Virus record (IMG/VR): IMGVR_UViG_3300028800_000003
Coordinates: 1 to 64,000 of that record
From: a virus
Length of the DNA: 64,000 bases
Direction: 5' to 3' (one strand)
The notes beneath the pieces are model-generated. The model worked only from the letters and a program-made list of their open reading frames with translations. It was not told the origin of the DNA and did no database searches. The translations under genes were made by a program, and so were the position numbers. Of the stretch, positions 1 to 64,000 are shown in pieces. Every line of letters begins with the position of its first letter. Positions within the stretch are counted from its first letter, which is position 1.

Positions 1-140
1 AGTCCCGCGATCACAGCCATGCGATTTCGCAATAGCATCGGTTTTCTCTTCAAGTGCGGGGTTGTTTATTGGTCGCAGATTGTTATAGCGATCTAAGTCT
101 ATCATGCATTCCTCCTCCTCTGATTTCATGCTTATCCGGT

Positions 141-677
141 TTAGACACACAGTCCTACATCTTGTGTCTGTTGGTTTTTGCGAAGTTCGGTGCGGATTTC
201 CATCCATAACTTGCCGAGCATGTTCTGGCCGTCGCGGTTCGGCCCCCATCCCCAAAAGTCGTCGCGCCAACTATCCTCGATCAACTCACGGTCGCCAGTC
301 GCAAGCAGCTTGCGGCGCACGTATTCATGCTGAGAGGCTTTTGCGCGGAGGATGTCCCGCATGACGCAAACTTTTACCGCGTCCCAATCGGGGCGCTGAA
401 TGGATTTGTGCTCTTGCGCTATTTTGAAGGCGGCATGGGCCGAAGGCGCAAACCGGATGTCGTCGGCGATTGCCGCAGCCATCGAACCAAAGGCCGGACT
501 GCGATTGCCCTCTTGGCCCGTCGCAAACCGCTCCCAATGATATGCGGCTTCGGAAGTGTCGAAGTCTCTACCGCGCCACAGCAGCCTAAAAGCCGAGAAG
601 TTCGACAAAACATAGAAATCCTGCTCGTAGAAAAAGACCTGCGCCTGAGAGTCGAGTTTGTGCGTTTCAATCAACAT
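141..677 (-). CDS. NADAR (YbiA-like) family protein
   Basis: Motifs LSNF, TSEAAYH, RPDWD, LLATGDRELIEDS..D.FWG and GQNMLGKLWMEIR are typical of NADAR. Confidence 0.92.
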   Translation of the reverse strand: MLIETHKLDSQAQVFFYEQDFYVLSNFSAFRLLWRGRDFDTSEAAYHWERFATGQEGNRSPAFGSMAAAIADDIRFAPSAHAAFKIAQEHKSIQRPDWDAVKVCVMRDILRAKASQHEYVRRKLLATGDRELIEDSWRDDFWGWGPNRDGQNMLGKLWMEIRTELRKNQQTQDVGLCV

Positions 678-753
678 CTAGTAGGTCTCAGTGTTTGTGT
701 GTGGCAACCGGATAAGCATGTCTGATTTCGTTGGTGTTTGATCGCTCTAGCGG

Positions 754-1030
754 TTATGCGGGCTCGTAGGTGGCTGCGAAGATGTCGGGCTTGCACGGAT
801 AGAATTTCGCCCTTTACGCCGCGAATGATCCAGTCACCGGGCTTGGCAATCATCACGCCTTCCAAGGTGCCGATGTGGATGTCGTTACCGAACCGCATGA
901 CGCATCCCGGAGTGTCGGGAGTCTGGTCAGCGCGAACCGCCGACTTTAGCCACTCGGGTGTGTCGAGAATTGCGCACCCATCCCACTGAACGGCTTCGAT
1001 CACGACTGGTTTCTTTCTGAATTTCGGCAT
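754..1030 (-). pseudogene. Conserved phage protein (RKKPVVIEAVQW / PGDWII family) with a +1 frameshift, either a sequencing error or a pseudogene
   Basis: Removing one base from the TTT at 805-807 restores the family C-terminus GEFYPCKPDIFAATYEPA* with its stop at 754. Confidence 0.8.
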
Positions 1031-1033
1031 CTT

Positions 1034-1315
1034 CTACTCCGTAGCCGCCTGTCTGGCGCGAGTCAGGGTAGCGGCGCTGATTTCAGGCAGCTTGCCGTCG
1101 GCAACATCATCGATGTCGGCCAACAACTCCAGCATCATCTGTGGCGCTGGTCCGGCAGTCTGCACCGCGACAATCTTCTCGGCGAGTTGCACAAGATTGA
1201 CCGTCGGGCATTTGCCCGTCAGGACAATGCTCTCGTTGTCGCCAAGGTTGTCGATTTCGTTGCCTTGGGCCACGATCTCATTGGCGATGACTTGTGCTAG
1301 TCCATTGGCGTCCAT
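1034..1315 (-). CDS. Hypothetical protein
   Basis: ORF coupled to neighbours in the minus-strand operon. Confidence 0.6.
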   Translation of the reverse strand: MDANGLAQVIANEIVAQGNEIDNLGDNESIVLTGKCPTVNLVQLAEKIVAVQTAGPAPQMMLELLADIDDVADGKLPEISAATLTRARQAATE

Positions 1316-1590
1316 CAGCTCGGCTCCACAATCTTGCCGCCTTGCGTCAAGGGAACGCTGCCGCGAAACTTCTCGCGCCCAGACTGGCGCTGGCTCGGCT
1401 TTTGCGGCTGCGGCTGCTCGGCAACGCGATTGATGGCAGCCCAGAAGCCCGCCCCATATACCCGCTCCATGTGGCCGGCGCGGTGAAGCACCAAGTCGCC
1501 ATGGGCGGTGATCTCAACCCGGTCGGCCTCTATCTGAATCGGGCTTCGGCTATGACCATCATGGTCGGCAATCAGAACGTAGCGAGCCAT
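1315..1590 (-). CDS. Hypothetical protein
   Basis: ORF with an AGGGA RBS, coupled to the next gene. Confidence 0.55.
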   Translation of the reverse strand: MARYVLIADHDGHSRSPIQIEADRVEITAHGDLVLHRAGHMERVYGAGFWAAINRVAEQPQPQKPSQRQSGREKFRGSVPLTQGGKIVEPS

Positions 1591-1628
1591 TCCCTTACCC
1601 TTTCCGCATATACCCGCATGGATATAGG

Positions 1629-3320
1629 TTATGCCGCCAGAGTTGTCCAGACCGGCGCGCGCACCAAGGCGCGAAATGCCGCAGCGAGGGCATCGACCTG
1701 GTCATCGTGCTTGTGGGATTCGTCTGGCTTGAAGGCGCACAGTTCATCAATCAGGTCTTTATTCCAGTCCCCCTCGCACATGACGATGATCTTGTGCTCG
1801 AAGCCCGCCACCAGCGGCGCTGCCCGAATGGCTTTCTTGCCGTGCTCCACCTCGACCGTCACGTCATAGCCGGCGAGTTGCTTTGCCAGCGCATACGCCA
1901 CGAATTTGCCGGACCCAGGGTCTTGCGGAATGCGGATGCGGCAGCTCGGGCCGTCGATTGCCGCAATGGCAGGAAGCGTTTTCTCGATCTGCCCCGGCGA
2001 GAGGCGGTCGCGGATCACGTCGAGGATGTAATAGATGTCATGCGGGTCAACGCCCATCAGGACGCCTGCCGTATAGTCCGGGTCCTTGCCCGGCTCCGGT
2101 TCGGTCCAGGCCAAATCCCAGGCGCGCACCAGGCGCAATTTCTTCTCGGCAATGAACGCGAAGCGATCGAACACCGGCAGTTTTGCGGTGAAAAACTCGC
2201 GCTTGAACATGCCGCCTTCGGCAGCGGTCGGGTTTTGTTGATATTGCGCAGCCTTATCGTGCGATGTCATGTATTTGGTGCGCGCATCGATTGCCGCTTT
2301 CGGCCATTTCACCGGCCACAGTACGTCGCCTTCCTCGCGGCGATCCTCCCATATCTCGCCGATGCGCGGCCCGATGTCGGTGCCGAAGCTGGCATCGGTC
2401 TTGCGAATGACCGGCTTGGTCAGCAGGCTGCCGCAGTTTTTCTTTTGCCCATCGGTCTTTAGATCGCGCATGAACAGGTACGGATGCTTGCGGTCGTGCT
2501 CATACGGCAGGCAGACATGGATGCCGTCGAACTCGTGGGCGAGGATGTGCCCGATCAGGTCATTCTCTGCCGTGCGCTGCATTGACAGGATGAACAAGCC
2601 ATGGATGTCGCGCAGGCGCGATTGCATGGCGTTGTCCCAGGTGCGGAGCATCTTGACGCGATCGGCCTCATAGGAATCGGCCACCGCGTTATGCACGTCA
2701 TCGAGCCCGATGATATGCGAACCGAACCCGGTGATGCCGCCCTTGGATGACAAGGCCTGGCGCAGCCCGCCGCGGTCATTGTTGAATTCCTGCACGCCTT
2801 CCTTGATCAGCTCGAAGCGATCGGGCGCAACAGCCTTTTCGACCTGGCCTTCCGTCACGTCGCCGATATTGAACCGGGTGCGCCAGCGGTCGCGATACCA
2901 GGAGGAGCGCACCAGTTGCAGATTCTTCGCCGCGTGCTGGTAGATCAGGTCTTGGTTGTAACCCAGGAAGATCATGCGGGCGCCGGGACCGCGCCAGCTA
3001 TTCGGCCGCAGGAAGCGCTTGTTATCGGGGTGGCCTTGCTTCGGGTCCTGTGCCCACAGCCAAGCAGGAAAGAACACATTGATGCCGAGCGACTTGGCGT
3101 GGCCGGGCGGCAAGGTGAAGATGATCAGGTTGCCAAGCTGCCAATCGACTGCCGCTGTGAGGTAGTCGCACATACAGTCAATGTGCCAGTTGCCAAGGAA
3201 CTGATCAGGCTCCAGCGCCCACGGCCAGGCGGCTGCCATGAAGCTGCCCAGCGACTCCTCATACTGAAGGCGGCTGGAGCGGGCGCGTTTGTTGATCGAT
3301 TCGTCGCCGTTAAGCAGCAT
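1629..3320 (-). CDS. terL: Terminase large subunit
   Basis: Walker A-like LPPGHAKS, Walker B IIGLDD, MQR..E.DL.G, QYQQNP; C-terminal nuclease motifs RAWDLA, DYTAGVLMG and HDDQVDA. Confidence 0.95.
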   Translation of the reverse strand: MLLNGDESINKRARSSRLQYEESLGSFMAAAWPWALEPDQFLGNWHIDCMCDYLTAAVDWQLGNLIIFTLPPGHAKSLGINVFFPAWLWAQDPKQGHPDNKRFLRPNSWRGPGARMIFLGYNQDLIYQHAAKNLQLVRSSWYRDRWRTRFNIGDVTEGQVEKAVAPDRFELIKEGVQEFNNDRGGLRQALSSKGGITGFGSHIIGLDDVHNAVADSYEADRVKMLRTWDNAMQSRLRDIHGLFILSMQRTAENDLIGHILAHEFDGIHVCLPYEHDRKHPYLFMRDLKTDGQKKNCGSLLTKPVIRKTDASFGTDIGPRIGEIWEDRREEGDVLWPVKWPKAAIDARTKYMTSHDKAAQYQQNPTAAEGGMFKREFFTAKLPVFDRFAFIAEKKLRLVRAWDLAWTEPEPGKDPDYTAGVLMGVDPHDIYYILDVIRDRLSPGQIEKTLPAIAAIDGPSCRIRIPQDPGSGKFVAYALAKQLAGYDVTVEVEHGKKAIRAAPLVAGFEHKIIVMCEGDWNKDLIDELCAFKPDESHKHDDQVDALAAAFRALVRAPVWTTLAA

Positions 3321-4371
3321 CGGCGTCGCCCTCGATTGCCGCCGGCTTGGTCGTGCCTTTGGTCTGCAATTCCTTGAAGCGCACGAAGACCGGCACCGGC
3401 AGGAACTGCACGCCGCCCACCGCGTCGACGTTATCGGCGATCGTTGCCAGTTCGGCGCGTTCGGCTTCTGTCAGTTGATCCTCGGCAATACCGTCGAAGA
3501 CGTGATCGCCAGGGCGCTCGTCCTCGATCTCCTTGGCCTGCACCGTGATCGGCCCACCACCTGGGCCGCTGACCTCGGTCTTGTTGCGGAATTCAGGATC
3601 AAGCGAGCGCAATAGGAAATGCTGATCGGCCATGCTGCCGGCCGCGGCGCGCGAGACGGTCGCGTCATAGCAGCCTTCGAGGATCGTCGCCTTGGCCTCC
3701 ACCCGCAGTTTTTGCAGTTCTGGCGAGCTATTAACCAGGCGTGAGATGGTTTCCCTGGAACACTTGACTCCATACGCATCCTCCAGCGCGCGAGCCGCTG
3801 CTGCCGGGCTGCGGGGGTTTGCCTTCACGGCTGACCAGACACGCTCGACCGTCCAGAACTTGCGCTTGCCTGGATTGCCTGGCTCTCCAGGCTTCGGCAG
3901 ATACGCGGTGCCGTCGTCCTGCTCGATCGGCTCGACATGCTCCTTGGTGTCAGGCAGCGTCGCCAGCAATTGCGTGAGCGCAAAGGTATGCGGTGCGTCA
4001 GGATGCAGGCCGAGTTTCATCCCGGCTTCGTTCATGCGCGTGATGGCTTCATTGCGCATGTTGACGTAATCGTTCCGGGTGAGGCCTGTCTTGCTCGGCA
4101 TCAACTCGGCAGCCGCTTCGCCTTGCGGCTTCAACATCGCCGGCACGTCGCGGCTATCGTATTCCTTGCCGTAGTCGGCAATCTTGCGCTCATACTTGCG
4201 CTTGTCGGAATACGCCTCGCAGTAATCGATCAGGATGTCCCGGTGCTTGCCGGCCGCGTCTACTCGATTATGATCGAGCCGCGGCCAAGTCTCGCGCCAT
4301 TTCCATGCAGCGTCGCCGTTGAAATAACTCGGCGGTTCAGGGCAATTGATTGTCAGTGCAGTGGTCGTCAT
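3310..4371 (-). CDS. terS: Terminase small subunit, long two-domain form
   Basis: Directly upstream of and overlapping terL; N-terminal P27-like PEPPSYF..AAWKW..YCEAY, an HTH region, and the C-terminal TEVSGPGGGPI motif of TerS. Confidence 0.75.
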   Translation of the reverse strand: MTTTALTINCPEPPSYFNGDAAWKWRETWPRLDHNRVDAAGKHRDILIDYCEAYSDKRKYERKIADYGKEYDSRDVPAMLKPQGEAAAELMPSKTGLTRNDYVNMRNEAITRMNEAGMKLGLHPDAPHTFALTQLLATLPDTKEHVEPIEQDDGTAYLPKPGEPGNPGKRKFWTVERVWSAVKANPRSPAAAARALEDAYGVKCSRETISRLVNSSPELQKLRVEAKATILEGCYDATVSRAAAGSMADQHFLLRSLDPEFRNKTEVSGPGGGPITVQAKEIEDERPGDHVFDGIAEDQLTEAERAELATIADNVDAVGGVQFLPVPVFVRFKELQTKGTTKPAAIEGDADAA

Positions 4372-4657
4372 TTTCCAAAAAGTCCGGTGGTGTAATTTCA
4401 AGAACGGCAAGCATTACCTCCGGCGCGGAGGACGATGGCGTTATGGTCTCGCCAGTCCTCCATTGCCGGGCCATCGCCCACGGTTCTGGCAAATAAACAA
4501 TCCGATCGGCCGCTACACGTATCCTCTCCCCAACCGGCAGACCGGTAACCGTCGAGCAATCGTAGGCGTCATTGATCGGATCGTACCCAACGATGATCAC
4601 CATCCGGCCATCCCCTTTCAGGGTGACAAGCTGACCGATCGGGTAGACCTCGTTCAT
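4337..4657 (-). CDS. Hypothetical protein (YodC/DUF2158-like SH3-type start)
   Basis: IGQLVTLKGDGRMVII start; ATGA coupling. Confidence 0.5.
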   Translation of the reverse strand: MNEVYPIGQLVTLKGDGRMVIIVGYDPINDAYDCSTVTGLPVGERIRVAADRIVYLPEPWAMARQWRTGETITPSSSAPEVMLAVLEITPPDFLENDDHCTDNQLP

Positions 4658-4839
4658 TGCTCAATTCCTCGCGCGTGCGCGCGTAGACCGTGACTGTGCG
4701 TGACGGGCGCCCGGTGTCTCTCCCGAATGCAATCGAGTATCCGCTGTCTCAGGTGCCAGTCGGGTTCCAACCCGAACCATTTACGGCTCAAGCCATAGAG
4801 CTGCGCCCATAGCGTCATCTGGCGACGTGTCAGCATCAT
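4654..4839 (-). CDS. Hypothetical protein
   Basis: Short coupled ORF. Confidence 0.5.
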   Translation of the reverse strand: MMLTRRQMTLWAQLYGLSRKWFGLEPDWHLRQRILDCIRERHRAPVTHSHGLRAHARGIEQ

Positions 4840-5298
4840 CCTTATCCCTTGCGTCGTAACCGTAGAGGCTTGCCCCGGTATTCTTTCCCTCTTGATCTGG
4901 TGGGTTTGGGAGGACGAGAGATTGATCCTTGGAACTCGCCATCATTCGTCGACTCCCCTCAACAGGTCCGCAGTGAACCCGATAGCGTTGACGGAATTGC
5001 CGGCACGCAACCGCCACGTCTTGGGTCCATCATGATTGCGGTAGCCATCTGCATATCCAGGCTTCTTCTCGCGGCGTATCGGCCTGCCACTCGGATGCTT
5101 GGTGGGAGGAGGCTTAATCGGGGTTGGTTTCATTTCACAAGCCACTCGGCTATGAGACCGCCGCCGACAGCGCACACACCGAGGAGACCGACGTTCACCA
5201 GCCAGAGCGGGACATCGCCATAGAGCGGCCCGAACATCAATTCGGTGACCGATGCGACCACGATGATATAGAGACCGGCGAGCGCCTGCATGGCGGGT

Positions 5299-5478
5299 TT
5301 ATTTCCCCTGTTGATTTGGTTGGTTTGCGAGGACGAGGCAGCGATTGGAACCGTCCAGCGCCGTCGCGATCTCCTTGCACTCTTGCGCCATCGCTCTGGC
5401 TTCCTCGTCGCCAAGGCAGATCGCAGCAGCGTACAGCTTGCGGGCGTATTCGCGCAGACGTTCAGGTGTCAATCTCAT
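5299..5478 (-). CDS. Hypothetical protein, paralogue of the N-terminus of 6664-7017
   Basis: RLREYARKLY....DEEARAMAQECKE resembles RLRQIAQKLY..HDSEATVMARECED. Confidence 0.6.
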   Translation of the reverse strand: MRLTPERLREYARKLYAAAICLGDEEARAMAQECKEIATALDGSNRCLVLANQPNQQGK

Positions 5479-5685
5479 GATCGCCGCCGTTTGAGAAAGA
5501 CATAGCCGTCTGACATGGCGACCATTTTCCCAGCCGTCCTGACCGAGTTTGTTAAGGTCTAGTTCAAATATCGACGCCGTCTCCTCAATGTTGAGGAAGC
5601 GGTGCATATGAACGACGCGATATTCCCAGCGACCGCCGCAGCCGGGACAGGTGGGCTTTGCCTTCGGCTGATCCTGATCGGTCAT
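5475..5685 (-). pseudogene. DUF4177-like small protein with a +1 homopolymer frameshift
   Basis: WEYRV...LNKLGQDGWE; deleting one base at 5525-5528 gives GWEMVAMSDGYVFLKRRRS* ending in an ATGA overlap with the next gene. Confidence 0.7.
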
Positions 5686-6284
5686 GCCCGCAATACCTCG
5701 ACTGCCTTTTTGACATCGGCCAGCAAGACATCAGACGGCTTGCGGCGAAGATAGTCGGTCTCATTCCACCAGCGCTCTCGCAGCTTCATTGGCAGGCGGA
5801 ACCATTCTTCTGCCGTGAAGGGCCATGCGTCGTCTGCCTTCGTTTCTTTCTTCTCTGCCTTCAACGCCGGTTTGATCAGCGCATAGAGCGGGTCCATGAT
5901 CTTTTCCATCTGCATGATGCCGTCGCCGAGCACCTTTCGTTTGCGCTCGCCGGCATCAGCGTCGCCGAATGTCCAATAGCCGTAGCGGATGTCGGCCATC
6001 GCCTCGTTGAACTTGTCGACGAGGCCTTGAACCGTGGTCGGCTCTGGCTTCGGCACGCGCGGACGTACAAACTCGAACCGGCCATCGGCGAATTCATCGA
6101 GCGGCCGCACGAAATACTTACCGGTTGCGAGCGAGCGGTAGATCACCAGCGGCTTATCGCGAAAGCACGCCTCCACCCATGACGCCATGGATGAACATCG
6201 CAGACCGGCATCGATGTCGATCACCTGATACTCGGTGCCGCGCTTCTTGTGTCGCCAGCGGCTGCCAATCCCAATCTCGATCAC
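5682..6284 (-). CDS. DUF1653-like domain protein
   Basis: GSRWRHKKRGTEYQVI...VIYRSL..GKYFVRPLDEFADGRFE. Confidence 0.7.
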   Translation of the reverse strand: MIEIGIGSRWRHKKRGTEYQVIDIDAGLRCSSMASWVEACFRDKPLVIYRSLATGKYFVRPLDEFADGRFEFVRPRVPKPEPTTVQGLVDKFNEAMADIRYGYWTFGDADAGERKRKVLGDGIMQMEKIMDPLYALIKPALKAEKKETKADDAWPFTAEEWFRLPMKLRERWWNETDYLRRKPSDVLLADVKKAVEVLRA

Positions 6285-6655
6285 GCCGCACTCCTCGCCG
6301 CCATGATTGCCTCCTCGATCACGTCGATGGCCGGCAGCTTCGGCTTTTCAGGCTTCGGCAATTCGCCGGTCTGCTCGACCTTGCGCAGTTTCACCGCCGG
6401 TTCGGAGCCGGTGTACTCGATCGCATCGATACAGACGCGAATCGCCATTCCGTCGCTGCCCCACGTTTCCATATTCATGCCGGTGATCATGATGCGGCCG
6501 CCCATGAATTCGATAGGCTTCTGGAATCCCTCGGTGCCAAGGTCGTAGAGTTTCTGGGCAAGGCTCATGTCATAGACCACAAGATTCAAACGAATGCCGT
6601 TGGGCTCGGCTGGTCGCCGGACGTAATATCCATCACCGCTCCACGGAATAGGCAC
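6281..6655 (-). CDS. Hypothetical protein
   Basis: Coupled ORF. Confidence 0.55.
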   Translation of the reverse strand: MPIPWSGDGYYVRRPAEPNGIRLNLVVYDMSLAQKLYDLGTEGFQKPIEFMGGRIMITGMNMETWGSDGMAIRVCIDAIEYTGSEPAVKLRKVEQTGELPKPEKPKLPAIDVIEEAIMAARSAA

Positions 6656-6663
6656 ATCACTCT

Positions 6664-7017
6664 CTATTCTTCAAAGCGCGCCGCGGCGTCGTTTATCTCG
6701 CCGTTGCGGTCGATCACCGATGCCAGATTGAGCACCACGGCGCCGGTGTAGCCGTCGATGCCGTCCGACTCCTCGTCCTTGATCAGATTGATGGCGACGG
6801 TGCGCAGACGACCTGAAATGCGCTTGCGCTCCTCGGTCTTCGCCATCTCGGTGCGCGGAGTGCGCGGAATTTCCATGCCGGCATCGACCTTGTCGAGTAA
6901 GGTTGCCGCATCCTCGCACTCGCGCGCCATAACTGTGGCCTCGGAGTCATGCAGGAAATACAGCTTCTGGGCGATCTGGCGCAGACGCGTCGCGTTGAGG
7001 TCCTTGAATATGCTCAC
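6664..7017 (-). CDS. Hypothetical protein
   Basis: GTG start with GGAGG RBS. Confidence 0.65.
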   Translation of the reverse strand: MSIFKDLNATRLRQIAQKLYFLHDSEATVMARECEDAATLLDKVDAGMEIPRTPRTEMAKTEERKRISGRLRTVAINLIKDEESDGIDGYTGAVVLNLASVIDRNGEINDAAARFEE

Positions 7018-7168
7018 TGTGCCTCCTTCGTTAGTTCGGCGATGACACCTTCCAGCCTTTGTTGAATCAGGCGCTTGTGCTCCGGCTTGAATTGTGACGT
7101 GGCGGCGACATCGATCAGGCGCTCCAGCCATTTCACCGGATCAGGCCCGATGTAATCCTTTTCTCTGC

Positions 7169-7480
7169 TCATGCCGCCTTCTTCTTCGGCTTCGCCTTGG
7201 TCTTGCGTTTTGTCTTGGCCTTCGCCTTGCCGATGCTGCGATTGAACGTAATCACCTCGCCGGTCTTGATGTCGCCGGCCTGGAGCGGGGCGCCATCAGG
7301 ATTCACAACTTTCACACCGTTGACGACCACCGGCCCGGTGTTGCTCGGCTTGCCCGTAAAGCGGATCACCTGACCAGAAGCCGGTGGGCGCGGCGGGCGC
7401 GGCGGGCGCGGCACGCAACGATGCTTGATGCCGACCAGGATCAGCAACGCATCGCAATGTTCGCAGCGTTCCTCGTTCAT
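7169..7480 (-). CDS. Hypothetical protein with a Lys/Ala-rich tail
   Basis: Coupled ORF; CxxC N-terminus and histone-like basic C-terminus. Confidence 0.6.
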   Translation of the reverse strand: MNEERCEHCDALLILVGIKHRCVPRPPRPPRPPASGQVIRFTGKPSNTGPVVVNGVKVVNPDGAPLQAGDIKTGEVITFNRSIGKAKAKTKRKTKAKPKKKAA

Positions 7481-7749
7481 GCGGCCTCCCGCGGCTTGCG
7501 TTTGCTGTCGTGCTCCGGTCCTGTGATAACGATCGCGCGGCGCTCGATACGTTGATTGAGCACGCGCTCGACTTCGGCGAGATACTTATCCACGGCGCGG
7601 TCTGCCCGGCGCCACAGGACCGGACGTTGATGCGGCGCCAGATGAAATGGATTGTCGCGCGCAAATTCAATCAATCGATTGGCGTTGCGCCACAGCACGC
7701 GCAGCGTCTCGATCTCCAGTCGCATGACCTCGCGTTGCAACGGTGTCAT
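7477..7749 (-). CDS. Hypothetical protein
   Basis: ATGA-coupled ORF starting MTPLQREV. Confidence 0.6.
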   Translation of the reverse strand: MTPLQREVMRLEIETLRVLWRNANRLIEFARDNPFHLAPHQRPVLWRRADRAVDKYLAEVERVLNQRIERRAIVITGPEHDSKRKPREAA

Positions 7750-8009
7750 GCTGCTTCCTTTCCGCCGCGGCCGGCAACGCGCCCGTCCCCGATCTTGTCG
7801 TTGGTGCCGAGATAGGCGCCATTGTGAATCGGCCAGATCATGCCGACGTTGGCGGCCTCGACCATGATCACCGGGTCGCCGAACATGGTGCCGCAGAAAT
7901 AACCGCGCGGCAGTGCGCCAAGACGCAACGCCAGGACGCGCGAGCATTTCAGATGCAGCGGCTCTGGCGGATCGCTCGCTTCAATCACCTTGATCGGAAT
8001 GCGCGTCAT
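7746..8009 (-). CDS. Hypothetical protein
   Basis: ATGA-coupled ORF starting MTRIPIKV. Confidence 0.55.
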   Translation of the reverse strand: MTRIPIKVIEASDPPEPLHLKCSRVLALRLGALPRGYFCGTMFGDPVIMVEAANVGMIWPIHNGAYLGTNDKIGDGRVAGRGGKEAA

Positions 8010-8088
8010 CGCACCAGCCAGCCGACGATGGTGCCAATGATGAACAGCGATGATCCGGCGATGTAGAAGATGCCTGGTAGATAGTGCA

Positions 8089-8400
8089 TCACGGCTCCAC
8101 ATCCTCGCCAAACATTTCCTGGACGCGCGGGAAGCCATTGCACGGATGATGATCGATCAAACAACGACCTGGCCGCACGCAGACCTTGTTATGCGGCCAC
8201 GGGTTATCGCCATCGGTGGCGACGGCGCCATTGTCCGCGTACATGCGCATCGCTTCGTCGCTCCATCCAGGAGGCGCGATGTCGTCCATTAGCTTGCGGC
8301 GACGATTGGCGCTATGAACCAGCAAATACGAGCTGATCAAACAGACGATTGCACCGCCCGAGACGGCGCCGACGACAAACGCTCCATAATCGCCGATCAT
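8089..8400 (-). CDS. Hypothetical membrane protein
   Basis: N-terminal hydrophobic helix; coupled. Confidence 0.55.
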   Translation of the reverse strand: MIGDYGAFVVGAVSGGAIVCLISSYLLVHSANRRRKLMDDIAPPGWSDEAMRMYADNGAVATDGDNPWPHNKVCVRPGRCLIDHHPCNGFPRVQEMFGEDVEP

Positions 8401-8933
8401 AGCCGCCCCGCCAGTTCATCGATGGCGCCGGGACGATAAAATTCACCGAAGGTTTTCTTGGCAGCTATATCGTATGCGTCTCCGGCCTCGTTTACGTCGT
8501 CAAAGTATCCGAGAAAGCGTAGCTTTCCATCATGCCGCAACTGTGCGACCCATTTTCGCTTTTCCTTGTGCCAGGAGACACCCTTCCGACCAGATTTATT
8601 GTGCTTCCGCAGACGGGCATTGGCCATGTTCTGACTTTTGGTGGCCGGCCGAAGATTCTTCCAGCTAATGTCGCTTTTGTTGGTATTTTCGTGATCAACA
8701 TCACCTATCGGCCACTCACCGGTCATGTAAAAGACGGCGAGACGATGTGCGAGATACACGCGCCCATCGACCTCTATGCGCCAATAACCATCTGGATTCA
8801 GATAGCCCGCACGACTGCCGGTCAGCTTACCGCCGCGCGAAACACGCCACGTCCATTGGCCTGTGATCGCGTCATAGGCGAGCAACGAACGGAGCCGATC
8901 CAATGTCAGATCAGAGGCGTGATGCGAGTTCAT
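8397..8933 (-). CDS. HNH homing endonuclease with AP2 DNA-binding domain
   Basis: YLAHRLA..YMTGEWP..VDHEN....N...NLRPATKSQN, then SGRKGVSW....KW.AQ......LGYF..A..AYD. Confidence 0.93.
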   Translation of the reverse strand: MNSHHASDLTLDRLRSLLAYDAITGQWTWRVSRGGKLTGSRAGYLNPDGYWRIEVDGRVYLAHRLAVFYMTGEWPIGDVDHENTNKSDISWKNLRPATKSQNMANARLRKHNKSGRKGVSWHKEKRKWVAQLRHDGKLRFLGYFDDVNEAGDAYDIAAKKTFGEFYRPGAIDELAGRL

Positions 8934-9483
8934 CAAGACACCCTCCGTAGTAGTCATCCCAGTTACGACACAGGCTGCCGTCTGGTTGCTGAACGGCAGG
9001 CAAACCGCCGTCTTTCAGCACCTCGCGCAACACGTTGCGAATGAACAAGCCGGTGCCGAAATGAAAGCAATACTGATCAGAGCCGATGCGAATGCCGTCG
9101 GCCTTCTGTTGCTTCCACTTCGCCGATGTCTCCGGCCAATCGACCGCCTTCGACAGCACCTCTTGCAGGTGATCGAGGCATTGCTTGCGAATCGATCCAG
9201 GCAGACGATGCCAGTTATTGATGCACCAGCGATCGAGGTCGCTCACCGGCTCAGGCTTATGCGACGCGATGATGGCCTCGATGTCGGCCGCCGAGCTTGG
9301 AAACTCCTCTGGTTCCGGTTTCTCTGGCGCCGCAATGGTGCGCACCCACTTGATGCGCTTCATGTCAACGTGACGCATGGCGCGCTGCATCGTTCCCAGA
9401 CCATATGCCAGGCCACACCCGGCGATGATCAGACCAACCGCGAGCAACAAATCGTCACGCTGCGGATGCAAAAGCAGACTCAT
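8911..9483 (-). CDS. Hypothetical protein with an N-terminal TM helix
   Basis: ORF containing FHFGTGLFIRNVLR. Confidence 0.65.
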   Translation of the reverse strand: MSLLLHPQRDDLLLAVGLIIAGCGLAYGLGTMQRAMRHVDMKRIKWVRTIAAPEKPEPEEFPSSAADIEAIIASHKPEPVSDLDRWCINNWHRLPGSIRKQCLDHLQEVLSKAVDWPETSAKWKQQKADGIRIGSDQYCFHFGTGLFIRNVLREVLKDGGLPAVQQPDGSLCRNWDDYYGGCLDELASRL

Positions 9484-9784
9484 GACTCAATGCCTTTTTT
9501 GATGTGGTGGTAAACGGCTGCCAACCGTTCGCCTGGAGACGCTTCACGACATCGCGCACAGCTTCCCATTCGAGAAATGCGTAGGCGCAGACCAGCCGAA
9601 AATCTTCGCCGGCAGTAGACAGCCAGGCGCGGGCTCGATCGCGCTCCAGGATCGATTGCTTGCCGAGATTGTCAGTGGTCGCGTCGGTTATCTGCTGCGC
9701 CAATACCGCGCGCCAGAGACTGACCTCGCAACCACACCCAGTCGCCTCGATGTCAGCCGCAGCCTTCATTGTCGTCATCGTCAT
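9455..9784 (-). CDS. Conserved phage protein (LWRAVL.Q.I.DA...AR.WL...DF..VC family)
   Basis: Recognisable motif; GGAG RBS. Confidence 0.75.
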   Translation of the reverse strand: MTMTTMKAAADIEATGCGCEVSLWRAVLAQQITDATTDNLGKQSILERDRARAWLSTAGEDFRLVCAYAFLEWEAVRDVVKRLQANGWQPFTTTSKKALSHESAFASAA

Positions 9785-9809
9785 TTCCGCATCTCTCCGA
9801 TTTGAGGTG

Positions 9810-9947
9810 TCAGGGACGGCCTTGTCCGCGATACGCCTTCCAGTTTTTCCGCTTGTGCTTGCCCTTGGGCTTGTTATCGACGCCCTGCGAGGTGCGCTTG
9901 CAGACAGGGTCCTTGCGATAGACGGCGACGCCGATGGGCTTTGCCAT
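9810..9947 (-). CDS. Small basic phage protein, 45 aa, ending KRTSQG...KAYRGQGRP
   Basis: Below the ORF-track cutoff; translated by hand; preceded by the GGAGCAAA leader motif. Confidence 0.7.
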   Translation of the reverse strand: MAKPIGVAVYRKDPVCKRTSQGVDNKPKGKHKRKNWKAYRGQGRP

Positions 9948-9998
9948 GGTGCTTTTTTGCTCCGTGTGTGAGAGACAGGGGTCTTGGTTTTTTGTTGT

Positions 9999-10421
9999 TT
10001 AGTAGGAAGAAAGAGCGTCGAACCGGTCAGGCGACCGCTCGAAGCGCATTTTCGTTTTCAATCCGATCTTGTCGGATGTCTCGTTGAACTTGCGACGGAC
10101 ATACTCGCCAGCATCCAGCCCGAGCCGGTTGAATTGCTTGGCCGCGCAGATGATCACGTCGGCCAGTTCCAGACCGGCGGCGTCCTTGGTGGCGCGGCTG
10201 CCGGGTAGACCGTAGGCCTCGCGTTCCAGCTTCTTGATCGTGTTGCAGACCTTGACCGTCTTGCCCAACTCGACAAGACCATCAAGAGCCTCGATCGCCT
10301 CGGCAATCTCGCCGGCCAATTCGTTGGAGTGGTATGACTGCGGCAACTCAACGCCAGCCTTGTCATCCCACTCCTTCTTGCGCTCGACCAGGGCGCGATC
10401 CAGCGCCTCGAACGTGGTCAC
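9999..10421 (-). CDS. MazG-like nucleotide pyrophosphohydrolase
   Basis: NELAGEIAEA...NTIKKLERE...ELADVIIC...KFNETSDK. Confidence 0.8.
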   Translation of the reverse strand: MTTFEALDRALVERKKEWDDKAGVELPQSYHSNELAGEIAEAIEALDGLVELGKTVKVCNTIKKLEREAYGLPGSRATKDAAGLELADVIICAAKQFNRLGLDAGEYVRRKFNETSDKIGLKTKMRFERSPDRFDALSSY

Positions 10422-10657
10422 GAAATCAACTCGGCGAACTTGCCGGCAATGCGCTCAGCGCGCTCGGCGTGTGCGCGTGATTCACGACAGGCCTTGTCAT
10501 GGCACGCAGCGGCATAGCTGTGGCGCGCCGCCTTGCCCTTCTGGCGATCGGCCAGGTCGCGCAGGTGATCGATCACCTTGGAATGCTTATCCAACAGCGC
10601 GTCGACGCTGTGACGCCCCAGAAGGCGGTAGAACAATTCAACGAGTCGGTAGTGCAT
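10418..10657 (-). CDS. Hypothetical protein
   Basis: GGAGCAAA leader; coupled to the MazG-like gene. Confidence 0.65.
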   Translation of the reverse strand: MHYRLVELFYRLLGRHSVDALLDKHSKVIDHLRDLADRQKGKAARHSYAAACHDKACRESRAHAERAERIAGKFAELIS

Positions 10658-10712
10658 CGTATTTGCTCCGTTAGACAGACAGGGGTGGATTGGTTTTTTG
10701 TTGTCGGTTTGT

Positions 10713-11276
10713 TCAGTCGTCGTTGTCGAATTCGGCGACGATGAACTGATGATGCGGATCGTCGAAGGCGAGCGGCAGCAGCCATTTCAGATTGCGAATG
10801 CAGTCGCGTCGCAGTCCGATTTCAGACAGATGCACCGTCGCAAATTCCTCGCCGACATCGTTGAAGCCGGAGTCGCGCGGCAGGTGATTGCATTCCGCGG
10901 CATAGCAATCGATCAGGCTGCGCGACGATGTCATCTGCGCAAAGTAGCGCCACGGCAGCATCTTGCCGTCGCCGACCTCCTCTGCCCACTCGCGGTGCAT
11001 CGCCGCCATCGGTGTTTCGTTCGGCTCAATCTTGCCGCCGATGCCGTTGAGCAGGCCGCGCTGCCACGTCGGCTTATTCTTGCGCACCAGGAGCACGCGC
11101 TCGCTCGGACGCTCCAGAAGAAAGCCGATGACGTATTGGGTTGCCTTGCTCGGCTCGCCTAGCGCGCGAAATTGCTCGACGCTCAGGACGTTGGGCGGGC
11201 CGCAATCTGTCGCGCCGACAATGCCGGCGACGACAGGGGCGCGGCGCTGCCGCCGCGCTGTAGCTGTGCGGGCCAC
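10713..11276 (-). CDS. Nudix hydrolase
   Basis: Nudix box GGKIEPNETPMAAMHREWAEEVG. Confidence 0.9.
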   Translation of the reverse strand: MARTATARRQRRAPVVAGIVGATDCGPPNVLSVEQFRALGEPSKATQYVIGFLLERPSERVLLVRKNKPTWQRGLLNGIGGKIEPNETPMAAMHREWAEEVGDGKMLPWRYFAQMTSSRSLIDCYAAECNHLPRDSGFNDVGEEFATVHLSEIGLRRDCIRNLKWLLPLAFDDPHHQFIVAEFDNDD

Positions 11277-11279
11277 GAC

Positions 11280-12317
11280 TCAGACCCCGAATGCGAACTT
11301 GCCGGGCTTCGGCGTAATCTCGATCGCCAGCCAGCCGGCCGGGACGATCGTACCGTCGCCTTCCGCGTCCGCGAGACAGTGGTTGCCGTCGGCGTCCTCG
11401 AAATAAAACTGCGGGCTATCGATGGTGACGGTCTCGTCGTCGCCGGTCTCGCTGGCATAGACATAGGTCCGCATCGCCTCGTGGCTGATGTCGGTCGCGA
11501 TTTGCTCGGCCCATTGCGGAACGGTCAGCGATACGACGTTGCCATCTTCGCTTGCGTCTTCGACGTGAACGTCGGCGGGGCTCGACTGCTGCTGCTGCGG
11601 AATGTCGCCAGCAGCTTCCTCGATTTCTCCGTTACCGTCATCTGCGGCTCGATCAACGCCGAAATAATAAGCCATCGCGTCGGTCTGATCGTTCGGCGCC
11701 GGGGCGCGCTTTGCAGCCTCGGCACGATCGGCCAGGTCCCGCAAGAATTTGTCAGGCTCGAAATTGAAGATGAAGCCCGGCAATTCGCGATTGACCGCCC
11801 CGCGCGCCTCGTCGGCCGCGACGGTCTTCGCCGCGCCAGCGATCAGCGATTCGTCTGCCGGCGCTGTCTGATTCGCCTTGCGGCCGATGATCACCGCGTC
11901 ATAGGCGACCTTGATGACGACAGACAGCGGCGCGTCGTGATCCTGCTGGCGTCCAAGCAAATAATGCTCGATCAGCTCGCACATCTCGGGAAGCGTGAAC
12001 GTCGAAAGGTCCAGGGCGACGCCAGTCTGCGACGCCAACGCCCGCACGTATTCAAACTTGGTGGCATCCAAGCCGACAAGGTCGGCGCTGCGGCACAATT
12101 CGTCTTGCGTCAATCGCACCGCTTCCTCTCCAGATACGCCGCCCATCAATTTCTTGTCGGCGTTGGTCCGCGCGACGGCTTCGCGCATCAGTACGAAAAT
12201 GTCCTTGCCAGGAAGACGGTCGCGCAGCGACTCGAAATGCGCGCCGAATGTTGCCGCGTCGAGCGGATGAATTGCGAGTGCGGGAAAGGATTCTGCGGGC
12301 TGCGTTGCGCTCGACAT
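11280..12317 (-). CDS. Hypothetical acidic protein
   Basis: 345-aa ORF with GGAG RBS, first gene after a leftward promoter. Confidence 0.75.
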   Translation of the reverse strand: MSSATQPAESFPALAIHPLDAATFGAHFESLRDRLPGKDIFVLMREAVARTNADKKLMGGVSGEEAVRLTQDELCRSADLVGLDATKFEYVRALASQTGVALDLSTFTLPEMCELIEHYLLGRQQDHDAPLSVVIKVAYDAVIIGRKANQTAPADESLIAGAAKTVAADEARGAVNRELPGFIFNFEPDKFLRDLADRAEAAKRAPAPNDQTDAMAYYFGVDRAADDGNGEIEEAAGDIPQQQQSSPADVHVEDASEDGNVVSLTVPQWAEQIATDISHEAMRTYVYASETGDDETVTIDSPQFYFEDADGNHCLADAEGDGTIVPAGWLAIEITPKPGKFAFGV

Positions 12318-12575
12318 GATCGAATTGGCTCCGGGTATGTGAGGATCGATGGGGCTTGGAACGCGAAACGTCTTAACGCGTTTCCGTGTATAGCCGCATA
12401 CCGCGAGTTGCCGAACGTCGTCAAGCGAATGTTTGCGGAATTCCGGAAAGTCCGGAAAATCCCGAAAAACCGTTATTTTTCAATAGGTTAACTGGACCGA
12501 AATTCGCCTTATCCCTCAATGACTTAGCCCGATGCCCCTGCGACAGCCTGTCGCACATAGACGCGGGTATTACCC

Positions 12576-12606
12576 TTGCATACCCTCATGCCCTAGTTTA
12601 CATATG
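12576..12606 (+). promoter_or_regulatory. Sigma70-type early promoter
   Basis: TTGCAT-N17-TACATA at the start of the rightward early region. Confidence 0.55.
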
Positions 12607-12672
12607 AACTATAAGAAACGTCGAAACGAGAAACGAAACACCCCTGTCTCAAAACAAACCCGGAGATTTGGA

Positions 12673-12903
12673 ATGTCTCGCCATCGTAAATCCAAGCGTC
12701 ACGAGTCTTCCGCAGAGGTCCATGAGACCGACGCGTCAACCGCCCGCGACGCTATCGCGATCACTATCACTTTCGCCATCATCGGGGCAATCGTGATCTC
12801 GATCGAGTTCCTGCTGCACTCCGAAAGCAACACGATCTACCACGTTGCATCCGGCGTGCTCGCTGCTCCGATCCACTTGCTGATCCGCAAAGTTATTTGC
12901 TGA
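12673..12903 (+). CDS. Small membrane protein
   Basis: GGAG RBS, ATG at 12673, hydrophobic segments. Confidence 0.6.
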   Translation: MSRHRKSKRHESSAEVHETDASTARDAIAITITFAIIGAIVISIEFLLHSESNTIYHVASGVLAAPIHLLIRKVIC

Positions 12904-12965
12904 TCCAAAAACAAAGGGGCCGGGAAAAACCCGGCCCCGCCCAAAACCCCGAAAGGACTCACACA

Positions 12966-13064
12966 ATGTTAATCGCTCTGATCTGCGCCTCCACTGTCTT
13001 CTATCTCGCCATTGCTGCACTTCGCAACGTCTGGGCTCCAGTGCTCGCTACGTACAACGATTAA
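12966..13064 (+). CDS. Small hydrophobic peptide, 32 aa
   Basis: GAAAGGACTC RBS; MLIALICASTVFYLAIAALRNVWAPVLATYND. Confidence 0.55.
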   Translation: MLIALICASTVFYLAIAALRNVWAPVLATYND

Positions 13065-13081
13065 CGGAAAGGACTCGAACA

Positions 13082-13216
13082 ATGAGCGTCCAAGAGAAGC
13101 GCAACGTGCTCGCCCTCGCCCGTCACTATCGCAGGGAGACCGGACTGACAATTCGCGAATGCGTGCGAATGGCCGCCGAACACGAACACCCCTACGCCGG
13201 CCAATTCTGGAACTGA
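13082..13216 (+). CDS. Small protein, 44 aa
   Basis: GAAAGGACTC RBS; translated by hand. Confidence 0.6.
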   Translation: MSVQEKRNVLALARHYRRETGLTIRECVRMAAEHEHPYAGQFWN

Positions 13217-13246
13217 CTGCAACTCTAACAGAGAAAGGACTCAACA

Positions 13247-13369
13247 ATGACGATCCCCAACTATCTCGCGTGCGTGGCCCCCGTCGAAAAGGACCGCACT
13301 GCACTTAACGACCTCGTCGCGGAATATCTCGCCCACGGCGGGCAAATAAGAAAGGAAAATTCACGATGA
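13247..13369 (+). CDS. Small protein, 40 aa, containing VAEYLAHGGQI
   Basis: GAAAGGACTC RBS; ATGA overlap with the next ORF. Confidence 0.6.
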   Translation: MTIPNYLACVAPVEKDRTALNDLVAEYLAHGGQIRKENSR

Positions 13370-13572
13370 CAATCAACGGCCGCAACATCGACATTCCCGC
13401 CGACATGCAAGTCCGCGATGACGGAATGTTCGATTACATCGAATATCGCGGAATCGAGATTCGCATGTTCGACGAATCGAACGATTTTGCAGTGGCGCTC
13501 GATCGCGACTCCGATCGCGCTGTCATTGTCGCGACACTCGACGATGCGCGCAAGCTGATCGACTCCAAATGA
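13366..13572 (+). CDS. Hypothetical protein
   Basis: GAAAGGA RBS. Confidence 0.65.
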   Translation: MTINGRNIDIPADMQVRDDGMFDYIEYRGIEIRMFDESNDFAVALDRDSDRAVIVATLDDARKLIDSK

Positions 13573-13639
13573 CGCCAATCTATGTCGCGCGTGCGACGCG
13601 ACATAAGTGGGCGACAGACCCCTATCCGAGAGGACAACA

Positions 13640-14086
13640 ATGCAACTCTTAAAAAACCACACGACACCCGACAGCGCCTACGTGGTCGACGATTACCCCT
13701 ACGGCTTCCGTCTGCGCTGCAAAATTCGCTACTGGCTCGAATTCAAGGCCGGAAAGGGATTCCGCTTTGTCAGTCAGACGACGAACCCCAAGCGGGCTGG
13801 CGAGCACTGGAACAAGCCCAAGGCGTCGACTTACTGCCGCTTCGGCGGGGCGATGTTTCTCGACGATGACGGCCACGTTCAATGGGCCGGACTGACTGAA
13901 TACAGCACCGCTGCCGAGGCGCGCAAATTTCTCGACACGTATGGCGACGCGATCCCCGAGCCGGCCGCCGGACTGACAAGAAAATGGGTCGCAGCGAAAA
14001 CCGCCTACGAGGCGAACCGCAACAAGGAGGACGCGCTGCATGTCGGCGTCACAGAGGGCGTCAAAGCATTCGCGGAGGAGCAATGA
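13640..14086 (+). CDS. Conserved phage early protein (YPYGFRLR...WNKPKASTY)
   Basis: GAGGA RBS; recognisable conserved motif. Confidence 0.75.
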   Translation: MQLLKNHTTPDSAYVVDDYPYGFRLRCKIRYWLEFKAGKGFRFVSQTTNPKRAGEHWNKPKASTYCRFGGAMFLDDDGHVQWAGLTEYSTAAEARKFLDTYGDAIPEPAAGLTRKWVAAKTAYEANRNKEDALHVGVTEGVKAFAEEQ

Positions 14087-14307
14087 GAGTAAGCGACTGG
14101 CTCAAGTTCAAAGTCGGCCACGAGGTTTGGGATCAAGCTGATCCGCGTCACGTCGGCCGCATCGATCGAATTCACTGGGGACATACCGCCGACATCACCT
14201 GGAACGAGACCGGCTGGAAATCCCTTGGCGTTCCGATCGCCGATCTTCGACGACACGACAGACAAGGCCGCGTGATTCAACAGCGGCCGGAAAGGATCAA
14301 CGTATGA
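14083..14307 (+). CDS. Hypothetical protein
   Basis: ATGA-coupled, GGAGGAG RBS. Confidence 0.6.
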   Translation: MRVSDWLKFKVGHEVWDQADPRHVGRIDRIHWGHTADITWNETGWKSLGVPIADLRRHDRQGRVIQQRPERINV

Positions 14308-14567
14308 GTTACATCACACTGAACACAGAACTGACAGCCGAGGGCGTCGTCTGCCGCAATGATCAGCTCGGAAAGGTCGCGACCATCCAACGCGATCTGA
14401 AAGAGGACGAGTGGTACGTCATGCCCTACGCCTTCCCGCCCTATGAGCGGCAGGCGCGGTTCAAGAGCTACAAGGCCGCGGAATTCTACGCGCTCGCCCT
14501 CGCCTACGAAATGCACGAGGAGCGTGGCGACAAGGTTCTGCCGCCGACGAAGGGAGACACGCAATGA
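14304..14567 (+). CDS. Hypothetical protein
   Basis: ATGA-coupled. Confidence 0.6.
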   Translation: MSYITLNTELTAEGVVCRNDQLGKVATIQRDLKEDEWYVMPYAFPPYERQARFKSYKAAEFYALALAYEMHEERGDKVLPPTKGDTQ

Positions 14568-14700
14568 AGAAAATCTACACCGAGCACGCAAACGGCCGCG
14601 ACGAATTCTGGACATACGCCGACGGCGACCGCGTCTATCTGTCTGAGAATCAGGCGGTGCGCGAAATCACGCGCGGACGCGCAAATCTTGTGGAGGTTCA

Positions 14701-15000
14701 GTGATGACGCTACGCCCCGAGCAAATCGCCGTCCGTGATGCTTGTCACGCAGCGTATGCGGCAGATGACGCGTATGAGAAAGCGCTCAAAGCCGCCGGCT
14801 ATAAATCGCGCTGGGATTGGTCTGCACCATTCGCGGTGCGCGACCTCGCGCTAAGCGACAATGACGCGACCGGACTGACACCGCTGCAAGCGGCCTATGT
14901 CGCAAAGGTCCGCGCCGATCGTGCGTCGCATCGAGCATGGGAAAGACTGCGAGAACGACCCGAAAATAACCGCATGGAACACTTGAATAACCGCGGTTAG
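14701..15000 (+). CDS. Hypothetical protein
   Basis: GGAGG RBS. Confidence 0.55.
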   Translation: MMTLRPEQIAVRDACHAAYAADDAYEKALKAAGYKSRWDWSAPFAVRDLALSDNDATGLTPLQAAYVAKVRADRASHRAWERLRERPENNRMEHLNNRG

Positions 15001-15010
15001 TTCACATATA
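14983..15010 (+). promoter_or_regulatory. Promoter with the palindrome TAACCGCGGTTA in its spacer
   Basis: TTGAAT-N16-CATATA. Confidence 0.6.
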
Positions 15011-15023
15011 GACTACAGACAAA

Positions 15024-15142
15024 CGGAGTCATCCAGAAGCGAGGCCTGTGCCCTTTGGGTTCCAGTCCTCTCCCATCCGCAGAAGCGGTTGGGGTTTGTT
15101 GTCCGCTTCTGCCCGCATGGGCCTCGCTCCTCGATGACTCCG
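15024..15142 (+). ncRNA. Structured RNA or 5' leader with three nested stems
   Basis: Pairings CGGAGTCATC/GATGACTCCG, GCGAGGCCTGTGC/GCATGGGCCTCGC and GCAGAAGCGG/CCGCTTCTGC. Confidence 0.5.
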
Positions 15143-15166
15143 AAACCCCTATCGAAAAGAGACAAG

Positions 15167-16807
15167 ATGACTGACACAAACATCAAGACCAAGAGTCAAC
15201 AGATTGCCGACGACGTGATGGCACTGTTGCGCGCTCGCAATCCGCTGCTGTGGATTGTGACGAATGAGGAAGCCCGCGCCGAGCGCTTTCTTGCCGAGGC
15301 CGCGACTACGGCAGGCTATGAGCCGCGCACCTGGGACGCCGCGCAAGGCGTCGCCGATATGACCGGCAAGGTGCAGAGCAACATCGGCGGAACCGATATT
15401 GGCGACACGCTGAACGCAATTAAGGAACGCGCCGAAACCGGCAACGAGCGTGGCGCGTGGATCATGCGCGATCTTCCGCCGTGGATCACCGGCCCAATCG
15501 GCATCATAACGTCGCGACAGTTGCGCAATCTCGCGCGTCTGTTGCCCCGCGTGCCGACGCCGCGCGCGCAAGCAATCATCATCATCACGCCGTCATCGGA
15601 AATTCCGCCCGAGTTGCAAGGCCACGCAACCGTCATCGAATGGCCGATGCCTGATCGAAACGAAATTGCCTCGATCCTCGACGCTGCCATCAAGGTGTTG
15701 CCGGAGTATGAGGTTGGCGAAGACGGCAAGCCCGACAAGTCGAAACCGCTGCGCGCGAAGGCTGCGCCAAACGGTACGCGTGACGCCGCGATTGACGCCG
15801 CTGTCGGACTGTCCGGCGAGGAAGCTGCCGCGTGCTACGCGCGCTCGCTTGTGCAGAAACGCCTGATCGATCCTGCCATCGTCGCCAACGAGAAGAAACG
15901 AGTCGTGGCCCGCGAAGGCGTGCTTGAATGGTACGATCCGATCGCTGGCGGGCTCGAAGCCGTAGGCGGCCTCGACGTGCTGAAATCGTGGCTGATCGCA
16001 CGCAAGGGCGCATACAGCGCAAAGGCGCGCGAATACGGCCTGCCCGCCCCGAAGGGCATCATGCTGGTCGGCGTGTCCGGCTGCGGCAAGTCGCTGACTG
16101 CCAAGGCCATATCGACCGCGTGGGGCATTCCGCTGTTGCGCCTCGATCTGGGCGCACTCAAAGGCGCGCTTGTCGGCAAGAGCGAAGAAAACTTGCGCAA
16201 GGCGCTGGCCGTCATTGAAGCGATCGGCCGTTGCGTCGTCTGGATCGATGAAATCGAGAAGGGCATGCAAGGCGCAACGTCTGGATCAATCGACGGCGGC
16301 GTGTCTGCTGACCAGCTCGGCACAATCCTGAACTGGATGCAAGAGCGCAAAGGCGAGGCGTTCATGATCGCCACCGCCAACGACATCAGCAACTTGCCGC
16401 CAGAATTGCTGCGCAAAGGCCGCTTCGACGAAATATTTTTCGTCGACCTGCCAAATCCAGAGGAACGCGTGGCCGTGCTGGAGGCCGCGTTGCGTCAATA
16501 CGGGCGCGGCGACGCCAAGATCAACAAGCGGAAAGTTGCCGACGCTTGCGACAAGTTCACTGGCGCTGAAATCGCTGCGATCGTTCCCGATGCGTTGTTC
16601 AAAGGCTTCGCCGATGGCGCGCGTCAAATCACAACGGACGATCTGATCGCCGCCGCCAAGGACGTTGTGCCGTTGAGCAAGACGGCCGGCGAGAAGATCG
16701 AAAAGCTGCGCAAGTGGGCCAGCGACAAAGCGCGCTTTGCGACTGGACCCTTGACGAAGAAATCCCAGGGAGCGGTGCAAACCGAAGGCCGCGTTCTGGA
16801 CCTGTAA
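15167..16807 (+). CDS. Ycf46-like AAA+ ATPase
   Basis: VGGLDVLKSWL, Walker A GVSGCGKS, Walker B VWIDEIEK, LPPELLRKGRFDEIFFVDLP. Confidence 0.92.
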   Translation: MTDTNIKTKSQQIADDVMALLRARNPLLWIVTNEEARAERFLAEAATTAGYEPRTWDAAQGVADMTGKVQSNIGGTDIGDTLNAIKERAETGNERGAWIMRDLPPWITGPIGIITSRQLRNLARLLPRVPTPRAQAIIIITPSSEIPPELQGHATVIEWPMPDRNEIASILDAAIKVLPEYEVGEDGKPDKSKPLRAKAAPNGTRDAAIDAAVGLSGEEAAACYARSLVQKRLIDPAIVANEKKRVVAREGVLEWYDPIAGGLEAVGGLDVLKSWLIARKGAYSAKAREYGLPAPKGIMLVGVSGCGKSLTAKAISTAWGIPLLRLDLGALKGALVGKSEENLRKALAVIEAIGRCVVWIDEIEKGMQGATSGSIDGGVSADQLGTILNWMQERKGEAFMIATANDISNLPPELLRKGRFDEIFFVDLPNPEERVAVLEAALRQYGRGDAKINKRKVADACDKFTGAEIAAIVPDALFKGFADGARQITTDDLIAAAKDVVPLSKTAGEKIEKLRKWASDKARFATGPLTKKSQGAVQTEGRVLDL

Positions 16808-16833
16808 GAAACGAAGAAAGGAAAACGAACCCC

Positions 16834-17694
16834 ATGTCTCTCAAAACATCTACCTTAGTTCCCGGCTTGCTTGTCAGTCTGAAAACGAAAGTGACTGGCA
16901 ATGTCACCTACAAGAAAACTGTTATCGAGGAACCTCACCTGGAGGGCGAGACTCAAAAGGCCAAGTGGGAAACCGAGCGCACAACCATCGACCCCGGCGA
17001 ACACGAACTTGCCGGACAGGTGCGTGGCCGTTGCAGTTCTCTGATCAGGGGCATCTGTGCCAAGTCTGACTTTGGTCTGCTCTGCCCCGAGGCGAAGGCC
17101 CGCGATCTGGAGAAAGCCGTTGCCGAGGCGCGCCGACTCGCCGCCGCGTTCAATGCCGACGCCAAGGTCACCGAGGTTGAGGTCTACGTCGTGACCGGAC
17201 GCATTGCGCCAGACGACGTTGAGGCCGTGCGCGCGATCAACAGCGAGGTCCGCGACCTGCTGGAAGAAATGAAAGCGGGCTTGAAAAAGTTCGACGTTGA
17301 CGCGGTGCGCGCTGCCGCCAACAAGGCGAATAAGATCGAGACAATGCTGTCAGCGGAAGCTGCCGGCCGATTGAAACTCGCCGTCAAATCCGTGCGCGGC
17401 GCTGCTCGCAAGATCGTCAAGGCCGGCGAGGTTGCGTCAACGGAGATGAACGAACTCGCAATCCGCGCTCTGACCGAAGCCAGCCGCACGTTTATCGACC
17501 TGGACGTGCCGCAGACCGAAATCGACGTGCCCGAAGAAGAAGGCCGCGCGATCGATCTGCTGCCGCTGTCTGAAACCACGGTCACGGCCCCGGACGAAAG
17601 CGTCCCTGCGTTTGAACTGGATTCGCCCGCACGCGAGTCCAGTGACGACGCCGCGGAAGCCGAAGCGCTCGCAGTCGAGGGAGGGCAGCGCTGA
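16834..17694 (+). CDS. Helical protein in the AAA module (possibly DUF3150-like)
   Basis: GAAAGGA RBS; directly follows the AAA ATPase. Confidence 0.7.
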   Translation: MSLKTSTLVPGLLVSLKTKVTGNVTYKKTVIEEPHLEGETQKAKWETERTTIDPGEHELAGQVRGRCSSLIRGICAKSDFGLLCPEAKARDLEKAVAEARRLAAAFNADAKVTEVEVYVVTGRIAPDDVEAVRAINSEVRDLLEEMKAGLKKFDVDAVRAAANKANKIETMLSAEAAGRLKLAVKSVRGAARKIVKAGEVASTEMNELAIRALTEASRTFIDLDVPQTEIDVPEEEGRAIDLLPLSETTVTAPDESVPAFELDSPARESSDDAAEAEALAVEGGQR

Positions 17695-17842
17695 TGGGAT
17701 ACCCGTGGCCCTACGAGGACGACATTGTCCATAACGGCGAGTGGCGCTGTCCCGGCTGCAATTCGATCATGCCGGAAGACTGGGACACTTGCGACAACTG
17801 CGGCGCCGATCAAGACGGCAACGTGAGAGAGGATGACTGACC

Positions 17843-18184
17843 ATGCCTTGTGACACTTATCGCCTGCCACGGCAGACATTCGTCGAACGCAAGACAGAAA
17901 TCCGCAAGGCGATCGAACGCCTGGAAAAGCGACTGGCCAGTGGCGAAGTCAAACCCGTCGTTGGTCCGCAAGGCGCTGTCTCGTTCAAAAACTGGAACGA
18001 GCCAGATCGGTCTCGCGTCACTGATGCTTGTGCGTTCCGGCGCATCATGGCCGGCAATTCCGCGATGGCAAAACTCGCCATTCAACGCGCGGAAACACTC
18101 GCCGGCCGCACGGTCGACAAGCAAGTCGTCGCCCAGGGCATCCATTCGCATGACGGAGGCGCCACTTGGCATTCCAAGGGCTAA
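17843..18184 (+). CDS. Small conserved protein of the AAA module (MPC start, HSH end)
   Basis: ORF with RBS. Confidence 0.7.
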   Translation: MPCDTYRLPRQTFVERKTEIRKAIERLEKRLASGEVKPVVGPQGAVSFKNWNEPDRSRVTDACAFRRIMAGNSAMAKLAIQRAETLAGRTVDKQVVAQGIHSHDGGATWHSKG

Positions 18185-18212
18185 CCATCGGCATCGAAAA
18201 AGAGGAGAAAAA

Positions 18213-18641
18213 ATGACAGACGCAGAACAAACACTCCGCGATCTATGGACCGCGAAAGGCGTGCCGGAAGCGCGGCAGGACGAGATGATCGCCGAGATTG
18301 AAGCCAAGGCTCAACCCGGCGCCAAGGTCGGCCCGTTCACGCTCGGATCATTGCCGGTGGTTGACGGCGATGGCGGCAGCATTGACGTGTACGGCTACGC
18401 CGCCACTGCCGAGGAGGCATTGCAAATCGCCCGCAACGCTTTCGCTGATCCCGTCGCGCGCGTCGAGGAATGCGGCCCAATCACGCTGCGCGATGGCACG
18501 CAAGTCGCCAAAGCGTGGCTCGCCATCACGGCCTATTGCGCTGCGCGAAAGTCTCTGGAGCAAGCCATCGAACTGGTCGGCACGACCTGCGTCGCCGAAA
18601 TGATCGGCGACTACAGCTACGAGCCGCCAGAAGACAACTGA
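18213..18641 (+). CDS. Hypothetical protein
   Basis: GAGGAG RBS. Confidence 0.7.
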   Translation: MTDAEQTLRDLWTAKGVPEARQDEMIAEIEAKAQPGAKVGPFTLGSLPVVDGDGGSIDVYGYAATAEEALQIARNAFADPVARVEECGPITLRDGTQVAKAWLAITAYCAARKSLEQAIELVGTTCVAEMIGDYSYEPPEDN

Positions 18642-18842
18642 ATGCAGGAGCCGGCAATGTCCCCCGGCATAGTCGCTCAAGGGACAATGAAAGACGAGCG
18701 ACGCAATGCAAACCCAGGAGGAAGCGAATGACGAAATAGCATCCGCCTTTGAATAACAGATGACTTTTGAACGGGTGCGACCCCGGATGAACCTGCACCG
18801 GGGTCGCACTCAAACAAACAACGAGAGGACAAAGCGACTGCA

Positions 18843-19073
18843 ATGAGAGTTATGGAATCCCTATTCGGATGTCGCGCGCCGAAGCGCGACACGAAGGAAC
18901 AACTATTCAGGCCGCTCACCTGGAGACGCAGCACCTATAACAGTGTGCTTGCCGTGTTGGGCTGCGTCATCGTCACCGACAGCATCATTCAGGCATTCGG
19001 CCTGATGCTGATCGTCGAGTCGCTGCTGGTGACAATCGAGGGCTGCTGGCCGGAAGGCGCAGACGCGTCATGA
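18843..19073 (+). CDS. Small membrane protein
   Basis: Hydrophobic C-terminal half. Confidence 0.55.
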   Translation: MRVMESLFGCRAPKRDTKEQLFRPLTWRRSTYNSVLAVLGCVIVTDSIIQAFGLMLIVESLLVTIEGCWPEGADAS

Positions 19074-19300
19074 AATCAAAAGCCAGACGAATGTATGCGG
19101 TCTCATGCGACGATGTCGGCCTGATCGGCGGCACCCTCGGCTACAACCGCAAGGAAGCTATCTCGCACTTTTTCGGTGGCGGCGTGCTGCCGGGCGAATG
19201 GGAGAAACACAAGAGACAAGGCTATCGCACCGTCTGCGCGCTGGTCGAGGTCGAGCACCCGCGCCTCGGTCGATACCGAACAACGAAGAAACGACGATAA
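19070..19300 (+). CDS. Hypothetical protein
   Basis: ATGA-coupled. Confidence 0.55.
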   Translation: MKSKARRMYAVSCDDVGLIGGTLGYNRKEAISHFFGGGVLPGEWEKHKRQGYRTVCALVEVEHPRLGRYRTTKKRR

Positions 19301-19315
19301 GAAAGGAAAACCCAA

Positions 19316-19768
19316 ATGCCGAAATTCACATTCGATGCGCAGCTAACGGCTGCCTTCACGATCGACGCGCCGACGCGCGAACAAGCTGAACAGATTCTGA
19401 CGACGACGCTCAATTGCGCCAACGTCAATTGCGGCGCGTTGCCAGACGGCGATCCACTCCTGGGCGAAGCAACATTGAACGAGCCCGAAAGGAATCTGCG
19501 ACTCGCCATGATCGACGGCGAGGATTTTGAGCCGCCACTCGGCGAGGAGATTATCAATTGCGCCATCGATCATGGCGCTGTCTTTCACCAGCCGCGCGAC
19601 TGTCAGTCGTTCTGGCATGTCTATGACGACAACGAAGAAATGTGGCGCGTCGATGCCAGCGACCGCTGTCGGACCAAAGCGCAAGCCGCCCTGATCTATT
19701 GTCAGAACGAGGGCTGCGACGACCTCGACTGGCCGGATGATGCCTTCGATCAATTGGAGGCGCAGTGA
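19316..19768 (+). CDS. Hypothetical protein
   Basis: GAAAGGA RBS. Confidence 0.7.
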   Translation: MPKFTFDAQLTAAFTIDAPTREQAEQILTTTLNCANVNCGALPDGDPLLGEATLNEPERNLRLAMIDGEDFEPPLGEEIINCAIDHGAVFHQPRDCQSFWHVYDDNEEMWRVDASDRCRTKAQAALIYCQNEGCDDLDWPDDAFDQLEAQ

Positions 19769-19813
19769 CAGCATATAGAACGCTTGTTCGAGCAACAGAC
19801 AGAGCAACAGACA

Positions 19814-20194
19814 ATGACTGAACTCTTAACGGCGGCTAAGAGCGCCCGCTTGATGCTCTATGCATGGAAAGCGTCACGACAAGACGCTGGATTGCCAGAC
19901 AATCATAGGGAACTGAACGAAACAATAGCTGACCTAGAACGCGCTATTGCAGCAGCAAATGAGGAACGCACAATGACCTCCGTTTCCGACGCAATGCTGC
20001 AACTACGAATCGAGGAACTGGAACGTGCTGGCTGCATGGTCGAACGCCAGCTTCGTAAGTTCCTGGCAGGAGCACTGTGCGCACAATGTGGCGAACCGCT
20101 CGGCGAAGATGGCGAGATCGTCATGGATGATGACGACCGCACCGTCCACAAGAACTGCTTGCCACAAGACGGCGAGGACCATGATGCGCTTTAG
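19814..20194 (+). CDS. Hypothetical protein with a C-terminal CxxC...HxxC Zn-finger-like motif
   Basis: CAQCGEP...VHKNC; start uncertain. Confidence 0.5.
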   Translation: MTELLTAAKSARLMLYAWKASRQDAGLPDNHRELNETIADLERAIAAANEERTMTSVSDAMLQLRIEELERAGCMVERQLRKFLAGALCAQCGEPLGEDGEIVMDDDDRTVHKNCLPQDGEDHDAL

Positions 20195-20364
20195 AGGCTT
20201 TCACCTGCAAGTCGTCAACGGCCTACGCCGATCATGGCGGCTTGATTATATCGCTCGCGCTCGCCCGCGTCACAGTCTCTACCCGCCAGCGCCAGTGCGG
20301 TTTTCGTGGGGCGCATTCTACCCCTGGAACAAAAAACCGAAACGAAAGACCCCTATCAGCAACA

Positions 20365-21186
20365 ATGAAAAAACGCGACGTTAAACTCAACACTGACACT
20401 CACCGCGAGGCCTTCAACCAATTCGCTGACGCTTTCCGCAACATCCAGTCGCGCGAACACTGGCGCGATAGCGAGATCATGCGTCACTGGCTTGATGCTG
20501 GATTCCGCGCCATCCGCGGCCGGCTCATGATCGGCAAACCGTTCGAGGAGAACGAAGCCGAATACATGCGCATCGTCAAGAAATGCCAGAAGCCGAAAGA
20601 GACCATGCACGATCTGTCGGTCATGCTCGGCTGCGCTGCGATGGCACTCGACAAGGAACCGATCGACTTTATTGGTCCGGTGTTCGAGGCCCTGGTAGCA
20701 TCGTCCGAGCTGGGCCAGTTTTTCACGCCGAGCACGCTATCGCGTATGATGGCGGAAATGACGATCGGCAGCGCCGACGATCTGAAAGCGATGATCGGCG
20801 ATAAGGGCTACATCAGCCTGAACGAACCGGCCTGCGGCGTCGGCGGCATGATCCTCGCTGCCAATCAGGTCTTACGGGAGCGTGGCGTCGACGTGCCGCG
20901 CCAGTCGCACTGGGTTGCCGTTGATGTCGATTTCACCGCCATGTGTGGCGCGTACATTCAATGCGCGCTGACAGACGCGTCCGCCGTCATCATTCATGGT
21001 AACTCGCTGTCGCTTCAAGAGTGGGTGACGACCGCTACGCCGGCTGCGCTGCTGTACCCGAAGAAACAACAAATGACGCCAGTCGGGTCACCGCCAGTCG
21101 CGCCGGAGACGAACGCGTCCGAGCCGGCAGTGTCCACGCCAGAGCCTGCAACAGACAAGCGCGGTCAATTCTCTTTCACTTTTTAA
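20365..21186 (+). CDS. N-6 DNA methyltransferase-like protein lacking the catalytic NPPF motif
   Basis: LGQFFTP, EPACGVGGM (SAM-binding motif I) and HGNSL are present; no NPPY/F follows. Confidence 0.8.
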   Translation: MKKRDVKLNTDTHREAFNQFADAFRNIQSREHWRDSEIMRHWLDAGFRAIRGRLMIGKPFEENEAEYMRIVKKCQKPKETMHDLSVMLGCAAMALDKEPIDFIGPVFEALVASSELGQFFTPSTLSRMMAEMTIGSADDLKAMIGDKGYISLNEPACGVGGMILAANQVLRERGVDVPRQSHWVAVDVDFTAMCGAYIQCALTDASAVIIHGNSLSLQEWVTTATPAALLYPKKQQMTPVGSPPVAPETNASEPAVSTPEPATDKRGQFSFTF

Positions 21187-21198
21187 CCGCGTTCAACC

Positions 21199-21227
21199 TT
21201 GAACTTACCCGCATCCGTTCACATATA
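21199..21227 (+). promoter_or_regulatory. Promoter flanked by TAACCGC/TACCCGC motifs
   Basis: TTGAAC-N17-CATATA. Confidence 0.6.
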
Positions 21228-21269
21228 ACCCGTATCAGACAAATCAATCCGAAAAGGACCCAACGAACA

Positions 21270-21656
21270 ATGACAATGCCGACCCGTGAAGACACACAAA
21301 TCGCCGTCGACCTCGGTCGCAAGTTGCGCGACGACATCAATGACGCCTTCCTGCGCACCGCCGAATTGGCGCCGGGCATACTGCCATCGCTGGCGCACAG
21401 CGCATCTGCAACAGGGACTGCCATTCTCGCCAGAGTGCTCGACCTCGGAAACGAGAACGTTCAGGACGAAAATAGCCCGACCAAGGCAGCATTCGTGCTG
21501 GCATCGCTGATGCTGGTTCACTACGGGCTCGGCGCCGAAAGCGATCCGCTCACGCCGGCAATCGAAGACCTGAAAAAGTATATGCCGGATGCGAAATTCA
21601 ATCGCGAGAGATTCGGTGTTGCTTCCGCCACTGAAATCCTCGCCACCCATCACTAA
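21270..21656 (+). CDS. Hypothetical protein
   Basis: AAGGA RBS after the promoter. Confidence 0.65.
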   Translation: MTMPTREDTQIAVDLGRKLRDDINDAFLRTAELAPGILPSLAHSASATGTAILARVLDLGNENVQDENSPTKAAFVLASLMLVHYGLGAESDPLTPAIEDLKKYMPDAKFNRERFGVASATEILATHH

Positions 21657-21793
21657 GGAAATTCCTGTGATGACCAAATATCTGGCCGCATGGGTCATCG
21701 CAACCGGACTTGCGGTGCTGATTGCCCCCTATCTCTACGCCGCAGCCGATCTGATCGGCCGGTGAACCCCTCAAAACGAAGAAAGGAAAATCA

Positions 21794-22396
21794 ATGTCAC
21801 AGACAGAAGATCAGACACACGAAGCCATCGTCGCCGAACTTGCCAAACAACATCCAAAGCTGCCCGAGCTGGTCGATCATTTCCAGCAAGAGCAGCGGCG
21901 AATCGTTCTCGACTATGTCGGCGCCTGCGAGAGTGCCGGAGTCGACAAGTTTGCGCTGTCATCGGGATTGCTCACTGCCATCATGAGCACTGCCGCTGGC
22001 ATGATGGGAGACACCACCATTACGCCAGAGACTGCTGGCGATATGTTCAAGCGTGCGGTTGCCAAGGCGAAAGGCATCAATGATGTCCCGGCTGTCGGCA
22101 CCGCAACAATGGAGACGCTGTCAAATGAATTCTGCGGACGACTCCAGTCGGCTATGAGAGAATTCAAGACTGGCGCCAGAGCCGCGGGCATCTCGTTTGA
22201 CGAGGTCATGATTTCCGTCGGCGCCACTTTGATGGCTGCCGCTTGTCGCTTCCTCGCTCATTTCACGACGATGACGCCGGAGAATGCTTCCGCCAAGATG
22301 GTGGAGATGATCACGATGATGCGCAGCGACAATCCCAATGCTGCCAATCAGAAAAAAGACGGCCCGATGTTTGTGATGGAGCCCGCGTCTGCATGA
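21794..22396 (+). CDS. Hypothetical protein with an apparent internal duplication of a helical domain
   Basis: GAAAGGA RBS; the two halves end in TITPETAGDMF and TMTPENASAKM. Confidence 0.7.
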   Translation: MSQTEDQTHEAIVAELAKQHPKLPELVDHFQQEQRRIVLDYVGACESAGVDKFALSSGLLTAIMSTAAGMMGDTTITPETAGDMFKRAVAKAKGINDVPAVGTATMETLSNEFCGRLQSAMREFKTGARAAGISFDEVMISVGATLMAAACRFLAHFTTMTPENASAKMVEMITMMRSDNPNAANQKKDGPMFVMEPASA

Positions 22397-22587
22397 AGCC
22401 AGGAACGCCAGTCACATATCGGCCGCGCTATCTTGACTTTGACGTAAGCGCCGTCGTGCGTCGCCAACATCGCGACGGCACCGTCACTGTCGAAGCGCGG
22501 CACGTTCTCGACGAACACGGCAAGCCCGATAGCGGATACCTCGGCTATCGATACCGAACACCAAGGGAGACGTTGAAACAGCAATGA
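22393..22587 (+). CDS. Hypothetical protein
   Basis: ATGA-coupled, starts MKPGTPVTY. Confidence 0.55.
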   Translation: MKPGTPVTYRPRYLDFDVSAVVRRQHRDGTVTVEARHVLDEHGKPDSGYLGYRYRTPRETLKQQ

Positions 22588-22788
22588 CCGACACGACTGG
22601 ATTCATGACACTGGAACAAGCCACGACAGGCAGATGCAATTCCTGCCCGGCGAGATTGTCACCGTGACGCATATCGACACGTTTGCGCCACCGCAGAATT
22701 TCGCCATCACCATCGTCGCTGAAAACGGCGTCGTCAACGTGTTCGACGAGTCTGACTTTGGCGGACTCTATCCGTTCGAGAGGGTCGC

Positions 22789-23271
22789 GTGAGACAGAAA
22801 AAGAAAGTCACCGTCACTCGCGGCTGTCTCACCGGCGAAGGTGCAACCAAGACGCTGGCCAAGGCTGACCTGGAGCAACAGATCAACAAGGCCGTCGCCT
22901 TCAACAACCCGCACATTGAGTGCTGGCTTGGTCACGTCATCGTGGTGACGCCAACCGCCAGAGGTTGGGAGACATTCACGATACGCCCCGACCAGATCAA
23001 CAGCGACGCGCAAGCATCGTGCTGCACCTTTGTCGGCTGGGAGGAGGATCGCAACAAGATCGTCGATCGCGCGCGGCTCAACGTCGCCATGTCGTCCTGG
23101 GATCAAAGCGTGGTCGACGATGAATACGTCGAGATGGCGCGCCTGACAAAGGAAGCCAAAAGCGACCTCGCCTCGTGGATCAAATTCCAGCGTCGCTATC
23201 AGGCCGCGAAGATCGCCGGCAAGACCGATGCCGAGGCGTTCGACATCGCCAACGGAAGGGTCGCCGCATGA
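22789..23271 (+). CDS. Hypothetical protein
   Basis: GTG start, coupled. Confidence 0.65.
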   Translation: MRQKKKVTVTRGCLTGEGATKTLAKADLEQQINKAVAFNNPHIECWLGHVIVVTPTARGWETFTIRPDQINSDAQASCCTFVGWEEDRNKIVDRARLNVAMSSWDQSVVDDEYVEMARLTKEAKSDLASWIKFQRRYQAAKIAGKTDAEAFDIANGRVAA

Positions 23272-23465
23272 CCGTCAACGTCGAAAGATATGCGCGACAT
23301 GGAATGTCTGGAAGGCACTACATCAACACAACGACCGGCCAGGAGTATTGGATACTCAATGGCGTCGCCAAGTTGATCGGCGGTCCAAGCTATATACCGC
23401 GCAAAGGCACCGCGCTCGCCTGCCTGGAAACCGTCAAATCTTTCAAGTCAGAAGGAAAGCAATGA
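23268..23465 (+). CDS. Hypothetical protein
   Basis: ATGA-coupled. Confidence 0.5.
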   Translation: MTVNVERYARHGMSGRHYINTTTGQEYWILNGVAKLIGGPSYIPRKGTALACLETVKSFKSEGKQ

Positions 23466-23758
23466 AAAAGAAAAATCATCACCGCGCCCGGCCGATGCCG
23501 GCCGAAGCGCTGCGGGAGTGGCGCGAGAAAATGCAGCTCACGCAGACCAACGCCGCGGCTCTGCTCGGCATGTCCAAGGTCGCACTAAGCCGCGCCGAGC
23601 ACAATGGCGCCCCGCTCTACATCGCCTATGCCTGCGCAGCGCTCGCCGACGGATCGAAGCCGTGGGGCATCAGAAAGGATGCGTTGCATCAATATCGGAG
23701 CGAACGCAAGATCGATGGCCGTCACGTTGAACTGAAAGCGCTGGAGGCAGCGGCATGA
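23462..23758 (+). CDS. XRE-type HTH protein
   Basis: LREWREKMQLTQTNAAALLGMSKVAL...PLYIAYACAAL. Confidence 0.8.
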   Translation: MKKKNHHRARPMPAEALREWREKMQLTQTNAAALLGMSKVALSRAEHNGAPLYIAYACAALADGSKPWGIRKDALHQYRSERKIDGRHVELKALEAAA

Positions 23759-23925
23759 ACTGGAAACTCGGCGATACCGTTCTCGATAAGGAACACAACG
23801 TCACCGGCACGATTGTCGGACTCCATAAGACATACGCCTGGATGCCAACATGACTGACTTTGAACGTGGCTTTATTTGGGGCTGCACATTGACCGGGGTG
23901 GCGATGATTATGCTGTATTGCCTCA

Positions 23926-24279
23926 ATGTTTGACCTGAAACGTCCATGCGTTAACTGTCCGTTCCGCAAAGGCCAGGGCGAGCGCTTCCGGCTTCCCAGG
24001 CTGCGCCTGCGCGAAATCAAGCGCGGGCCAGCCTTCCAGTGCCACAAGACCGTCGACTACAGCGACGGCGACTCCGATGGCCAGCCAGGGGATCGGCCGC
24101 AGCAGTGCGCCGGCCTGATGGCCGTGCTGCATCGTGAGAACGAGCACAATCAGATCATGCAGGTCGCGGAACGGATCGGCGGCATCACCTTCGACAATAT
24201 AGACCCAGATCAGGAAGCCTACGCCTCTTGGAATGACGTGTTATGCGCTCATGGCGCGATCGATGATGATGCAGATTAG
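23926..24279 (+). CDS. Cys-rich conserved phage protein (PC.NCPFRK...FQCHKT...QCAG)
   Basis: Conserved Cys/His pattern. Confidence 0.7.
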   Translation: MFDLKRPCVNCPFRKGQGERFRLPRLRLREIKRGPAFQCHKTVDYSDGDSDGQPGDRPQQCAGLMAVLHRENEHNQIMQVAERIGGITFDNIDPDQEAYASWNDVLCAHGAIDDDAD

Positions 24280-24371
24280 GGGTTGTACCTGATCGAATTT
24301 TGGCGTATATGAGGCGTCTACCTCGTACCCGGATGCTTTTGCTCCGTGTGAGAGATAGGGGTTAACTTTAA

Positions 24372-24406
24372 GCGCGGCGGCCTTCCGGCTCGCCGCGTCT
24401 TTTTTT
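24372..24406 (+). terminator. Rho-independent terminator at the convergence of the early and replication operons
   Basis: GC-rich hairpin CGCGGCGG..TCGCCGCG followed by a T run. Confidence 0.65.
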
Positions 24407-25013
24407 ACGCCGCCACCAGGACCCGGCGCCGCGCGGTCTGTTTCGGCATCATGAATTTTACCTTAGTCCAGATCACCTCGCATTGCAGACCCTTGCGATC
24501 GAGGACACGGCGCTTGGACAGATGCAGAGCCCGTGCCACACGCTGCGCCGAGCGCCCTTGCCCGAGCATATAGATCAGCTTCCAATCGCGCACCTTGATC
24601 GCCTCCGTCCTGCCTACCAGACACTCCTTGAATACCCGCGTGATGGTATCCATCAGCTTTTGTTCCTCCGGCGTCGCGTCGCGGCGAATACCGTACACGA
24701 CATCGGCAGGCTCGCCGGCTGCGATCTCCGCGGCGCGCTGCTTTTCTATTTCGTACAGCATCTCCTCGATTGTCTTGTAGCCCCAGGCGGCGAGGTCTTG
24801 CTGTGTCACGCCGTGAGCCATGTTGGCCAGTGGAGAACTGTTCGGCGCGATCGGAAAACCGCGCACCCGCATCCGACGTTCGATGTCGGCAGCGTTTTTG
24901 ATGACTTCGAAGACGATTTCCCCGCCGGTCACCTTGCGATTTTTCCAGAGCGCGTATCGGGCACTGGCCAAAGCCTGCCCGATCGCCTGCTGATCATCTT
25001 CATTCCAGGTCAT
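24405..25013 (-). CDS. Putative late transcription regulator with a C-terminal HTH
   Basis: GRSAQRVARALHLSKRRV HTH; last gene of the replication operon, where Q-like regulators usually sit. Confidence 0.55.
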   Translation of the reverse strand: MTWNEDDQQAIGQALASARYALWKNRKVTGGEIVFEVIKNAADIERRMRVRGFPIAPNSSPLANMAHGVTQQDLAAWGYKTIEEMLYEIEKQRAAEIAAGEPADVVYGIRRDATPEEQKLMDTITRVFKECLVGRTEAIKVRDWKLIYMLGQGRSAQRVARALHLSKRRVLDRKGLQCEVIWTKVKFMMPKQTARRRVLVAA

Positions 25014-25023
25014 TGCCAAAACC

Positions 25024-25509
25024 TCAGAACGGAATTTCGTCGTCGATCGGCGGCGCCGATTGGCGCTGCTGCCGGGCTTGCGCGCTCGGGCCAGGCGAAC
25101 CAAAATCATCGCCGCCAGATTGTTGCTCCTGGTCGCCACCGTTGCTGTTGCTGTTGCTGTTGTTGCCAATCAGCGTGATGGAGCCGTCGTAGGCCTGCAA
25201 CACCACCTCGGTCGAGTAGCGATCCGTGCCGCTCTGATCCTGCCACTTGCGCGTTTGCAGTTTGCCCTCGATGTAGACCTGCGAGCCTTTTTTCAGATAC
25301 CGCTCGACGATCTTGCACAGACCTTCATTGAAGATCACGACGCGGTGCCACTCGACCTTCTCGCGACGCTCACCGCTTTGCTTGTCCTTCCAGGTGTCAG
25401 AGGTAGCGATACGCAGATTGGCGATCGGTCGACCGTCTTGCGTGCGACGAATCTCAGGATCGGCGCCGAGGCGACCGAGCAGAATGACTTTGTTGACCGA
25501 ACCGGCCAT
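25024..25509 (-). CDS. ssb: Single-stranded DNA-binding protein
   Basis: [19 protein letters not shown]...EWHRVV; C-terminal DDEIPF. Confidence 0.97.
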
Positions 25510-25535
25510 GGTGTTTGCTCCGTTGTGTGTAGGGG

Positions 25536-27101
25536 TTATGCCGCTTGTTTTTCACGCTGGGCGTCGGTGCGGCGTTTCGACTTTGCCCATGCAATGTTTC
25601 GTGACGTAATCCAGGATGAAGTTTCTACGCTGATCTGATCCGCAGGCGCAACATTTTTTGTCACTGGCCACACACCGAATTTCTCGCGGTATTTGTTCAG
25701 CGCCCAGCCTTCCTTGTAGCCCTTGTCGAGCGCGTATCGTTTCAATTCACCGAGGACGACATTCTTTTCCTCCAGCGTATATGTGCGTCCGTCTTTCTTC
25801 GCCTGTTTCAGCTCCTCCAGCTTGCCGGACTTGACCTCGACGCCTTCGAGTGGGCCAATGCGTTCGGCAACGAAGCCGCAGGCCGGACACTTTGCCATTC
25901 TGGCACGTTTAAGGAACCCGCACTGCGGGCACTCCTTCGGCAGCCGGACCTGAATGTCTTCGCTCGCGGTCTCCTTGGTCTTGCCATCGTTCAACTTATT
26001 GTGGCTGGCATCGATGTCGGTGACGAAGCCGAGACGCAAGTGATTGTCGCTGTGATCAAGAATCAAGCAATGGTCCTTGCCATCGGCGGTGCGCAGACCG
26101 CGACCGACGATCTGCACGAATAACATTTCCGACTTGGTCGGGCGCGCCAGAACGATGCAGCGGACATCCCAGTCGACGCCAGTGGTAAGCGTACCGACGT
26201 TGACCACTACCTCGATCGAGCGGTCACGAAATCCGTTCTCGATTTGCTGGCGTTCCTCGCGCGGGGTACTGGCGTCCTGATAGGCCGCATTCACGCCTGC
26301 CGCGGTGAATTGTTCCTGCAACAGCTTGGCGTGATCGCAATCTACCGCAAACACCAGCGTCGGCCGCCGCTCTGCCTTCTCTAGCCAGGTCTTGACGATG
26401 TCGGCGACCAAGAACTTGTTGCTCATGCGCGCCGACAGGTCGGACTCGTTGTAGTCTCCGGCCACGATTCGCACGCCGGTTAGATCGGGATGGCTCGGTG
26501 CGAATACCTTGAAATCGGACAGGCGCCCTTTGTCGATCAGTTCTTGCGTCGTGATCGGACGCACGAAGCCTGGGAAAAATGCCCCTAGCCCTTTCGTCCA
26601 TGGCGTCGCCGACAGGCCGATGAACGGCACCTTCTGCCACTCCGGTCGCGTCAACCAATCCTCGTAAAAACGGAACCATTTATGCACCTCGTCGATGATG
26701 ACGAGGTCGGCCTCTGGAACCCGCGGGCGACGCTGCAATGTCTGCACGCTGGCGACCTGTACCGGCCGGCTCCAATCGGTCATTTCGTGATTGGCCTGGA
26801 TCACGCCAACATCGCGAATGCCGTCCTCATAAAAGCGCCGCACTGTCTGATCGACCAGGCTGATCGCCGGAACGGTGAAGATCAGGCGCTTGTTGTTGTC
26901 GAGCACGTTGTTGACCAGTTGCGCCGACAGCACGGTCTTGCCGTAGCCGGTCGGTGCCTGCATGACGACGCGCGGCAGGTTGCGTTGTGCTTCGGCCATA
27001 TTGCCGCGTGCTTCTGCCTCACGCCGGTTCTGATTGAGGCGCGCCAGCTCCCATCGCAAACCGTCAATACCGTTTACCTGATCGTCACGCAGCTCGCGCA
27101 T
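25536..27101 (-). CDS. SF2 DEAD/DEAH helicase
   Basis: [28 protein letters not shown]; C-terminal CPQCG..CPACG Zn ribbon. Confidence 0.93.
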
Positions 27102-28104
27102 TGACTCCCTCACCTCGCAACATTGTCAGTCCGTGGCAGAACGCGCGCGCTTCGCTACGCATCACCAGCCAAACATCGTTCCAATCGTCTCCAGTATTCG
27201 ACGGAATGCGCACCTCGACAGTGAGGTCTCGCTTTTTCAGGTCGTCTGTCGACAGATGCCGAGCGAGCATGAAAGCTGCGCTCTGGCCGACAAAGTTGGA
27301 GTCGTTATCGCCGAACACGATGACGCGCTTGACGCCGGCCGGTGGCTGCCAAGCCTGCAAGCCGACCTCGTTGATCGCTGGCCACACCGGAATGCGATAG
27401 ATCAGCGACGCCGCACGCGCGGTCTCGATGCCTTCGGCAACGCCAATGGTCTCGGCAACGCCACCCAGGCGCACCGCAGCTCCTTTCGGAAACGGGCCAG
27501 GCATCAGCTTGCGACACGGATCGACGTTCGCCTTGCGGCCGTCTGCGGTCAGGAACGTCCGGTGAATTGTCGTCGGCGTGCCGTTCACGTCGCGCACCAT
27601 GGCGATCATGCCGTGGTGTTCCGACCGCGCGCCGGTGCGAGGGTCCTTGTGATACATCGCCGGCACGTAGCGCAGGTCAGGGTCGATCCAATTCAGACCG
27701 CCCCGCATCTCAAAATAGAGCGCTACAGGATCGTTTTTCTCGACTGGCCGCCCACTCGCCCACAGACGATTGCAAGCGGCCTTGTGGTCGATTTTACGGG
27801 CCGGCTTTTTCGCGGGCGCGTCCTTCGGCAAGTTCCCGATGATCTCGTCGACACGTTTGCACGCTTCGGCAAAATCCCAGCCGCGGAACTTGGCGATCAG
27901 ATTGATGCCCTTGCCGGCGCCGCACTGCCGGCAGATGTAGTCGCCGTCACCATGCCGATCGTCATAGGTGAATCGATCGCGGCCCCCGCACAACGGACAC
28001 GGCTGCGCTTTGCCATTAAGGATCGACAGAGGAAGGTCGAGGGCGGGCAGGATTTCCGCCCAGCGCCCGTGCGAGGCTTCGATGGTGTTGGTGTTACGAG
28101 TCAC
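27085..28104 (-). CDS. Primase with Zn-binding and Toprim domains
   Basis: PCPLCGGRDRF..CRQCGAG; VAEGIETA; GDND; GDDWND. Confidence 0.9.
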   Translation of the reverse strand: MTRNTNTIEASHGRWAEILPALDLPLSILNGKAQPCPLCGGRDRFTYDDRHGDGDYICRQCGAGKGINLIAKFRGWDFAEACKRVDEIIGNLPKDAPAKKPARKIDHKAACNRLWASGRPVEKNDPVALYFEMRGGLNWIDPDLRYVPAMYHKDPRTGARSEHHGMIAMVRDVNGTPTTIHRTFLTADGRKANVDPCRKLMPGPFPKGAAVRLGGVAETIGVAEGIETARAASLIYRIPVWPAINEVGLQAWQPPAGVKRVIVFGDNDSNFVGQSAAFMLARHLSTDDLKKRDLTVEVRIPSNTGDDWNDVWLVMRSEARAFCHGLTMLRGEGVNARAA

Positions 28105-28583
28105 TTAAACACCTCCTCCTCGTCTTGAATCCCCTTCCTTTCCCCTTCCCTTCCCTTCCCTTCCCCTTTACGAGAAAGGGAACGCGTGGTTGACGCGTCG
28201 GCCACGCGTGCGGCACGCGTAGAAATGCTGTCTTCATGGGGTGAAGGCAGCTTGCTTGGCGATTCGCGATTGTTGATGACCTGATGATCATGCCAGGTCG
28301 GGATGAAGCCGTAATCCTCGCCGTCGAACGCGTACTTGACGACAAAGCCACGCGTGGCCAACGCGTCGAGCACGCGTGAAAAATCGATGTCGTCGTATGG
28401 CAGGCAGTAGGTTTTCAATGTGCGCGGCCGCCAACAGAAACGACCTTCGCGATCCACCACGGTGAACAGCGCGATGAAGGCAAGCCGTAGCGGCAAGCCA
28501 GTTTCTTTCTCGGCGTCAAACAGCTTCTCGTGCTTGAACAGGCCGGGTTTTACGGTACGGATGCGGGGCTCTTGCATCGGCAT
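28101..28583 (-). CDS. Phage replication initiator, short form
   Basis: RIRTVKP.LF.HE...DREGRF.WRP..LK; W..HQ.IN; GKGREG repeats. Confidence 0.75.
   Translation of the reverse strand: MPMQEPRIRTVKPGLFKHEKLFDAEKETGLPLRLAFIALFTVVDREGRFCWRPRTLKTYCLPYDDIDFSRVLDALATRGFVVKYAFDGEDYGFIPTWHDHQVINNRESPSKLPSPHEDSISTRAARVADASTTRSLSRKGEGKGREGERKGIQDEEEVFK
28182..28377. repeat. Iteron-like ACGCGT repeats with 11-bp phasing (putative origin)
   Basis: ACGCGT at 28182, 28193, 28204, 28215 and at 28328, 28350, 28361, 28372. Confidence 0.65.
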
Positions 28584-28586
28584 TTA

Positions 28587-29108
28587 TTATGCGCCCTCCT
28601 GCCGCACTCGAATTTCCGCCAGACAGATTTTCTCAAACTCGCGGAACGCGAATTGCGCGCCGCCGCGGCCGCACGCTGACTTGGCAGCACCATTCACGAA
28701 ATCGAAGCCCAACTTTTTTATGAAACGCTGGATCAGTTTCATGTTGACGCTGGCCATGCTGATACCTGGCGCTTGGTCCTTAAACACCAGGACGATGTCA
28801 TCGATCTGGACTTTCAACAGGTCGGCTCTGGCCTTCCGTCTGGTCTCTTGGGCTTGTCTGGCAGAATGCCTCTTGGCGGCTCTGAAAAAATCGTCCACGC
28901 CGACGCCGAAACCGAAACCGGTAAACGCAAACGGATCGACCTCGGTCACATGGACCTTGATGGTCGGTGATTGACCGCCGGTGCGCACCAGTTCGGCGAT
29001 GTCGTGCAGCCCGACCTTTTTCAACATGCGGGCAGCATTCAGCACCTCGCCGTCATGGTCAGACGACAACATCAGGATCAGCTTTGCAGCTCGTTCTCGA
29101 TCGATCAT
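28587..29108 (-). CDS. Hypothetical protein (KLI.ML.SDHDGEV.NAAR motif)
   Basis: Conserved N-terminal motif. Confidence 0.7.
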   Translation of the reverse strand: MIDRERAAKLILMLSSDHDGEVLNAARMLKKVGLHDIAELVRTGGQSPTIKVHVTEVDPFAFTGFGFGVGVDDFFRAAKRHSARQAQETRRKARADLLKVQIDDIVLVFKDQAPGISMASVNMKLIQRFIKKLGFDFVNGAAKSACGRGGAQFAFREFEKICLAEIRVRQEGA

Positions 29109-29755
29109 GCCGCCTCCAGGAGTGGCACGGCGAACTTGTCGACCTCATTGCCCCAACAATCCCAGCCGAAACGACGCTCCCGAGCGAATAGCTCGACGCG
29201 CGGGCCTGGACAGAAACGTTCGATGCGAGCGAAGGCTTCGTCTGGCTTACGCGAATGCTCGCGTCGAGGTGCGAGGATAACCTCATGCACGTCGCGAGCC
29301 AGCCGCTGCGGCGCACCTGTGCGGAATAACAAACAATCTTCCGCATTTTTGCGAGTGCCGTATCCCATTCCGGTGGTTAGCAACTCGCCGTCGGCGATCT
29401 CGCTGTAATCGAAAACGCATGCCTCCAAATGCTTTTTCAGTTTCATCCAGACGAACGCACGACCGGAATAGCGAGCGCCCCAGGCATTGGCGATCTCGTC
29501 CGGGCGACGGACTGTCTTCGATTTGCCGTTGCGGTACAGCTTCGGCGATGTCACCCAGAGGAATATCCAGGCGCCGTCAGGATGCAGCAAATCAGCAACC
29601 GGCAACGCCGCGATGTCAGCGTCAGTCATTCGCTTGTAATGCTGCGGGCGTCCTTTGGTGCCGGCTATGAACCGCGTCGGCGGATCGAGCAACACACAAC
29701 GATAGGCGTTGCGTCGCAGTCCAGCGAACGCATGACCAGGAGGGAGTGTTGTCAT
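29105..29755 (-). CDS. MT-A70 family adenine methyltransferase
   Basis: LLDPP, HY..M, FLWVT, TRKNAE.CLL, REHSRKP, ELFAR, WGNEV. Confidence 0.92.
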   Translation of the reverse strand: MTTLPPGHAFAGLRRNAYRCVLLDPPTRFIAGTKGRPQHYKRMTDADIAALPVADLLHPDGAWIFLWVTSPKLYRNGKSKTVRRPDEIANAWGARYSGRAFVWMKLKKHLEACVFDYSEIADGELLTTGMGYGTRKNAEDCLLFRTGAPQRLARDVHEVILAPRREHSRKPDEAFARIERFCPGPRVELFARERRFGWDCWGNEVDKFAVPLLEAA

Positions 29756-30075
29756 GCGAATGCTTCGGCTTCTTCTGTGACGCCAGCGGCAACCCGCAAT
29801 TTATCGATAGCGTCGAGTCCAGCGGTAGTGGCGCGCCACACCTGCACGCGCACGCGGCCAGATTTTTTCATCCCGATAGGCTCGACAAAACCCAGTCGCC
29901 ACAGCTCACAACGGCGCGCACTGACAGTCTTGCGCTTCATTCTGTATTGATCGCAGATGTCTCCATCCGACAATTGCTCGCCATCGGCGAAAGCCAGCAT
30001 CACGGCCTTGCGTCCAGGCCCCCACGCTTCCTTATTGTCGGCATAGAATTTCGATGCAGTGATTAGCTCGCTCAT
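29752..30075 (-). CDS. Winged-HTH protein
   Basis: TVSARRCELWRLGFVE...SGR. Confidence 0.65.
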   Translation of the reverse strand: MSELITASKFYADNKEAWGPGRKAVMLAFADGEQLSDGDICDQYRMKRKTVSARRCELWRLGFVEPIGMKKSGRVRVQVWRATTAGLDAIDKLRVAAGVTEEAEAFA

Positions 30076-30446
30076 TGCTGCTGGCCTTCGTTACGTTGGT
30101 CCTCTCCAAACAATTCGCGCTCCCAGCCGCCGCCGTTTTTCTTGGCGCGCACCTTTATGGCGATGAAGCGGAATGGGTAAAGCGAAGCCGCGACCTTGAT
30201 CTTGACGCGCGCGTCGTCTTCCCAGAAGCCTTTCACCTCGTGACATTCCAGCACACCATCGGATGCCATGACGGCAAAGTCAGGCGTGTAGAATGTGTTG
30301 TCAGCGAGCCGCAGTTTGATGCCTTCAAACTTGTGCCAGAGCACGCGGCCGGCATACGTCTCGGCTTTCAGATGGGCGTCATACGCCGTTTCTGTTTTGT
30401 TCATTTGCCCAGCCGGAAGCCGGCCGAGTGCGAAGCGTTTGAACAT
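30072..30446 (-). CDS. DUF1064-type PD-(D/E)XK endonuclease
   Basis: MNKTE..Y, YTPDF, HEVKG. Confidence 0.85.
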   Translation of the reverse strand: MFKRFALGRLPAGQMNKTETAYDAHLKAETYAGRVLWHKFEGIKLRLADNTFYTPDFAVMASDGVLECHEVKGFWEDDARVKIKVAASLYPFRFIAIKVRAKKNGGGWERELFGEDQRNEGQQQ

Positions 30447-30473
30447 CAGCGATTTCTCTTGTGATTGATCAGG

Positions 30474-31052
30474 TCAGACCAATTCCATCTCGAATGGTTC
30501 TGGGAAATTTTTTGGAATCGGCGTCACGTTATTGCGAGAAATCTTTGCGCGTGGACGATGTCCGACGCCAAGGCGAGTTTGGCGATTGCGATGAATTGGA
30601 TGTTTCTTCGCAGTGCCCTCGGCAACGCGCTCAAAATGACGATCGCGCGCAACCTTGTTGCGGGTACGACGGCCAATCACAGTCTCGCTTGGCGACGGCG
30701 CGCGCAAAATAAGCATCTGAGATTTGAGCGCTTTGTTCTGGTCAAAAGAATCACGCACATGACCGGCTTGACCAGAAACAATGAAATGAACCGCATGCGC
30801 TGGCTTTAGGTCGGTGGCGGCGAAAACAACGTAAGCATCGCGACCGGAGCCGACATATGCCTCAATGACCTTATCGTCGCGCTTCAACCCCAAGGCTTCA
30901 ATGCAACGATACGGGTCGGCGATGACGGCGCGTTTCTGGTCCGTGCGATACGCCTTAAAGGCGGTGTTGTAGGTTGCCTCCTCCAATGGGTAGACAGTGC
31001 CATCCTGCCCTGTGTAGGTAAGTGCCTTCGGTTTAGTCATAGTGCTCCTCAT
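30474..31052 (-). CDS. Hypothetical protein
   Basis: ORF; probable start at 31040 after GAGGAG. Confidence 0.65.
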   Translation of the reverse strand: MRSTMTKPKALTYTGQDGTVYPLEEATYNTAFKAYRTDQKRAVIADPYRCIEALGLKRDDKVIEAYVGSGRDAYVVFAATDLKPAHAVHFIVSGQAGHVRDSFDQNKALKSQMLILRAPSPSETVIGRRTRNKVARDRHFERVAEGTAKKHPIHRNRQTRLGVGHRPRAKISRNNVTPIPKNFPEPFEMELV

Positions 31053-31079
31053 GAGGATTCGGGGTTTTGCAGTTTTTTT

Positions 31080-31586
31080 TCAGCGATCATCTAACTTTTG
31101 GGCCAACTGCATGAGCCCGTCGGCAACAAGCATAAGCGCATCGTGCATCATTTCTTTTGCCTCTGTGCTTGTGTTGTTAGATGAAATCCACTCGTCGAGT
31201 TTTTTCTCGAATTTGTTGTAGAACGTCATCAGTTCACGTTGATGTTCGTTGGCGACTTTGCGTTGTTCGTCGCTTTTTGATTCTGGCTTTGGATTTGGCT
31301 TCTGTGGCAATCTGCGCGTCCTGCCGTCCTTGCCGGTGCGCTTCGCAACTGCCCCATTTGGGGCAGTTGAATTACGGACGCGGCGCACGGTCTCACGACC
31401 GACGCCGATCTCCGCAGCGATAACGCGATCAGACTTTTTCGGACTATCCGCGTCCGCGATTGCCTTGGCGGCAAGATCACGGGGGCGCACATACTCCACA
31501 CCACAATTGCATCCTGCACGGGCCTCGGCGCGACATTCCGGGCAGATCATTCCGACAATGGAGCCCTGATAGCGCAGAGACATCAC
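31080..31586 (-). CDS. HTH protein with an N-terminal Zn ribbon
   Basis: CPEC..CNCG; SDRVIAAEIGVGRETVRRVR; RTGKDGR. Confidence 0.75.
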   Translation of the reverse strand: MMSLRYQGSIVGMICPECRAEARAGCNCGVEYVRPRDLAAKAIADADSPKKSDRVIAAEIGVGRETVRRVRNSTAPNGAVAKRTGKDGRTRRLPQKPNPKPESKSDEQRKVANEHQRELMTFYNKFEKKLDEWISSNNTSTEAKEMMHDALMLVADGLMQLAQKLDDR

Positions 31587-32143
31587 GCCGCCTCCGCAAG
31601 CACAGCCTCGCGCATCACGCGATCGACCTGGCTGAACAAACGATTCAGATTGCCGTCGTTGCTGATCAGCAAGTCGAACGGCAGGTCATAAGATTCGGAT
31701 GGATGTTGGCCGACGTTCAAGGCGTTGCCCGGCCGGACGATCTTGAAGATGACGCCGCCGACATCGCGGATCGCCTCGACCTCGTGCGGGAAGCGAACAT
31801 CCTCGGTGACAAGGCAGACGTGCGCCGGGCGATTGCGGGCACGATCGAGCCAGATGTTTGACCACAGCTTGACGCCGATCAGGTTGCGCCACTCGGTGCC
31901 GAGTGTCTGCATGGCGTAGCGCGGGGTCTTGCCGCACAGCAGATCGCAGGAAACCTCTTTCAGGTCGCCTTCGATATGTCGGTCGGTGAGCCCGATCGCC
32001 CGCAGCATGTCCTTGAGCGGGCCGGACATGCGCTGGCGCCGAAATTGATATTGATCCACGAGATACGACGCGACGGTCGACTTGCCGCAACCGGCGCGAC
32101 CTGTCAGACCGATGACGCGAATAGGGGTTGATGCGGCGAACAT
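31583..32143 (-). CDS. Deoxynucleoside monophosphate kinase
   Basis: IGLTGRAGCGKST, TPRYAMQTLGTEW, DVRFPHE, HPSE. Confidence 0.92.
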   Translation of the reverse strand: MFAASTPIRVIGLTGRAGCGKSTVASYLVDQYQFRRQRMSGPLKDMLRAIGLTDRHIEGDLKEVSCDLLCGKTPRYAMQTLGTEWRNLIGVKLWSNIWLDRARNRPAHVCLVTEDVRFPHEVEAIRDVGGVIFKIVRPGNALNVGQHPSESYDLPFDLLISNDGNLNRLFSQVDRVMREAVLAEAA

Positions 32144-32529
32144 GCGCCACGCCTCCGTGCTGTCCGCAACTTGTCGTTTTGTGCTGCGGTTATTGAGATA
32201 AGGGGTTGATTTATCTTGATTTTTTGATTTTCGGCGTCGATTTTAGGACTGTTAATCCTCCTCAAAAGTTGTTTGTTCCTGGGCGTCTGCCTTAGTTTCG
32301 GCGCATCCTGCGATCAGCCTTTTCCGCAGTGGTGGAAGGGGTTCCCAGATAGCCGCAGTGCCTCCCGCGGATGCCGGATAACCTCTTGCGACATTGACAT
32401 TGAAGCCATTCGGCTTAGGTTCCGTCATTAAGTCGCCGCATTGATCGGCGGCGAATCAGGTGGTGGCCGTCTGGCGGCCGGATCGAAATAAGCGCAACGG
32501 TTGTCGGACTGGGGTTGACTCAGGTCTCA

Positions 32530-32549
32530 TAACCGCAATGATGCGGTTA
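32530..32549. promoter_or_regulatory. Operator-like palindrome TAACCGCA-N4-TGCGGTTA overlapping a leftward promoter
   Basis: Perfect 8-bp arms between the divergent replication operon and the repressor; minus-strand TTGACA at 32563-32568. Confidence 0.7.
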
Positions 32550-32611
32550 GGTGCGGAATGGTGTCAAGCGAAATTTTGTGTCCTGTCGTAGATCAGCATC
32601 GGGGGGTGCCA

Positions 32612-33439
32612 ATGAAAAAAGTGAAAATCGTAAAAATGGTGCGTAAGCGTAAACAGTTTTTCCTGAGCGACCTGCTTGCAACGTATCAGGTCGATCCTTC
32701 ACTGAGACCGGATCACATCAAGAATATCCTGTCGCGCATCTATCATCAGGCTAACGTGCTCGGCATCGACAGCGAGCGCGCCATCTCGAATATGGCAACC
32801 GGATCGCCTGACACTGTGCGATCGATGCGGCGGCAATACGAAACCGGCAAACAGCACAGTGCTGACACATCGACATTGCAGCAACTCGCCGTGCCGCTGC
32901 GCGTCAACGTGAAATGGCTGCAATTCGGCATGGGACCGCGCGAAGCATCCGCGGAACATTCGACGGCATCATCGCCCATGCGCACCATTCCGCGAGGCCA
33001 TATCGCAGACGGCGTGCCTGCGCTCCAGGTGCGCGGCACTGTCGTCGTCGACGGCTGGTTTGGTGAAGGCGCCGGCCAGGTTGCCGCCGGCAACGCACCG
33101 CCACCTGATCCGGCGTTCGCACCGAGCGCACAATTCGCGCTCCTGGTCGGCGACGATTCGGTGAATCGCTTTGCGCAATCCGGCGACTATCTGATTGCCA
33201 TTGATCCCAGCGTGGTCAAGGTCGAGCCGGCCGAACATCTCGTTGTCGTCTCGCGCATGATGAAGGACACCAACTTGCGCGAACTGACAGTGCGACGCGC
33301 GACGCCCAATGGAACTGATCTGGTGCTGCGTTACGAGTCGAACGAGATGCGGTTCAAGGAGAAGCCGGAACCGCATATCAGCGAGCCCGGCATCAGCATC
33401 GTCGGCGTGGTGATTGCGGTCTACCGCCGCGTTGCCTGA
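32612..33439 (+). CDS. CI-like repressor (HTH plus S24/LexA-like C-terminal domain)
   Basis: TLQQLA..LRVNVKWLQFGMG; FALLVGDDSVNR...GDYLI; IVGVVI; divergent position. Confidence 0.75.
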   Translation: MKKVKIVKMVRKRKQFFLSDLLATYQVDPSLRPDHIKNILSRIYHQANVLGIDSERAISNMATGSPDTVRSMRRQYETGKQHSADTSTLQQLAVPLRVNVKWLQFGMGPREASAEHSTASSPMRTIPRGHIADGVPALQVRGTVVVDGWFGEGAGQVAAGNAPPPDPAFAPSAQFALLVGDDSVNRFAQSGDYLIAIDPSVVKVEPAEHLVVVSRMMKDTNLRELTVRRATPNGTDLVLRYESNEMRFKEKPEPHISEPGISIVGVVIAVYRRVA

Positions 33440-33600
33440 TTTACGATCTTCGCCTTTGGTTTCATCCTGTGACAATCCGCCGCAAGGTTACGTGCGTCAT
33501 CTGACACGGTTATAGTGTTGCCGGTTCCAGTGTCACGGCGTATGTTTCAACTTGAACACCTTGTTTCGGAAAATTAACCACGAATTCCAAGAGGCCTGGA

Positions 33601-34029
33601 ATGTCTACGTTGCGTCATGGCGATGCCATTGTCGTCACTCGCCCCATTGTGCTGCCATATGCGTCAATAGCGCGCGGTGAACGCGCTCACGTCGTCGACA
33701 TCGACCCGGAAAACGGAGGCGTTGTCGCGCAACTCGATCGCCCACATCCCGATCTGGTTCCTAACCGCAACATGATCTTCATTGCCCCGGACAGTGAGGA
33801 TGTCGCCCGCCTCGTTCCGGCCCGCACGCGCTATCTCACCATCGGCACAATGGCCGCTTGTGTCGCGCTCTTTTCCTGCCTGACCGTCTTCGAGAACATA
33901 AAGCCGGCCGCAGCCGGCGCTGCCGATCTTGCCACCAAGGCGTGCGCGGTCGACCCTCTCCACCTCGCCAACCTACCCATCACCGCAACGGTTAATGACA
34001 TCGACCAGGGCGGGGCTGACCCCGACTGA
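33601..34029 (+). CDS. Hypothetical membrane-anchored protein
   Basis: GAGG RBS; one hydrophobic helix. Confidence 0.55.
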   Translation: MSTLRHGDAIVVTRPIVLPYASIARGERAHVVDIDPENGGVVAQLDRPHPDLVPNRNMIFIAPDSEDVARLVPARTRYLTIGTMAACVALFSCLTVFENIKPAAAGAADLATKACAVDPLHLANLPITATVNDIDQGGADPD

Positions 34030-34037
34030 ACTTTATT

Positions 34038-34078
34038 TAACCGCGGTTATTGACGGTTAGCCGAGAAGGGCTCATATA
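34038..34078 (+). promoter_or_regulatory. Promoter with a TAACCGCGGTTA palindrome abutting the -35 box
   Basis: TTGACG-N17-CATATA. Confidence 0.7.
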
Positions 34079-34103
34079 AGTCCCGAACCATTCGGGATTT
34101 GAT

Positions 34104-34460
34104 GTGCCTTTCTTCGCGCCAGCACGAGTCCGTCGCAGCCGCATCATCGCCACGGCATCGAGCCCGCTTGTCCTGTCTATCGGACTGAGCGCGGATTTGA
34201 CTGTCAGGTTGAACGCGGCGTCAGGCCGCGTCGTGCTTGCTGGCTTTGATCGCAATGTGTTGCGGCTGCGGCGTGCCCGCAGCAATGACACGGCGATCCT
34301 GCGCACATTCCAAATCACCAAGGAACGCTACGGCCTCAACGTGCGGTGCATGGCGCTGCCGCGCGGCGTCGTCGTGCCAGAGGGACGCCTGATGTTGGCG
34401 CACCGCTGGCACGGCGATGTTTTGCTGATCGATCTGACACGTATTCAAGGATCACCGTGA
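34104..34460 (+). CDS. Hypothetical protein
   Basis: First ORF after the promoter, coupled to Gp157. Confidence 0.5.
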   Translation: MPFFAPARVRRSRIIATASSPLVLSIGLSADLTVRLNAASGRVVLAGFDRNVLRLRRARSNDTAILRTFQITKERYGLNVRCMALPRGVVVPEGRLMLAHRWHGDVLLIDLTRIQGSP

Positions 34461-35176
34461 TGAATGAACGTCCAGACCAATTGCATATGGCGGTTGAAGC
34501 CGCGCGCACCCTCCGCGGCGAGATCGCGAAGCTGATCGTTGCTGACAAGGTCGAAGCCGGCGAGATCGGCCCCGAAGACGCGCAAACTATCCAAGACACC
34601 TTCGACGGCGAAACCACGCTGGAGATCGAACTGGCGCGTGCAATCGAGGCCGAAGACGACGACACAATCCTGGTCACCGGCATCACCACGCGCATCAACG
34701 AACTGACAAACCGGCGCGACCGCATCAAAAAGCGCATCGCCGCACGCCGCGGCCTGATCGAACAGGCGATGACGGTTGCCGAATGGCCGAAGCATGAAAC
34801 GCCGCTCGGCACGTTGTCGATGGCAAAATCCCCAGACACCGTTGAGGTCGACGACGAGGCGTCGATCCCGTCGCAATTCTGGAAGCCGGCCGATCCGGTG
34901 CTCGACCGAAAAGGTCTCGGCGATTCGCTCAAGACTTTTCACAAGTCGGTGCAACACGCCAGTGGCATCAAGGATGTTGGCGAGCGCGCCAGCGCCTTGC
35001 TCGATCTGGCGCGGCTACTGCCGCAACAGCATCAGGACATCGTCACGAAGGCGCAAGGCATCAATGATCATGCCGAGCGCGCCGATGCACTGGCCTCGAT
35101 CCTCAACCGATGCTCGCCGGTTCAGGGCGCCCACCTCGATCTTGGCGGCAAGCATCTCGTTATTCGCCGCAAATAA
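34460..35176 (+). CDS. Siphovirus Gp157-like protein with a helical insertion
   Basis: DTFDGET...TP.GTLS...DEASIPSQFWK..DP.LDRK...VQGAHL..G..LVIR. Confidence 0.8.
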   Translation: MNERPDQLHMAVEAARTLRGEIAKLIVADKVEAGEIGPEDAQTIQDTFDGETTLEIELARAIEAEDDDTILVTGITTRINELTNRRDRIKKRIAARRGLIEQAMTVAEWPKHETPLGTLSMAKSPDTVEVDDEASIPSQFWKPADPVLDRKGLGDSLKTFHKSVQHASGIKDVGERASALLDLARLLPQQHQDIVTKAQGINDHAERADALASILNRCSPVQGAHLDLGGKHLVIRRK

Positions 35177-35219
35177 AAGCTGTTCGAGCGTAGCAAATAA
35201 ACCAGCGTAGGAAATAAAA

Positions 35220-36158
35220 ATGAACGCACTGACCAAGATCGAGACCGGCACCGCAATCGCGACCTGGACTCCGCGGCAGCTCGAAACCATCAAACGCACC
35301 GTCGCCCGCGACACCAGTGACGACGAATTCAACCTGTTCATCGAATACGCCAAGGTGAAAGGCCTCGACCCGTTTTCGCGGCAGGTCATCGCGATCATCT
35401 TTAACAAGGACAAGCCTGAAAAACGGCAGATGACCATCATCACCACGCAAGAGGGCTTGCGGGTGATGGCGGCGCGCTGCGGCGACTACCGCCCGGCCGA
35501 GGAGGAACCGGCCTATGAGTATGGCGCTGAGAAGACAGGGACCAATCCGCTCGGTCTCGTCAAATGCACCGTGAAACTGTGGAAGCAAGACCCGCGCACC
35601 AATCAATGGTTCCCGGTCAGCGGCACGGCGTATTGGGACGAACACGCTCCGATCAAGGAGGAGTGGGCCTGGAACGAACAGGCCAACAAACGCAAGCCGA
35701 CCGGCAAGCTGATCGTCGAAGACAACTGGAGAAAGATGGGCCGCTTGATGCTGGCGAAATGCGCCACCACGCAAGCGCTCCGCGCCGGCTGGCCGGCGAC
35801 GTTCTCCGGTGTGTACGGCGAGGAGGAAATGGATCGCGCCATCACCGACGATCGCACCGCTTCCGAAATCGTCGCGATGGAAGCCGAGGTTCGGCGCGCC
35901 AAGGCCATCGGCATGTCCGACGATGAATATCCCTTCGTCGACGACCAGGGCAACATGCACTTCATCCCCGCCGGCGAATACGGCGATCGACTTATCGAGG
36001 AAGCGCGCGCCTACAAGACGGCAGAGCCGTTGCAGGCGATGATCGTGCGCAACCGCGAGGGCTTCAATCGCTTCTGGGCGAAGCACAAGTCCGACGCCCT
36101 TGAGGTCAAGCGCTCGCTGGAAGGCATTGGCGAGAAGCTGTCCAAGGTGGCGGCGTGA
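35220..36158 (+). CDS. bet: Bet/RecT ssDNA-annealing recombinase
   Basis: GLDPFSRQV, GLRVMAAR.GDY, W.KM...ML.KCA..QALRAGWP.TFSGVY..EEMD. Confidence 0.92.
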   Translation: MNALTKIETGTAIATWTPRQLETIKRTVARDTSDDEFNLFIEYAKVKGLDPFSRQVIAIIFNKDKPEKRQMTIITTQEGLRVMAARCGDYRPAEEEPAYEYGAEKTGTNPLGLVKCTVKLWKQDPRTNQWFPVSGTAYWDEHAPIKEEWAWNEQANKRKPTGKLIVEDNWRKMGRLMLAKCATTQALRAGWPATFSGVYGEEEMDRAITDDRTASEIVAMEAEVRRAKAIGMSDDEYPFVDDQGNMHFIPAGEYGDRLIEEARAYKTAEPLQAMIVRNREGFNRFWAKHKSDALEVKRSLEGIGEKLSKVAA

Positions 36159-36159
36159 T

Positions 36160-36333
36160 ATGCCCGACACCGATCTGAAACGCCGCCAGGAGGCGGGCGC
36201 GAGATTCGAGCAAAAGATGCTCGACTTTCTGCTGCAATACAACCCGACGCACGACCTGAAAGTGATCGACGTGATTGCCATCGCGTCGGCTGCCCGGCGA
36301 CTCGCCTTTGAAGAATTCTCCGAGGGTCGCTGA
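36160..36333 (+). CDS. Hypothetical protein
   Basis: Short ORF in operon. Confidence 0.5.
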   Translation: MPDTDLKRRQEAGARFEQKMLDFLLQYNPTHDLKVIDVIAIASAARRLAFEEFSEGR

Positions 36334-36582
36334 ATGTTTGTCGATCTGGACAAGAGAACCCAGCACGCCGCACAACTAAAACGCGGCCTGGAACGTCTCG
36401 GGCCGAATTTCGTCGCCACCATCTGTTATTGGTGTGACGGTACGACGACTCACAATTTCGAGCACTGCCATGTTTGCGGCGCCGGCAAGTTCTACGGCAC
36501 GTCGCTCGGCCTCCTGATCAACAATAAGCCAGCGCCTGACAGCGTCGTCAATCAGGTGCTTGTCGCAGGCGAGGCCGCATGA
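36334..36582 (+). CDS. Zn-finger-like hypothetical protein
   Basis: CYWCDG...CHVCG. Confidence 0.55.
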   Translation: MFVDLDKRTQHAAQLKRGLERLGPNFVATICYWCDGTTTHNFEHCHVCGAGKFYGTSLGLLINNKPAPDSVVNQVLVAGEAA

Positions 36583-36777
36583 ATGTGCCAGGGCAGCCTT
36601 TTTCATAAATGGTCGGACTGGATTTACCCGCCGAGCAACGCGACTGAGGCCATCGACAAATTCGGCATGGCCATCGCGCCTATCGAGTCGAAGCTGTTTG
36701 ATCGGTGGATCGAAAAGGTCCGCATTTGCTGCAAGTGCAGCAACGTTCAGGTTCGATACATCCCGGACGGTCACTGA
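36583..36777 (+). CDS. Hypothetical protein
   Basis: C....H.W...RICCKC pattern. Confidence 0.5.
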   Translation: MCQGSLFHKWSDWIYPPSNATEAIDKFGMAIAPIESKLFDRWIEKVRICCKCSNVQVRYIPDGH

Positions 36778-37469
36778 TGAAGCCACTCGGCCGCAAAAAC
36801 TACGGCTCGATTGCGCATCTACCATGTAGTCGCATGGGGCCGGCAGACCATGCGTGTCACGCCGGTCAAGCACGTATCGCCACCGAGAAGGCGCGCGATC
36901 GACACGACCTGATCATCGTAACCGAGAAGCTGGACGGCTCCAACGTCGGCATCGCAAACGTCGACGGCGTGATCTACGCAATCGGGCGCGCCGGTCACCT
37001 TGCGCAAACGTCGCCGTATGAACAGCATCAACTATTCGCGGACTGGGTAAGGCAAGACGAGCAGCGCTGGCGCGATGCGCTGCCCGCCGGCTGCCGGCTG
37101 GTCGGGGAATGGCTCGCGCAGGCTCACGGCACGCGCTACAGCCTGCCGCGAGGCCCATTCGTGGCATTCGATTTGATGTACGGCGATACCCGCACATCCT
37201 TCTCCAGTCTCCGCGCTCATTGCCAGACATTCGGCATTCCGATGCCGAAGCTGCTCCATCTCGGAGGTCCGCTTTCCGTCGAGGCAGCAATGGCGCTGCA
37301 CGGATGCGGCGACCACGGCTGTCTCGATGAACCGGAAGGCGCGGTCTGGCGCGTCGAGCGCCGCGGCGAATTCGATTTCATGTGCAAGTGGGTGCGCCCC
37401 GATAAGGTCGACGGCAAATTTCTGCCGGAGATTTCCGGTGGCGCGCCAATCTGGAATTGGCGACCATGA
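36777..37469 (+). CDS. RNA ligase family nucleotidyltransferase
   Basis: Motif I TEKLDGSN, GEW, FVAFD, EGAVWR, KWV. Confidence 0.85.
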   Translation: MKPLGRKNYGSIAHLPCSRMGPADHACHAGQARIATEKARDRHDLIIVTEKLDGSNVGIANVDGVIYAIGRAGHLAQTSPYEQHQLFADWVRQDEQRWRDALPAGCRLVGEWLAQAHGTRYSLPRGPFVAFDLMYGDTRTSFSSLRAHCQTFGIPMPKLLHLGGPLSVEAAMALHGCGDHGCLDEPEGAVWRVERRGEFDFMCKWVRPDKVDGKFLPEISGGAPIWNWRP

Positions 37470-38200
37470 CTAAAAAGGGCTCTGAATTCCCGCCGCTCCT
37501 GATGGAGCGCGTCGCCAGGAAAATCGGCAACCAGACCTTCATCGGCTGGGTGCCGGCCGACCCAGTAAGCGCCGAGCGCATTTCCGAGCGCTACCGCGTC
37601 GGCGCCCAAGTCAATTTCACCACCTGGGAGGCGCGCGATCCGCGCAAGCTGCGCCTCTACTGGGCAATCCTGCAAGAGTGCGTCGCCAACGGCGAGAAAT
37701 ACGGCCGCGCCGAAGACCTGCACAACGCAGTCAAGATCGCGCTCGGCTATAAGCGCGAAATCCGCCTGCTCAATGTCGGCGAAACGTCATCGCTATTGAT
37801 GTCGCTTGGCGTCGTGCTCAACAAGATTCGCATGGTCTCGGAGAACAGCGACACCATTTTCGGCAAGCTGATCCGACCGTTGGTGAAACAGGCTTTCGAG
37901 ATCGCCGAGAAGGTCGGCGGCACGGTGAGCGACACCATCATCCTGCCGGGCTCGATCGCACTCGACAAGATGGACGAAGGCGAGTTCCGCATTTTCTTCG
38001 ACCGCGCAATGAACGAATTGCGTCGGGCTGGCTATCCCATCGATGAAATCATGGAAGCCAGCAAACAAAAACTCGCCCGAACTCGGGCGAGACAGACCCC
38101 TCCCCTCAATTACGGAGACAGCAACTATGGGCGAAGCCAAACGCCGCCGCGAGAAGATCGCGGAGTTAAAGACCCAGTCAGTAAAGAAGCAGCGGCATAA
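37466..38200 (+). CDS. DUF1367-like protein
   Basis: R....RLYWAIL...LH..VKI..G...PGSIA.DKMDEGEF..FF. Confidence 0.7.
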   Translation: MTKKGSEFPPLLMERVARKIGNQTFIGWVPADPVSAERISERYRVGAQVNFTTWEARDPRKLRLYWAILQECVANGEKYGRAEDLHNAVKIALGYKREIRLLNVGETSSLLMSLGVVLNKIRMVSENSDTIFGKLIRPLVKQAFEIAEKVGGTVSDTIILPGSIALDKMDEGEFRIFFDRAMNELRRAGYPIDEIMEASKQKLARTRARQTPPLNYGDSNYGRSQTPPREDRGVKDPVSKEAAA

Positions 38201-39059
38201 ACTGCGGCTGATGCCGGTCACGACACAGACCCAGCATCACTTCAAGAATCTGGCCGCCCGCAGCGAGGCGGATTTGAATGCCGGCCTGCCAGAGCGTTCC
38301 GCGTTCGCCTCACGCATCGAATATCGTCGCGCGCTGCATCTCTTTAATCCGGCCGTCGGCGCCGATCCGAAGCTGACCAAACAGATTCCAATCAAGGTCC
38401 GCGCTCATGCGTGGCATCCGCGTCCGCTCGACAAGCCGCCAGGCGCGATCCAACCGCTCGTCCTCGTTCCCGGCCGCAAGCTCGATCCCGATGAGCGGGT
38501 CATTCATCTCCAGGCCGTTGCCGGGTTTGCCTCTGCCGATCCGAAGCGACACCAGCAGGCGCATAATAAGATGCTCCGCATGTTGGACGTGCCGTGCGGC
38601 TTTCGCACGCCGTCTGCCAAGGCGAAGAACTGGCGCAGCACGTCGCTGATCGAACAGGCCTCGATCCGCGCCGGTCTCGCACCGGAGCGCGCGTTTGAAC
38701 CGTCGGCACGCGGTTTGAAAAAGCAGGAAGCCACACAACAGACCAAGGCGCTGATCCACCTGGAACGCCTGATGCGTGACAACGAAGCCCGCGCCATCCA
38801 GGCGCGCAATGATGATCAGAAAGCCAAGTGGTTTGTCGGCAAGGTCATGGCCGCCATGGAGGGCAGCATTAGCCATGAGTGGCTGGAGTCGATCGTGCCT
38901 GAGAAACTGACAGCATTCTACACCCGCCGCTTCAAATACATGAACGCTCCGCGTCGCGCGCGTTACGAATTGTTGCTTGCCGATGCCAAGGCGCGCCAGC
39001 GCGGCGAAAATCTCGACGGTTCGCCGCGGCGCGAGACGATCATGCGGGAAGCTGCGTGA
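38127..39059 (+). CDS. Hypothetical basic protein starting MGEAKRR
   Basis: GGAG RBS; long ORF. Confidence 0.65.
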   Translation: MGEAKRRREKIAELKTQSVKKQRHKLRLMPVTTQTQHHFKNLAARSEADLNAGLPERSAFASRIEYRRALHLFNPAVGADPKLTKQIPIKVRAHAWHPRPLDKPPGAIQPLVLVPGRKLDPDERVIHLQAVAGFASADPKRHQQAHNKMLRMLDVPCGFRTPSAKAKNWRSTSLIEQASIRAGLAPERAFEPSARGLKKQEATQQTKALIHLERLMRDNEARAIQARNDDQKAKWFVGKVMAAMEGSISHEWLESIVPEKLTAFYTRRFKYMNAPRRARYELLLADAKARQRGENLDGSPRRETIMREAA

Positions 39060-39286
39060 CCACGTTCATCACCATTAATAAGCACGTCATTGCGGCCAAT
39101 GCCAAGCATGGCCGTAATGACCCGCCGATCCGCGTCGCCAAGAGCAAAAACGGCAAGGCCGTCTATGCCCGCGGCGTGAAGATCAACGGACCCTCCGAGC
39201 TGATAAGCGGCGACGGCAAACCGGTCCTGAAATGCGGAGCGCGCATTGCGCTTGTTACCGACGCCGATGTCGAGGTGATCGCGTGA
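39056..39286 (+). CDS. Conserved small phage protein
   Basis: I.INKHVI..NAKHG...P...GP...KP.L.CGAR. Confidence 0.75.
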   Translation: MTTFITINKHVIAANAKHGRNDPPIRVAKSKNGKAVYARGVKINGPSELISGDGKPVLKCGARIALVTDADVEVIA

Positions 39287-39645
39287 GAACGATCATCCTC
39301 GGCAATAACGGCCGCTACGAAACGCAAGTGTCTGACGAGGACTATGCGTACCTCGTCCAGTGGCGATGGCAATACAAGCTGTCATCTAAAAGGTATCAAG
39401 GCAGCGCCGACAAGGGCGTCTACGCAAAGCGCACGACGACGGTCAACGGCCGCAAGATCACGTTGCTGATGTCGCATGTGATCCTGGAGCGCATGGGCAA
39501 GCCGCGCCCAGGACCCGATTACGATGCCGACCACGGCGACGATCATTCGCTCAACAATCAGCGCCACAATCTCGGCTGGGTTCACAAGACGCCCAACAGA
39601 GGCAAGGCCTCCAACCGCTCCTGCTACTACGCGGAGGCGGCATGA
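39283..39645 (+). CDS. HNH endonuclease
   Basis: VSDEDY..L.QWRW...YA.R...MSH.I...DH.D..SLNNQRHNL. Confidence 0.85.
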   Translation: MRTIILGNNGRYETQVSDEDYAYLVQWRWQYKLSSKRYQGSADKGVYAKRTTTVNGRKITLLMSHVILERMGKPRPGPDYDADHGDDHSLNNQRHNLGWVHKTPNRGKASNRSCYYAEAA

Positions 39646-39817
39646 CGATCGTGAACCCACTCGACATACAATGCGCTCACCGAGCACACATCAACGATAG
39701 TGTCCAGTGCGACGGAAAAATCTATCAGATCGTAGGAGTTCTACAATACCCAGACTTTCTGGCCGTCGAATGGCCATGGTGGAGATATGCGTTTCGGTTC
39801 TTGCGAAAGGTTCTCCG

Positions 39818-40357
39818 GTGATTCTGAAACCTGGAACCTTCAACGTCAATGAGTACCGCAAGGCAATTCCTGTGTGGGTGAAGCTGCAAGCGTTGATCAA
39901 TTCAATCATTCAGCGCGGCGAACTGCCGCTGAATGATGGCAAGCCGCTCGATGCCCGCGATCTGCAATTCGATCACTGCCCAGCCCTGGTTGATCGGCCA
40001 TACGATACCGTGGCTGGCGATTTCATTCCACAGCAGAACGACCCCGAATTCATCGTCCCGTTGCGCAAGCGCACGCATCTGCAAAAGACAACAGGCCGCA
40101 AGGAGGATGCCGAGCGGACAGTGACGACGCGCGGCAGCGATGTCGGCGAAGCGGCGCGCACGCGGCACATTCAGGACAGCGAGACCATCCACCAGGCGAA
40201 GATGTTGCACCGCGTGGACCCGGATGCGGCACGGCGTCTGCTCGGCAGCGTGCGGCAGAAGACCCGCCTGCGGCCGAAACGCAAGATCGCCAGCCGCGGC
40301 TTCGGCAATCAACATCGTCCCATGCAATCGAGGAAGCGCAACCGTGGCCGGAGTTAG
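39818..40357 (+). CDS. HNH-like protein
   Basis: QFDHCPAL...NDP.FI.PL...H.QKT; GTGA-coupled start. Confidence 0.7.
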   Translation: MILKPGTFNVNEYRKAIPVWVKLQALINSIIQRGELPLNDGKPLDARDLQFDHCPALVDRPYDTVAGDFIPQQNDPEFIVPLRKRTHLQKTTGRKEDAERTVTTRGSDVGEAARTRHIQDSETIHQAKMLHRVDPDAARRLLGSVRQKTRLRPKRKIASRGFGNQHRPMQSRKRNRGRS

Positions 40358-40580
40358 GAACAATCCATGTGTCGAGGCGATCGTTAAGACGCTGCTCGAT
40401 GCCGGCATAAGGCCCGAGGCGCCAGAGGTCACGAAGGGCTGCCACGTCAGGGTGCGCTGGCAGGCGAACGGCAACAAGCGCCAGTATCACACAGGGGCCT
40501 CGCCATCCGACTGGCGAGCCCCGAGGAAGGCGGCATCAGACGTGCGCCGCATGTTGCGCGAAGACGGCTTAGCTCTATAA
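40344..40580 (+). CDS. HicA-fold-like small protein (SPSDWR motif)
   Basis: KGCHVRVRW...GASPSDWRA......VRR. Confidence 0.6.
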   Translation: MAGVRNNPCVEAIVKTLLDAGIRPEAPEVTKGCHVRVRWQANGNKRQYHTGASPSDWRAPRKAASDVRRMLREDGLAL

Positions 40581-40581
40581 A

Positions 40582-40640
40582 AATAACCGGTTATATCTCT
40601 TGACAACCCGCATGTATAACCGCATCTGAGAACCGCGGCA
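40582..40640 (+). promoter_or_regulatory. Promoter of the Tas-like operon with multiple AACCGC/ACCCGC motifs
   Basis: ATAACCGGTTAT palindrome, then TTGACA (40600)-N17-CATCTG. Confidence 0.6.
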
Positions 40641-40662
40641 ATAAACATCGGAGTCAGCCAAG

Positions 40663-41196
40663 ATGAGCCTCACAGAAAATACCGAGCCACGTCGTCGTCG
40701 CCAAAGCCGCCGACGTAACCCAGAGACGCTTGGGGAGTTGCTGGTTTCGCTTCATCAACAATATCCGCGAGCGACCGAGACCGAACTAAAATCCATGCTC
40801 CGCGAGAATGGCAAGGAACGTCCGCAACTGGTCGACGAAGCCTTGGATTTCTGGTCGTCGCTCAATTACCGCAAGCTGATCGTCGCTCCCAATCCTGCCG
40901 GTCAGACATCGCGACCGCAACCGCGAGAGAACATCGAGGGCAGCGCCCAGGCTGCGCGCGTCACCATCCAAACGATTTTCGATACTTTCATGATCGGCGG
41001 CAAGCCGGTCGGCGAATACACGACGCAAGAAGCCATCGGCGTCGGACGCACAAACATCCGCCATGGCTACATTCTTCTGCGCATGGCGCGCGTCGTCGCC
41101 AACCCCGATCCGAATGCCAAGCTGCGCAACATCGTGAAGCTCAACGAAGCGCAGCGCATCATCAAACAAGCGATCGAGGAATCGAATGTCGCGTAA
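40663..41196 (+). CDS. Hypothetical protein, putative partner of the Tas-like gene
   Basis: GGAG RBS; overlaps the start of the Nop-domain gene by 11 nt. Confidence 0.8.
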   Translation: MSLTENTEPRRRRQSRRRNPETLGELLVSLHQQYPRATETELKSMLRENGKERPQLVDEALDFWSSLNYRKLIVAPNPAGQTSRPQPRENIEGSAQAARVTIQTIFDTFMIGGKPVGEYTTQEAIGVGRTNIRHGYILLRMARVVANPDPNAKLRNIVKLNEAQRIIKQAIEESNVA

Positions 41197-42394
41197 GCCA
41201 ACGAAATTGCGAGCGTGCGGTCACCCTGTGTCTTCCCGAAAGAGGCCAAAATCGTCGTCCCGCGCGCTCGCATCCAAAACCGCCTCCGATGACCATTTCA
41301 GGATTGCCCGAAAGGCCGACAACACCCTGTCTTCGGGGGCGGCCACCATTGCAGATGTCGATGATCATGGTTTTATTGTCGCATGCGACCAATCCCAATG
41401 TATCTCAACATCTGCATCCAATTCCGCAGACGATGATCGGTCAATCCGTGCCAATCATGGCCAGCCACAATTTATCTCGTCTGCGGACCTCAAGAAGCGC
41501 ATTGGCGTCATTCATGCGCATTGGCGCAATGCGGTGTTCGCTCGCAAGCAACGCATCCGCATCGGCAACACACTGAGTGCTTTCCTGCGAACTCAACTCG
41601 GCTGGTCGCTCGATAAGAGCGAGAAAGAACGCGAGAAGATCGCGAAACAAGCCGCAAAAATGATCGCCGATGGCGGTGGCGAATGGGCAGAATTTGTTGT
41701 CTCGACAGAGATTTCCATGGCTCCTTGGCAGGACATCGAGTCTCGCCATATCAAGGCGATGGAGAAAATAGCCATCGAATTTCCGGTCTGGTGCGATTTC
41801 GGCAAGCCGGTTCGAGGATTCGGATTGGCATCCTTTGCCAAGATTGTCGCTATGGCCGGCGATCTGTCGCAGTATCCGACGGTCGGCCACTTGCAGAAAC
41901 GTCTTGGAATATCCGTTGTTGACGGTGTCCGTCAGGGCAACCCAGGGAAAGGCGCGACCGCCGACGATTGGATTCGCCATGGCTACAAGCGAACCAACCG
42001 CGCGGAAATCTGGCAGATCGGGGCATCGTTGATAAAGGCTCAGGTCCGCGCTCAGAAGGACGCTGACGGCAAGAAATGCGGCGACAGTCTCGCCGTCGGC
42101 CGTTATGGCGCGATCTATCTGGGTCGCAAGAAACATGAACTGGCGCGGGGCCTCACCCTAAAGCACGCCGACAATCGCGCCAAGCGATACATGGAGAAGT
42201 GTCTGATTCGTGATCTATGGGCGGCATGGCGTCAAGTCATGTCGCTCGGCGCCTTGGTTGATCAGAATGCCAGTGTCGAACAGACCAGTGTTAATTTATC
42301 ACCCAAGGCGCACCCTATTACAGATTTCTATGATCATGGAGAGCGCATCCGAAAGGATCATGGATTACTGTGCGCGTCATACCCCAACGGCTAG
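41186..42394 (+). CDS. IS110/Nop-domain RNA-binding protein without a RuvC or HNH domain (TasA-like)
   Basis: Coiled coil followed by VRGFGLASFAKIVAMAGDLSQYPTVGHLQKRLG, GY....RAEIWQIGASLIK and HADNRAKRYMEK.LIRDLW; no DEDD N-terminal domain; GAGGA RBS. Confidence 0.8.
   Translation: MSRKPTKLRACGHPVSSRKRPKSSSRALASKTASDDHFRIARKADNTLSSGAATIADVDDHGFIVACDQSQCISTSASNSADDDRSIRANHGQPQFISSADLKKRIGVIHAHWRNAVFARKQRIRIGNTLSAFLRTQLGWSLDKSEKEREKIAKQAAKMIADGGGEWAEFVVSTEISMAPWQDIESRHIKAMEKIAIEFPVWCDFGKPVRGFGLASFAKIVAMAGDLSQYPTVGHLQKRLGISVVDGVRQGNPGKGATADDWIRHGYKRTNRAEIWQIGASLIKAQVRAQKDADGKKCGDSLAVGRYGAIYLGRKKHELARGLTLKHADNRAKRYMEKCLIRDLWAAWRQVMSLGALVDQNASVEQTSVNLSPKAHPITDFYDHGERIRKDHGLLCASYPNG
41208..41487 (+). 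ncRNA. TIGR-like stem-loop guide array, four dual-spacer units, inside the 5' part of the Tas-like ORF
   Basis: Units 41208-41272, 41280-41342, 41350-41416 and 41423-41487, each outer stem/YCR-N9-TK/hairpin/CCR-N9-TV/outer stem. Confidence 0.8.
42249..42381 (+). ncRNA. Two further TIGR-like units, one degenerate, inside the 3' part of the Tas-like ORF
   Basis: 42249-42311 fits the unit pattern exactly; 42329-42381 fits partially. Confidence 0.65.
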
Positions 42395-42397
42395 AGG

Positions 42398-42949
42398 TCA
42401 CGACGGCGGTAGCGCCGGTTCGCACACTCGCGAGAAGATATAGCGAAGCGAACGGACCAACGACCTTTCATCAGAATCTGGAATCGGTACTGTCACCAAA
42501 TCCTGATGACATTCCTGATGACCAAAGATGAAATCACAGACTGTGTCAGGATAGAAGCCTTTGACGACGATCCGCATTGGGCGCACTTGAAAGTCCTGCG
42601 TCAGATGGTCGAAGGCAATCGTTGATATTGGGTTGCCCGGTAATTCTCCGTGATACGGCCGCAGCCGATAGGTGCATGGCGTATTCTCGACGTGCTCAAT
42701 GAGCCAGTCGAATTTCTTCTCTGGGCACGAATGAGCATAGCAGCTTGCCACCCCGGTGACTCTTGCGCCGTCGAGCGGCTTTGCAGAGCTTGATGCAGTA
42801 AATGTGTCGAGACGACTGAGCGGCGCATAACTGCGAATGAAGACATTCGCAATCGCTTCAATTCCCGCATCTTCTGAGGGAATTGCCGGCGGCGACCAGC
42901 CGCCCAAGGTTGCGGTGAGTGAAATTATTGCCCATTGCCAGAAGCGCAT
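42398..42949 (-). CDS. Secreted Cys-containing protein (moron-like)
   Basis: Signal-peptide-like N-terminus; opposite strand to its neighbours; lower GC. Confidence 0.65.
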   Translation of the reverse strand: MRFWQWAIISLTATLGGWSPPAIPSEDAGIEAIANVFIRSYAPLSRLDTFTASSSAKPLDGARVTGVASCYAHSCPEKKFDWLIEHVENTPCTYRLRPYHGELPGNPISTIAFDHLTQDFQVRPMRIVVKGFYPDTVCDFIFGHQECHQDLVTVPIPDSDERSLVRSLRYIFSRVCEPALPPS

Positions 42950-43037
42950 GAGTTTCCTGTCTCATTCCGCCCTACCCAGATCATAGTCAGTCAACGGCAA
43001 TCAGCGCAACCGCCTGATCTGCGCGGTTAAATACCCC

Positions 43038-43066
43038 TTGCAAACCGCACGTGACGCGGTTATATA
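43038..43066 (+). promoter_or_regulatory. Promoter with an AACCGC...GCGGTT inverted motif in its spacer
   Basis: TTGCAA-N17-TATATA. Confidence 0.65.
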
Positions 43067-43074
43067 CGGGTGGC

Positions 43075-43300
43075 AGTTAGTGGGGATCGACGAGGCGGGC
43101 GGCTCATTGGAGGCAGTGGCCGCCCGCCAAATCGGTTCCCGAAACGAAAACGCGCCCCAGATCGCTACGGCGGGAGAGCACTCACCGGCTCTAACTCAAA
43201 GCCCGTCGTGCGGTTTGAGACACCCAAAATTGGGCGCGTTTGGCCACCGGACATAAGTCGCCGCGGTTTTGTGGAACCGTCTCGCTTCCGGTGGCCCCCA
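43075..43300 (+). ncRNA. Highly structured non-coding leader or sRNA
   Basis: Stems GGCGGGCGGC/GCCGCCCGCC, AAACGCGCCC/GGGCGCGTTT and GGCCACCGGA/TCCGGTGGCC. Confidence 0.55.
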
Positions 43301-43326
43301 CCAATTCAAAAGGGGCGTGCCGCGCG

Positions 43327-44319
43327 ATGCTGTTTACGGTTATCGATACCGAAACAACCGGGACCAATCCCGAGAACGATGCCCTGATCGACATCGCCGC
43401 CATCGATGTCGAAAATGGCATTGTCAGCGACAAGCCGCGCATTTCTTTCATCAAGCCGCCGATCCCGATCCCGCCAGAAGCGTCGGCCGTGCATCACATT
43501 GTTGATGCCGATGTGGCGCAGGCGCCGCCAGCACGCGAGGCCGTGCCGCTGGTGCTGATACCGGATCGGCCGGCGATCTACGTCGCGCACAAGGCAGACT
43601 TTGAGTACGGCTTCCTGAAAAGCTACTTGCCGGCCGGCTCCACTTGGCTCTGCACCTGGAGGGCGGCTTTGCGCGTCTACCCGAACGCGCCGAATCACAA
43701 ACTCCAGACGCTCCGTTATTTCCTCAACCTGCCAGTCGATCGCGCCATCGCCGACTATGCGCACCGCGCGATGCCGGATGCCTACGTGGCCGCCTATTTG
43801 TTACTCGACCTGCTGACCAAGGCGTCTGTCGAAGACATGCTCGCCTGGACGCGCGAGCCCCCGCGCCTGCCGTTTTGCCCGCTCAATCCGCACCGCGGCA
43901 AGCCCTGGTCTCAGGTGCCCGTCGATTTCCTGATGTGGATCGTCGGCCTGGAGAAACAAAAAGACCGGGACATGGACCCGGACATCATCTGGAACGCGCG
44001 GCTGGAATTGGACCGCCTCGCCATGGCGCAACGCGCGGCGAAGCAAACCGAACGCGACGCCAAAAACGAACTGATCGAAACGGAACGCGAGGCCTACGCC
44101 AAGCTGTTCAAGCAAATTCTCGCCAATCCAGACACCCAGCCGAAGACGGTTGCGGACCTGGAGAACTGGTGGAAGGGCGAGGCCGAGAGCCGCACCAAGT
44201 GGAACATCATCAAAGGCGACCCGCTCTATAGCGAGCTGGCGAAAGCCTGCGCCGACTACAAGAAAACCATCGTTCAACAACAACCGGCAGCGCAGACCAA
44301 TGAGCAAGTCGCAGCATAG
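43327..44319 (+). CDS. Exodeoxyribonuclease X-like DEDDh exonuclease
   Basis: VIDTETTG, VAHKADFE, HRAMPDAY; C-terminal HRGKPWSQVP.DFL.W. Confidence 0.9.
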   Translation: MLFTVIDTETTGTNPENDALIDIAAIDVENGIVSDKPRISFIKPPIPIPPEASAVHHIVDADVAQAPPAREAVPLVLIPDRPAIYVAHKADFEYGFLKSYLPAGSTWLCTWRAALRVYPNAPNHKLQTLRYFLNLPVDRAIADYAHRAMPDAYVAAYLLLDLLTKASVEDMLAWTREPPRLPFCPLNPHRGKPWSQVPVDFLMWIVGLEKQKDRDMDPDIIWNARLELDRLAMAQRAAKQTERDAKNELIETEREAYAKLFKQILANPDTQPKTVADLENWWKGEAESRTKWNIIKGDPLYSELAKACADYKKTIVQQQPAAQTNEQVAA

Positions 44320-44524
44320 CACAGTCGATCAACCACATTTTGTTTGGTGGCGCGGCACTGGCGGAAAGCCGGAACCGCAGAAATGGCAAGGCCTCGACTA
44401 CGGAATCTCCAATTGGAAATTTCCCTACGTCATCGCCGCCTATCCGCTGACGCCTGACGAATCCAAACAGTCGTTGGCTTCGCTGGCGGTTCGCTATCCA
44501 CAACCTGTGAGTGAAAAGCAATGA
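44300..44524 (+). CDS. Hypothetical protein
   Basis: Coupled ORF starting MSKSQHS. Confidence 0.5.
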   Translation: MSKSQHSTVDQPHFVWWRGTGGKPEPQKWQGLDYGISNWKFPYVIAAYPLTPDESKQSLASLAVRYPQPVSEKQ

Positions 44525-44865
44525 ACCCGGTTCGCGATATTTTGCACCAAAGATTCCCGCACTGCTTTGCTGATCGTGGCCAGCCAAAGCGTCCGCTCGC
44601 CATCGGCATCAAGGCTGAGATCGTGAGCCGATGCCCCGATCTGCGCGGCTTCATCGACGCGGCGCTCCGCGATTACACGGGCGGCCCAACTTATCACAAC
44701 GCCTGCTTCATTGGCGCACCGCGCATCAATCTCGATGGCGAGATCGCCGGTCAGGTAACGCCGAAGCACTCCGCGCATCACGCGCGCCGTCTGCACCACC
44801 TGCAACAGAAATGGAAACGCGAGGATGCCAAACGATCTGCCGATCCTGCTTGTCCATCTGTTTGA
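44521..44865 (+). CDS. ProQ/FinO-domain RNA chaperone
   Basis: FPHCF....RPLAIGI...ALRDYT....Y.......RINLDG..AG.VT..H. Confidence 0.88.
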   Translation: MNPVRDILHQRFPHCFADRGQPKRPLAIGIKAEIVSRCPDLRGFIDAALRDYTGGPTYHNACFIGAPRINLDGEIAGQVTPKHSAHHARRLHHLQQKWKREDAKRSADPACPSV

Positions 44866-45007
44866 TGCTGAAACAGGCGAGGTCAAGTGGCGTCCCAAGG
44901 CCGGCGGACGATGGAAGAACGCCAAGAGTGTTTACGACGCCTGCCAACAAGCCGACGCCGTGATGTCTGAACCCCGAGAAATCGAATACGTCGAAAGGAT
45001 GAAATAA
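44825..45007 (+). CDS. Hypothetical protein
   Basis: GAGGA RBS. Confidence 0.45.
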   Translation: MPNDLPILLVHLFDAETGEVKWRPKAGGRWKNAKSVYDACQQADAVMSEPREIEYVERMK

Positions 45008-45013
45008 GCTGCT

Positions 45014-46996
45014 ATGACCACCGTTGTTACGAATAACGATTACACTGGCCAGCCCTGGGACGGTTTGTTGTCCGGTACGCAATGGGCTACCGACAATCTC
45101 ACTTTCAGTTTCCCGACCGATGCCGCCGATTACGATTTCGGGTACATCCAAGGGGCAGGCGCTCCATCGGATAATTTCCAGCCGCTTAGTGCAGCCGAGC
45201 AAACCGCGGTGCTCAATGTCCTGAACGACTATGCCGCGGTCAGCAATCTGACGTTTACTCAGATCACCGAAACCACCGACACGCATGCCAACCTGCGCGA
45301 GGCGCAGTCGTCGGATGCCGGCGCCGCAATGACATTCGCGCCAAACTCGCAGTTCAATGATTATCCGTTGAGCGCGGACTCCTGGTACGAGCCGACTGGT
45401 TTCAGCGACTATGGGGCTTTGGTTTCTGATCCTGTGCTCGGCGGCTACGGCTATCTCGCCTTCACACACGAAATCGGCATTGCGCTCGGGCTCAATGACG
45501 ACGTGCAGGGCAATGACCTGCCGGCGTCCATGGATGCGATGCAGAATTCCGTGGAGTCGTATCGCTCCTATATCGGCGGCCCCACCGATCAGGGTTGGAG
45601 CAACGCAACGTGGGGGTATGCCACGTCGCCGATGCAGGATGACATCGCGGCCATCCAGCAGATGTACGGTGCGAATTTCAGCGGCATCGGAACGTCGGTC
45701 ACGTATTCCTGGAATCAAAACACCGGCGAGGAATCGATCAACGGCGTCGGCCAAGGCGTGCCGGGCGGTAATGCGATCTTCTCCACCGTCTGGGATCAAG
45801 GCGCCACCACGACCTACGACCTATCGAACTATTCGACCAACGAGGTTGTCGATCTGCTGCCGGGAGCGTGGAGCACGTTCGATACGGCGCAGCTCGCCAA
45901 TCTCGGCAACGGCAATGTGGCTCCCGGCAACGTCGCCAACGCCCTTGAATATGATGGCAACACCTCGTCCGACGTGACGCATGTCATCGGCGGCTCTGGC
46001 CATAACCTCATCATCGGCAACAATGCCGGCGATACGATCTACGGCGGCTCGAACGGCGGCAACATCATCGTGGCCGGAGCAGGCAGCAACACGATCGACG
46101 GCGGCGCTGGCGGCGACAACACCTTGGTCCTCCCCGGCAGCTTCATCGATTACCAGATATCCGACTCAAACGGCGTTCTCCAAATCGGCTCGAACCAAGT
46201 CACCGACGTGCAGGACATCCAGTTCGGTGCCGAGACGGTCAGCGCCCATGACATCGTCAATGCAGTCAGCGTGCAAGGCGGGACGATGGATGCCGGCTTC
46301 GGCAACTTCTCCGGCGTCGCTGGCGAGAATGGCGACATGCTGCTGCGCAACGGCGCTGGCGTGCTCACAATCTACGACGTGAGCAACAACACCGTGACCG
46401 GCTCATCCAACGTCGGGCAAATCGGCTTCAACATGCAGGTGCTCGGCTACGGAGATTTCTCCGGCCGCTCCGGCGAGACCGATATGCTGATGCAGGATAC
46501 CGGCAGCGGCGCCATGGAGGTCTACGACTTCACCGACAACACCCTCACTGGCTACGCCTCGATGGGGCAGGTCGGCACAGAGTGGAAAGTCCTCGGCTTC
46601 GGTGACTTCTCCAGCAATCCCGGCGAGACCGATATGCTGATGCAGGATAGCAACAACGGTGCCTTGGAATATTACGACATCGCCGGCAACACGATCACTG
46701 CTGCCGGCGGGATGGGACAAGTCGGCCTGGAATGGTCGCTGGTCGGGTTCAGCCCCGTCAACGGCGGCACGACCGACATGCTCATGACCGATAAGTCCAC
46801 CGGCGCCATGGAGATGTATGGCATCGCCAACAACACCATCGTATCGGCGCAACCGTGGTTCGGTCAGGAGGGCGATCAACTGGTACAGGCGATGGCAGCA
46901 TTTGCCGCGCCAAGCGGCCCGGCCTTGTCCAATCCGACCCACGACCCTGTCATCCAGCAACAGCCGGCGCCATTCGCTGTAGGCAAGGCGATCTGA
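45014..46996 (+). CDS. Serralysin-like (M10B) protein with RTX-like and FG-GAP-like repeats; degenerate Zn site
   Basis: LTFSFP, HEIGIALGLND (canonical HEIGHALGLxH), PMQDDIAAIQQMYG, TVWD.G, GGxGxN repeats, GDFS..SGETDML repeats. Confidence 0.85.
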   Translation: MTTVVTNNDYTGQPWDGLLSGTQWATDNLTFSFPTDAADYDFGYIQGAGAPSDNFQPLSAAEQTAVLNVLNDYAAVSNLTFTQITETTDTHANLREAQSSDAGAAMTFAPNSQFNDYPLSADSWYEPTGFSDYGALVSDPVLGGYGYLAFTHEIGIALGLNDDVQGNDLPASMDAMQNSVESYRSYIGGPTDQGWSNATWGYATSPMQDDIAAIQQMYGANFSGIGTSVTYSWNQNTGEESINGVGQGVPGGNAIFSTVWDQGATTTYDLSNYSTNEVVDLLPGAWSTFDTAQLANLGNGNVAPGNVANALEYDGNTSSDVTHVIGGSGHNLIIGNNAGDTIYGGSNGGNIIVAGAGSNTIDGGAGGDNTLVLPGSFIDYQISDSNGVLQIGSNQVTDVQDIQFGAETVSAHDIVNAVSVQGGTMDAGFGNFSGVAGENGDMLLRNGAGVLTIYDVSNNTVTGSSNVGQIGFNMQVLGYGDFSGRSGETDMLMQDTGSGAMEVYDFTDNTLTGYASMGQVGTEWKVLGFGDFSSNPGETDMLMQDSNNGALEYYDIAGNTITAAGGMGQVGLEWSLVGFSPVNGGTTDMLMTDKSTGAMEMYGIANNTIVSAQPWFGQEGDQLVQAMAAFAAPSGPALSNPTHDPVIQQQPAPFAVGKAI

Positions 46997-47556
46997 TGCT
47001 CGCTCCAGCGCACGACCCCGGCGGCAAGGTCGCAACGCCGCTGCCGGAGGGCATGTTGGGCGACGCCGAGTTCTACGGCCCGCGTGGTGAACGCCGGCTG
47101 TGGCTGCGGCGCTCGTGGATCAAGCCCGGCGAGCAGCGCCGCACGATCATGTTCACGGGCATGAATCCCTCGACAGCAAGCCATGAGGTCAACGATCCGA
47201 CCGTCACGCGCGAGGTGAATTTCTCGATGGCGTGGGGCTTCAACGATTATATCAAGACCAATGTGATGGATTTCCGCGCCACCTATCCGAAGGATTTGCT
47301 GGCACCCGGCGTCATCCCGTGCAGTGAGCGCAATCTTAAAACGATCCTGCACTATGCGCGCTACGCCGAGAAGATCGTCCTGTGTTACGGCGCTCCGAAG
47401 CACAAGTCGCTGGAACGCTACGGCAAGGACGTGACGCAAGCGCTTCTGGACGCCGGCCATTTCGAGAAGATGTTTTGCTTCGGCCTGACGAAGAATGGAT
47501 TCCCGGTCCACCCACTCTACCTGCCAAAGACCGCAACGCTGGTGCCATTCCAATGA
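46996..47556 (+). CDS. DUF1643 family protein
   Basis: R.WL.RSW, MNPSTA...NDPT, FRATYP.DL, G.TK.G.P.HPLY. Confidence 0.9.
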   Translation: MLAPAHDPGGKVATPLPEGMLGDAEFYGPRGERRLWLRRSWIKPGEQRRTIMFTGMNPSTASHEVNDPTVTREVNFSMAWGFNDYIKTNVMDFRATYPKDLLAPGVIPCSERNLKTILHYARYAEKIVLCYGAPKHKSLERYGKDVTQALLDAGHFEKMFCFGLTKNGFPVHPLYLPKTATLVPFQ

Positions 47557-47747
47557 TTGTCGTGAACGTCATCTATTTGCTCGCCGGCATCGCGATCACT
47601 CTCGTCATTGTCGGGGCCTACATCCTATCGCGTCGTGATCTTGAGCTGGGAGCCTTGTTCGGCATCATCCCATTACAAATCGGTGTCGGAGTCGGGTTTA
47701 TCGCATTCATCCTATTCGCCATCAATCACATCAGGTTAGCGATATGA
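47553..47747 (+). CDS. Small two-TM membrane protein
   Basis: Two hydrophobic helices; ATGA-coupled. Confidence 0.6.
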   Translation: MIVVNVIYLLAGIAITLVIVGAYILSRRDLELGALFGIIPLQIGVGVGFIAFILFAINHIRLAI

Positions 47748-48265
47748 CCGAGCAACCCGACGAACTGGAAACGATGCGCTTCATCTACAACGCGCACAAA
47801 AACCAAGTCGACAAAGGCGGCATGCAATACTGGCTGCATCCGGTCTGTGTGCGTGCGCGTCTGGAGAACCCGACCGAGACCGAAATCCTGGTCGCGCTGC
47901 TGCATGACGTGATCGAGGATACCAAATACACGACAGAGCACCTGCTGGCGATGGGCTACAGCAAGGAGGTCGTCGACGCCGTCAAGATCGTGTCGCGACC
48001 TGGAGAACGATGTCGCCTTGGCAGCAATTGTCATTGTCAAGGCGGCACGACTTGTCACCATTTCGGCAGGATCACCTATCGCGACTGGATTCGCCAGATC
48101 GCCGCCAGCGGCAACAAGGCCGCCATCAAGGTCAAGCTGGCCGACAGCGAAGAAAACAGCCGCGAGGATCGGGTTGCGCGGATGCCAGAGAATGAGCGCG
48201 GGCTTGCCGAACGCTATCGCTGGGCGATCCCGATCTTGAAAGAAGCGCTGGAGAAGGCGCAATGA
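47744..48265 (+). CDS. HD-domain, (p)ppGpp-hydrolase-like (SpoT/Mesh1-like) protein
   Basis: AHKNQVDKGG..Y..HP, ALLHDVIEDT, VKLAD. Confidence 0.85.
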   Translation: MTEQPDELETMRFIYNAHKNQVDKGGMQYWLHPVCVRARLENPTETEILVALLHDVIEDTKYTTEHLLAMGYSKEVVDAVKIVSRPGERCRLGSNCHCQGGTTCHHFGRITYRDWIRQIAASGNKAAIKVKLADSEENSREDRVARMPENERGLAERYRWAIPILKEALEKAQ

Positions 48266-48626
48266 GCGGATTGATCGCGTTTGCAATCGTCATCGGTGGT
48301 GTTGCGTGGTTGCTGTATCAGGTCTTCATAAAGGAAATGCAATGAGAACTATCTGGGTGCTGCTTCGGGTCTCATACGAGATCGGCGATTGGAGCCTGAT
48401 CGGCGGCTATCTCTGGAATCAGATCATCATGCGCAGAAAGCCGGATATCAAAACGGACTACTTTCAATGAGGCAGCCCAAGGCCGCCACAATCAGATTTC
48501 GCGGAACCATCGTGGTATCGAAGGAAACAAGCGTGGTTTCTGAGCTGGTGGTTTTATTCATCTCCATATCGATTCACGGTGATGGGGATTGAGTTTCTGT
48601 GGCGGCTGAACTGAGGAAATAAAAAA

Positions 48627-50069
48627 ATGCGACAGCCGAGCGTCTACGAGCAACGCGCCCGCGAACTGTGTGCTGCCGACGGCATCGATCCTGAAAGCCG
48701 CGTGCCGTATCCCGGCAAGCCGAGCCGAACGATGCCGGCATGGGTGCCGTACAAGATCAAGGCAGAGCAGGAAGAACTGGCGAGCATCGCCGCTTCGGCG
48801 CTGCCGCTGCGCGGTCCCGACATGCTACCTCACATCAACCTGCGACCTGAAAATCAGATTGAGACAGACAATCTCAACGCCGTCGCCAAGACCATGATCG
48901 AGATCATGCGTCTGCCGACCATCGTCGACGGCGCGATCATGCCTGACGCCTGTCCGGTCGGGAAGGGCGAGATTCCTGTGGGCGGCGTCGTCGCTACCAA
49001 GGAAGCCATTCACCCTGGATTCCATTCGGCCGACATCTGCTGCTCGATGGCAGTGTCGATCTTCTCTACACCGGCAGATCGCGGTCCTGGCAAGGAAATC
49101 CTCGACGCCGGCATGAAGATCAGCCATTTCGGCGGCGGTGGCCGTCCGCATAGCCACGACATGCAGTGCTCGAATTCTCTGCTCGCCGAGTTCGAGAGCA
49201 ATCGCTTTCTGTCCAACATGATCGAGATGGCGCGCAAGCATTTCGGCACGCAAGGCGACGGCAATCATTTCTTCTATGTCGGCCGCGTTGCCTCGACGGG
49301 CCAGACAGCACTGGTGACACATCACGGCTCCCGCGCTCCTGGCGCGACGCTCTACAAGCTGGGCATGGACGTTGCAGAGGATTGGCGGCGCAAGTTGTGC
49401 CCGGAGGCGCCGAAGCAAGCCGCCTGGATTCCCAGTGAGACACGCGACGGCGAGGAATACTGGAAGGCGCTCCAGATCATCCGCACCTGGACGAAGAAGA
49501 ACCATTTCGCGATCCACGACGCGGTCTCCAAGCATCTCGGCTTGAGAGTCGTTGATCGCTTCTGGAACGAGCACAACTTCGTGTTCCGGAAGCCGGATGG
49601 TCTTTTCTACCACGCCAAGGGCGCGACTCCGGCCTTTCCGTATTGGGCCGCTGACGTATCAGACCACCTGACGCTGATCCCGCTCAACATGGCACAGCCG
49701 ATTCTGATCGCCAGTGGACTCAACGCGCCGCACGCGCTCGGCTTCGCCCCGCACGGCGCCGGCCGCAATATGAGTCGCACGGCGTATGAGCGGTCACTTG
49801 GCGAGATGGCGGTGAACGCCGACCATTTCGTCAAGTCACAGACGCCTGGATTGGACGTGCGCTTCTTCTGCGGCGTCCCTGACCTGTCGGAGTTGCCCGG
49901 CGCCTACAAGAACGCCGACGCGGTGCGTGCGCAGATTGATGAATTCGGTCTCGCCGAGATCGTCGATACCATCGAGCCGATCGGAACCATCATGGCAGGG
50001 GATTGGCAGGCCGACATGCCGTGGCGGAAGAAACGCCAGAAAAAGGTCGCGGAGGCCACCGCACAGTGA
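48627..50069 (+). CDS. rtcB: RtcB RNA ligase
   Basis: MPDAC, PVGGV, ADICCS, GTQGDGNHF, HHGSR, HNF, HAKGAT, PHGAGR, E.PGAYK. Confidence 0.92.
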   Translation: MRQPSVYEQRARELCAADGIDPESRVPYPGKPSRTMPAWVPYKIKAEQEELASIAASALPLRGPDMLPHINLRPENQIETDNLNAVAKTMIEIMRLPTIVDGAIMPDACPVGKGEIPVGGVVATKEAIHPGFHSADICCSMAVSIFSTPADRGPGKEILDAGMKISHFGGGGRPHSHDMQCSNSLLAEFESNRFLSNMIEMARKHFGTQGDGNHFFYVGRVASTGQTALVTHHGSRAPGATLYKLGMDVAEDWRRKLCPEAPKQAAWIPSETRDGEEYWKALQIIRTWTKKNHFAIHDAVSKHLGLRVVDRFWNEHNFVFRKPDGLFYHAKGATPAFPYWAADVSDHLTLIPLNMAQPILIASGLNAPHALGFAPHGAGRNMSRTAYERSLGEMAVNADHFVKSQTPGLDVRFFCGVPDLSELPGAYKNADAVRAQIDEFGLAEIVDTIEPIGTIMAGDWQADMPWRKKRQKKVAEATAQ

Positions 50070-50157
50070 TCGCTGTCGTCATCACATTCATTTTCGGAGC
50101 GGTCGCGTTCTACATGGCGATACGACCTGGGAAGCAAGCTCAACGAGGGACCAACTC

Positions 50158-50319
50158 ATGATTCGCAAGCGTCGCTGGAAAGAGTCGCGCCGCGTCGGCG
50201 CCCAAGCAATCATCTGGGCGATGGAAGGCTGGTATCTGTTCGGTCTCATCCCGCTCTACGTGCGCGACATCGAACCGCGCGGCGTCTACGGCTACGTCGG
50301 AGATCAACCAAATGGCTGA
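50158..50319 (+). CDS. Small protein (EGWYLFGLIPLY motif)
   Basis: GAGG RBS. Confidence 0.55.
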   Translation: MIRKRRWKESRRVGAQAIIWAMEGWYLFGLIPLYVRDIEPRGVYGYVGDQPNG

Positions 50320-50488
50320 CAAGGAATTCACCGTCACGGGCCGCTTCGTTATGCACGGTACGGCCACGGTGCGAGCGCAAAATCTGAGTGAGGCGCGCGA
50401 TAAATTCAACAACGGTGATTTTGATCGCGATCCAGGCGCTGAGTGCGTCGACTGGCAAGCTGAGAAGGTCGAAGAAAACGATGGGTAA
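50312..50488 (+). CDS. Small hypothetical protein
   Basis: Translated by hand, starts MADKEFTVTG; GGAG RBS. Confidence 0.55.
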   Translation: MADKEFTVTGRFVMHGTATVRAQNLSEARDKFNNGDFDRDPGAECVDWQAEKVEENDG

Positions 50489-50882
50489 AGTGATTCCGTG
50501 GGCAAAAGAACAGATAGACTATCTGAAAGAGCGCAAGGCGGCCGGCGACAGTCCTACCATCATCGGTCGAGCCCTCGGCAGGAGTCGCAACTCAGTCATG
50601 GGCAAGTCCGTCAGACTTGGCCTTGGAGCCTGGGATAGCGATTGCACTATGGAACGCGACGGGTACGGCCATTTCAAATCGCTGCCGCCAGTCGCGCAGA
50701 CAAGCGCGCAACGAAAACGCGCCGCCGACGCCCGCGAAGCGCAAGCCAACATCGTTAAAGAGCGGCGCAATAAATACGCTCTAACCATAAAGCGCACCCA
50801 TTCTTACCAATCCAAGGAAGACTTACGCCGGATGTTTGAGCGGGCGTGGGTCAACACCGCCAAAACCGGAGCGGCAGCATGA
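50481..50882 (+). CDS. GcrA-like regulator (N-terminal HTH domain)
   Basis: W..EQIDYLK....G.S...I...LG.SRNSV.GK..RLGL. Confidence 0.78.
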   Translation: MGKVIPWAKEQIDYLKERKAAGDSPTIIGRALGRSRNSVMGKSVRLGLGAWDSDCTMERDGYGHFKSLPPVAQTSAQRKRAADAREAQANIVKERRNKYALTIKRTHSYQSKEDLRRMFERAWVNTAKTGAAA

Positions 50883-51457
50883 TCAAGCGTCTCGGCAATT
50901 GGTTCAAATCGCGTCGCGCGCTTCTCGACGAACTGAATGAGGAGCGCCAGATCGCGCATTACTTTAGCGCGATCGTCAAAAAGGATTTCGACAACGTTCC
51001 GTTGGTCGATCAGAGTCTTGGCGAGGATGGTCTGAGAATGGCGTTCAAGTCGCCAGGTTTTGCCGGGCTGCTCGCCGCATTCATGGCGCAGTCGCTCAAA
51101 TCGTGTGGCGCCAAGGCTTACGTCGAGATGCGAGCAATCCATCCCGATTACGGATCGATGATCTTCTCTGTCAGGCGTGAAGCTGGCGAGACGCCGGCCG
51201 AAAAAGCACATCGGATGGAGGAACGCGTCACCGAACTGGAACGCTCTTTCGATTTGCGCTGGAAGGCCGATCAGCGTGCCATCAAGCGCTGGCAGGCTGC
51301 GCATCCTGGCAATGATCTGATCTGGCCGGATCATGCCGACCTGTGCGTCTGGCTGATGGAGCAACTTGAACAACGCCAAGCCGCACTCATCGAGATCGCC
51401 GAGCACGATCCCAAATCGCCAGCCGCTGCCATCGTGCGTCACGTCAATGGTGGATGA
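50879..51457 (+). CDS. Hypothetical protein
   Basis: Coupled; contains ADQRAIKRWQAAHPG..L.WPD. Confidence 0.65.
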   Translation: MIKRLGNWFKSRRALLDELNEERQIAHYFSAIVKKDFDNVPLVDQSLGEDGLRMAFKSPGFAGLLAAFMAQSLKSCGAKAYVEMRAIHPDYGSMIFSVRREAGETPAEKAHRMEERVTELERSFDLRWKADQRAIKRWQAAHPGNDLIWPDHADLCVWLMEQLEQRQAALIEIAEHDPKSPAAAIVRHVNGG

Positions 51458-52171
51458 ATGCGGGAGATTATTCTCGACACAGAAACGACCGGATTCGATC
51501 CTGCCGAAGGACACAGGATCGTCGAGATCGGCTGTGTCGAACTGATCGACAGGAGGCACACCGGCAAGACGTGGCATGTCTATCTGAATCCAGAACGTAC
51601 CATGCCGAAAGATGCCGAGGCGGTGCATGGCTTGACCGAGGAATTTCTCGCCGACAAGCCGGTATTTGCTGCTGTCGCTGCCGATCTTCTGGCATTCATC
51701 GGCAATTCCCAGATGGTGGCGCACAACGCGCCATTCGATCTGGCTTTCCTCAACGCCGAACTGGAACGCTCCGGCCAATTGCCGCTGGAGCACGATCGCA
51801 TCACCGATACGCTGGAGCTGGCGCGCGAAAAGCTGCCAGGCTCGCCGAATACGCTCGATGCACTATGCAGGCGCTTTGACATCAACACCACGCGCCGCGG
51901 TAAGCACGGCGCATTGATCGATGCCGATCTGCTGGCGCAGGTCTACATCGAACTGGTTGTCGAACGTTCACCCGAGTTTGATTTCAGCGCACACCGCGAA
52001 GCGCCGGTCCTTGCCTTGCCGGGCAAACGCATTCGACCGCTTCCGCTGGCGCCGCGGCTGACAGAGGCCGACATTGCTGCACACCGCGCATTCGTTGCGG
52101 CTGCTGTGACGGCGCCAATCTGGGACGACTATTGGCTGGAGGTTAACGACGTGAAGGAACAAGCAGCATGA
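51458..52171 (+). CDS. dnaQ: DNA polymerase III epsilon subunit
   Basis: MREIILDTETTG, HRIVEIGCVEL, AHNAPFD, LDALCRRF, HGALIDA.LLA.VY. Confidence 0.95.
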   Translation: MREIILDTETTGFDPAEGHRIVEIGCVELIDRRHTGKTWHVYLNPERTMPKDAEAVHGLTEEFLADKPVFAAVAADLLAFIGNSQMVAHNAPFDLAFLNAELERSGQLPLEHDRITDTLELAREKLPGSPNTLDALCRRFDINTTRRGKHGALIDADLLAQVYIELVVERSPEFDFSAHREAPVLALPGKRIRPLPLAPRLTEADIAAHRAFVAAAVTAPIWDDYWLEVNDVKEQAA

Positions 52172-52515
52172 AACTGTCCGACTGCCTACTGAGCGCCGCC
52201 ATTCTGTTGATGTCGGCTGGAATTGCTCTGATCATCGTATGGCCGCGCCCGGTCAAGGTCATCAAGGAGCCGCCACAGATCATTCGCGTCGAGGTCCCGG
52301 TGCCGGCGCCGGCCACGCCACCGGCGGTGAAGCCGCCGACTCCGGCCATTGTTCCAATGCCAGAGCCGCGCCCGCAGCATCGTTTCTTTCCGCATCGGCG
52401 GATCGTCCGGCGTCCGCATCATCAGCATCGCTTTCATCGGCGGCCGATTCATATGGCCCAGCCAGCGCCAGCGCCGGGATGCTTTTTCATATTCTGCGGA
52501 GACCAAAATACATGA
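52168..52515 (+). CDS. Pro/His-rich membrane-anchored protein
   Basis: N-terminal TM helix. Confidence 0.6.
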   Translation: MKLSDCLLSAAILLMSAGIALIIVWPRPVKVIKEPPQIIRVEVPVPAPATPPAVKPPTPAIVPMPEPRPQHRFFPHRRIVRRPHHQHRFHRRPIHMAQPAPAPGCFFIFCGDQNT

Positions 52516-52925
52516 GAATTCTGGTTTGCGGTGGTCGCCACTACGCCGATTGCGTGTTGCTATGGAAAACACTTGACGGTTATCTGAAACGCGCTTGGGA
52601 CGAAGCGCAGCGCTTGATCATCATCGAGGGCGGTTGCGAAACCGGCGCCGATTTTCTCGCGCGCGAATGGGCTCGCAAATATCCAAATCGAGTTGAATTG
52701 ATCGACGAACCGGCGAAATGGAGCGACCTGACCCAGCCTGGCGCCGTGATCCGCAAGCGCCGGGATGGCACCGAATACGATGCCAAGGCAGGTCCGCGCC
52801 GCAATCGCAAGATGCTGAAATATCGGCCGCATAAGGTGCTCGCCTTCCCTGGGGGCAAAGGCACCAACAGCATGTGCGAACTTGCGCGCGAGGCCGGCAT
52901 CGAGGTCGAGAAGATCGGATGGTGA
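52512..52925 (+). CDS. DUF2493/YspA-like SLOG protein
   Basis: RILVCGGR, G...GAD, AGPRRN..ML, AFPGGKGT. Confidence 0.88.
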   Translation: MRILVCGGRHYADCVLLWKTLDGYLKRAWDEAQRLIIIEGGCETGADFLAREWARKYPNRVELIDEPAKWSDLTQPGAVIRKRRDGTEYDAKAGPRRNRKMLKYRPHKVLAFPGGKGTNSMCELAREAGIEVEKIGW

Positions 52926-53137
52926 TCTTTCTGGTCAAGCGTGAGCCACGACAACATGCCGAGATTTACGAAATGCTCAAACGATCGATCGGAGAGGTCG
53001 CGGCCACGCGGTGGATGTTCAAGAGCAATTTCTGGCTTGGCGGCTGTTCGCCGGTCGAAGCAATACGTGCCGGACACTATCTCGACGTGAAGGAGATCGC
53101 GCAGCAGCGGGCAGAGGAAGAAGAATCGGCGACATGA
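52919..53137 (+). CDS. Small protein with an Xre/MbcA C-terminal-like motif
   Basis: RWM...N.WLGG.SP.EAI..G. Confidence 0.5.
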   Translation: MVIFLVKREPRQHAEIYEMLKRSIGEVAATRWMFKSNFWLGGCSPVEAIRAGHYLDVKEIAQQRAEEEESAT

Positions 53138-53607
53138 GCGATGCAATCGACGATGCGCTCCTGGCGATGCAAAACGCCATCGGCATCGAACGCAAGGACG
53201 ACAAACCAGAAAGCGACTTCCAACGCGGTGTCGCTCGTGCTGCCGGCCCTCCAGGTGCTGCCGGAGCCAGCGGCGGATTTGTTCCTGGGGCAACCGGTAT
53301 GATGTATCCCGGTCCGATCGGTGCGACTGGCATAACCTTCCGAGTTGGCGTTGTGCCAAAGACTGCGGCGCCGAAAGTCGAATCTGAGTTCCCGCAAGAG
53401 AAATACGTTTGCGTTGGCGGCGCCGCTGATGGCTTTCCCCTTGCATACGACTCTTTCAAGGATCGCACTGACATCTTTATCAAGGGCGCCACCTATACGC
53501 GTCGCAAGCTGTCGGTCGACGGAAACACCATCGCCGTCTTCGGTCACTACGCCATGTCTGATCTGGAGGTGATGCTGGCTTTGTTGGACGGGTATCGGCG
53601 GCAATGA
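53134..53607 (+). CDS. Hypothetical protein
   Basis: Coupled ORF; short G-X-X stretch. Confidence 0.6.
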   Translation: MSDAIDDALLAMQNAIGIERKDDKPESDFQRGVARAAGPPGAAGASGGFVPGATGMMYPGPIGATGITFRVGVVPKTAAPKVESEFPQEKYVCVGGAADGFPLAYDSFKDRTDIFIKGATYTRRKLSVDGNTIAVFGHYAMSDLEVMLALLDGYRRQ

Positions 53608-53999
53608 GTGAATTGTTTTCATTGGAGGAAGCCGCGCGGCGACTCTGCAAGACTAAGACATGGCTGGCGGAATGGCTACGCCACCATCCTGTGGATGACA
53701 ACGGTGATCCATTCTATACTCCGGTTGGTCGCACCAAAATCCTCGACGATCGCGATGTGAATCGCATCAGAGACAAGTTGCGTGAGGAAGAACGATGCCG
53801 CTTAAACTCCAGCCCCCGCGTCAAGGCACGACGGCGAGCTACTATGTCCGCGGATCATACCTCGGCGTCTTTGTGGATCGAAGCACGAAGACTGCTGACC
53901 GAAGGCTCGCCGAGAAAATCCGCAAGCAATGGGAACGCGAGATCGAGGATGGCATCTTCGCCCAGCCCGGCGAAGCAACATTCCTCTCGGCAGCGGTAA
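53604..53999 (+). CDS. Excisionase-like HTH protein
   Basis: FSLEEAARRL.K...WL...GRTKI; overlaps the integrase start. Confidence 0.65.
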   Translation: MSELFSLEEAARRLCKTKTWLAEWLRHHPVDDNGDPFYTPVGRTKILDDRDVNRIRDKLREEERCRLNSSPRVKARRRATMSADHTSASLWIEARRLLTEGSPRKSASNGNARSRMASSPSPAKQHSSRQR

Positions 54000-54862
54000 G
54001 CTACATGGCGCATGGCGGCGAGCGCCGGCCAATCCAGAAGCTGCTCGACCATTTCAAGGAGAAGCCTCTCCGGCAGATCGACCAGAAGGCAATCGATGAT
54101 GCCGCCATCGCCTTGTTCCCTGACGCCGCGCCAGCGACGCGCAACCGCGAGGTCTACACGCCAGTCAGTGCCGTTTTGAAGCACGCCGGCATCACCACGC
54201 CACTGCGGCGCCCAAAGGGCTCGCGCGGCCGCGTGATCCGCAAATGGCTGTGGCCCGAGGAGGCTTGGCGCGTAATCGATGCCGCCTATCGGATCGAGCC
54301 GGAGATAGGCTTGCTCTGCGTCATGCTGCTATTCGACGGTCTGCGCATCACCGAGCAACTAGCGATGCGATGCAATGACGTGCGGCTCGATGAAGGCTTC
54401 GCCTTCGTGCCGGACTCCAAGAACGGCGAGCCGCAGCCCATCGAATTAACCGCCTATGCGATCGAGAAGCTACGTGAGCATCCGCGCGGCCTTGACCGCG
54501 GCAGCGAACGCCTATTCCGGTTCCACAAGGGCGGCGGTCTCGATTTCAAGTTGATCCAGGCCTGCTGCCTGGCATCCGGCGTCGAGGTGCCGAAGCGCGT
54601 TAAACGCGGCTCCAAGTGGCCAGAACTGCCTGCCTATGAGTTTGAATGGGTAAGCTGGCATTCCTTCCGCCGAACCTACGCGACGTGGATGCGGCGCTAC
54701 GGTGGGCTCGACGACAAGGACTTGCGCGACACCGGCCGATGGAAGACGGTGGAGTCCGCATCGCGTTATGCGCAAACGGTTACGAGTGAGGCTGCCCGCA
54801 AGGTTCACCTGCTACCCGTGCCCGGTCGTGTGCTGCCGATGGCAAAAGATGACGTTGTGTGA
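53795..54862 (+). CDS. int: Tyrosine integrase
   Basis: GLRITE, SKNGE, HSFRRTYATW, GRW......RY; adjacent att core. Confidence 0.92.
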   Translation: MPLKLQPPRQGTTASYYVRGSYLGVFVDRSTKTADRRLAEKIRKQWEREIEDGIFAQPGEATFLSAAVSYMAHGGERRPIQKLLDHFKEKPLRQIDQKAIDDAAIALFPDAAPATRNREVYTPVSAVLKHAGITTPLRRPKGSRGRVIRKWLWPEEAWRVIDAAYRIEPEIGLLCVMLLFDGLRITEQLAMRCNDVRLDEGFAFVPDSKNGEPQPIELTAYAIEKLREHPRGLDRGSERLFRFHKGGGLDFKLIQACCLASGVEVPKRVKRGSKWPELPAYEFEWVSWHSFRRTYATWMRRYGGLDDKDLRDTGRWKTVESASRYAQTVTSEAARKVHLLPVPGRVLPMAKDDVV

Positions 54863-54921
54863 ACGGCGTGTGAAATCGACTTTCAGGTCGATAAGTTATT
54901 GATTTTGTTGGGTGGGTGTCG

Positions 54922-54969
54922 CCCTTCACACGGGAGAGGTCGTAGGTTCAATCCCTACAGCGCCCACCA
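54922..54969 (+). other. attP core: 3' half of tRNA-Val(CAC)
   Basis: Anticodon arm CCC-TTCACAC-GGG, T-arm GTAGGTTCAATCCCTAC and acceptor strand GCGCCCACCA; no D-arm or 5' half; flanking GTGTGAA repeats. Confidence 0.85.
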
Positions 54970-55201
54970 GCTAAGCTCTGATTTCACTTACCTTTTTCCA
55001 TTTGGCGAAATTTCTCAGAATCAGCTTCGATCAGAACGGATCATGAAAACTCAGGCTAGACCTGTGTGAAATCCGTGTGATTTGATCACCATCCGTTCAC
55101 GCAGAAATCGCTTGACGCCGTCTCGCCGTGCCGTGTAGGACGCGGTTTAACGCGGAAATAACCGCGTCGTAACCGTAACCCCCGCTCGACACGGAGCCAT
55201 C

Positions 55202-55531
55202 ATGAAGAAGCTGACTGTAGCAGCCACAGCGCTGCTGGCAATGCTCACGGTGACGCCTGCCCTGGCGCAGACCGGAATTGCCTCGATCTATGACCGTGGC
55301 CCAACGGCATCAGGCATCCATTTCAACCCGCGGGCGTTCACCGCGGCGTCGAAGACACTGCCGCTCGGCTCCTATGCCCGCGTCACCAATCTGCACAACG
55401 GCCGCTCTGTCGTCGTGCGGATTATCGATCGCGGCCCTTATATGCGGGGTCGGATCATCGATCTGACGCCGGCCGCGGCGCGCGCCATCGGCAACAGCGG
55501 CCTCGCCCATGTCAGCGTGGAGGCGCTGTAA
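55202..55531 (+). CDS. RlpA-like (DPBB) lytic transglycosylase
   Basis: Signal peptide; G.AS.Y, TASG, TAASKTLPLG, VRIIDRGP, RIIDLT. Confidence 0.9.
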   Translation: MKKLTVAATALLAMLTVTPALAQTGIASIYDRGPTASGIHFNPRAFTAASKTLPLGSYARVTNLHNGRSVVVRIIDRGPYMRGRIIDLTPAAARAIGNSGLAHVSVEAL

Positions 55532-56067
55532 TGAAGCGTCTCGCCCTCGCCTTGGCGGCGTCTGTCGCGTTCTATGCGTCACCCGCCCTCGCCCATCCGC
55601 ATTACCATTCCCACCATCACCGCTACGAGCACGTCTGGCGACACAGAGCCGCGCGCTGGCGCGGTTTCAGCCGACCCTGGGGTAACGACGACGGCAAAGT
55701 CTGGGGCCGCCACGACGCGGCTGGCTGGGGCGGCCGACGCGGGTATATCGGAGGGGGCAACGACGCCCGCGCTCGCGCGCAAGGTTTGCCGGACTGCGGC
55801 GCCTACATGGCCGACCTGTTCGGCTTTGTCGGCAAGGTGGGCCGGGAACTGTGGGTCGCCGCCAACTGGGCGCACATGGGCCACGCCACCGAGCCGCATC
55901 CGGGCGCAGTCGCGGTCTGGCGGCATCACGTCGTCAAGATCGTCGGCGGACAGGACGGCCATGACCGCTGGCTGGTGCAGGACAATCACGGCCGCGGCGG
56001 CAGCCACACCTATTACCGCTCGCTGCATGGCGTCATCGCCATCCGCGACATCGGCGGCACGGGCTGA
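55531..56067 (+). CDS. Secreted CHAP/NlpC-like protein
   Basis: Signal peptide; DCG.YM, AANW...G, AVAVWRHHV. Confidence 0.6.
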   Translation: MKRLALALAASVAFYASPALAHPHYHSHHHRYEHVWRHRAARWRGFSRPWGNDDGKVWGRHDAAGWGGRRGYIGGGNDARARAQGLPDCGAYMADLFGFVGKVGRELWVAANWAHMGHATEPHPGAVAVWRHHVVKIVGGQDGHDRWLVQDNHGRGGSHTYYRSLHGVIAIRDIGGTG

Positions 56068-56223
56068 ACAAATGAAGCGGTTCGGCATGACCGTCGTTCA
56101 GCTCGTCTCGCATCTGATCGAGCACGGCTATCCCGCCGACTTTGCCAGAACCTACGCGCGCAACTGGCACGAGTCTTTCATCAACACGCGTCTGCCGGCG
56201 CCAGGGCTCCTCAAGAGACTCCC

Positions 56224-56424
56224 ATGAACCGCAAACCAATCTATCACGAGACCAACCCGCGTTTCCGAGTCATCTCTGTGCCAAACGGTCAATGGCAGGC
56301 GCAACGTCGCCTCGACGTTCCGTCATCGAATACGGTGGACCCGTGGGCCAACATCGGCGGCCCTGATCCGATCGATGTCGCGCAGGCGCGGATGCAGGCT
56401 GCGGCCGAGACGAAGAAAAAATGA
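56224..56424 (+). CDS. Hypothetical protein
   Basis: ATGA-coupled. Confidence 0.5.
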   Translation: MNRKPIYHETNPRFRVISVPNGQWQAQRRLDVPSSNTVDPWANIGGPDPIDVAQARMQAAAETKKK

Positions 56425-56753
56425 CCCGCCGCACGACCGAACGTCTGATCGATCTCCTGGAGACCGTCAACGCCACGGCGATCGACAACGACGGCGGCAA
56501 GCCCGGTGAATTTCTCGCCGCGCTCTGCCGCGAGGCAGCGCAGCGTCTGCGCGATCTGCAAAAAGGGCAACGTTTCACGACGGCGCAAGACCGGCACGTT
56601 GCCGAACTTGCTGCTCACGTCGAGGAATTGGGTCCGCCGCTGCGTAGCTTCGACGACACATTCAGCGCGACGACCGTCATCATGGACAAATTCTTCCCGC
56701 GCCGCAACGACGATGGCATGCCGATCATCAACGAAGGCGATCACGGCTGTTGA
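56421..56753 (+). CDS. Hypothetical protein
   Basis: ATGA-coupled. Confidence 0.55.
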   Translation: MTRRTTERLIDLLETVNATAIDNDGGKPGEFLAALCREAAQRLRDLQKGQRFTTAQDRHVAELAAHVEELGPPLRSFDDTFSATTVIMDKFFPRRNDDGMPIINEGDHGC

Positions 56754-56917
56754 TCTACGGAAGGTAGCATAGACCAGGTTTTAATGCAGGTGCAGTGTAT
56801 TCCAGTAGGCGAGTGTTTGCCGTCAGCATAGCGGGCATTCTGTAAAGCGGGACGCCGCGAGCCGAAAAGTAAGCTGCACGTCGAAGAATGGTTCAAGCCC
56901 ATTCCCTTCCACCGAAC

Positions 56918-56960
56918 AAAAAAGAGCCGCCCCAGGGAATCCCCGAGGCGGCTTTTTTGT
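56918..56960. terminator. Bidirectional intrinsic terminator
   Basis: AAAAAAGAGCCGCC...GGCGGCTTTTT. Confidence 0.7.
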
Positions 56961-57190
56961 CAGATTGTCGCACCCGAAAAGCGCGATGAATTGCGAACTT
57001 GTTGCCGCCGACTTTATTTGCTCGACCAGAGAAACACGCATGACATCGTGTCAAGGTTTTGCGATCTGATAACGGTTGCTGCGATGTCACGCGGACTTGC
57101 GCGCCGAAAACCGACCCGTTTCGCCAATTCCAGATAGTGCGATGATTATATTAGCAGCATCAACCCCTATCAAAGGAGCAAACAAACAAG

Positions 57191-57892
57191 ATGCTGCACG
57201 ATCCTATCGTCGACGTGACTCACACGGTCTATTGCGGGCCGAAAGCGATTGCAATTCTGACCGGCGTTCCGGTGTCACGCATAGAGAAGATGTTGCGGCG
57301 CTGCCGTTCCGACAAGGGACGCGATAGCCGCGGCAGAAAGATACCGATCCGCGGCACATATAGTAGCCAAGTAGTCAAGGTCTTGCGCCGGCTCGGATGC
57401 AAGGTGGAGGAGATAAGTCACTGCGAGCCGACGTTGGGCCGCTTCATCACCGACACCAATACATTCAAGGCGCCATGTCTGGTGATGACGCGGAATCATT
57501 TCACGGTGACATTCGATGGCAAGTGTTACGATCACTACGCCGGCAAGCCGACGGTGCGCGTGGTGAGAGGATGGCGAGTAGAAGCCCCGGCGACGCCGAA
57601 ATTCACCTGCGGAGCACCGGCACCAGCGAGGAAGCCTAAGCCCGCGCGTGATCTGCGGGCCGAGCGCCACGCCAAGGTGATGGCCAGGATCAAGAGACTG
57701 GAGACCAAGATTAAGCGCGCCACCACGGCGCTGAAAAAGGCCCAACGACAGGCGCGCTACTATCAGCGCGTCAGTCGCAGCCCCGACCAATCAGACCGTA
57801 GTCAACCTCGCTCGGATCGGAATACACCTCCCAGTGCCGCCATCCTTTCGGGCACCAGAATCCCCAGTCACGAGTCTTCGGTCCCAGCATGA
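57191..57892 (+). CDS. Hypothetical basic protein
   Basis: ACCCCTATC..GGAGCAAA leader; YCGP.AIA.LTG and NHF motifs; the 3' end overlaps a convergent gene. Confidence 0.65.
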   Translation: MLHDPIVDVTHTVYCGPKAIAILTGVPVSRIEKMLRRCRSDKGRDSRGRKIPIRGTYSSQVVKVLRRLGCKVEEISHCEPTLGRFITDTNTFKAPCLVMTRNHFTVTFDGKCYDHYAGKPTVRVVRGWRVEAPATPKFTCGAPAPARKPKPARDLRAERHAKVMARIKRLETKIKRATTALKKAQRQARYYQRVSRSPDQSDRSQPRSDRNTPPSAAILSGTRIPSHESSVPA

Positions 57893-58289
57893 ACAGCGTG
57901 AGCGCTGTCGGCGTCACCAGCTCGATGCGATGCGAGAATTTGGCCGATCGGAAGACGACATCACCGGCGCGGATCATCCGCACGCTGTGTTGCTCCTTGT
58001 CGCGCGGATCGAAGCCGTTCTGCGCATAGACCTCGCGGTAGACGCCGTCGAGAATCAGCGACATCGAGGCTCGCGGATGATCGTGCAAGGCGCGATCATC
58101 GTCGTCATTCTTGAACAGATGGATATAGGCGTTGGGCAATAGCTTCGCCCGCGGCATCGTGATCCAACGCAGCATGTAGGGAGCTTCGCGTGGCCCGATG
58201 ATGTTGTCAGGCTCACGCGATTCGATGACACGCATGGCGCGCTTGCGGATTGGATCGAACACCGCCTTCGGCAGATGAACGATCGGCAT
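57771..58289 (-). CDS. Cupin-like conserved phage protein
   Basis: Y.RW, N.YIH.F...DDDRALHDHP, HRIEL, WGFWC..GWRHW. Confidence 0.8.
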   Translation of the reverse strand: MPIVHLPKAVFDPIRKRAMRVIESREPDNIIGPREAPYMLRWITMPRAKLLPNAYIHLFKNDDDDRALHDHPRASMSLILDGVYREVYAQNGFDPRDKEQHSVRMIRAGDVVFRSAKFSHRIELVTPTALTLFMLGPKTRDWGFWCPKGWRHWEVYSDPSEVDYGLIGRGCD

Positions 58290-58795
58290 CAGGCGGCCTC
58301 CAGATAGTCGGCCGCAACACGTAGGATAGACGGATCGTCCTTGGCGTGACCGAGAATGGCATTACAGTTATGGCAAAGCAAACCGCGCACAGCCTTTGTC
58401 TTGTGGCAGTGATCAACGAAAAGACTGATGTGCTTTGAATTACCGATAGGCGATGGACAGATGGCGCAGTGGCCGCCCTGCTTTTTCAAAAGCGCCTGAT
58501 AGTCTTCGATGGTGAGGCCGTATCTCGCCAAATTACCCGACCGGACAAGCGCCGGATTGGCGGCATACCGCTTGCGCATGTATGAGGCATGCTGAGCCAG
58601 TTGTTCTGGCGTTCGCTTCGCCTTCTTCACCGCAGGATTGCGCTCGACGTATGAACGTCGACACTCGCGCGAACATTCGACGCACTGGCGACTTTGAACG
58701 AAGCGAGCTGCAAGATGGCCTTGTAGGCATGGCCGCCCCGTGCAGTATTGCTTCAAGCCGCGTGACAATGCGTCCTTGCGGGACACAACATTCAT
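58289..58795 (-). CDS. Endonuclease VII-type homing endonuclease
   Basis: Y.TG.PC..GH, YGLT..DY, CAIC, VDHCH....VRGLLCHNCN..LG. Confidence 0.9.
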   Translation of the reverse strand: MNVVSRKDALSRGLKQYCTGRPCLQGHLAARFVQSRQCVECSRECRRSYVERNPAVKKAKRTPEQLAQHASYMRKRYAANPALVRSGNLARYGLTIEDYQALLKKQGGHCAICPSPIGNSKHISLFVDHCHKTKAVRGLLCHNCNAILGHAKDDPSILRVAADYLEAA

Positions 58796-58796
58796 C

Positions 58797-60128
58797 CTAC
58801 GCTGCCTCTTTGAACTCGGTGGCTTTGCGGGCCGCCGACGGGATGTTGATGCGGAGACGGCCAATCTCCCCTTCCTCGCGGTGAATTGTGATCGATGAAA
58901 GCGATTTTCCAGATGTGTAGCCAGACGCCTCGTGATGCGCGTCATTGGCCGCGAGCGTCTGGAACGACTCGACCCGCACGTCACCGATCTCCTTTACGGA
59001 CTCGTGGTGAATGTGCCCGAAATAGAAATAGTGATAGGCAGTGGAGCCCCAATCTTCGCGAGCACGCACCGCCATCGCCATCGCCATATCCTGCGGTTTG
59101 CAGCGGTAGCCATGCGTGGCGCCGATCAGTGTGTTGCCGAACCGATGGAAAAAGAATTCGGACGGCGAGCCCCACACCTTGACGCGCGGATTGTTGGCGT
59201 AGGCTTCGATCAGCGCGACATCGAGGGCGATGCTGGAATGCGGGTCGTGGTTGCCGGGAATGTTCACGACCAGCACGTCATGATGCTTCTGGAGCGCCAG
59301 ATCGACGATGTTCTTCATCAACTGGACGCCGGCCACCAAAATCTTTCGATAGCGGCTATCGACATCGAGCTTATTCTTGTGGCCTGGAGTGAGGTTGGTG
59401 CTGTCGTCTGTGTGCTGCCAGTCGCCGAGGTTGAGAACGATGGCCTGACGGCTATGTGGAGCCTGGGAGACCATACGGCTGGCGCACGCCATGAGGCGCT
59501 GTTTGCCGATCTCCAGGTCGTAGGGTTCGCCAGTTTCCTTGCCCCAAGCGAGCAAGCCATTGTGCTGGTCGGCAATCGGGTACACCGAGAGCAGGTCAAC
59601 ATCAGTCAGGTGTGGCGGATGGATTAATGGAACCGGGGCGATTTCGTCCTTAAAGACCTCCTTGATGGCCTCTACCAGGAAACGATTCTCATCGTCCTTG
59701 GTCCGAATCCAGGCCTGTTTGAGAATGCCCTCCGGCGTGATGTGGTAGGTGCCCTTGCCGAGCACCTTGCCCTTGGGCATCTCGAAGACAACGCCCTCGC
59801 CTTCGTCCGGCGAATTGATCTGGGATACCGTTTGCGCCGTGACGTTGCCGCTGCCGTCGGTCGTGGTCGAGGTCTTGTTGATGACGAAGCCGGGCAGCAC
59901 CGGTTTGAAGCCAAGCAGTCCGCGTTCGGCCGCGGCGTACAGTCGGCGCCGGAAGCTGGTCTTGGCCATGTTGTTGAGGGAGCGGGCAGCCGCGGCCTTG
60001 TTCTGGCCGTTTGCCTCGTAAGCGGCGGCGACGGCTTTAAGGTCGTCGTCGGAAAAGGATTCACCTTGCAATGGCTTAACTCCGTGGGGGCAGATAGGGG
60101 TCGCGGGTATTTTCTGTTTGACCCGCAC
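58797..60128 (-). CDS. Calcineurin-like metallophosphoesterase with an N-terminal HTH
   Basis: ADQH.G, LGDWQH, PGNHD, THG, GHIHH. Confidence 0.85.
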   Translation of the reverse strand: MRVKQKIPATPICPHGVKPLQGESFSDDDLKAVAAAYEANGQNKAAAARSLNNMAKTSFRRRLYAAAERGLLGFKPVLPGFVINKTSTTTDGSGNVTAQTVSQINSPDEGEGVVFEMPKGKVLGKGTYHITPEGILKQAWIRTKDDENRFLVEAIKEVFKDEIAPVPLIHPPHLTDVDLLSVYPIADQHNGLLAWGKETGEPYDLEIGKQRLMACASRMVSQAPHSRQAIVLNLGDWQHTDDSTNLTPGHKNKLDVDSRYRKILVAGVQLMKNIVDLALQKHHDVLVVNIPGNHDPHSSIALDVALIEAYANNPRVKVWGSPSEFFFHRFGNTLIGATHGYRCKPQDMAMAMAVRAREDWGSTAYHYFYFGHIHHESVKEIGDVRVESFQTLAANDAHHEASGYTSGKSLSSITIHREEGEIGRLRINIPSAARKATEFKEAA

Positions 60129-60162
60129 ATAACCGCATGATAGCCGTTCCCGTCAAGCGATT

Positions 60163-60510
60163 TTAATTCAGGGTGTCATCCTTTCTGACGCGGTGGATCA
60201 GCTCGCCGAATAGCTGCTGGATCGACACCGTCATCTGGCTCATTTCCTTGCTGATCTGAGCCATGATCTGGTTGAGAGATTCGGTGAGGCGCTTCTCGAC
60301 CTCCTGCACCGCTTTGATGGTGGCATAGCTTTGCGCCACCTCGATGCGGTGATCTTGAATTGAGGAACGCAGTTCGTTGATGGCGGTGGCCTGCTGGCTC
60401 TGTTGGCGGATCACATAGCCAACGATGGCGAGAGCGATCATGCCGCCAACGCCAATGAGCGAGCCGAATTCAGTCCAGGTGACGGAGGAGGGGTCAAGCA
60501 TCTTGGTCAT
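60163..60510 (-). CDS. Membrane protein, putative holin or lysis accessory
   Basis: One TM helix plus coiled coil, downstream of the endolysin. Confidence 0.55.
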   Translation of the reverse strand: MTKMLDPSSVTWTEFGSLIGVGGMIALAIVGYVIRQQSQQATAINELRSSIQDHRIEVAQSYATIKAVQEVEKRLTESLNQIMAQISKEMSQMTVSIQQLFGELIHRVRKDDTLN

Positions 60511-60606
60511 CCAAACAAATAAAAAAATTGATCGTTGGCGGCGCCCGTTGCCAGGCTGCCGCCGACGACCGTCCCCGCGGCGGATCACGCCACGCAAATT
60601 AAAAGA

Positions 60607-61485
60607 TTACGCTGCCAGTCCGTAGCGCGGCTTGTAGGAATCAAGCCGCGGCACCAAGGTCTCGCCTCCTGATGGCGCTTCCTGTTTGGCACTGAAATTC
60701 GCCTGATAGCGACGACGCGCGCTGTAGACACAGAATCCGATTGCACCGGCTGCGACCACGCCGGCAGCAACAGCCGCAATGGGCGACACCCCGCCGTGAA
60801 CCGAAATGGCGTCTGCCGTAGCGACCAGAATACCTGAGCCGATGGCACCGTCATGACCAGGAGGCGGAAGGATGCCCTTGCCGCGAGGTGCGGCCGCGGT
60901 CGGCGGCGTAAAGGCACGGAACGGCATCGTAGGCACAGGCGCATTGCGCTTGGCGGCCCCAGCCAATTCCAGCGAGAACGATCGCACCTCCTTGACGCGC
61001 GTTGTCCAACCGGCGCCGAATTCGCGCCAGGTGTTGAGACCGCGCAGGAAATGGATGCGCTCGTTGTTGATGGCGTTGACCATCTGGAACGGATCGCGCT
61101 TGGCCAGCGCATCGAGCACGTCTGGCGTAATGCGCCAGGTGTCGTCTGTCATGCCAAGGACGCGCCGCAAGGTCTTGCCAGAACGTCCGATGCCGCTGTT
61201 GAGTCCATAATCAAACACGGTGTCGTCGACACCTGCCGGCAACGCATCGCAATCGAGAATGTCCCAGTATTTGAACTTGATCACTTTCTCCGCAAACGCC
61301 ATCGGCATCGCGCGCATATCATGCACGCTCGGATTGGCAACCCAGCCGAGTTCCTTACCATAGCGTCGCGCATCGGCGATCGTGATGCCGTAGTTGGTAG
61401 GGCCGCCCGGATCGCGAGGGTTGTTGGTGAAGCCGCCTTCGTGAACAAGCGCGCGGGATTCGCACGCGGCGTAATCATTCAGCAT
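60607..61485 (-). CDS. Endolysin, glycoside hydrolase family 108 with PG-binding domain
   Basis: HEGGF.N.P.DPGG.TNYGIT, YW, FD.G.NSG, FGAGW..RV. Confidence 0.93.
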   Translation of the reverse strand: MLNDYAACESRALVHEGGFTNNPRDPGGPTNYGITIADARRYGKELGWVANPSVHDMRAMPMAFAEKVIKFKYWDILDCDALPAGVDDTVFDYGLNSGIGRSGKTLRRVLGMTDDTWRITPDVLDALAKRDPFQMVNAINNERIHFLRGLNTWREFGAGWTTRVKEVRSFSLELAGAAKRNAPVPTMPFRAFTPPTAAAPRGKGILPPPGHDGAIGSGILVATADAISVHGGVSPIAAVAAGVVAAGAIGFCVYSARRRYQANFSAKQEAPSGGETLVPRLDSYKPRYGLAA

Positions 61486-61536
61486 GACAAAGGTCCCTTC
61501 GACAATACGGGTATTGCGCGGTTAACGCGCGAATGG

Positions 61537-62658
61537 TCAAGCGGCCATTGGATAGTTCCGCTTCAACCAGTCGAGATCGGTTCGATCAGATCGCGGGGTG
61601 TACCAGCGCTTTCCGGTCTGAGCATCAGCCACGGATTGGAAATACTCCTCGTACATCGCGCCAACGCGCTCCAAGGAGAAATTCGACGCCGCCCAGTCGC
61701 GACAAGCGCGCCGATCAATCTTATGGATGTTCTGCGCCGCCCAGACGAATTGCTCGAATGTTCGACACCGATAGCCGGTCACGCCATGCAACACGTTCTC
61801 GGCGAATGCGCCCCAATCGGTGGTGATCACCGGAGTTCCAGACAGCATCGCCTCGACCGAAACGCCGCAGAACGGCTCGACGAACATCGACGGCGTCAAC
61901 ACGGCGCGCGCGTTCGATAGAATCTCGCGGCGCTTCTCGACGCCAACGAATCCGACCAATTGCGCCGGCGCATGGGCATTGTTCACTGTGCCAGGTCCAG
62001 CCATGACCAGTGGCAACCCGACTTCCTTGGCGATCTGCATGGCGATGTAGTCGCCCTTGCCTTCGCCGCCGATCGAACGCACGCCGAGGAACGCAAGGTA
62101 TCCGCCTGGATTATCGTTGAAGGTGAAATCGGCGAGGTCGTAATAGTTCGGGATCACCGCATCGTACCACCAGGCATTCCCTTGCGCGGTGCCAACGCCC
62201 TGCGTGCCGCGATAGGCGTGCAGCAGCGCGTAGGACTCAAACACCTTGTAGGGCGCAAAGTATCCGCCCGGATAGCCGATGCCGGACTCGACCACGATCA
62301 GGCCTGGACACTCATCAGCAATCGACTTGTGCGAGGCCCAGGCGCACAACAAGAAATCGCCCGGCTGTTTTCGCGCGTTGATTGCCTCGACGGTGTTGTG
62401 GTGAAAATTGCCATAGACGGCGCTGTTCACGTCGAACTTGCCGGAGGTCTCCGGTGGCCCGATGTCGGCCGCATCAGTCACCGTGACATGCTCGGTGCAG
62501 ACCACATCCGATAGCTCATTGCCATAATGGATGACCTTGTGGCCACGCTCGGTCAACATCTTGCAAAGGTTGAGAACCTTCTGGGTGAATGCGCAGCACA
62601 GATAGTCCTTGTTGGTCGCGGTGTGCGGAATTCCTGGAATGTGAAACGTAAAAGACAT
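61537..62658 (-). CDS. GT4 (GT-B) glycosyltransferase
   Basis: PS.FVEPFCGVSVEAMLSGTPVITTDWGAF.E.V.HG.TG. Confidence 0.9.
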   Translation of the reverse strand: MSFTFHIPGIPHTATNKDYLCCAFTQKVLNLCKMLTERGHKVIHYGNELSDVVCTEHVTVTDAADIGPPETSGKFDVNSAVYGNFHHNTVEAINARKQPGDFLLCAWASHKSIADECPGLIVVESGIGYPGGYFAPYKVFESYALLHAYRGTQGVGTAQGNAWWYDAVIPNYYDLADFTFNDNPGGYLAFLGVRSIGGEGKGDYIAMQIAKEVGLPLVMAGPGTVNNAHAPAQLVGFVGVEKRREILSNARAVLTPSMFVEPFCGVSVEAMLSGTPVITTDWGAFAENVLHGVTGYRCRTFEQFVWAAQNIHKIDRRACRDWAASNFSLERVGAMYEEYFQSVADAQTGKRWYTPRSDRTDLDWLKRNYPMAA

Positions 62659-62682
62659 GACCTCGAAATTACTCCTGAAAAA

Positions 62683-62708
62683 TAAAAGGCTGCCCGAAGG
62701 GCAGCCAG
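62683..62708 (-). terminator. Intrinsic terminator after the tail fibre gene
   Basis: GGCTGCC-GAA-GGCAGCC hairpin with a T-rich tail on the minus strand. Confidence 0.7.
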
Positions 62709-62736
62709 ACGTTTTGCAAAAAGAAGAACGTCGTCA

Positions 62737-64000
62737 TTATCCTCTAGTTACGCCCTGCAAGCCGGCATTGTTAAGGGTCAATGTCCCGCTGCCGCTCACA
62801 GCGCCTCCGATGGCTCCATAACTGTTGAGTCCTTCGGGAGGCTGATACCAGGCGACAATGTTCAACGGAGAAAAAGCTGCGCCTGCTGGATTGGTTCCCG
62901 GACCATACACGTAGTTTGATCCGCTCAGAGAAGTCGTGCCATCCACGCCTATAGCGTAGTAAGCATAACTTCCCGTAGTCTCACCTTGACCATTCAAGCT
63001 GACATCAACTGTTTCATCCCCCCAACACAATATGTAGATCAAGTTGGAGCTAAGCGATACAATGCTGGGGCTGGTTGTGTTGACGTTTCCGATGCCTTGA
63101 ACGCAGATTTTCTTCCGTCGATTAAACCAAGACAGAAGACCAATCATATTTGCGCCACTGTCAACAAACGCGTTGCCGCTAACATAGACCATGCCGACCA
63201 CAGTGTCGTTTGGTTGCGGCACGGTCCCACCGGAGTTCCAAATAACCTCGGTGCCAATATTGCCAGTCGTTGTGTCAGGCCCGTGACTGTACCATCCAGC
63301 GGCAATGGCTTCCCAATATTTCAAGATGCCGGCAGACGACACGCTAACCAGATACGTTGTGTTGTTGGCTAGAGTCTGTCCTGCTGTGCCGTTCACGGTC
63401 ACACCAGAAATGCCGGCAGAAATTCCTGCCGCTGGTATCTGATAGACAGAGCCGTTAATTCTCACGACGTTGCCATTGTAAGGAATAAATCTGATGGTCG
63501 TTGAATTAACGTAGATCAATCTTCCGCAAGCAAAGGACGGACCTGCTGCGCCAGTAGCGCCGACCGCGCCGGTCAAACCTGTTGCGCCAGTTGCACCAAG
63601 AGTTCCGGTTGGACCCGTTGCGCCCTGTGATCCAGTGGCGCCAGTCGCACCCTGTCCTCCTGTGACTCCTGTTGATCCGGTCGCACCTTGGCCACCTGTG
63701 ACGCCAGTGGCTCCGGTCGAACCCTGTGCGCCAGATAAACCGGTCGCACCTGTCGCGCCAGGAAAGATAAAGGAGAAAAGACATAGGTCGTTATTCTGGA
63801 ATCCTCCACTCAATGCATCCGAGTGGAAAACGACAGGAACAGAAACCCATCCTGAGTTACCGGTTGGCGATCCAGAAACGCTAAATGTAGCCGCATTTGT
63901 GGATTGGGTAAGGTCTCCGATTTCAATCGCCGTTCCTGTTGTGAGAAGCAATAGTGCGCTTGCCCACAACGTGCCCCCATAAAGTGCGGAGCTGAAAGCA
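62737..64000 (-). CDS. Collagen-like tail fibre protein, 5' end outside the window
   Basis: (GAT/GST/GPT)n Gly-X-Y run followed by a beta-rich C-terminal domain; lower GC. Confidence 0.8.

Follow-up and report, generated by a model that had tools for sequence, protein, structure and literature searches.

A probable stem-loop TIGR-TasA system with guide-RNA units inside the tasA reading frame of a 120-kb rhizosphere phage

A 120-kb phage from the rhizosphere very probably carries a stem-loop TIGR-TasA system, in which the tasA reading frame itself contains the guide-RNA units, four at its 5′ end (U1-U4) and one at its 3′ end (U5). The locus lies in the window analysed here, a stretch of 64,000 nucleotides (positions 1 to 64,000 of IMG/VR record IMGVR_UViG_3300028800_000003), and its features are listed in Table 1. 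It adds to a class of TIGR-Tas systems that has already been published and leaves the picture of these systems unchanged. A sequence-only reading of the same DNA had overrated its novelty: stem-loop arrays with TasA and with the boxes CCA and UG are described in the available text of Faure 2025 (Science, PMC12045711), and arrays inside tas reading frames, together with TasA as an RNA-guided transcription repressor, in that of a September 2026 preprint (Xu 2026, 10.64898/2026.09.09.750476).

Table 1. Features of the tasA locus (positions in the window).
Feature	Position	Strand	Basis or elements
Two copies of the phage-wide GCGGTTATA-like motif, 5′ of the operon	40587..40623		Motif count
Upstream co-oriented ORF, 177 aa, no assigned function	40663..41196	+	ORF list; stop overlaps tasA start
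tasA ORF, 402 aa	41186..42394	+	ORF list; both ends encoded by guide-RNA units
U1, deviant, 13-bp stem	41208..41272	+	Box C UCA; spacer A 41224-41232; box D position UU; inner hairpin; box C CCA; spacer B 41249-41257; box D position UC
U2	41280..41342	+	Box C CCA; spacer A 41296-41304; UG; inner hairpin with GAAA loop; box C CCG; spacer B 41319-41327; UG
U3	41350..41416	+	Box C UCA; spacer A 41368-41376; UG; inner hairpin; box C CCA; spacer B 41392-41400; UA
U4	41423..41487	+	Box C UCG; spacer A 41440-41448; UG; inner hairpin; box C CCA; spacer B 41464-41472; UA
Predicted folded Tas core (aa 95-366): two long coiled-coil helices, then Nop-type C-terminal domain; no nuclease domain	41468..42283	+	Profile match, Foldseek, AF2
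U5, beyond the four units of the sequence-only reading	42249..42311	+	Box C UCA; spacer A 42265-42273; UG; inner hairpin; box C CCA; spacer B 42288-42296; UA
Possible degenerate sixth unit	about 42307..42390	+	Two UCA boxes and GAAA inner hairpin; no UG boxes, no proper closing stem

The element that carries the locus is a phage, as had been supposed from the window: the 119,739-bp record has terminal repeats and encodes a terminase, a primase and a tail fibre. Its genome is complete and terminally redundant, has a G+C content of 58.8% and comes from rhizosphere soil. The phage encodes an integrase at 53795-54862, and a temperate-looking phage is suggested. Its host is probably a member of Hyphomicrobiales. 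An SD-like GAGGA is located 5 nt 5′ of the tasA ATG, and this ATG overlaps the stop codon of the upstream ORF. The 177-aa protein encoded by the latter matched no Pfam family above the cut-off and no PHROG, and a search of the Atlas was likewise uninformative. Its C-terminal 70-80 aa recur immediately 5′ of tas in four of 93 related loci (L011, L019, L026 and L086), and the ORF is a possible operon partner of tasA. Besides the two copies of the GCGGTTATA-like motif ahead of the operon, two further copies are found at 43023-43064. In the window, this motif has 23 matches with at most one mismatch against 5.53 expected, a number reached by none of 100 shuffles, and it may be a promoter or operator signal. 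No sigma-70 consensus site was found in 40300-43100, and the array is not bracketed by a promoter of the sigma-70 type or by a terminator. For 40000-43500, Rfam returned no match with an E-value of 1 or below, and a search of the window for tRNA genes gave none.

The tasA product is predicted, from profile searches and structure modelling, to be a nuclease-free Tas protein composed of coiled-coil helices and a Nop-type RNA-binding domain. The profile of 27 homologues matched only one structure, TIGR-TasR (9mty_A; E = 3.9e-17), with the next matches at E > 1, while the single-sequence match of TasA in the PDB was weak (E = 0.045). The match to 9mty_A spans residues 113-295 of that chain, which is the coiled-coil/Nop part, and begins after the RuvC part. 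In the AF2 model, pLDDT is mostly above 90 for aa 95-360, with long helices at aa 99-137 and 165-196, and below 50 for aa 1-4, 7-86, 88-90, 371-398 and 400-402; aa 1-90 and 371-402 are thus modelled as disordered. Foldseek ranks 1 to 10 were all TasR or TasH (E = 1.1e-6 to 5.6e-4), followed by the IS110-family recombinases ISCro4 and IS621 and then by Prp31. These results bear out the earlier proposal of a protein with a coiled coil and a Nop/IS110 fold. The proposed absence of RuvC and HNH domains, which sets TasA apart from TasR and TasH, also held, as Pfam gave nothing on TasA at E up to 1, nuclease domains included, the N-terminal 90 residues are modelled as disordered, and no DEDD_Tnp_IS110 domain (PF01548) is present in the whole phage.

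A homodimer model of TasA scored 0.54 against 0.01 for the best of three controls, with one of the three homodimer runs scoring only 0.01. This mark is reached by 20 of 30 proteins that were solved as pairs of one chain and by one of 23 that were solved as single chains. The homodimer runs share at least 73% of contacts, the pLDDT of the partner is at least 84, and the two long helices form the interface. Since Tas dimers have already been solved, this model shows likeness only.

Each unit has the same layout, namely a variable stem, a box C (YCR), a 9-nt spacer, a box D (UG), a small inner hairpin, and then again a box C, a 9-nt spacer, a box D and the other side of the stem. The spacer length falls within the 8-12 nt of stem-loop TIGR systems. 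The units are 63-67 nt long, and the starts of U1-U4 are spaced by 72, 70 and 73 nt. The sequence-only reading had proposed these four units of shared structure at 41208-41487, and both its coordinates and its parse were recovered, with each unit folding better than its shuffles (z from -3.19 to -4.47); U5 lies at the 3′ end of the tasA ORF, right behind the conserved core. Its description of the spacers as bounded by YCR and T(G/A)-type motifs applies to U2-U5 but fails in U1, where the two box D positions read UU and UC. Box C of U1-U5 is mostly CCA or UCA, with CCG and UCG as further variants, and box D of U2-U5 is UG or UA. In U2-U5, the first base of each box C forms a pair with the final base of the box D opposite it (C-G five times, U-A three times). 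U1, having neither UG nor UA at either box D position, may be non-functional.

U1-U4 each fold as a closed hairpin, with minimum free energies of -29.1, -26.4, -23.0 and -26.4 kcal/mol and z-scores against 200 shuffles of -4.39, -3.19, -3.50 and -4.47, and U5 folds at -26.3 kcal/mol (z = -4.10). In a model-fitted alignment of U1-U5, both sides have changed in 10 of 14 stem pairs, and 87.1% of the cells are paired compared with 38-48% when the 3′ partner is slid; the observed values were reached in none of 500 shuffles. The claim that the outer stems differ in sequence and still pair is thereby upheld: the 10 changed pairs are compensatory, and the distal stems are identical between units at 55 of 170 positions (0.32). 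The same comparison agrees with two variable 9-nt segments per unit, with pairwise identities of 50/180 (0.28) for the spacers and 137/186 (0.74) for the boxes and proximal stem. G-U wobbles had been read as pointing to selection on RNA, but as an argument for the strand they are weak: U1 and U2 have one G-U each on the + strand, but on the - strand the C-A mismatch of U3 becomes a G-U, and folding there is about equally good. We assign the units to the + strand because of the box motifs and the strand bias seen across the family, not because of the wobbles.

The model R1 was built from U2-U5, so that the bit scores of U2 (57.3), U3 (64.1), U4 (67.7) and U5 (61.9) are those of training sequences. 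U1 scored only 14.2 bits (E = 0.17 over the window), and two unrelated sites in the window scored 15.8 and 15.5 bits. A scan of the window with R1 gave no units further to U1-U5, and the sixth-unit candidate was not among the 50 matches listed. This candidate folds no better than its shuffles (z = -0.83). Folding, which had been envisaged for six units, thus holds for U1-U5 but not for the sixth, with U1 a poor fit to the model. A loose pattern (a stem of at least seven pairs and YCR-N9-TN twice) matched 117 times in the genome against 38-72 times in five Markov controls; this pattern alone does not discriminate, and it is the clustering in tandem, with long stems, that goes beyond chance. A genome-wide scan by pattern and duplex outside tas gave six scattered single matches on the + strand and three on the - strand, about the background rate in the flanks of relatives.

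The same arrangement recurs in the family. We examined 80 of 105 viral relatives for units, a count that includes near-identical loci, with a survey pattern that followed the unit layout described above and called for a stem of -15 kcal/mol or better. Near the gene, the 80 loci contained 158 units on its own strand (0.80 per kb) and 12 on the other strand (0.06 per kb); the counts elsewhere were 17 and 26 (0.06 and 0.09 per kb). At least one unit was present in 53 of the 80 loci and at least two in 38. Among 157 distinct family units, CCA accounts for 244 of the 314 C boxes and UG for 305 of the 314 D boxes; because the survey pattern requires the boxes, the frequency of absent boxes is not measurable from it. 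All 157 A spacers are different, as are all 157 B spacers. Of 159 near-gene family units, 68 lie inside the maximal tas ORF, and 31 of 50 spacings between neighbouring units in relatives are multiples of three.

In U1-U4 the first box C starts at 41221, 41293, 41365 and 41437, that is, exactly 72 nt apart, and the array period is therefore exactly 24 codons. A conserved UGA ahead of box C is in frame +2 in all four units that carry it, and the 24-codon period keeps this UGA out of frame. As far as could be seen, such a codon-phase constraint on tigRNA arrays is without prior description in the literature. From our reading of the tasA sequence, no in-frame ATG, GTG or TTG is present between 41228 and the start of the folded core. 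A single transcript might serve both as TasA mRNA and as guide precursor, with the two uses competing, an idea that we put forward tentatively and hold to be rather doubtful. Excision of the 5′ guides would take away the tasA start codon, and TasA sitting on the hairpins would block ribosomes; together, the two effects could set the protein-to-guide ratio by feedback. In the available text of the Xu 2026 preprint (10.64898/2026.09.09.750476), a coupling of mRNA and guides is raised solely as a possibility.

The complete phage genome contains no site for any of the five guide pairs. A search with the spacer pairs in four arrangements, with gaps of 0-2 nt and up to three mismatches, gave five matches, all with exactly three mismatches and two of them inside the array. 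Allowing at most one mismatch per half, a spacing of 9-40 nt and any orientation gave no matches against 2.0 expected from mispaired spacers. Therefore, the host or rival mobile elements most probably hold the targets. External searches were run in one order, spacer A and then spacer B as its reverse complement, because the available text of Faure 2025 (PMC12045711) gives an 8-nt 3′ overhang and a C-5 rule, from which this arrangement would follow. Across 401 genomes from the order to which a Hyphomicrobium MAG belongs, the U4 site had no exact match and four one-mismatch matches in three genomes, with one for the reversed control, and the U4 matches in these Hyphomicrobiales genomes are at chance level. 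Exact scans of IMG/VR gave no matches for U4 and U5, four for U3 and one for U2. These five were rejected as targets and judged to be chance, as their contigs have 32-46% G+C compared with 58.8% for the phage and two of them are one sequence. The search for targets that the sequence-only reading had proposed thus yielded no site in the phage and only chance-level matches outside it (U4 in Hyphomicrobiales, U2-U5 in IMG/VR).

We infer a non-cutting, programmable DNA-binding role for this TasA, a role that has been demonstrated experimentally for other TasA proteins according to the available text of Xu 2026 (10.64898/2026.09.09.750476). The operon transcript, or an internal one, would be cut in the linkers between units, which are short and G-free (UCCAAAA, CCACCAU and UCCAAU), giving unit-length tigRNAs. 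A TasA dimer would then hold one tigRNA through its two box C/D junctions. Spacer A would pair with one DNA strand and spacer B, over the adjacent 9 bp, with the opposite one, so that an 18-bp site would be recognised and left uncut, and the complex could block transcription or replication at this site. [quoted passage not shown] Here, by contrast, CUU is not evident in the linkers and occurs in the units only beside box D of U1 and U2; the motif may be specific to other clades.

By published description, the locus resembles that of PlTasA from a Peromyscus leucopus gut contig (PMC12045711; 10.64898/2026.08.11.744272), which is also a nuclease-free Tas protein with a long unstructured N-terminal region. 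Its array likewise consists of tandem hairpins with variable palindromic stems and short linkers, each carrying two spacers framed by box C/D. According to the available text of the Guan 2026 preprint (10.64898/2026.08.11.744272), PlTasA is a dimer with one tigRNA, and the cryo-EM structure of a stem-loop TasA complex reported there leaves the N-terminal loop unresolved. In contrast to the 13 units described for PlTasA, the present locus has five, all of them inside the reading frame, at both of its ends and with an exact 24-codon period. Three of its units have U-A where others have a C-G box C/D pair, and its host element is a rhizosphere phage with 59% G+C. [quoted passage not shown] Among solved structures, TaTasR (9MTY) of a dual-repeat TIGR system is the closest in both profile and fold, and it shares the coiled coil and Nop domain, the CCA/UG boxes and the 9-nt spacers. 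TaTasR has an active N-terminal RuvC, whereas a nuclease domain is absent here, and its 36-nt tigRNAs come from conserved edge and loop repeats, unlike the 63-67-nt hairpins with their own stems found here. The IS110/IS621 bridge-RNA recombinases and the archaeal and eukaryotic box C/D snoRNPs have a Nop-type RNA-binding fold and tandem-guide logic in common with the phage system, as set out in the available text of Faure 2025 (PMC12045711), but the phage system lacks a DEDD recombinase domain, fibrillarin and a K-turn box C/D and has its guides in an array.

One rival view is that the locus is an IS110-type remnant with bridge-RNA-like hairpins, or a methylation guide of the box C/D sRNA kind, instead of a TIGR system. 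This view draws on the fold common to IS110 recombinases and Nop5/Prp31 and on the PHROGs label of the family, 'transposase' (phrog_4285, matching TasA at 1.6e-13). Tas structures outrank those of IS110 by four orders of magnitude in Foldseek E-value, however, the phage has no DEDD/RuvC transposase domain, the N-terminus is modelled as disordered, and five units form an array where a single two-loop bridge RNA would be expected. The GAUGA on the 5′ side of U2-U4, ahead of box C, does recall the canonical box C, RUGAUGA; the 3′ side has neither a CUGA box D nor a tandem G-A K-turn partner, and no fibrillarin was found in the phage. We consider both forms of this view extremely improbable. It is also very unlikely, if somewhat less so, that the array is decaying or silent, with leftover hairpins that now merely encode a disordered tail and a protein that either has no need of them or does not function. 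Neither UG box is left in U1 and the sixth unit looks degenerate, but U2-U5 retain all the defining elements, including the compensatory box C/D pair, the stems covary, and the protein core is intact with its family-invariant residues kept. Nor did 40600-42600 differ in the contigs of four rhizosphere runs wherever they covered the locus (30 of 30 bins in X2, 25 of 30 in X4, 18 of 30 in X5 and 9 of 30 in X6).

An alternative that accepts the system as a genuine TIGR-TasA concerns its main role, which might be something other than repressing foreign or host genes: a DNA-bending aid to the integrase, partition, or hairpins that act as TasA-binding operators on their own mRNA. The phage does encode an integrase, and DNA bending for integrases and links to ParB are both raised as possibilities in the available text of Faure 2025 (PMC12045711). 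The lack of a spacer-pair site in the complete phage genome nevertheless leaves a role at its own attP or promoters unsupported, and no ParB-like gene was found beside tasA. For operators, the hairpins are suitably placed, as they take up the initial 300 nt of the coding sequence and protein bound there would get in the way of ribosomes, but fully variable spacers are hard to explain by this function alone. We regard such roles as unlikely and favour the reading of the locus as a stem-loop TIGR-TasA system for programmable, non-cutting DNA binding.

DNA binders of the TasA type are programmable and very small. With a folded core of just about 270 aa, the protein described here is a candidate tool. 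The exact 24-codon period with UGA out of frame provides a simple handle on a possible coupling between guide maturation and Tas translation. Unlike most metagenomic TIGR loci, this one lies in a complete genome, which allows a clean statement: none of the five guide pairs has a match in the phage, and the guides therefore most likely point outward, to the host or to rivals.

The virus record comprises 119,739 bp with direct terminal repeats and is rated 100% complete; the window covers its initial 64 kb. The phage encodes large and small terminases, a primase, a helicase, a DNA polymerase exonuclease, RtcB, an integrase and tail-fibre genes. The 64-kb window yielded no tRNA genes. The tyrosine-integrase-like gene suggests that the phage is temperate. 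In addition to the RtcB-type RNA ligase, a second RNA-ligase-like protein is encoded; these RNA-repair genes may or may not be connected with the guide-RNA system carried by the same genome.

The tasA ORF has a Shine-Dalgarno-like GAGGA 5 bases 5′ of its ATG, which overlaps the stop codon of a co-oriented 177-aa ORF. This upstream ORF had no Pfam or PHROG match and may be translationally coupled to tasA. The C-terminal part of its product is found directly upstream of tas in four of 93 related loci (L011, L019, L026, and L086). A 660-aa ORF had no PHROG match, and its translation contains several repeats of about 60 aa in the C-terminal half (type ...GDFSG..GETDMLMQD..G...YD...). Between the primase ORF and the one next to it is a purine-rich tract of some 45 nt, of the GGGAA type when read on the - strand. 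The window is also enriched in a GCGGTTATA-like motif (23 matches at ≤1 mismatch vs 5.5 expected), which probably serves the phage as a promoter or as a binding site for a repressor. Several copies apparently lie between larger ORFs, and some are paired or palindromic (ATAACCGGTTAT at 40583).

Features of the tasA locus and of the surrounding phage DNA (U1-U5, candidate hairpin guide-RNA units; z, folding z-score, against 200 shuffles for U1-U4)
Feature	Position	Strand	Remarks
tasA ORF	41186-42394	+	402 aa
U1	41208-41272	+	MFE -29.1 kcal/mol; z -4.39
U2	41280-41342	+	MFE -26.4 kcal/mol; z -3.19
U3	41350-41416	+	MFE -23.0 kcal/mol; z -3.50
U4	41423-41487	+	MFE -26.4 kcal/mol; z -4.47
U5	42249-42311	+	z -4.10
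Decayed-looking sixth unit	~42307-42390		z -0.83
177-aa ORF	40663-41196	+
RtcB-type RNA ligase	48627-50069	+	phrog_1075, 5.7e-88
RNA-ligase-like protein	36705-37469	+	phrog_548, 4.3e-11
Tyrosine-integrase-like gene	53795-54862	+	phrog_1, 2.5e-24
660-aa ORF	45014-46996	+
Purine-rich tract	28115-28178	-
GCGGTTATA-like motif sites	40587-40623, 43023-43064, 14965-14994, 32186, 33506, 34036-34051, 55157

The TasA protein showed no Pfam match at E up to 1, and its PHROGs match (phrog_4285, 1.6e-13, aa 181-365) carries the label "transposase". A search of 5.8 billion proteins yielded 27 relatives, the protein itself excluded, whose alignment is conserved from near aa 100 to near aa 352 with unalignable N-termini. 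When the family-alignment profile was compared with the PDB, the TIGR-TasR cryo-EM structure 9mty_A was the sole sequence below E = 1 (E 3.9e-17; profile 83-289 against chain residues 113-295, the RuvC part lying outside); the single TasA sequence gave E 0.045. The AlphaFold2 model had pLDDT mostly >90 between aa 95 and about aa 360, and <50 in the unit-encoded stretches (aa 1-4, 7-86, 88-90, 371-398, and 400-402). In a Foldseek search of the PDB, places 1-10 were occupied by TasR/TasH (best 9mty, E 1.1e-6, TM 0.55 by target), followed by the ISCro4 and IS621 recombinases and then Prp31. The profile and Foldseek results bear out the Nop/IS110-type fold proposed in the sequence-only reading, and the empty Pfam result and the 9mty match are in agreement with its claim that RuvC and HNH domains are lacking. 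Neither a DEDD_Tnp_IS110 domain nor a fibrillarin was found in the phage. A two-copy model of the core scored 0.54, against 0.01 for the best of three controls, although one run of three also scored 0.01; this shows likeness and not binding, because Tas dimers have already been solved. Of 30 proteins whose solved structure is a pair of one chain, 20 attained the mark used for this score, as did one of 23 solved as single chains. The runs had at least 73% of contacts in common and pLDDT of at least 84, with the interface on two long helices. The family is large: when 1.84 billion representatives were searched with a profile, 4,425 relatives were returned at E ≤0.001, including 1,807 at E ≤1e-30.

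The coordinates and parse of U1-U4 in the sequence-only reading were both confirmed, and all four fold as closed hairpins. Each unit has a closing stem of 9-13 pairs, to which U2-U5 add two or three conserved pairs (GA/UC). The 5′ half consists of box C (UCA, CCA or UCG), a 9-nt spacer and box D (UG), and an inner hairpin of 9-11 nt separates it from the 3′ half, made of box C (CCA or CCG), a 9-nt spacer and box D (UG or UA) before the closing stem. U5, newly found, has the same build and lies immediately 3′ of the conserved protein core. In the folding and covariance analysis proposed in that reading, U1-U5 fold, the candidate sixth unit folds no better than chance, and U1 scores low. Under a covariance model trained on U2-U5, which gives its own training units 57-68 bits, U1 reached only 14.2 bits, and two unrelated sites in the window reached 15.8 and 15.5 bits. 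The framing of two 9-nt segments by YCR and T(G/A) holds for U2-U5 but not for box D of U1, which reads UU and UC, and U1 may be impaired. Each box C of U2-U5 opens with a base able to pair with the one that ends the facing box D (C-G five times, U-A three times), as described for solved Tas complexes (Faure 2025, PMC12045711; Xu 2026, 10.64898/2026.09.09.750476). The linkers between units are 6-7 nt long without G, and are likely processing cut sites.

Structure is kept among the units while sequence is not. In the model-fitted alignment of U1-U5, which leans towards structure because it was fitted to structure, both sides change in 10 of 14 pairs, and pairing is seen in 87.1% of cells, a share that drops to 38-48% once partners are shifted by 1-3 columns; the observed values were not reached in any of 500 shuffles. 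Identity between units was 50/180 (0.28) in spacers and 55/170 (0.32) in distal stems, vs 137/186 (0.74) in boxes and proximal stem. G-U wobbles, previously taken as pointing to selection on RNA, proved a weak argument for the strand: the + strand has two wobbles, but a + mismatch becomes a wobble on the - strand, and the two strands fold to a similar degree. The strand of the units is fixed by the box motifs and the strand bias of the family.

This bias was seen in 80 loci kept for a unit scan from 105 IMG/VR relatives, with near-identical loci kept in the count. The pattern was box C, 9 nt, UG/UA, a 4-14-nt loop, box C, 9 nt and UG/UA, closed by a flanking duplex at least as stable as -15 kcal/mol. 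Close to the gene, 158 units shared its strand and 12 lay on the other one, and the counts elsewhere in these loci were 17 and 26 (0.80 units per kb near the gene on its strand vs 0.06, 0.06, and 0.09). At least one unit was present in 53/80 loci and at least two in 38/80. Among 157 distinct units, box C was CCA in 244/314 and box D was UG in 305/314, counts that tell which variant is used and say nothing on how frequently a box is absent, because the pattern demands the boxes. The variability of the 9-nt segments extends to the relatives: all 157 spacers A and all 157 spacers B differ, and the four bases are used almost equally at each spacer position. Inner loops were 4 nt in 86 of these units and 6-14 nt in the other 71. 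The maximal tas ORF contains 68 of the 159 units near the gene; a further 63 are upstream of it and 28 downstream. Many relatives have regular arrays of 4-6 units with a period of 63-78 nt (e.g. related loci L003 2113-2426, L048 1987-2306, and L005 1767-1999).

Between 41228 and the tasA core there is no in-frame ATG, GTG or TTG, so ribosomes making the core must traverse U2-U4 at a minimum. Successive box C starts of U1-U4 are spaced by exactly 72 nt, i.e. 24 codons. Frames 0 and 1 of the 5′ extension have no stop. Besides the upstream ORF's own stop, the only ones it contains are the conserved UGA codons that precede box C in U2-U4, each time in frame +2, and U5 has its UGA in that frame too. 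Codon-position G+C is flat in the extension (0.52/0.56/0.54) vs 0.61/0.44/0.65 in the core, which suggests that protein coding has not shaped the extension. Among relatives, 31 of 50 distinct spacings between neighbouring units are divisible by three (binomial p = 3e-5 against one third, pairs within an array not being independent), and in 9/21 related loci all spacings are. Periods divisible by three are frequent even in arrays located 5′ of the first assignable start codon.

The closest cellular homologues of TasA are in Hyphomicrobiales: a Hyphomicrobium MAG (46%), Rhodoblastus (42%), Mesorhizobium (41%) and Zhengella (40%), with further ones in Aminobacter and Bauldia (36%). Rhizobium phage RHph_X2_25 is the only cultured phage with a homologue (31.7%, annotated as hypothetical protein). 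The terminase is <30% identical to that of any deposited phage, the top-ranked being phages of Alphaproteobacteria, and all eight public runs holding the phage DNA are labelled rhizosphere metagenome. We infer that the host is a rhizosphere alphaproteobacterium.

TasA-associated stem-loop TIGR arrays have been known since 2025 (Faure 2025, PMC12045711). A September 2026 preprint reported 2,559 stem-loop arrays, which can sit at the 5′ or the 3′ end of tas or inside it with the frame intact, mapped the embedded ones to disordered segments, and showed TasA to be a repressor (Xu 2026, 10.64898/2026.09.09.750476). The locus therefore belongs to a known kind of system, and the TIGR-Tas-like identity first proposed is supported by the Tas protein match, the unit layout and the units near the gene in 53/80 loci. 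The U1-U5 spacer pairs had no plausible site in the complete phage genome, so self-regulation through near-perfect sites is unlikely. Searches for external sites (U4 in 401 Hyphomicrobiales genomes; U2-U5 exact in IMG/VR) gave chance-level matches only. Three features are apparently not described in the TIGR-Tas texts consulted: a whole-codon period by which a conserved UGA stays outside the reading frame, a box C/D pair of the U-A type, and a complete phage genome that lacks self-targets.

By homology and layout, the locus is most likely a stem-loop TIGR-TasA system. In the mechanism published for relatives, one tigRNA is bound by two Tas copies, its spacers A and B pair with opposite DNA strands across 18 bp, and TasA binds without cutting and reversibly represses transcription (Faure 2025, PMC12045711; Xu 2026, 10.64898/2026.09.09.750476; Guan 2026, 10.64898/2026.08.11.744272). 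By analogy, a dimer of the phage TasA with one tigRNA would bind an 18-bp DNA site via both spacers, and the bound protein may reversibly repress transcription without cleavage.

What the first reader, a model, noticed from the sequence alone, without database searches (positions are those of the whole stretch)
41186..41487. Guide array embedded in the reading frame of its own effector gene (dual-coding DNA)
Seen: the only in-frame ATG upstream of the conserved core is at 41186. It has a GAGGA RBS and overlaps the upstream gene's end. The frame stays open through all four hairpins (about 100 codons of low-complexity, Ser/Arg-rich peptide) before the helical core starts near 41490; the next in-frame ATG (41660) would cut off the coiled coil. 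Inference: the mRNA is also the pre-guide RNA, so processing the guides would destroy the message (built-in negative feedback), and spacer changes must avoid stops in this frame.
Basis: partly seen in the sequence, partly recalled or inferred. Interest (0 to 1): 0.8.

Follow-up and report, generated by a model that had tools for sequence, protein, structure and literature searches.

The report
Guide RNAs inside phage tasA gene
A soil phage writes four hairpin guide RNAs of its RNA-guided DNA-binding system (TIGR-TasA) in frame at the front of the gene for the protein that uses them; this is real, but a 2026 preprint already described the arrangement in kind.

Summary
ORF 41186-42394 encodes a nuclease-free Tas protein: Nop fold plus coiled coil, with best structural matches TIGR-TasR 9mty and TasH. 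Codons 8-101 are four stem-loop tigRNA units (41208-41487), and a fifth unit (42249-42311) lies in the 3' tail. No canonical in-frame start exists between GTG 41228 and GTG 41537, and 41537 is already inside the conserved first helix. ATG 41186 has a GAGGA site and overlaps the upstream gene's stop.

In this window alone the open frame is weak evidence, because frame +1 is open too. The family supplies the test. Of 124 usable related loci, 57 have an array abutting the core. Where a start codon follows the last unit, the Tas frame carries stops in 8 of 16. Where none follows, it carries stops in 1 of 41, against 20 and 28 of 41 in the other two frames.

So the 5' array is dual-use DNA, read as a disordered tail. 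The proposed negative feedback is untested.

bioRxiv 10.64898/2026.09.09.750476 already reports intragenic stem-loop arrays that keep the frame, and it suggests a link to translation. This scan has also reported the same arrangement on other DNA. Verdict: a new member of a known kind.

The parts
40663..41196 (+). Upstream 177-aa ORF, translationally coupled to tasA. Its C-terminal ~75 aa are conserved directly upstream of tas in relatives.
   Evidence: ORF list. No Pfam or PHROG family. tblastn finds residues ~98-177 immediately upstream of the tas core in 9 of 160 fetched loci.
41176..41180 (+). GAGGA ribosome-binding site, 5 nt before ATG 41186.
   Evidence: Read in the sequence.
41186..42394 (+). 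tasA ORF, 402 aa: a nuclease-free TIGR-associated protein.
   Evidence: ORF. PHROG 4285 at 1.6e-13. PDB profile hit 9mty_A at E 7.9e-16. Foldseek top hits are TIGR-TasR and TasH.
41208..41272 (+). Unit H1: 13-bp stem with degenerate box motifs (CCC..CC / CCA..UC).
   Evidence: (z -4.61).
41280..41342 (+). Unit H2: stem | CCA-9 nt-UG | 9-nt loop | CCG-9 nt-UG | stem.
   Evidence: (z -2.93).
41350..41416 (+). Unit H3: stem | UCA-9-UG | 10-nt loop with a small inner helix | CCA-9-UA | stem.
   Evidence: (z -4.14).
41423..41487 (+). Unit H4: stem | UCG-9-UG | 10-nt loop | CCA-9-UA | stem. It ends in codon 101, where the core helix begins.
   Evidence: (z -4.41).
41480..42274 (+). Folded TasA core (aa 99-363): coiled-coil helices plus the Nop-type C-terminal domain.
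   Evidence: AlphaFold2 gives block pLDDT of 91-98 over most of aa 101-360, with dips to 65-69 at aa 241-270 and 83 at aa 351-360. It is conserved across relatives.
42249..42311 (+). Unit H5: stem | UCA-9-UG | 9-nt loop | CCA-9-UA | stem. It lies inside the 3' tail of the ORF.
   Evidence: (z -4.11).
42319..42380 (+). Possible sixth unit, degenerate. Its 5' part is 79% like the start of H3, and it has no closing stem.
   Evidence: Repeat D3. Fold z -0.89.

Best explanation
This is a stem-loop TIGR-TasA system of a phage in which the 5' part of the guide array has become part of the tasA coding sequence.

Translation most likely starts at ATG 41186. That codon has a GAGGA site and is coupled to the upstream gene. 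The ribosome then reads through four tigRNA units as a roughly 100-residue disordered N-terminal tail. It reaches the coiled-coil/Nop core at about nt 41480.

Each unit is a hairpin built as stem, box C, 9-nt spacer, box D, loop, box C, 9-nt spacer, box D, stem. Each would give one dual-spacer guide that directs a TasA dimer to an 18-bp DNA site.

Shown here: the protein family, the unit architecture, the absence of a downstream canonical start, and family-wide selection for a stop-free Tas frame wherever the start lies upstream of the array.

Inferred: guides and message come from one transcript. If so, cutting out guides separates the start codon from the core and ends translation. Ribosomes and TasA would also compete for the same hairpins.
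For: Protein:
- PDB profile hit to 9mty_A at E 7.9e-16.
- The AlphaFold2 core (aa 99-363) is confident, while aa 1-91 and 374-402 have pLDDT below 50.
- Foldseek ranks 1-10 are TIGR-TasR and TasH. IS621 and ISCro4 follow.

Units:
- Fold z-scores are -2.9 to -4.6.
- RNAalifold on 10 units (5 from the window, 5 from L082) predicts 16 pairs, and 14 of them show compensatory changes.
- In the 80 viral relatives the + strand is dominated by CCA-N9-CG/TG twice (120 and 72 of 1243 candidates), matching the published box set.

Start codon:
- There is no canonical in-frame start between 41228 and 41537.
- No sigma-70-like site was found in 40300-42800, 0 against 1.5 expected.

Family:
- 124 usable loci came from 161 sources.
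- 55 loci lack a start within -45..+15 of the core. All 55 have an upstream in-frame start.
- In 31 of these 55, at least one unit lies between even the nearest start and the core.
- Abutting arrays without a downstream start have frame-0 stops in 1 of 41, against 20 and 28 of 41 in the other frames (Fisher 1.6e-10; against frame +1 alone 1.2e-6). With a downstream start the figure is 8 of 16.
- Embedded units are as well formed as non-coding ones: 23 of 37 against 195 of 385 have perfect boxes.
- L082 and L001 repeat the window's layout.

Literature: passages of 10.64898/2026.09.09.750476 report intragenic arrays at the 5' end, 3' end or inside tas. They keep the frame and map to disordered regions, and BlTasA intragenic tigRNAs were seen by small-RNA sequencing.
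Against: - In the window itself frame +1 is also open across the array, so its own open frame could be chance.
- The array lacks the codon-position GC pattern of the core (0.525/0.564/0.545 against 0.606/0.442/0.645). The peptide shows no sign of protein-level selection.
- 69 of 124 relatives start right at the core, so the tail is dispensable.
- The window's boxes depart from the published CNA/YG set (UCA, UCG, and box D UA). H1 is degenerate.
- No CUU is present in the three linkers (read).
- There is no expression or processing evidence for this DNA.
- No spacer target was found in the 119.7-kb contig above shuffled controls: 10 hits with up to 4 mismatches against 2-9 in the shuffles.
- The related loci are not phylogenetically independent, so the Fisher values overstate significance.
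Confidence: 0.75

Rival explanations
1. The array is a structured 5' leader, not coding. TasA would start downstream of 41487 at a non-canonical codon or at GTG 41537, and the open frame would be incidental.
For: Frame +1 is open too, so stops are rare in this array for compositional reasons. The array has no codon-position GC signature. 69 of 124 relatives make a protein that starts at the core.
Against: There is no ATG, GTG or TTG between 41228 and 41537, and no Shine-Dalgarno-like run before the ATC/ATT codons near 41474-41510. GTG 41537 would delete the first 18 residues of a helix that is conserved and modelled at pLDDT above 95. In relatives that lack a downstream start, the Tas frame is open in 40 of 41 while the other frames are not.
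Confidence: 0.1
2. The DNA is dual-use but the RNAs are separate. Guides would come from their own promoter(s) or a different transcript isoform, so there is no coupling between guide processing and TasA translation and no feedback.
For: The preprint's discussion says genomic sequence cannot settle co-transcription and that embedded promoters are possible. At the 3' side, read-through of units looks passive: frame 0 has a stop in 20 of 64 and frame +1 in 23 of 64. Overlap as such therefore need not be regulatory.
Against: No sigma-70-like promoter was found in 40300-42800. This is a weak test, because phage promoters of other types are not covered. The units sit 22 nt after the start codon on the same strand, so any tasA mRNA must contain them.
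Confidence: 0.3
3. The embedded units are decaying relics of an array that now serve only as a flexible linker. The working guides would lie elsewhere.
For: H1 has degenerate boxes, and H3-H5 carry UCA/UCG and UA variants instead of CCA/YG. The candidate H6 has lost its stem.
Against: Four of the five units keep 11-13 bp stems of different sequence, with z about -4. 14 of 16 pairs show compensatory change. The same GAUGA-YCA unit style recurs in L082, which suggests a clade-specific motif rather than decay. Family-wide, embedded units are not worse formed than non-coding ones. No other array was seen in the stretch scanned, 38186-45394.
Confidence: 0.1

Closest known systems
Intragenic stem-loop TIGR arrays, including Bifidobacterium longum BlTasA (bioRxiv 10.64898/2026.09.09.750476; passages read)
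   Same: Stem-loop tigRNA units lie inside the tas coding sequence without breaking the frame. They fall in regions predicted to be disordered. The authors suggest a link between tigRNA maturation and Tas translation.
   Different: In BlTasA the intragenic units map to the internal wedge loop. Here they form the whole N-terminal 100 residues, and the only good start codon lies upstream of them. The box motifs here are UCA/UCG...UG and CCA...UA, and the linkers carry UCCAAU-like words rather than CUU. I could not see the paper's figures, supplementary table or TIGRSafari, so I cannot tell whether this locus is in their set.
Stem-loop TIGR array with TasA from a Peromyscus leucopus gut contig (PMC12045711, section 9 and Fig. 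7 legend; passages read)
   Same: Nuclease-free TasA with a coiled coil and a C-terminal RNA-binding domain. [quoted passage not shown] Each unit is processed into one guide.
   Different: That array is described as subarrays beside the gene. The passages I read do not mention coding overlap.
TIGR-TasR (PDB 9mty) and TasH (9vzx, 9w02-9w04)
   Same: Best structural and profile matches to the core: Foldseek E 5.7e-07, TM 0.55 on the target, and profile E 7.9e-16.
   Different: Those proteins carry RuvC or HNH nuclease domains and use dual-repeat 36-nt tigRNAs. This protein has no nuclease domain and uses hairpin units of about 65 nt.
IS110-family recombinases with bridge RNA (IS621 8wt6/8wt9, ISCro4 9t56)
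   Same: The RNA-binding Nop-like domain is shared (Foldseek ranks 12-14; PHROG 4285 'transposase'). The guide RNA is encoded just 5' of the gene.
   Different: There is no DEDD/RuvC domain. There is an array of several units instead of one two-loop bridge RNA. No transposon ends were sought or seen.

Membership tests
TIGR-Tas (stem-loop type, TasA) | Tas protein with a Nop-type RNA-binding domain and a coiled-coil dimerisation helix pair | tested here: met
   Profile hit 9mty_A at E 7.9e-16. The AF2 model has long helices at 99-137 and 165-196 plus a helical C-terminal domain. Foldseek ranks 1-10 are all TasR or TasH.
TIGR-Tas (stem-loop type, TasA) | No nuclease domain (TasA rather than TasR or TasH) | tested here: met
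   No Pfam family at E <= 0.1. Residues 1-91 are predicted disordered. The 9mty alignment covers only chain residues 142-296.
TIGR-Tas (stem-loop type, TasA) | Tandem hairpin units next to tas, with variable palindromic stems | tested here: met
   Five units have stems of different sequence. 14 of 16 consensus pairs are compensatory across 10 units.
TIGR-Tas (stem-loop type, TasA) | [quoted passage not shown] | tested here: inconclusive
   The geometry fits in H2-H5: 3+9+2, a loop of 9-10, then 3+9+2. The letters fit only in part: H2 has CCA/TG and CCG/TG, and H3-H5 have TCA or TCG/TG and CCA/TA. Relatives show the canonical CCA/YG pairs. L082 shares the window's variant.
TIGR-Tas (stem-loop type, TasA) | CUU trinucleotide at the stem base or linker (reported processing mark; frequent, not obligatory) | tested here: not met
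   The linkers, taken with two flanking stem letters on each side, read CA-UCCAAAA-CC, GG-CCACCAU-UG and CA-UCCAAU-UC. None holds CUU.
TIGR-Tas (stem-loop type, TasA) | Array transcribed, processed into unit-length RNAs and bound by Tas | not testable with these tools
   No RNA run is listed for this DNA. The contigs that were laid are DNA and identical to the window.
Intragenic tigRNA arrangement (preprint 10.64898/2026.09.09.750476) | Units inside the tas CDS, frame kept, lying in disordered segments | tested here: met
   Units H1-H4 occupy codons 8-101 and unit H5 occupies codons 355-376. There is no in-frame stop. pLDDT is below 50 for aa 1-91 and 374-402.
IS110-family RNA-guided recombinase | N-terminal DEDD/RuvC-like catalytic domain | tested here: not met
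   No Pfam hit. The N-terminus is disordered. Structural matches to IS621 and ISCro4 are weaker than those to Tas proteins.

The most novel reading that the evidence does not exclude
Moving the start codon upstream of the array is a recurrent, selected switch that makes tasA self-limiting. TasA, or the RNase that matures guides, acts on hairpins lying between the only start codon and the core. Each guide released then kills one message, and TasA bound to nascent hairpins blocks ribosomes. This would give a guide-to-protein ratio control with no separate regulator. The contrast found here fits such a functional 5' arrangement: strong stop avoidance at the 5' side (1 of 41) and none at the 3' side (20 of 64 against 23 of 64). 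It does not prove it.
Probability: 0.25. Interest if true: 0.6.

Novelty: new member of a known kind. Interest (0 to 1): 0.35.

Why it matters
The locus is a clean natural example of one DNA stretch serving two roles. It carries four guide RNAs, and it is the only route by which ribosomes can reach the effector's folded core.

The arrangement itself is already in print as a preprint, so this locus adds an example rather than a new kind. What this analysis adds is quantitative:
- In this TasA clade the embedded state goes with loss of the core-proximal start codon.
- The Tas frame is kept stop-free only in that case.
- 3' overlaps look passive.
- Embedded units are as well formed as free ones.

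For anyone engineering TIGR-Tas, native loci of this type cannot be split into 'array' and 'ORF' parts without thought. Re-targeting the spacers also changes the protein's N-terminal tail and must avoid stop codons.

Tried and rejected
- Rfam scan of 39000-44000 at E <= 1 gave no family.
- Pfam gave nothing for the Tas ORF.
- RNA evidence: no RNA holder is listed. Laying the contigs of four DNA runs gave only identical pieces and no variants or indels, so natural variation could not be used.
- Spacer targets: 18-nt words were built in both possible geometries from the five units and scanned over the 119.7-kb contig. They gave 10 hits with up to 4 mismatches. The best hit lies inside unit H3 itself. 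Shuffled spacers gave 2-9 hits, so there is no self-target above chance. I could not decide the correct geometry from the paper's passages, so I tried both.
- A naive outward pair count from the box anchors failed because of bulges. RNAalifold replaced it.
- Period test: unit periods that are multiples of three are not significantly commoner inside the Tas ORF (30 of 52) than outside (73 of 153, p 0.26). Both exceed one third. This is unexplained and gives no support for a frame-keeping rule on unit length.
- The box-C phase of embedded units is 2, 59 and 42 of 103 for phases 0, 1 and 2. This is circular as evidence, because 'embedded' was defined by an open frame.
- The first hairpin finder was too permissive, so I tightened it.
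- My motif-anchored finder misses units with bulges, for example two in L001. I therefore used the union with a generic hairpin finder.
- Rows dropped before the counts: 37 of 161. These were 17 duplicates, 10 with the core N-end not aligned, 9 with the ORF running off the contig and 1 with under 150 nt upstream.
- I did not run complex prediction, the search of protein representatives or the protein-atlas search. None would bear on where translation starts.
- Supplements, figures and TIGRSafari were not visible, so I cannot say whether this locus is already catalogued.
Full report
**What is there**

The window is the first 64 kb of a single 119.7-kb contig. Around the finding, the neighbouring genes look like phage genes. 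They include a NinB/Orf recombination mediator, an HNH endonuclease and a DnaQ-like exonuclease.

ORF 41186..42394 (+, 402 aa) follows a 177-aa ORF (40663..41196) and overlaps it by 11 nt. GAGGA lies 5 nt before its ATG.

Region 41186-41487 folds into four hairpins:
- H1 at 41208-41272.
- H2 at 41280-41342.
- H3 at 41350-41416.
- H4 at 41423-41487.

The whole region has an MFE of -109 kcal/mol. Shuffles give -86.4 +/- 4.95, z -4.57, and 0 of 100 shuffles fold as well. The single units give z -4.61, -2.93, -4.14 and -4.41.

A fifth unit (H5, 42249-42311, z -4.11) begins right after the conserved core, inside the 3' tail of the same ORF. A sixth candidate (42319-42380) resembles the start of H3 but has no closing stem (z -0.89).

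**The protein**

- Pfam gives nothing.
- PHROG 4285 'transposase' matches aa 181-365 at 1.6e-13.
- A profile of 20 relatives hits PDB 9mty_A at E 7.9e-16.
- The AlphaFold2 model is confident over most of aa 99-363: block pLDDT is 91-98, with dips to 65-69 at aa 241-270. It falls below 50 for aa 1-91 and 374-402.
- Foldseek ranks 1-10 are TIGR-TasR (9mty) and TasH structures. The IS110-family recombinases IS621 and ISCro4 come next, followed by weak Prp31/Nop matches.
- There is no nuclease domain.

This is therefore a TasA-type protein.

**The units**

Passages of PMC12045711 describe stem-loop TIGR arrays. [quoted passage not shown] They are found with TasA proteins that have a coiled coil and a C-terminal RNA-binding domain.

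H2-H5 parse as stem | 3-nt box C, 9-nt spacer, 2-nt box D | 9-10-nt loop | box C, 9-nt spacer, box D | stem. The box letters are:
- H2: CCA/UG and CCG/UG.
- H3-H5: UCA or UCG/UG and CCA/UA.
- H1: degenerate.

In 80 viral relatives the canonical combinations dominate the + strand. CCA/CG twice occurs 120 times and CCA/TG twice 72 times among 1243 anchored candidates.

The sister locus L082 shares the window's GAUGA-YCA style. RNAalifold on ten units (five from the window, five from L082) predicts 16 pairs, and 14 of them show compensatory changes.

**The specific claim: is the array inside the reading frame?**

In-frame canonical starts are ATG 41186 (with the ribosome site), TTG 41207 and GTG 41228. 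The next is GTG 41537, which lies 45 nt inside the conserved first helix.

The model's first helix starts at residue 99, and H4 ends in codon 101. A protein with an intact core must therefore start upstream of at least H2-H4.

The window alone does not prove this:
- Frame +1 is also stop-free across the array. Only frame +2 carries stops, which come from the repeated GATGA motif.
- The array lacks the codon-position GC pattern of the core.

**Family test**

I fetched 80 viral loci and 80 metagenome loci. I located the core start with an HMM of the relatives; state 52 corresponds to nt 41489.

Of 161 sources, 37 were dropped. These were 17 duplicates, 10 with the core N-end unaligned, 9 with the ORF running off the contig and 1 with too little upstream sequence. 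That left 124.

Start position:
- 69 loci have a canonical start within -45..+15 of the core start.
- 55 do not, and all 55 have an in-frame start further upstream.
- The open frame upstream of the core has a median of 99 nt in the first group and 321 nt in the second (Mann-Whitney p 6e-10).
- In 31 of the 55, at least one detected unit lies between even the nearest such start and the core.

Arrays abutting the core (57 loci):

| Start codon after the last unit? | Loci | Stops in Tas frame | Stops in frame +1 | Stops in frame +2 |
|---|---|---|---|---|
| Yes | 16 | 8 | 8 | 9 |
| No | 41 | 1 | 20 | 28 |

- With a downstream start, the Tas frame looks like the other two frames.
- Without one, Fisher's test gives 1.6e-10 for the Tas frame against both other frames.
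- Against frame +1 alone it gives 1.2e-6.
- These loci are related to each other, so the p-values are generous. The contrast is still plain.

Other family results:
- Embedded units are not degraded. 23 of 37 have perfect boxes, against 195 of 385 non-coding upstream units, and stem scores are equal.
- The 3' side shows no such selection. Frame 0 has a stop before the end of the first downstream unit in 20 of 64 loci, frame +1 in 23 and frame +2 in 42. Overlaps such as H5 therefore look like passive read-through.

**Close parallels**

- L082 (38% identity) has ATG plus a ribosome site at 167 and no proximal start. It carries three hairpins in its 76-codon N-terminal extension (z -6.32) and two more units after the core.
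- Box-C-to-box-C periods are 69, 72 and 72 nt in the window and 72 and 72 nt in L082. The ATG-to-core distances are 303 and 228 nt, which differ by 75 nt.
- Because the units sit in the same codon phase, the two tails share peptide words that are simply the translated RNA motifs.
- L001 has the same order as the window: conserved upstream-gene C-terminus, ATG with a ribosome site, two units, then the core.

**Mechanism**

Shown:
- The family of the protein.
- The unit architecture.
- The lack of a downstream canonical start.
- Family-wide stop avoidance at the 5' side.

Inferred: one transcript serves as both message and guide precursor. Excising guides would then cut the start codon off from the core, and ribosomes and TasA would compete for the hairpins.

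On this inference:
- No promoter-like site was found between 40300 and 42800 (0 against 1.5 expected). That scan covers only sigma-70-type sites.
- No RNA data exist for this DNA.
- The preprint's discussion leaves both routes open.
- No spacer target was found in the contig, so what the guides aim at is unknown.
- The preprint reports that nuclease-free and catalytically dead Tas proteins act as RNA-guided transcriptional repressors (title and passages). That is the most likely activity here, by family membership only.

**Comparison and novelty**

The passages I searched in the 2025 paper do not mention coding overlap. The only paper in the library holding both 'tigRNA' and 'intragenic' is bioRxiv 10.64898/2026.09.09.750476. 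Its passages make four points:
- Stem-loop arrays can lie within tas at the 5' end, the 3' end or internally without disrupting the frame.
- They usually fall in disordered regions.
- BlTasA intragenic tigRNAs were recovered by small-RNA sequencing.

Earlier follow-ups in this scan reached the same verdict on other phage DNA. Other notes on this same contig already describe the Tas reading, the 3' units and the upstream gene.

Verdict: a new member of a known kind. The added value is the family statistics above and a clade-specific unit variant.

Noticed in passing
window 40663-41196: The C-terminal ~75 residues of the upstream 177-aa ORF are conserved immediately upstream of the tas core in 9 of 160 fetched loci (for example L081, L094, L023 and L001). 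This suggests a conserved partner gene of this TasA clade. It has no Pfam or PHROG family.
   Followed up: partly
window 42249-42380: A fifth well-formed unit and a degenerate sixth lie inside the 3' tail of the tasA ORF. Family-wide, such 3' overlaps show no stop avoidance in the Tas frame (20 of 64 against 23 of 64 in frame +1).
   Followed up: yes
window 41273-41279, 41417-41422; L082 322-327: The linkers between units carry a conserved UCCAA(A/U) word in the window and in L082, rather than the CUU mark reported for other stem-loop arrays. It may be a clade-specific processing site.
   Followed up: no
L001-L080, units outside the Tas ORF: Unit-to-unit periods are enriched for multiples of three even outside the Tas ORF (73 of 153, chi-square p 7e-4). 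Either those arrays overlap other ORFs or unit lengths are constrained for another reason.
   Followed up: partly
L002 (tail of 522 nt), L017-L019 (tail of 336 nt): In some relatives the Tas ORF reads through three to six downstream units before the first stop. These are long 3' embedded arrays.
   Followed up: partly
L081 173-453: Four units lie upstream of the conserved C-terminal domain of the partner gene. They may therefore sit inside that gene's N-terminal part, as earlier notes of this scan reported for other phages.
   Followed up: no
window 41100-41574: Frame +1 of the array region is also completely stop-free (95-aa ORF 41289..41576). I found nothing to suggest that it is used.
   Followed up: no

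Follow-up and report, generated by a model that had tools for sequence, protein, structure and literature searches.

A palindromic stem-loop in the 3' part of a phage tasA-like ORF, here called U5, is best read as a working-type unit of the stem-loop TIGR array belonging to the phage's own TasA protein, a reading to which we give a probability of about 0.88. The locus as a whole is a stem-loop TIGR-TasA system, of the RNA-guided, DNA-binding kind described in 2025-2026. What carries the argument is observed directly: the grammar of the units, their fold together with its covariation, the homology of the encoded protein to Tas proteins of solved structure, the linkage of units and gene on the same strand in related phages too, and the placement of the units in frame.

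The window, by which we mean the whole stretch of 64,000 nucleotides analysed here, makes up the first 64 kb of a virus record of 119,739 bp, which is complete and has direct terminal repeats. The DNA runs containing the stretch are rhizosphere metagenomes, and no RNA run is among those listed for it. Pieces identical to it were found in four other DNA runs with zero differences, so that no strain variation can be read from them. The tasA-like ORF occurs once in the phage genome of 119,739 bp; a GAGGA at 41176-41180 stands five bases before its ATG at 41186, and a signal scan of 40300-43300 returned no sigma-70-like site. Before residue 117, the only in-frame start codons are those of residues 1, 8, and 15; a protein with the whole coiled coil must, thus, be read through U1-U4, the four units that lie in the 5' part of the ORF (Table 1).

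Table 1. Features of the tasA-like locus, with positions counted in the window
Feature	Position	Strand	Basis or remark
tasA-like ORF	41186..42394	+	402 aa; stop at 42394
U1, divergent unit	41208..41272	+	13-bp stem, box C UCA, box C' CCA, poor box D's UU and UC; fold z -4.57
U2, CCA-N9-UG-loop-CCG-N9-UG	41280..41342	+	fold z -2.57
U3, UCA-N9-UG-loop-CCA-N9-UA	41350..41416	+	fold z -3.44, inverted repeat
U4, UCG-N9-UG-loop-CCA-N9-UA	41423..41487	+	fold z -5.40, inverted repeat
Conserved Nop-domain core, residues 95-348, ending RDLWAAWR	41468..42229	+	coiled coil + C-terminal domain, no nuclease domain
U5, stem-loop tigRNA unit, ORF codons 355-376	42249..42311	+	inverted repeat, fold, covariance model
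U5 5' stem arm, 13 nt	42249..42261	+	inverted repeat, fold
U5 box C, UCA (family consensus CCA)	42262..42264	+	unit alignment
U5 spacer A, 9 nt	42265..42273	+	unit alignment
U5 box D', UG	42274..42275	+	unit alignment
U5 loop between spacers, small hairpin with flanking G and C	42276..42284	+	fold, covariation (helix 2)
U5 box C', CCA	42285..42287	+	unit alignment
U5 spacer B, 9 nt	42288..42296	+	unit alignment
U5 box D, UA	42297..42298	+	unit alignment
U5 3' stem arm, 13 nt	42299..42311	+	inverted repeat, fold
U6, probable vestigial unit	42329..42381	+	register and inner grammar; not detected by family model

Grammar, fold, and detection of the units

A repeat search returned inverted repeats of one design at 41208-41272, 41350-41416, 41423-41487, and 42249-42311, with arms of 11-14 nt lying 35-43 nt apart; the last of them is U5, whose arms by this search (42249-42262 and 42298-42311) are 14 nt long and 93% complementary, with 35 nt between them. 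A fifth inverted repeat, that of U2, lies at 41280-41342. Folded as + strand RNA, U5 reaches -26.3 kcal/mol with a z of -4.73, equalled by 0 of 200 shuffles, which places its stem among the best of the five units by fold z. The letters, coordinates, and grammar first proposed for U5 are borne out by the sequence, in which each of two 9-nt spacers lies between a box C and a box D. According to the published description, TIGR arrays hold two 9-nt spacers per unit, with box C (CCA) before a spacer and box D (UG) after it; some clades have variable stem-loop palindromes instead of edge repeats, one such array being that of a TasA (Faure 2025, PMC12045711). The idea that the units are dual-spacer guides finds this same tigRNA grammar in U5, and finds it again in the 133 related units considered below. 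In U5, the pair formed between box C (by its U) and box D (by its A) is U-A where the family has C-G; the U-A terminal box pair is common to U3, U4, and U5 (UCA...UA or UCG...UA), a compensatory change that fits box C/D pairing and supports the first base of box C being paired with the second base of box D.

The original prediction was to be abandoned if U5 scored at background in a covariance model built from the upstream units and no small RNA mapped there. We trained the model on U3 and U4 only, a subset of U1-U4 that makes for a stricter test, MAFFT having set U1 out of register; an alignment of the units made by the covariance model itself was avoided, as it would bring in a minus-strand row. 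The whole 64-kb window was searched on both strands with filters off, giving 44 matches at E<=10. With 28.1 bits and an E-value of 1.2e-5, U5 ranks third after both training units and is the best non-training match in the 64 kb, so that it does not lie at background. U2 has 16.4 bits with this model and 21.8 bits (E 0.006) with a model of U3, U4, and U5, being in neither training set. U1 stays at or below background (15.3 bits with the U3+U4 model, 15.3-17.1 bits across models).

The first bases of box C in U1-U4 (41221, 41293, 41365, and 41437) follow an exact 72-nt period, that is, 24 codons, and that of U5, at 42262, falls in the same codon phase; GAUGA directly precedes box C in U2-U4. The stem-loop type of array is marked by tandem units that share the strand of tas and lie next to it or within it, and this is what is found here. 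No further unit was found elsewhere in the phage genome, the best E-values being 0.3 with the 18-unit family model described below and 1.4 with the U3+U4+U5 model. A minus-strand match at 34408-34461 (18 bits, E 0.013 with the U3+U4 model; 14.4 bits, E 0.58 with the family model) was treated as chance because its spacer B is too short and no tas lies nearby, and a match at 42511-42553 with 5.4 bits was rejected as a unit.

Beyond U5 lies U6, whose letters had been given exactly and which had been called degenerate, as indeed it is: it has no proper terminal stem, its 5-bp stem being displaced by some 6-7 additional bases, and neither UG nor UA stands where box D should be. Its fold has a z of +0.32, and 115 of 200 shuffles fold as well. 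It is absent both from the 33 window matches of the 18-unit family model at E<=5 and from the 44 of the U3+U4 model at E<=10; searched alone, it yields the apical hairpin and box C' only (42347-42361, 2.8 bits). Traces of a unit are nevertheless there. The box C of U6 (UCA at 42334) stands exactly 72 nt after that of U5, and its box C' (UCA at 42358) follows 24 nt later, a spacing as in U3 and U4; the inner order is UGA-UCA, 9 nt, a loop hairpin, a second UCA, and 9 nt, and the loop hairpin, UCC-GAAA-GGA, is like those of U1 and U2. A repeat search finds GATCATGGA twice in U6, at 42332 and 42356, and the run ATGATCATGG is common to U6 and U3. U6 is probably the decayed last unit of the array; the earlier suggestion that it is decaying is, thus, plausible, with register and inner grammar speaking for it and the failure of the covariance models to detect it speaking against it.

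The protein and the position of U5 in its gene

A Pfam scan of the tasA ORF gave no family at E<=1, and in particular neither Transposase_20 nor DEDD_Tnp_IS110. A search of 5.8 billion proteins found 28 proteins at E<=0.001, the query included, and none of them bears a Pfam domain. In their alignment, a conserved core spans residues of about 105-350 in TasA numbering and ends in RDLWAAWR, while the N- and C-terminal tails differ in length and sequence. An AlphaFold2 model built on this alignment shows a confident helical core, in which most of residues 95-350 exceed a pLDDT of 90 and most blocks exceed 94, whereas both tails (residues 1-90 and 371-402) are below 50 and, thus, predicted to be disordered; residues 1-90 are encoded by the 5' array itself. 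With no Pfam match and pLDDT below 50 at both ends, the protein has no nuclease domain, and neither an HNH nor a RuvC domain is found.

The fold of the core points to the Tas proteins. Foldseek against the PDB places TasR (9mty, E 1.1e-6) on top, together with several TasH complexes, followed by the IS110-family ISCro4 and IS621. VIA-align over 48,161 chains gives a Z of 16.4 for TasR 9mty_B (190 residues aligned, rmsd 2.7) and 15.1 for TasH 21kl_A, then 12.9 for ISCro4, with model residues 102-352 aligned; the next match has 8.6. The family profile, run against the PDB sequences, hits TaTasR 9mty_A alone (E 3.9e-17), over the Nop domain. The original prediction had already taken the core of the ORF for a Nop domain, and these TasR and TasH matches uphold it. 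In PHROGs, the protein falls in phrog_4285 (E 1.6e-13), which is labelled "transposase". Judged by its modelled fold and its profile match, the ORF product is a Tas protein of the TasA type, with the Nop domain only: it is the combination of Tas homology confined to the Nop domain with the lack of a nuclease domain that makes it TasA as this type is named in the papers.

U5 begins 20 nt after the end of codon 348, at 42229. It had been said to begin right after the last conserved helix (RDLWAAWR), which is nearly so: the 20 nt separate it from the AWR codons, and the last predicted helix of the AlphaFold2 model extends, with falling confidence, to residue 366. That U5 and U6 are both read through to the stop holds for the ORF as it stands, and so does the view that the guides bracket the Nop core, with U1-U4 on the 5' side and U5 on the 3' side, an arrangement common in related loci.

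Units in related loci, codon phase, and rival explanations

A scan of viral contigs gave 61 loci encoding relatives of the protein. Within them, all 24 matches of the U3+U4+U5 model at E<=1 lie on the tas strand, adjoining the gene. We then used a family model based on an alignment of 18 units, 4 from this phage and 14 from 9 related loci: here, 204 of 204 matches at E<=1 are on the tas strand, up- and downstream of the gene and mostly in tandem. In the 18-unit alignment, which was fitted to the model, a procedure that favours pairing, 95.6% of the stem cells are paired against 65.9% in shuffles, the covariation is 0.618 against 0.168 (a value reached by 0 of 500 shuffles), and changes on both sides occur in 15 of 19 pairs; when partners are slid by 1-3 columns, they pair at 28-51% only. 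The variable palindromic flanks that form a stem in arrays of the stem-loop type are, thus, present. Both the slide control and the freedom with which the stem sequences vary speak for a real pairing signal.

The best 150 of the 204 matches were aligned, leaving 133 units once the repeat loci L022, L023, L032, L035, and L048 were left out. In this alignment, likewise fitted to the model, CCA stands at box C in 104 units and at box C' in 101, and UG at box D' in 110 and at box D in 114; 132 units have two spacers of 9 nt each. Where the first base of box C meets the G of box D, the pair is C-G in 130 units and U-G in 3, and it is for this reason that binding of the U-A-paired U5 by TasA has to be assumed. 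Stem wobbles comprise 57 G-U against 34 A-C cells, a bias that is a modest sign of the + strand RNA being the folded form. Metagenome scans with two homologues gave no locus of the nearest homologue, so that its orthologous units are not available for comparison.

Whether homologues end at the core or carry tails made of such units was one of the questions put beforehand, and the answer is mixed. We counted positions over 56 non-duplicate loci, again from the best 150 of the 204 matches. By this count, at least one unit is present in 37 of the 56 loci and units on both sides of the core in 17; at least one whole unit lies within the 3' tail of the ORF in 14 (only there in 11, also past the stop in 3), the stop falls within a unit in 3, 3' units occur only past the stop in 10, and 29 loci have no 3' unit among the matches listed. 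Past codon 348, the median tail measures 22 residues (n = 56): 20 ORFs end within 11 codons of AWR, 25 have tails of 12-30 residues, and 11 have more than 30. Tails holding whole units and ORFs that stop close to the core are, therefore, both represented. Still by the best 150 of the 204 matches, 15 of the 56 loci have a unit whose start is no more than 12 nt from where codon 348 ends; the commonest start is 3 nt before that end, in which case the 5' arm of the unit is made of the W-R codons of the core. The first 3' unit, thus, has a recurrent position at the last core codons.

The units also keep step with the reading frame. In the window and the related loci taken together, adjacent box C's lie a multiple of three nucleotides apart in 25 of the 28 pairs found in a frame open to tas, against 18 of 32 other pairs; for all adjacent pairs within the related loci, the figure is 40 of 57, where one third would be expected. 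Among in-ORF units, box C starts a codon in 0 of 62. Of the 46 downstream units, the tas frame is open in 36 and one other frame in 37, and read-through alone is, therefore, no proof of selection on the tail at the protein level. Phase is kept, and yet the peptide itself need not matter; the sequence of the C-terminal tail is probably a by-product of the RNA, in an array held in reading-frame phase. That the embedded units are dual-coded modules and not passengers strikes us as unlikely.

Targets were sought with an arrangement of spacer A followed by the reverse complement of spacer B, which we derived from what PMC12045711 describes of the C-5 rule and of 3' overhangs of 8 nt; the swapped spacer order served as control. 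When all spacer pairs were compared with the phage's own genome, the best agreement was 14-15 of 18, in the expected and the control arrangement alike. The U5 pattern had 2 matches in viral contigs against 4 for the control, and 22 in genome contigs, scattered over unrelated taxa. No spacer target beyond chance was, thus, found for any pair in the phage genome or for U5 in viral and genome contigs.

This lack of a target is one of the points that would suit U5 being a retired unit, tigRNA-shaped but neither bound nor used, and persisting as the 3' end of the gene. Its position apart from the main array and beside the degraded U6 would suit it too, as would a box C/D pair that departs from the consensus. 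All elements of U5 are intact, however, with a stem among the best of the five (z -4.73); the U-A box pair is common to U3 and U4 as well, and 15 of the 56 non-duplicate loci likewise have a unit just where the core ends. We consider retirement improbable. A strong hairpin at the 3' end of an ORF may also bring to mind an element of the tasA mRNA (a 3' stabiliser, a translational pause, or an attenuator hairpin) in place of a guide, but no U-tract follows U5, and a terminator scan of 40300-43300 found no + strand terminator-like site. A plain stabilising hairpin would have no use for a grammar of box C, 9 nt, and box D that comes twice in the inner loops, and the same units form upstream tandem arrays both here and in related loci; an mRNA element seems to us very improbable.

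Hardly credible, in our view, is an action of the palindromes as DNA, e.g., as binding or recombination sites for an IS110-like protein. It is true that the protein is related to IS110 recombinases, that its PHROGs family is labelled as a transposase, and that palindromes function on either strand. Against this, the protein has no RuvC/DEDD domain, the 204 matches are all on the gene strand, the stems vary freely while their pairing is kept, G-U cells exceed A-C cells, and the solved Tas complexes, going by the titles of the PDB entries, bind RNA of box C/D grammar.

Known systems and meaning of the locus

Read as a working-type guide unit, U5 takes its place among systems already in print. 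By the published descriptions, a TasA from a Peromyscus leucopus gut contig has 13 stem-loop units (Faure et al. 2025, PMC12045711), and BlTasA of Bifidobacterium longum has tigRNAs embedded in its coding sequence (Xu et al. 2026 preprint, 10.64898/2026.09.09.750476). The same preprint reports stem-loop tigRNAs lying within tas, near its 5' end as well as its 3' end, long disordered N-termini in many TasA proteins, and an inter-spacer loop that can form a hairpin. As intragenic 3' tigRNAs of tas have, thus, already been described, U5 is a good new example of a kind already known. The phage locus shares with those two systems, again by their descriptions, a solo Nop-domain protein, variable palindromic stems, two 9-nt box C/D spacers, and a loop hairpin, with units upstream, downstream, and inside the tas ORF, in its disordered parts and on the gene strand. 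By the same descriptions, it differs from them in the U-A terminal box pair of 3 of its 5 units, where they have C-G, and in its short array of five units and a vestige with an exact 72-nt period. TaTasR (9mty) and SpTasH (9vzx, 21kl, and others) have a homologous Nop domain and the same logic of box C, 9-nt spacer, and box D; they differ in having RuvC or HNH domains and 36-nt tigRNAs from dual-repeat arrays, whereas the phage TasA has no nuclease and long stem-loop guides.

Two more distant systems call for comparison. IS110 recombinases have an N-terminal DEDD RuvC-like domain and a Tnp domain. With these enzymes (IS621, 8wt9; ISCro4, 9t56), the phage protein has in common a related RNA-binding domain, at a Z of 12.9, and the guides would resemble IS110 bridge RNA in that internal loops read both DNA strands. 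The phage TasA is unlike them in being without DEDD/RuvC and without element ends, and in having many independent units instead of one two-loop RNA. An IS110 recombinase with a bridge RNA was rejected as an identity for the locus, given the absence of a Pfam match at E<=1, the disordered N-terminus, and an alignment to ISCro4 of the RNA-binding domain only. Box C/D sRNPs, for their part, combine the archaeal or eukaryotic Nop5 or Nop56/58 with L7Ae and fibrillarin, and their sRNA forms a K-turn from a RUGAUGA box C and a CUGA box D. The likeness lies in a Nop-domain protein, in a two-spacer guide between box C- and box D-like motifs, and in the GAUGA before box C in U2-U4. As a candidate, a box C/D sRNA was likewise rejected: no unit has a CUGA after spacer B, and an Rfam search of 38000-46000 at E<=10 gave nothing relevant and no C/D family match.

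How the system works may be sketched from the papers, from which we infer expression, processing, binding by TasA, DNA targeting, and repression. The tasA transcript would carry U1-U4 in its 5' part and U5 with the vestige U6 in its 3' part, and each unit would be released as a hairpin RNA of about 65 nt; a CUU motif at the base of the stem is the processing site in the stem-loop type, as the preprint describes it (10.64898/2026.09.09.750476). The stem would join box C and box D, a TasA dimer would bind both box C/D pairs, and the two 9-nt spacers would each pair with a different strand of a single 18-bp DNA site. Being without a nuclease, the complex would bind DNA and block transcription rather than cut, in keeping with the description of TasA as an RNA-guided transcription repressor in the same preprint (10.64898/2026.09.09.750476). 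Where U5 and U6 are read through by the ribosome, a disordered C-terminal tail would result.

A complete 120-kb rhizosphere phage, thus, offers an example of TIGR-TasA in which guides flank the Nop core within one reading frame, with details that lend themselves to testing: the U-A form of the box C/D pair, the strict 24-codon period, and the recurrent position of the first 3' unit. Should the embedded units turn out to be dual-coded after all, excision of a guide would destroy the tasA message, the 5' units removing its start and U5 its stop; each transcript would then yield guides only at the cost of TasA, which would amount to a built-in dosage control.

Spacing and box pairs of the tigRNA units

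The spacing of the stem-loop tigRNA units preserves codon phase, both in the window and in the related viral loci (L002-L062). The period between successive boxes C is exactly 72 nt from U1 to U4, the 5' units of tasA, and again from the 3' unit U5 to its probable vestige U6; in the related loci, where the commonest spacings are 66, 69, 72, and 75 nt, the spacing is divisible by three in 40 of the 57 adjacent unit pairs. Among the 62 in-ORF units, none has a codon start coinciding with the start of box C. In U3, U4, and U5, base 1 of box C pairs with base 2 of box D as U-A; of 133 related units, 130 have C-G at this place and 3 have U-G. The inner box D'/C' pair remains G-C.

In 15 of the 56 non-duplicate loci (L002, L003, L005, L006, L007, L015, L043, and L062 among others), the first 3' unit begins at most 12 nt from the codon equivalent to residue 348, where the tas core ends, most commonly 3 nt ahead of it, in which case the conserved W-R codons double as its 5' stem arm, often GTGGCG...

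Positions of units, isolated matches, and neighbouring genes
Feature	Position	Strand	Family match or context
U1, box C first base	41221
U2, box C first base	41293
U3, U-A box pair	41365/41402
U4, U-A box pair	41437/41474
U5, U-A box pair	42262/42298
U6, box C first base	42334
Lone hairpin	34408-34461	-	7 kb from tasA
Inverted repeat	42468-42481 with 42496-42509		shortly 3' of tasA stop
Tandem TCCTGATGAC	42501 and 42513		shortly 3' of tasA stop
Model match	42511-42553		5.4 bits
ORF	42398-42949	-	none
HNH endonuclease-like ORF	39232-39645	+	phrog_959, E 8.9e-6; upstream of tasA
177-aa ORF	40663-41196		none; overlaps tasA start
DnaQ/RNase T-type exonuclease	43240-44319	+	PF00929, E 4.8e-19; phrog_192; downstream of tasA

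Isolated matches outside tasA

A single hairpin on the strand opposite tasA carries a partial unit grammar (GAUCC, 9 nt, UG, loop, UCA) with a second spacer that is too short. Its score is 18 bits (E 0.013) under the first covariance model, built from U3 and U4, but drops to 14.4 bits (E 0.58) under the 18-unit family model, and the hairpin is probably a chance match. Downstream of tasA, the inverted repeat, the tandem, and a model match containing GACCA...UGUC with only a single spacer-like gap (together 42468-42553) may be remnants of additional units or may have nothing to do with them; this stretch falls within the minus-strand ORF.

Neighbouring genes and annotation

The 177-aa ORF was not flagged as ParB-like by Pfam. 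In PHROGs, the Tas family of the protein encoded at 41186-42391 is labelled "transposase" (phrog_4285), so tasA genes would probably be mislabelled as IS110-type transposases by automatic phage annotation.
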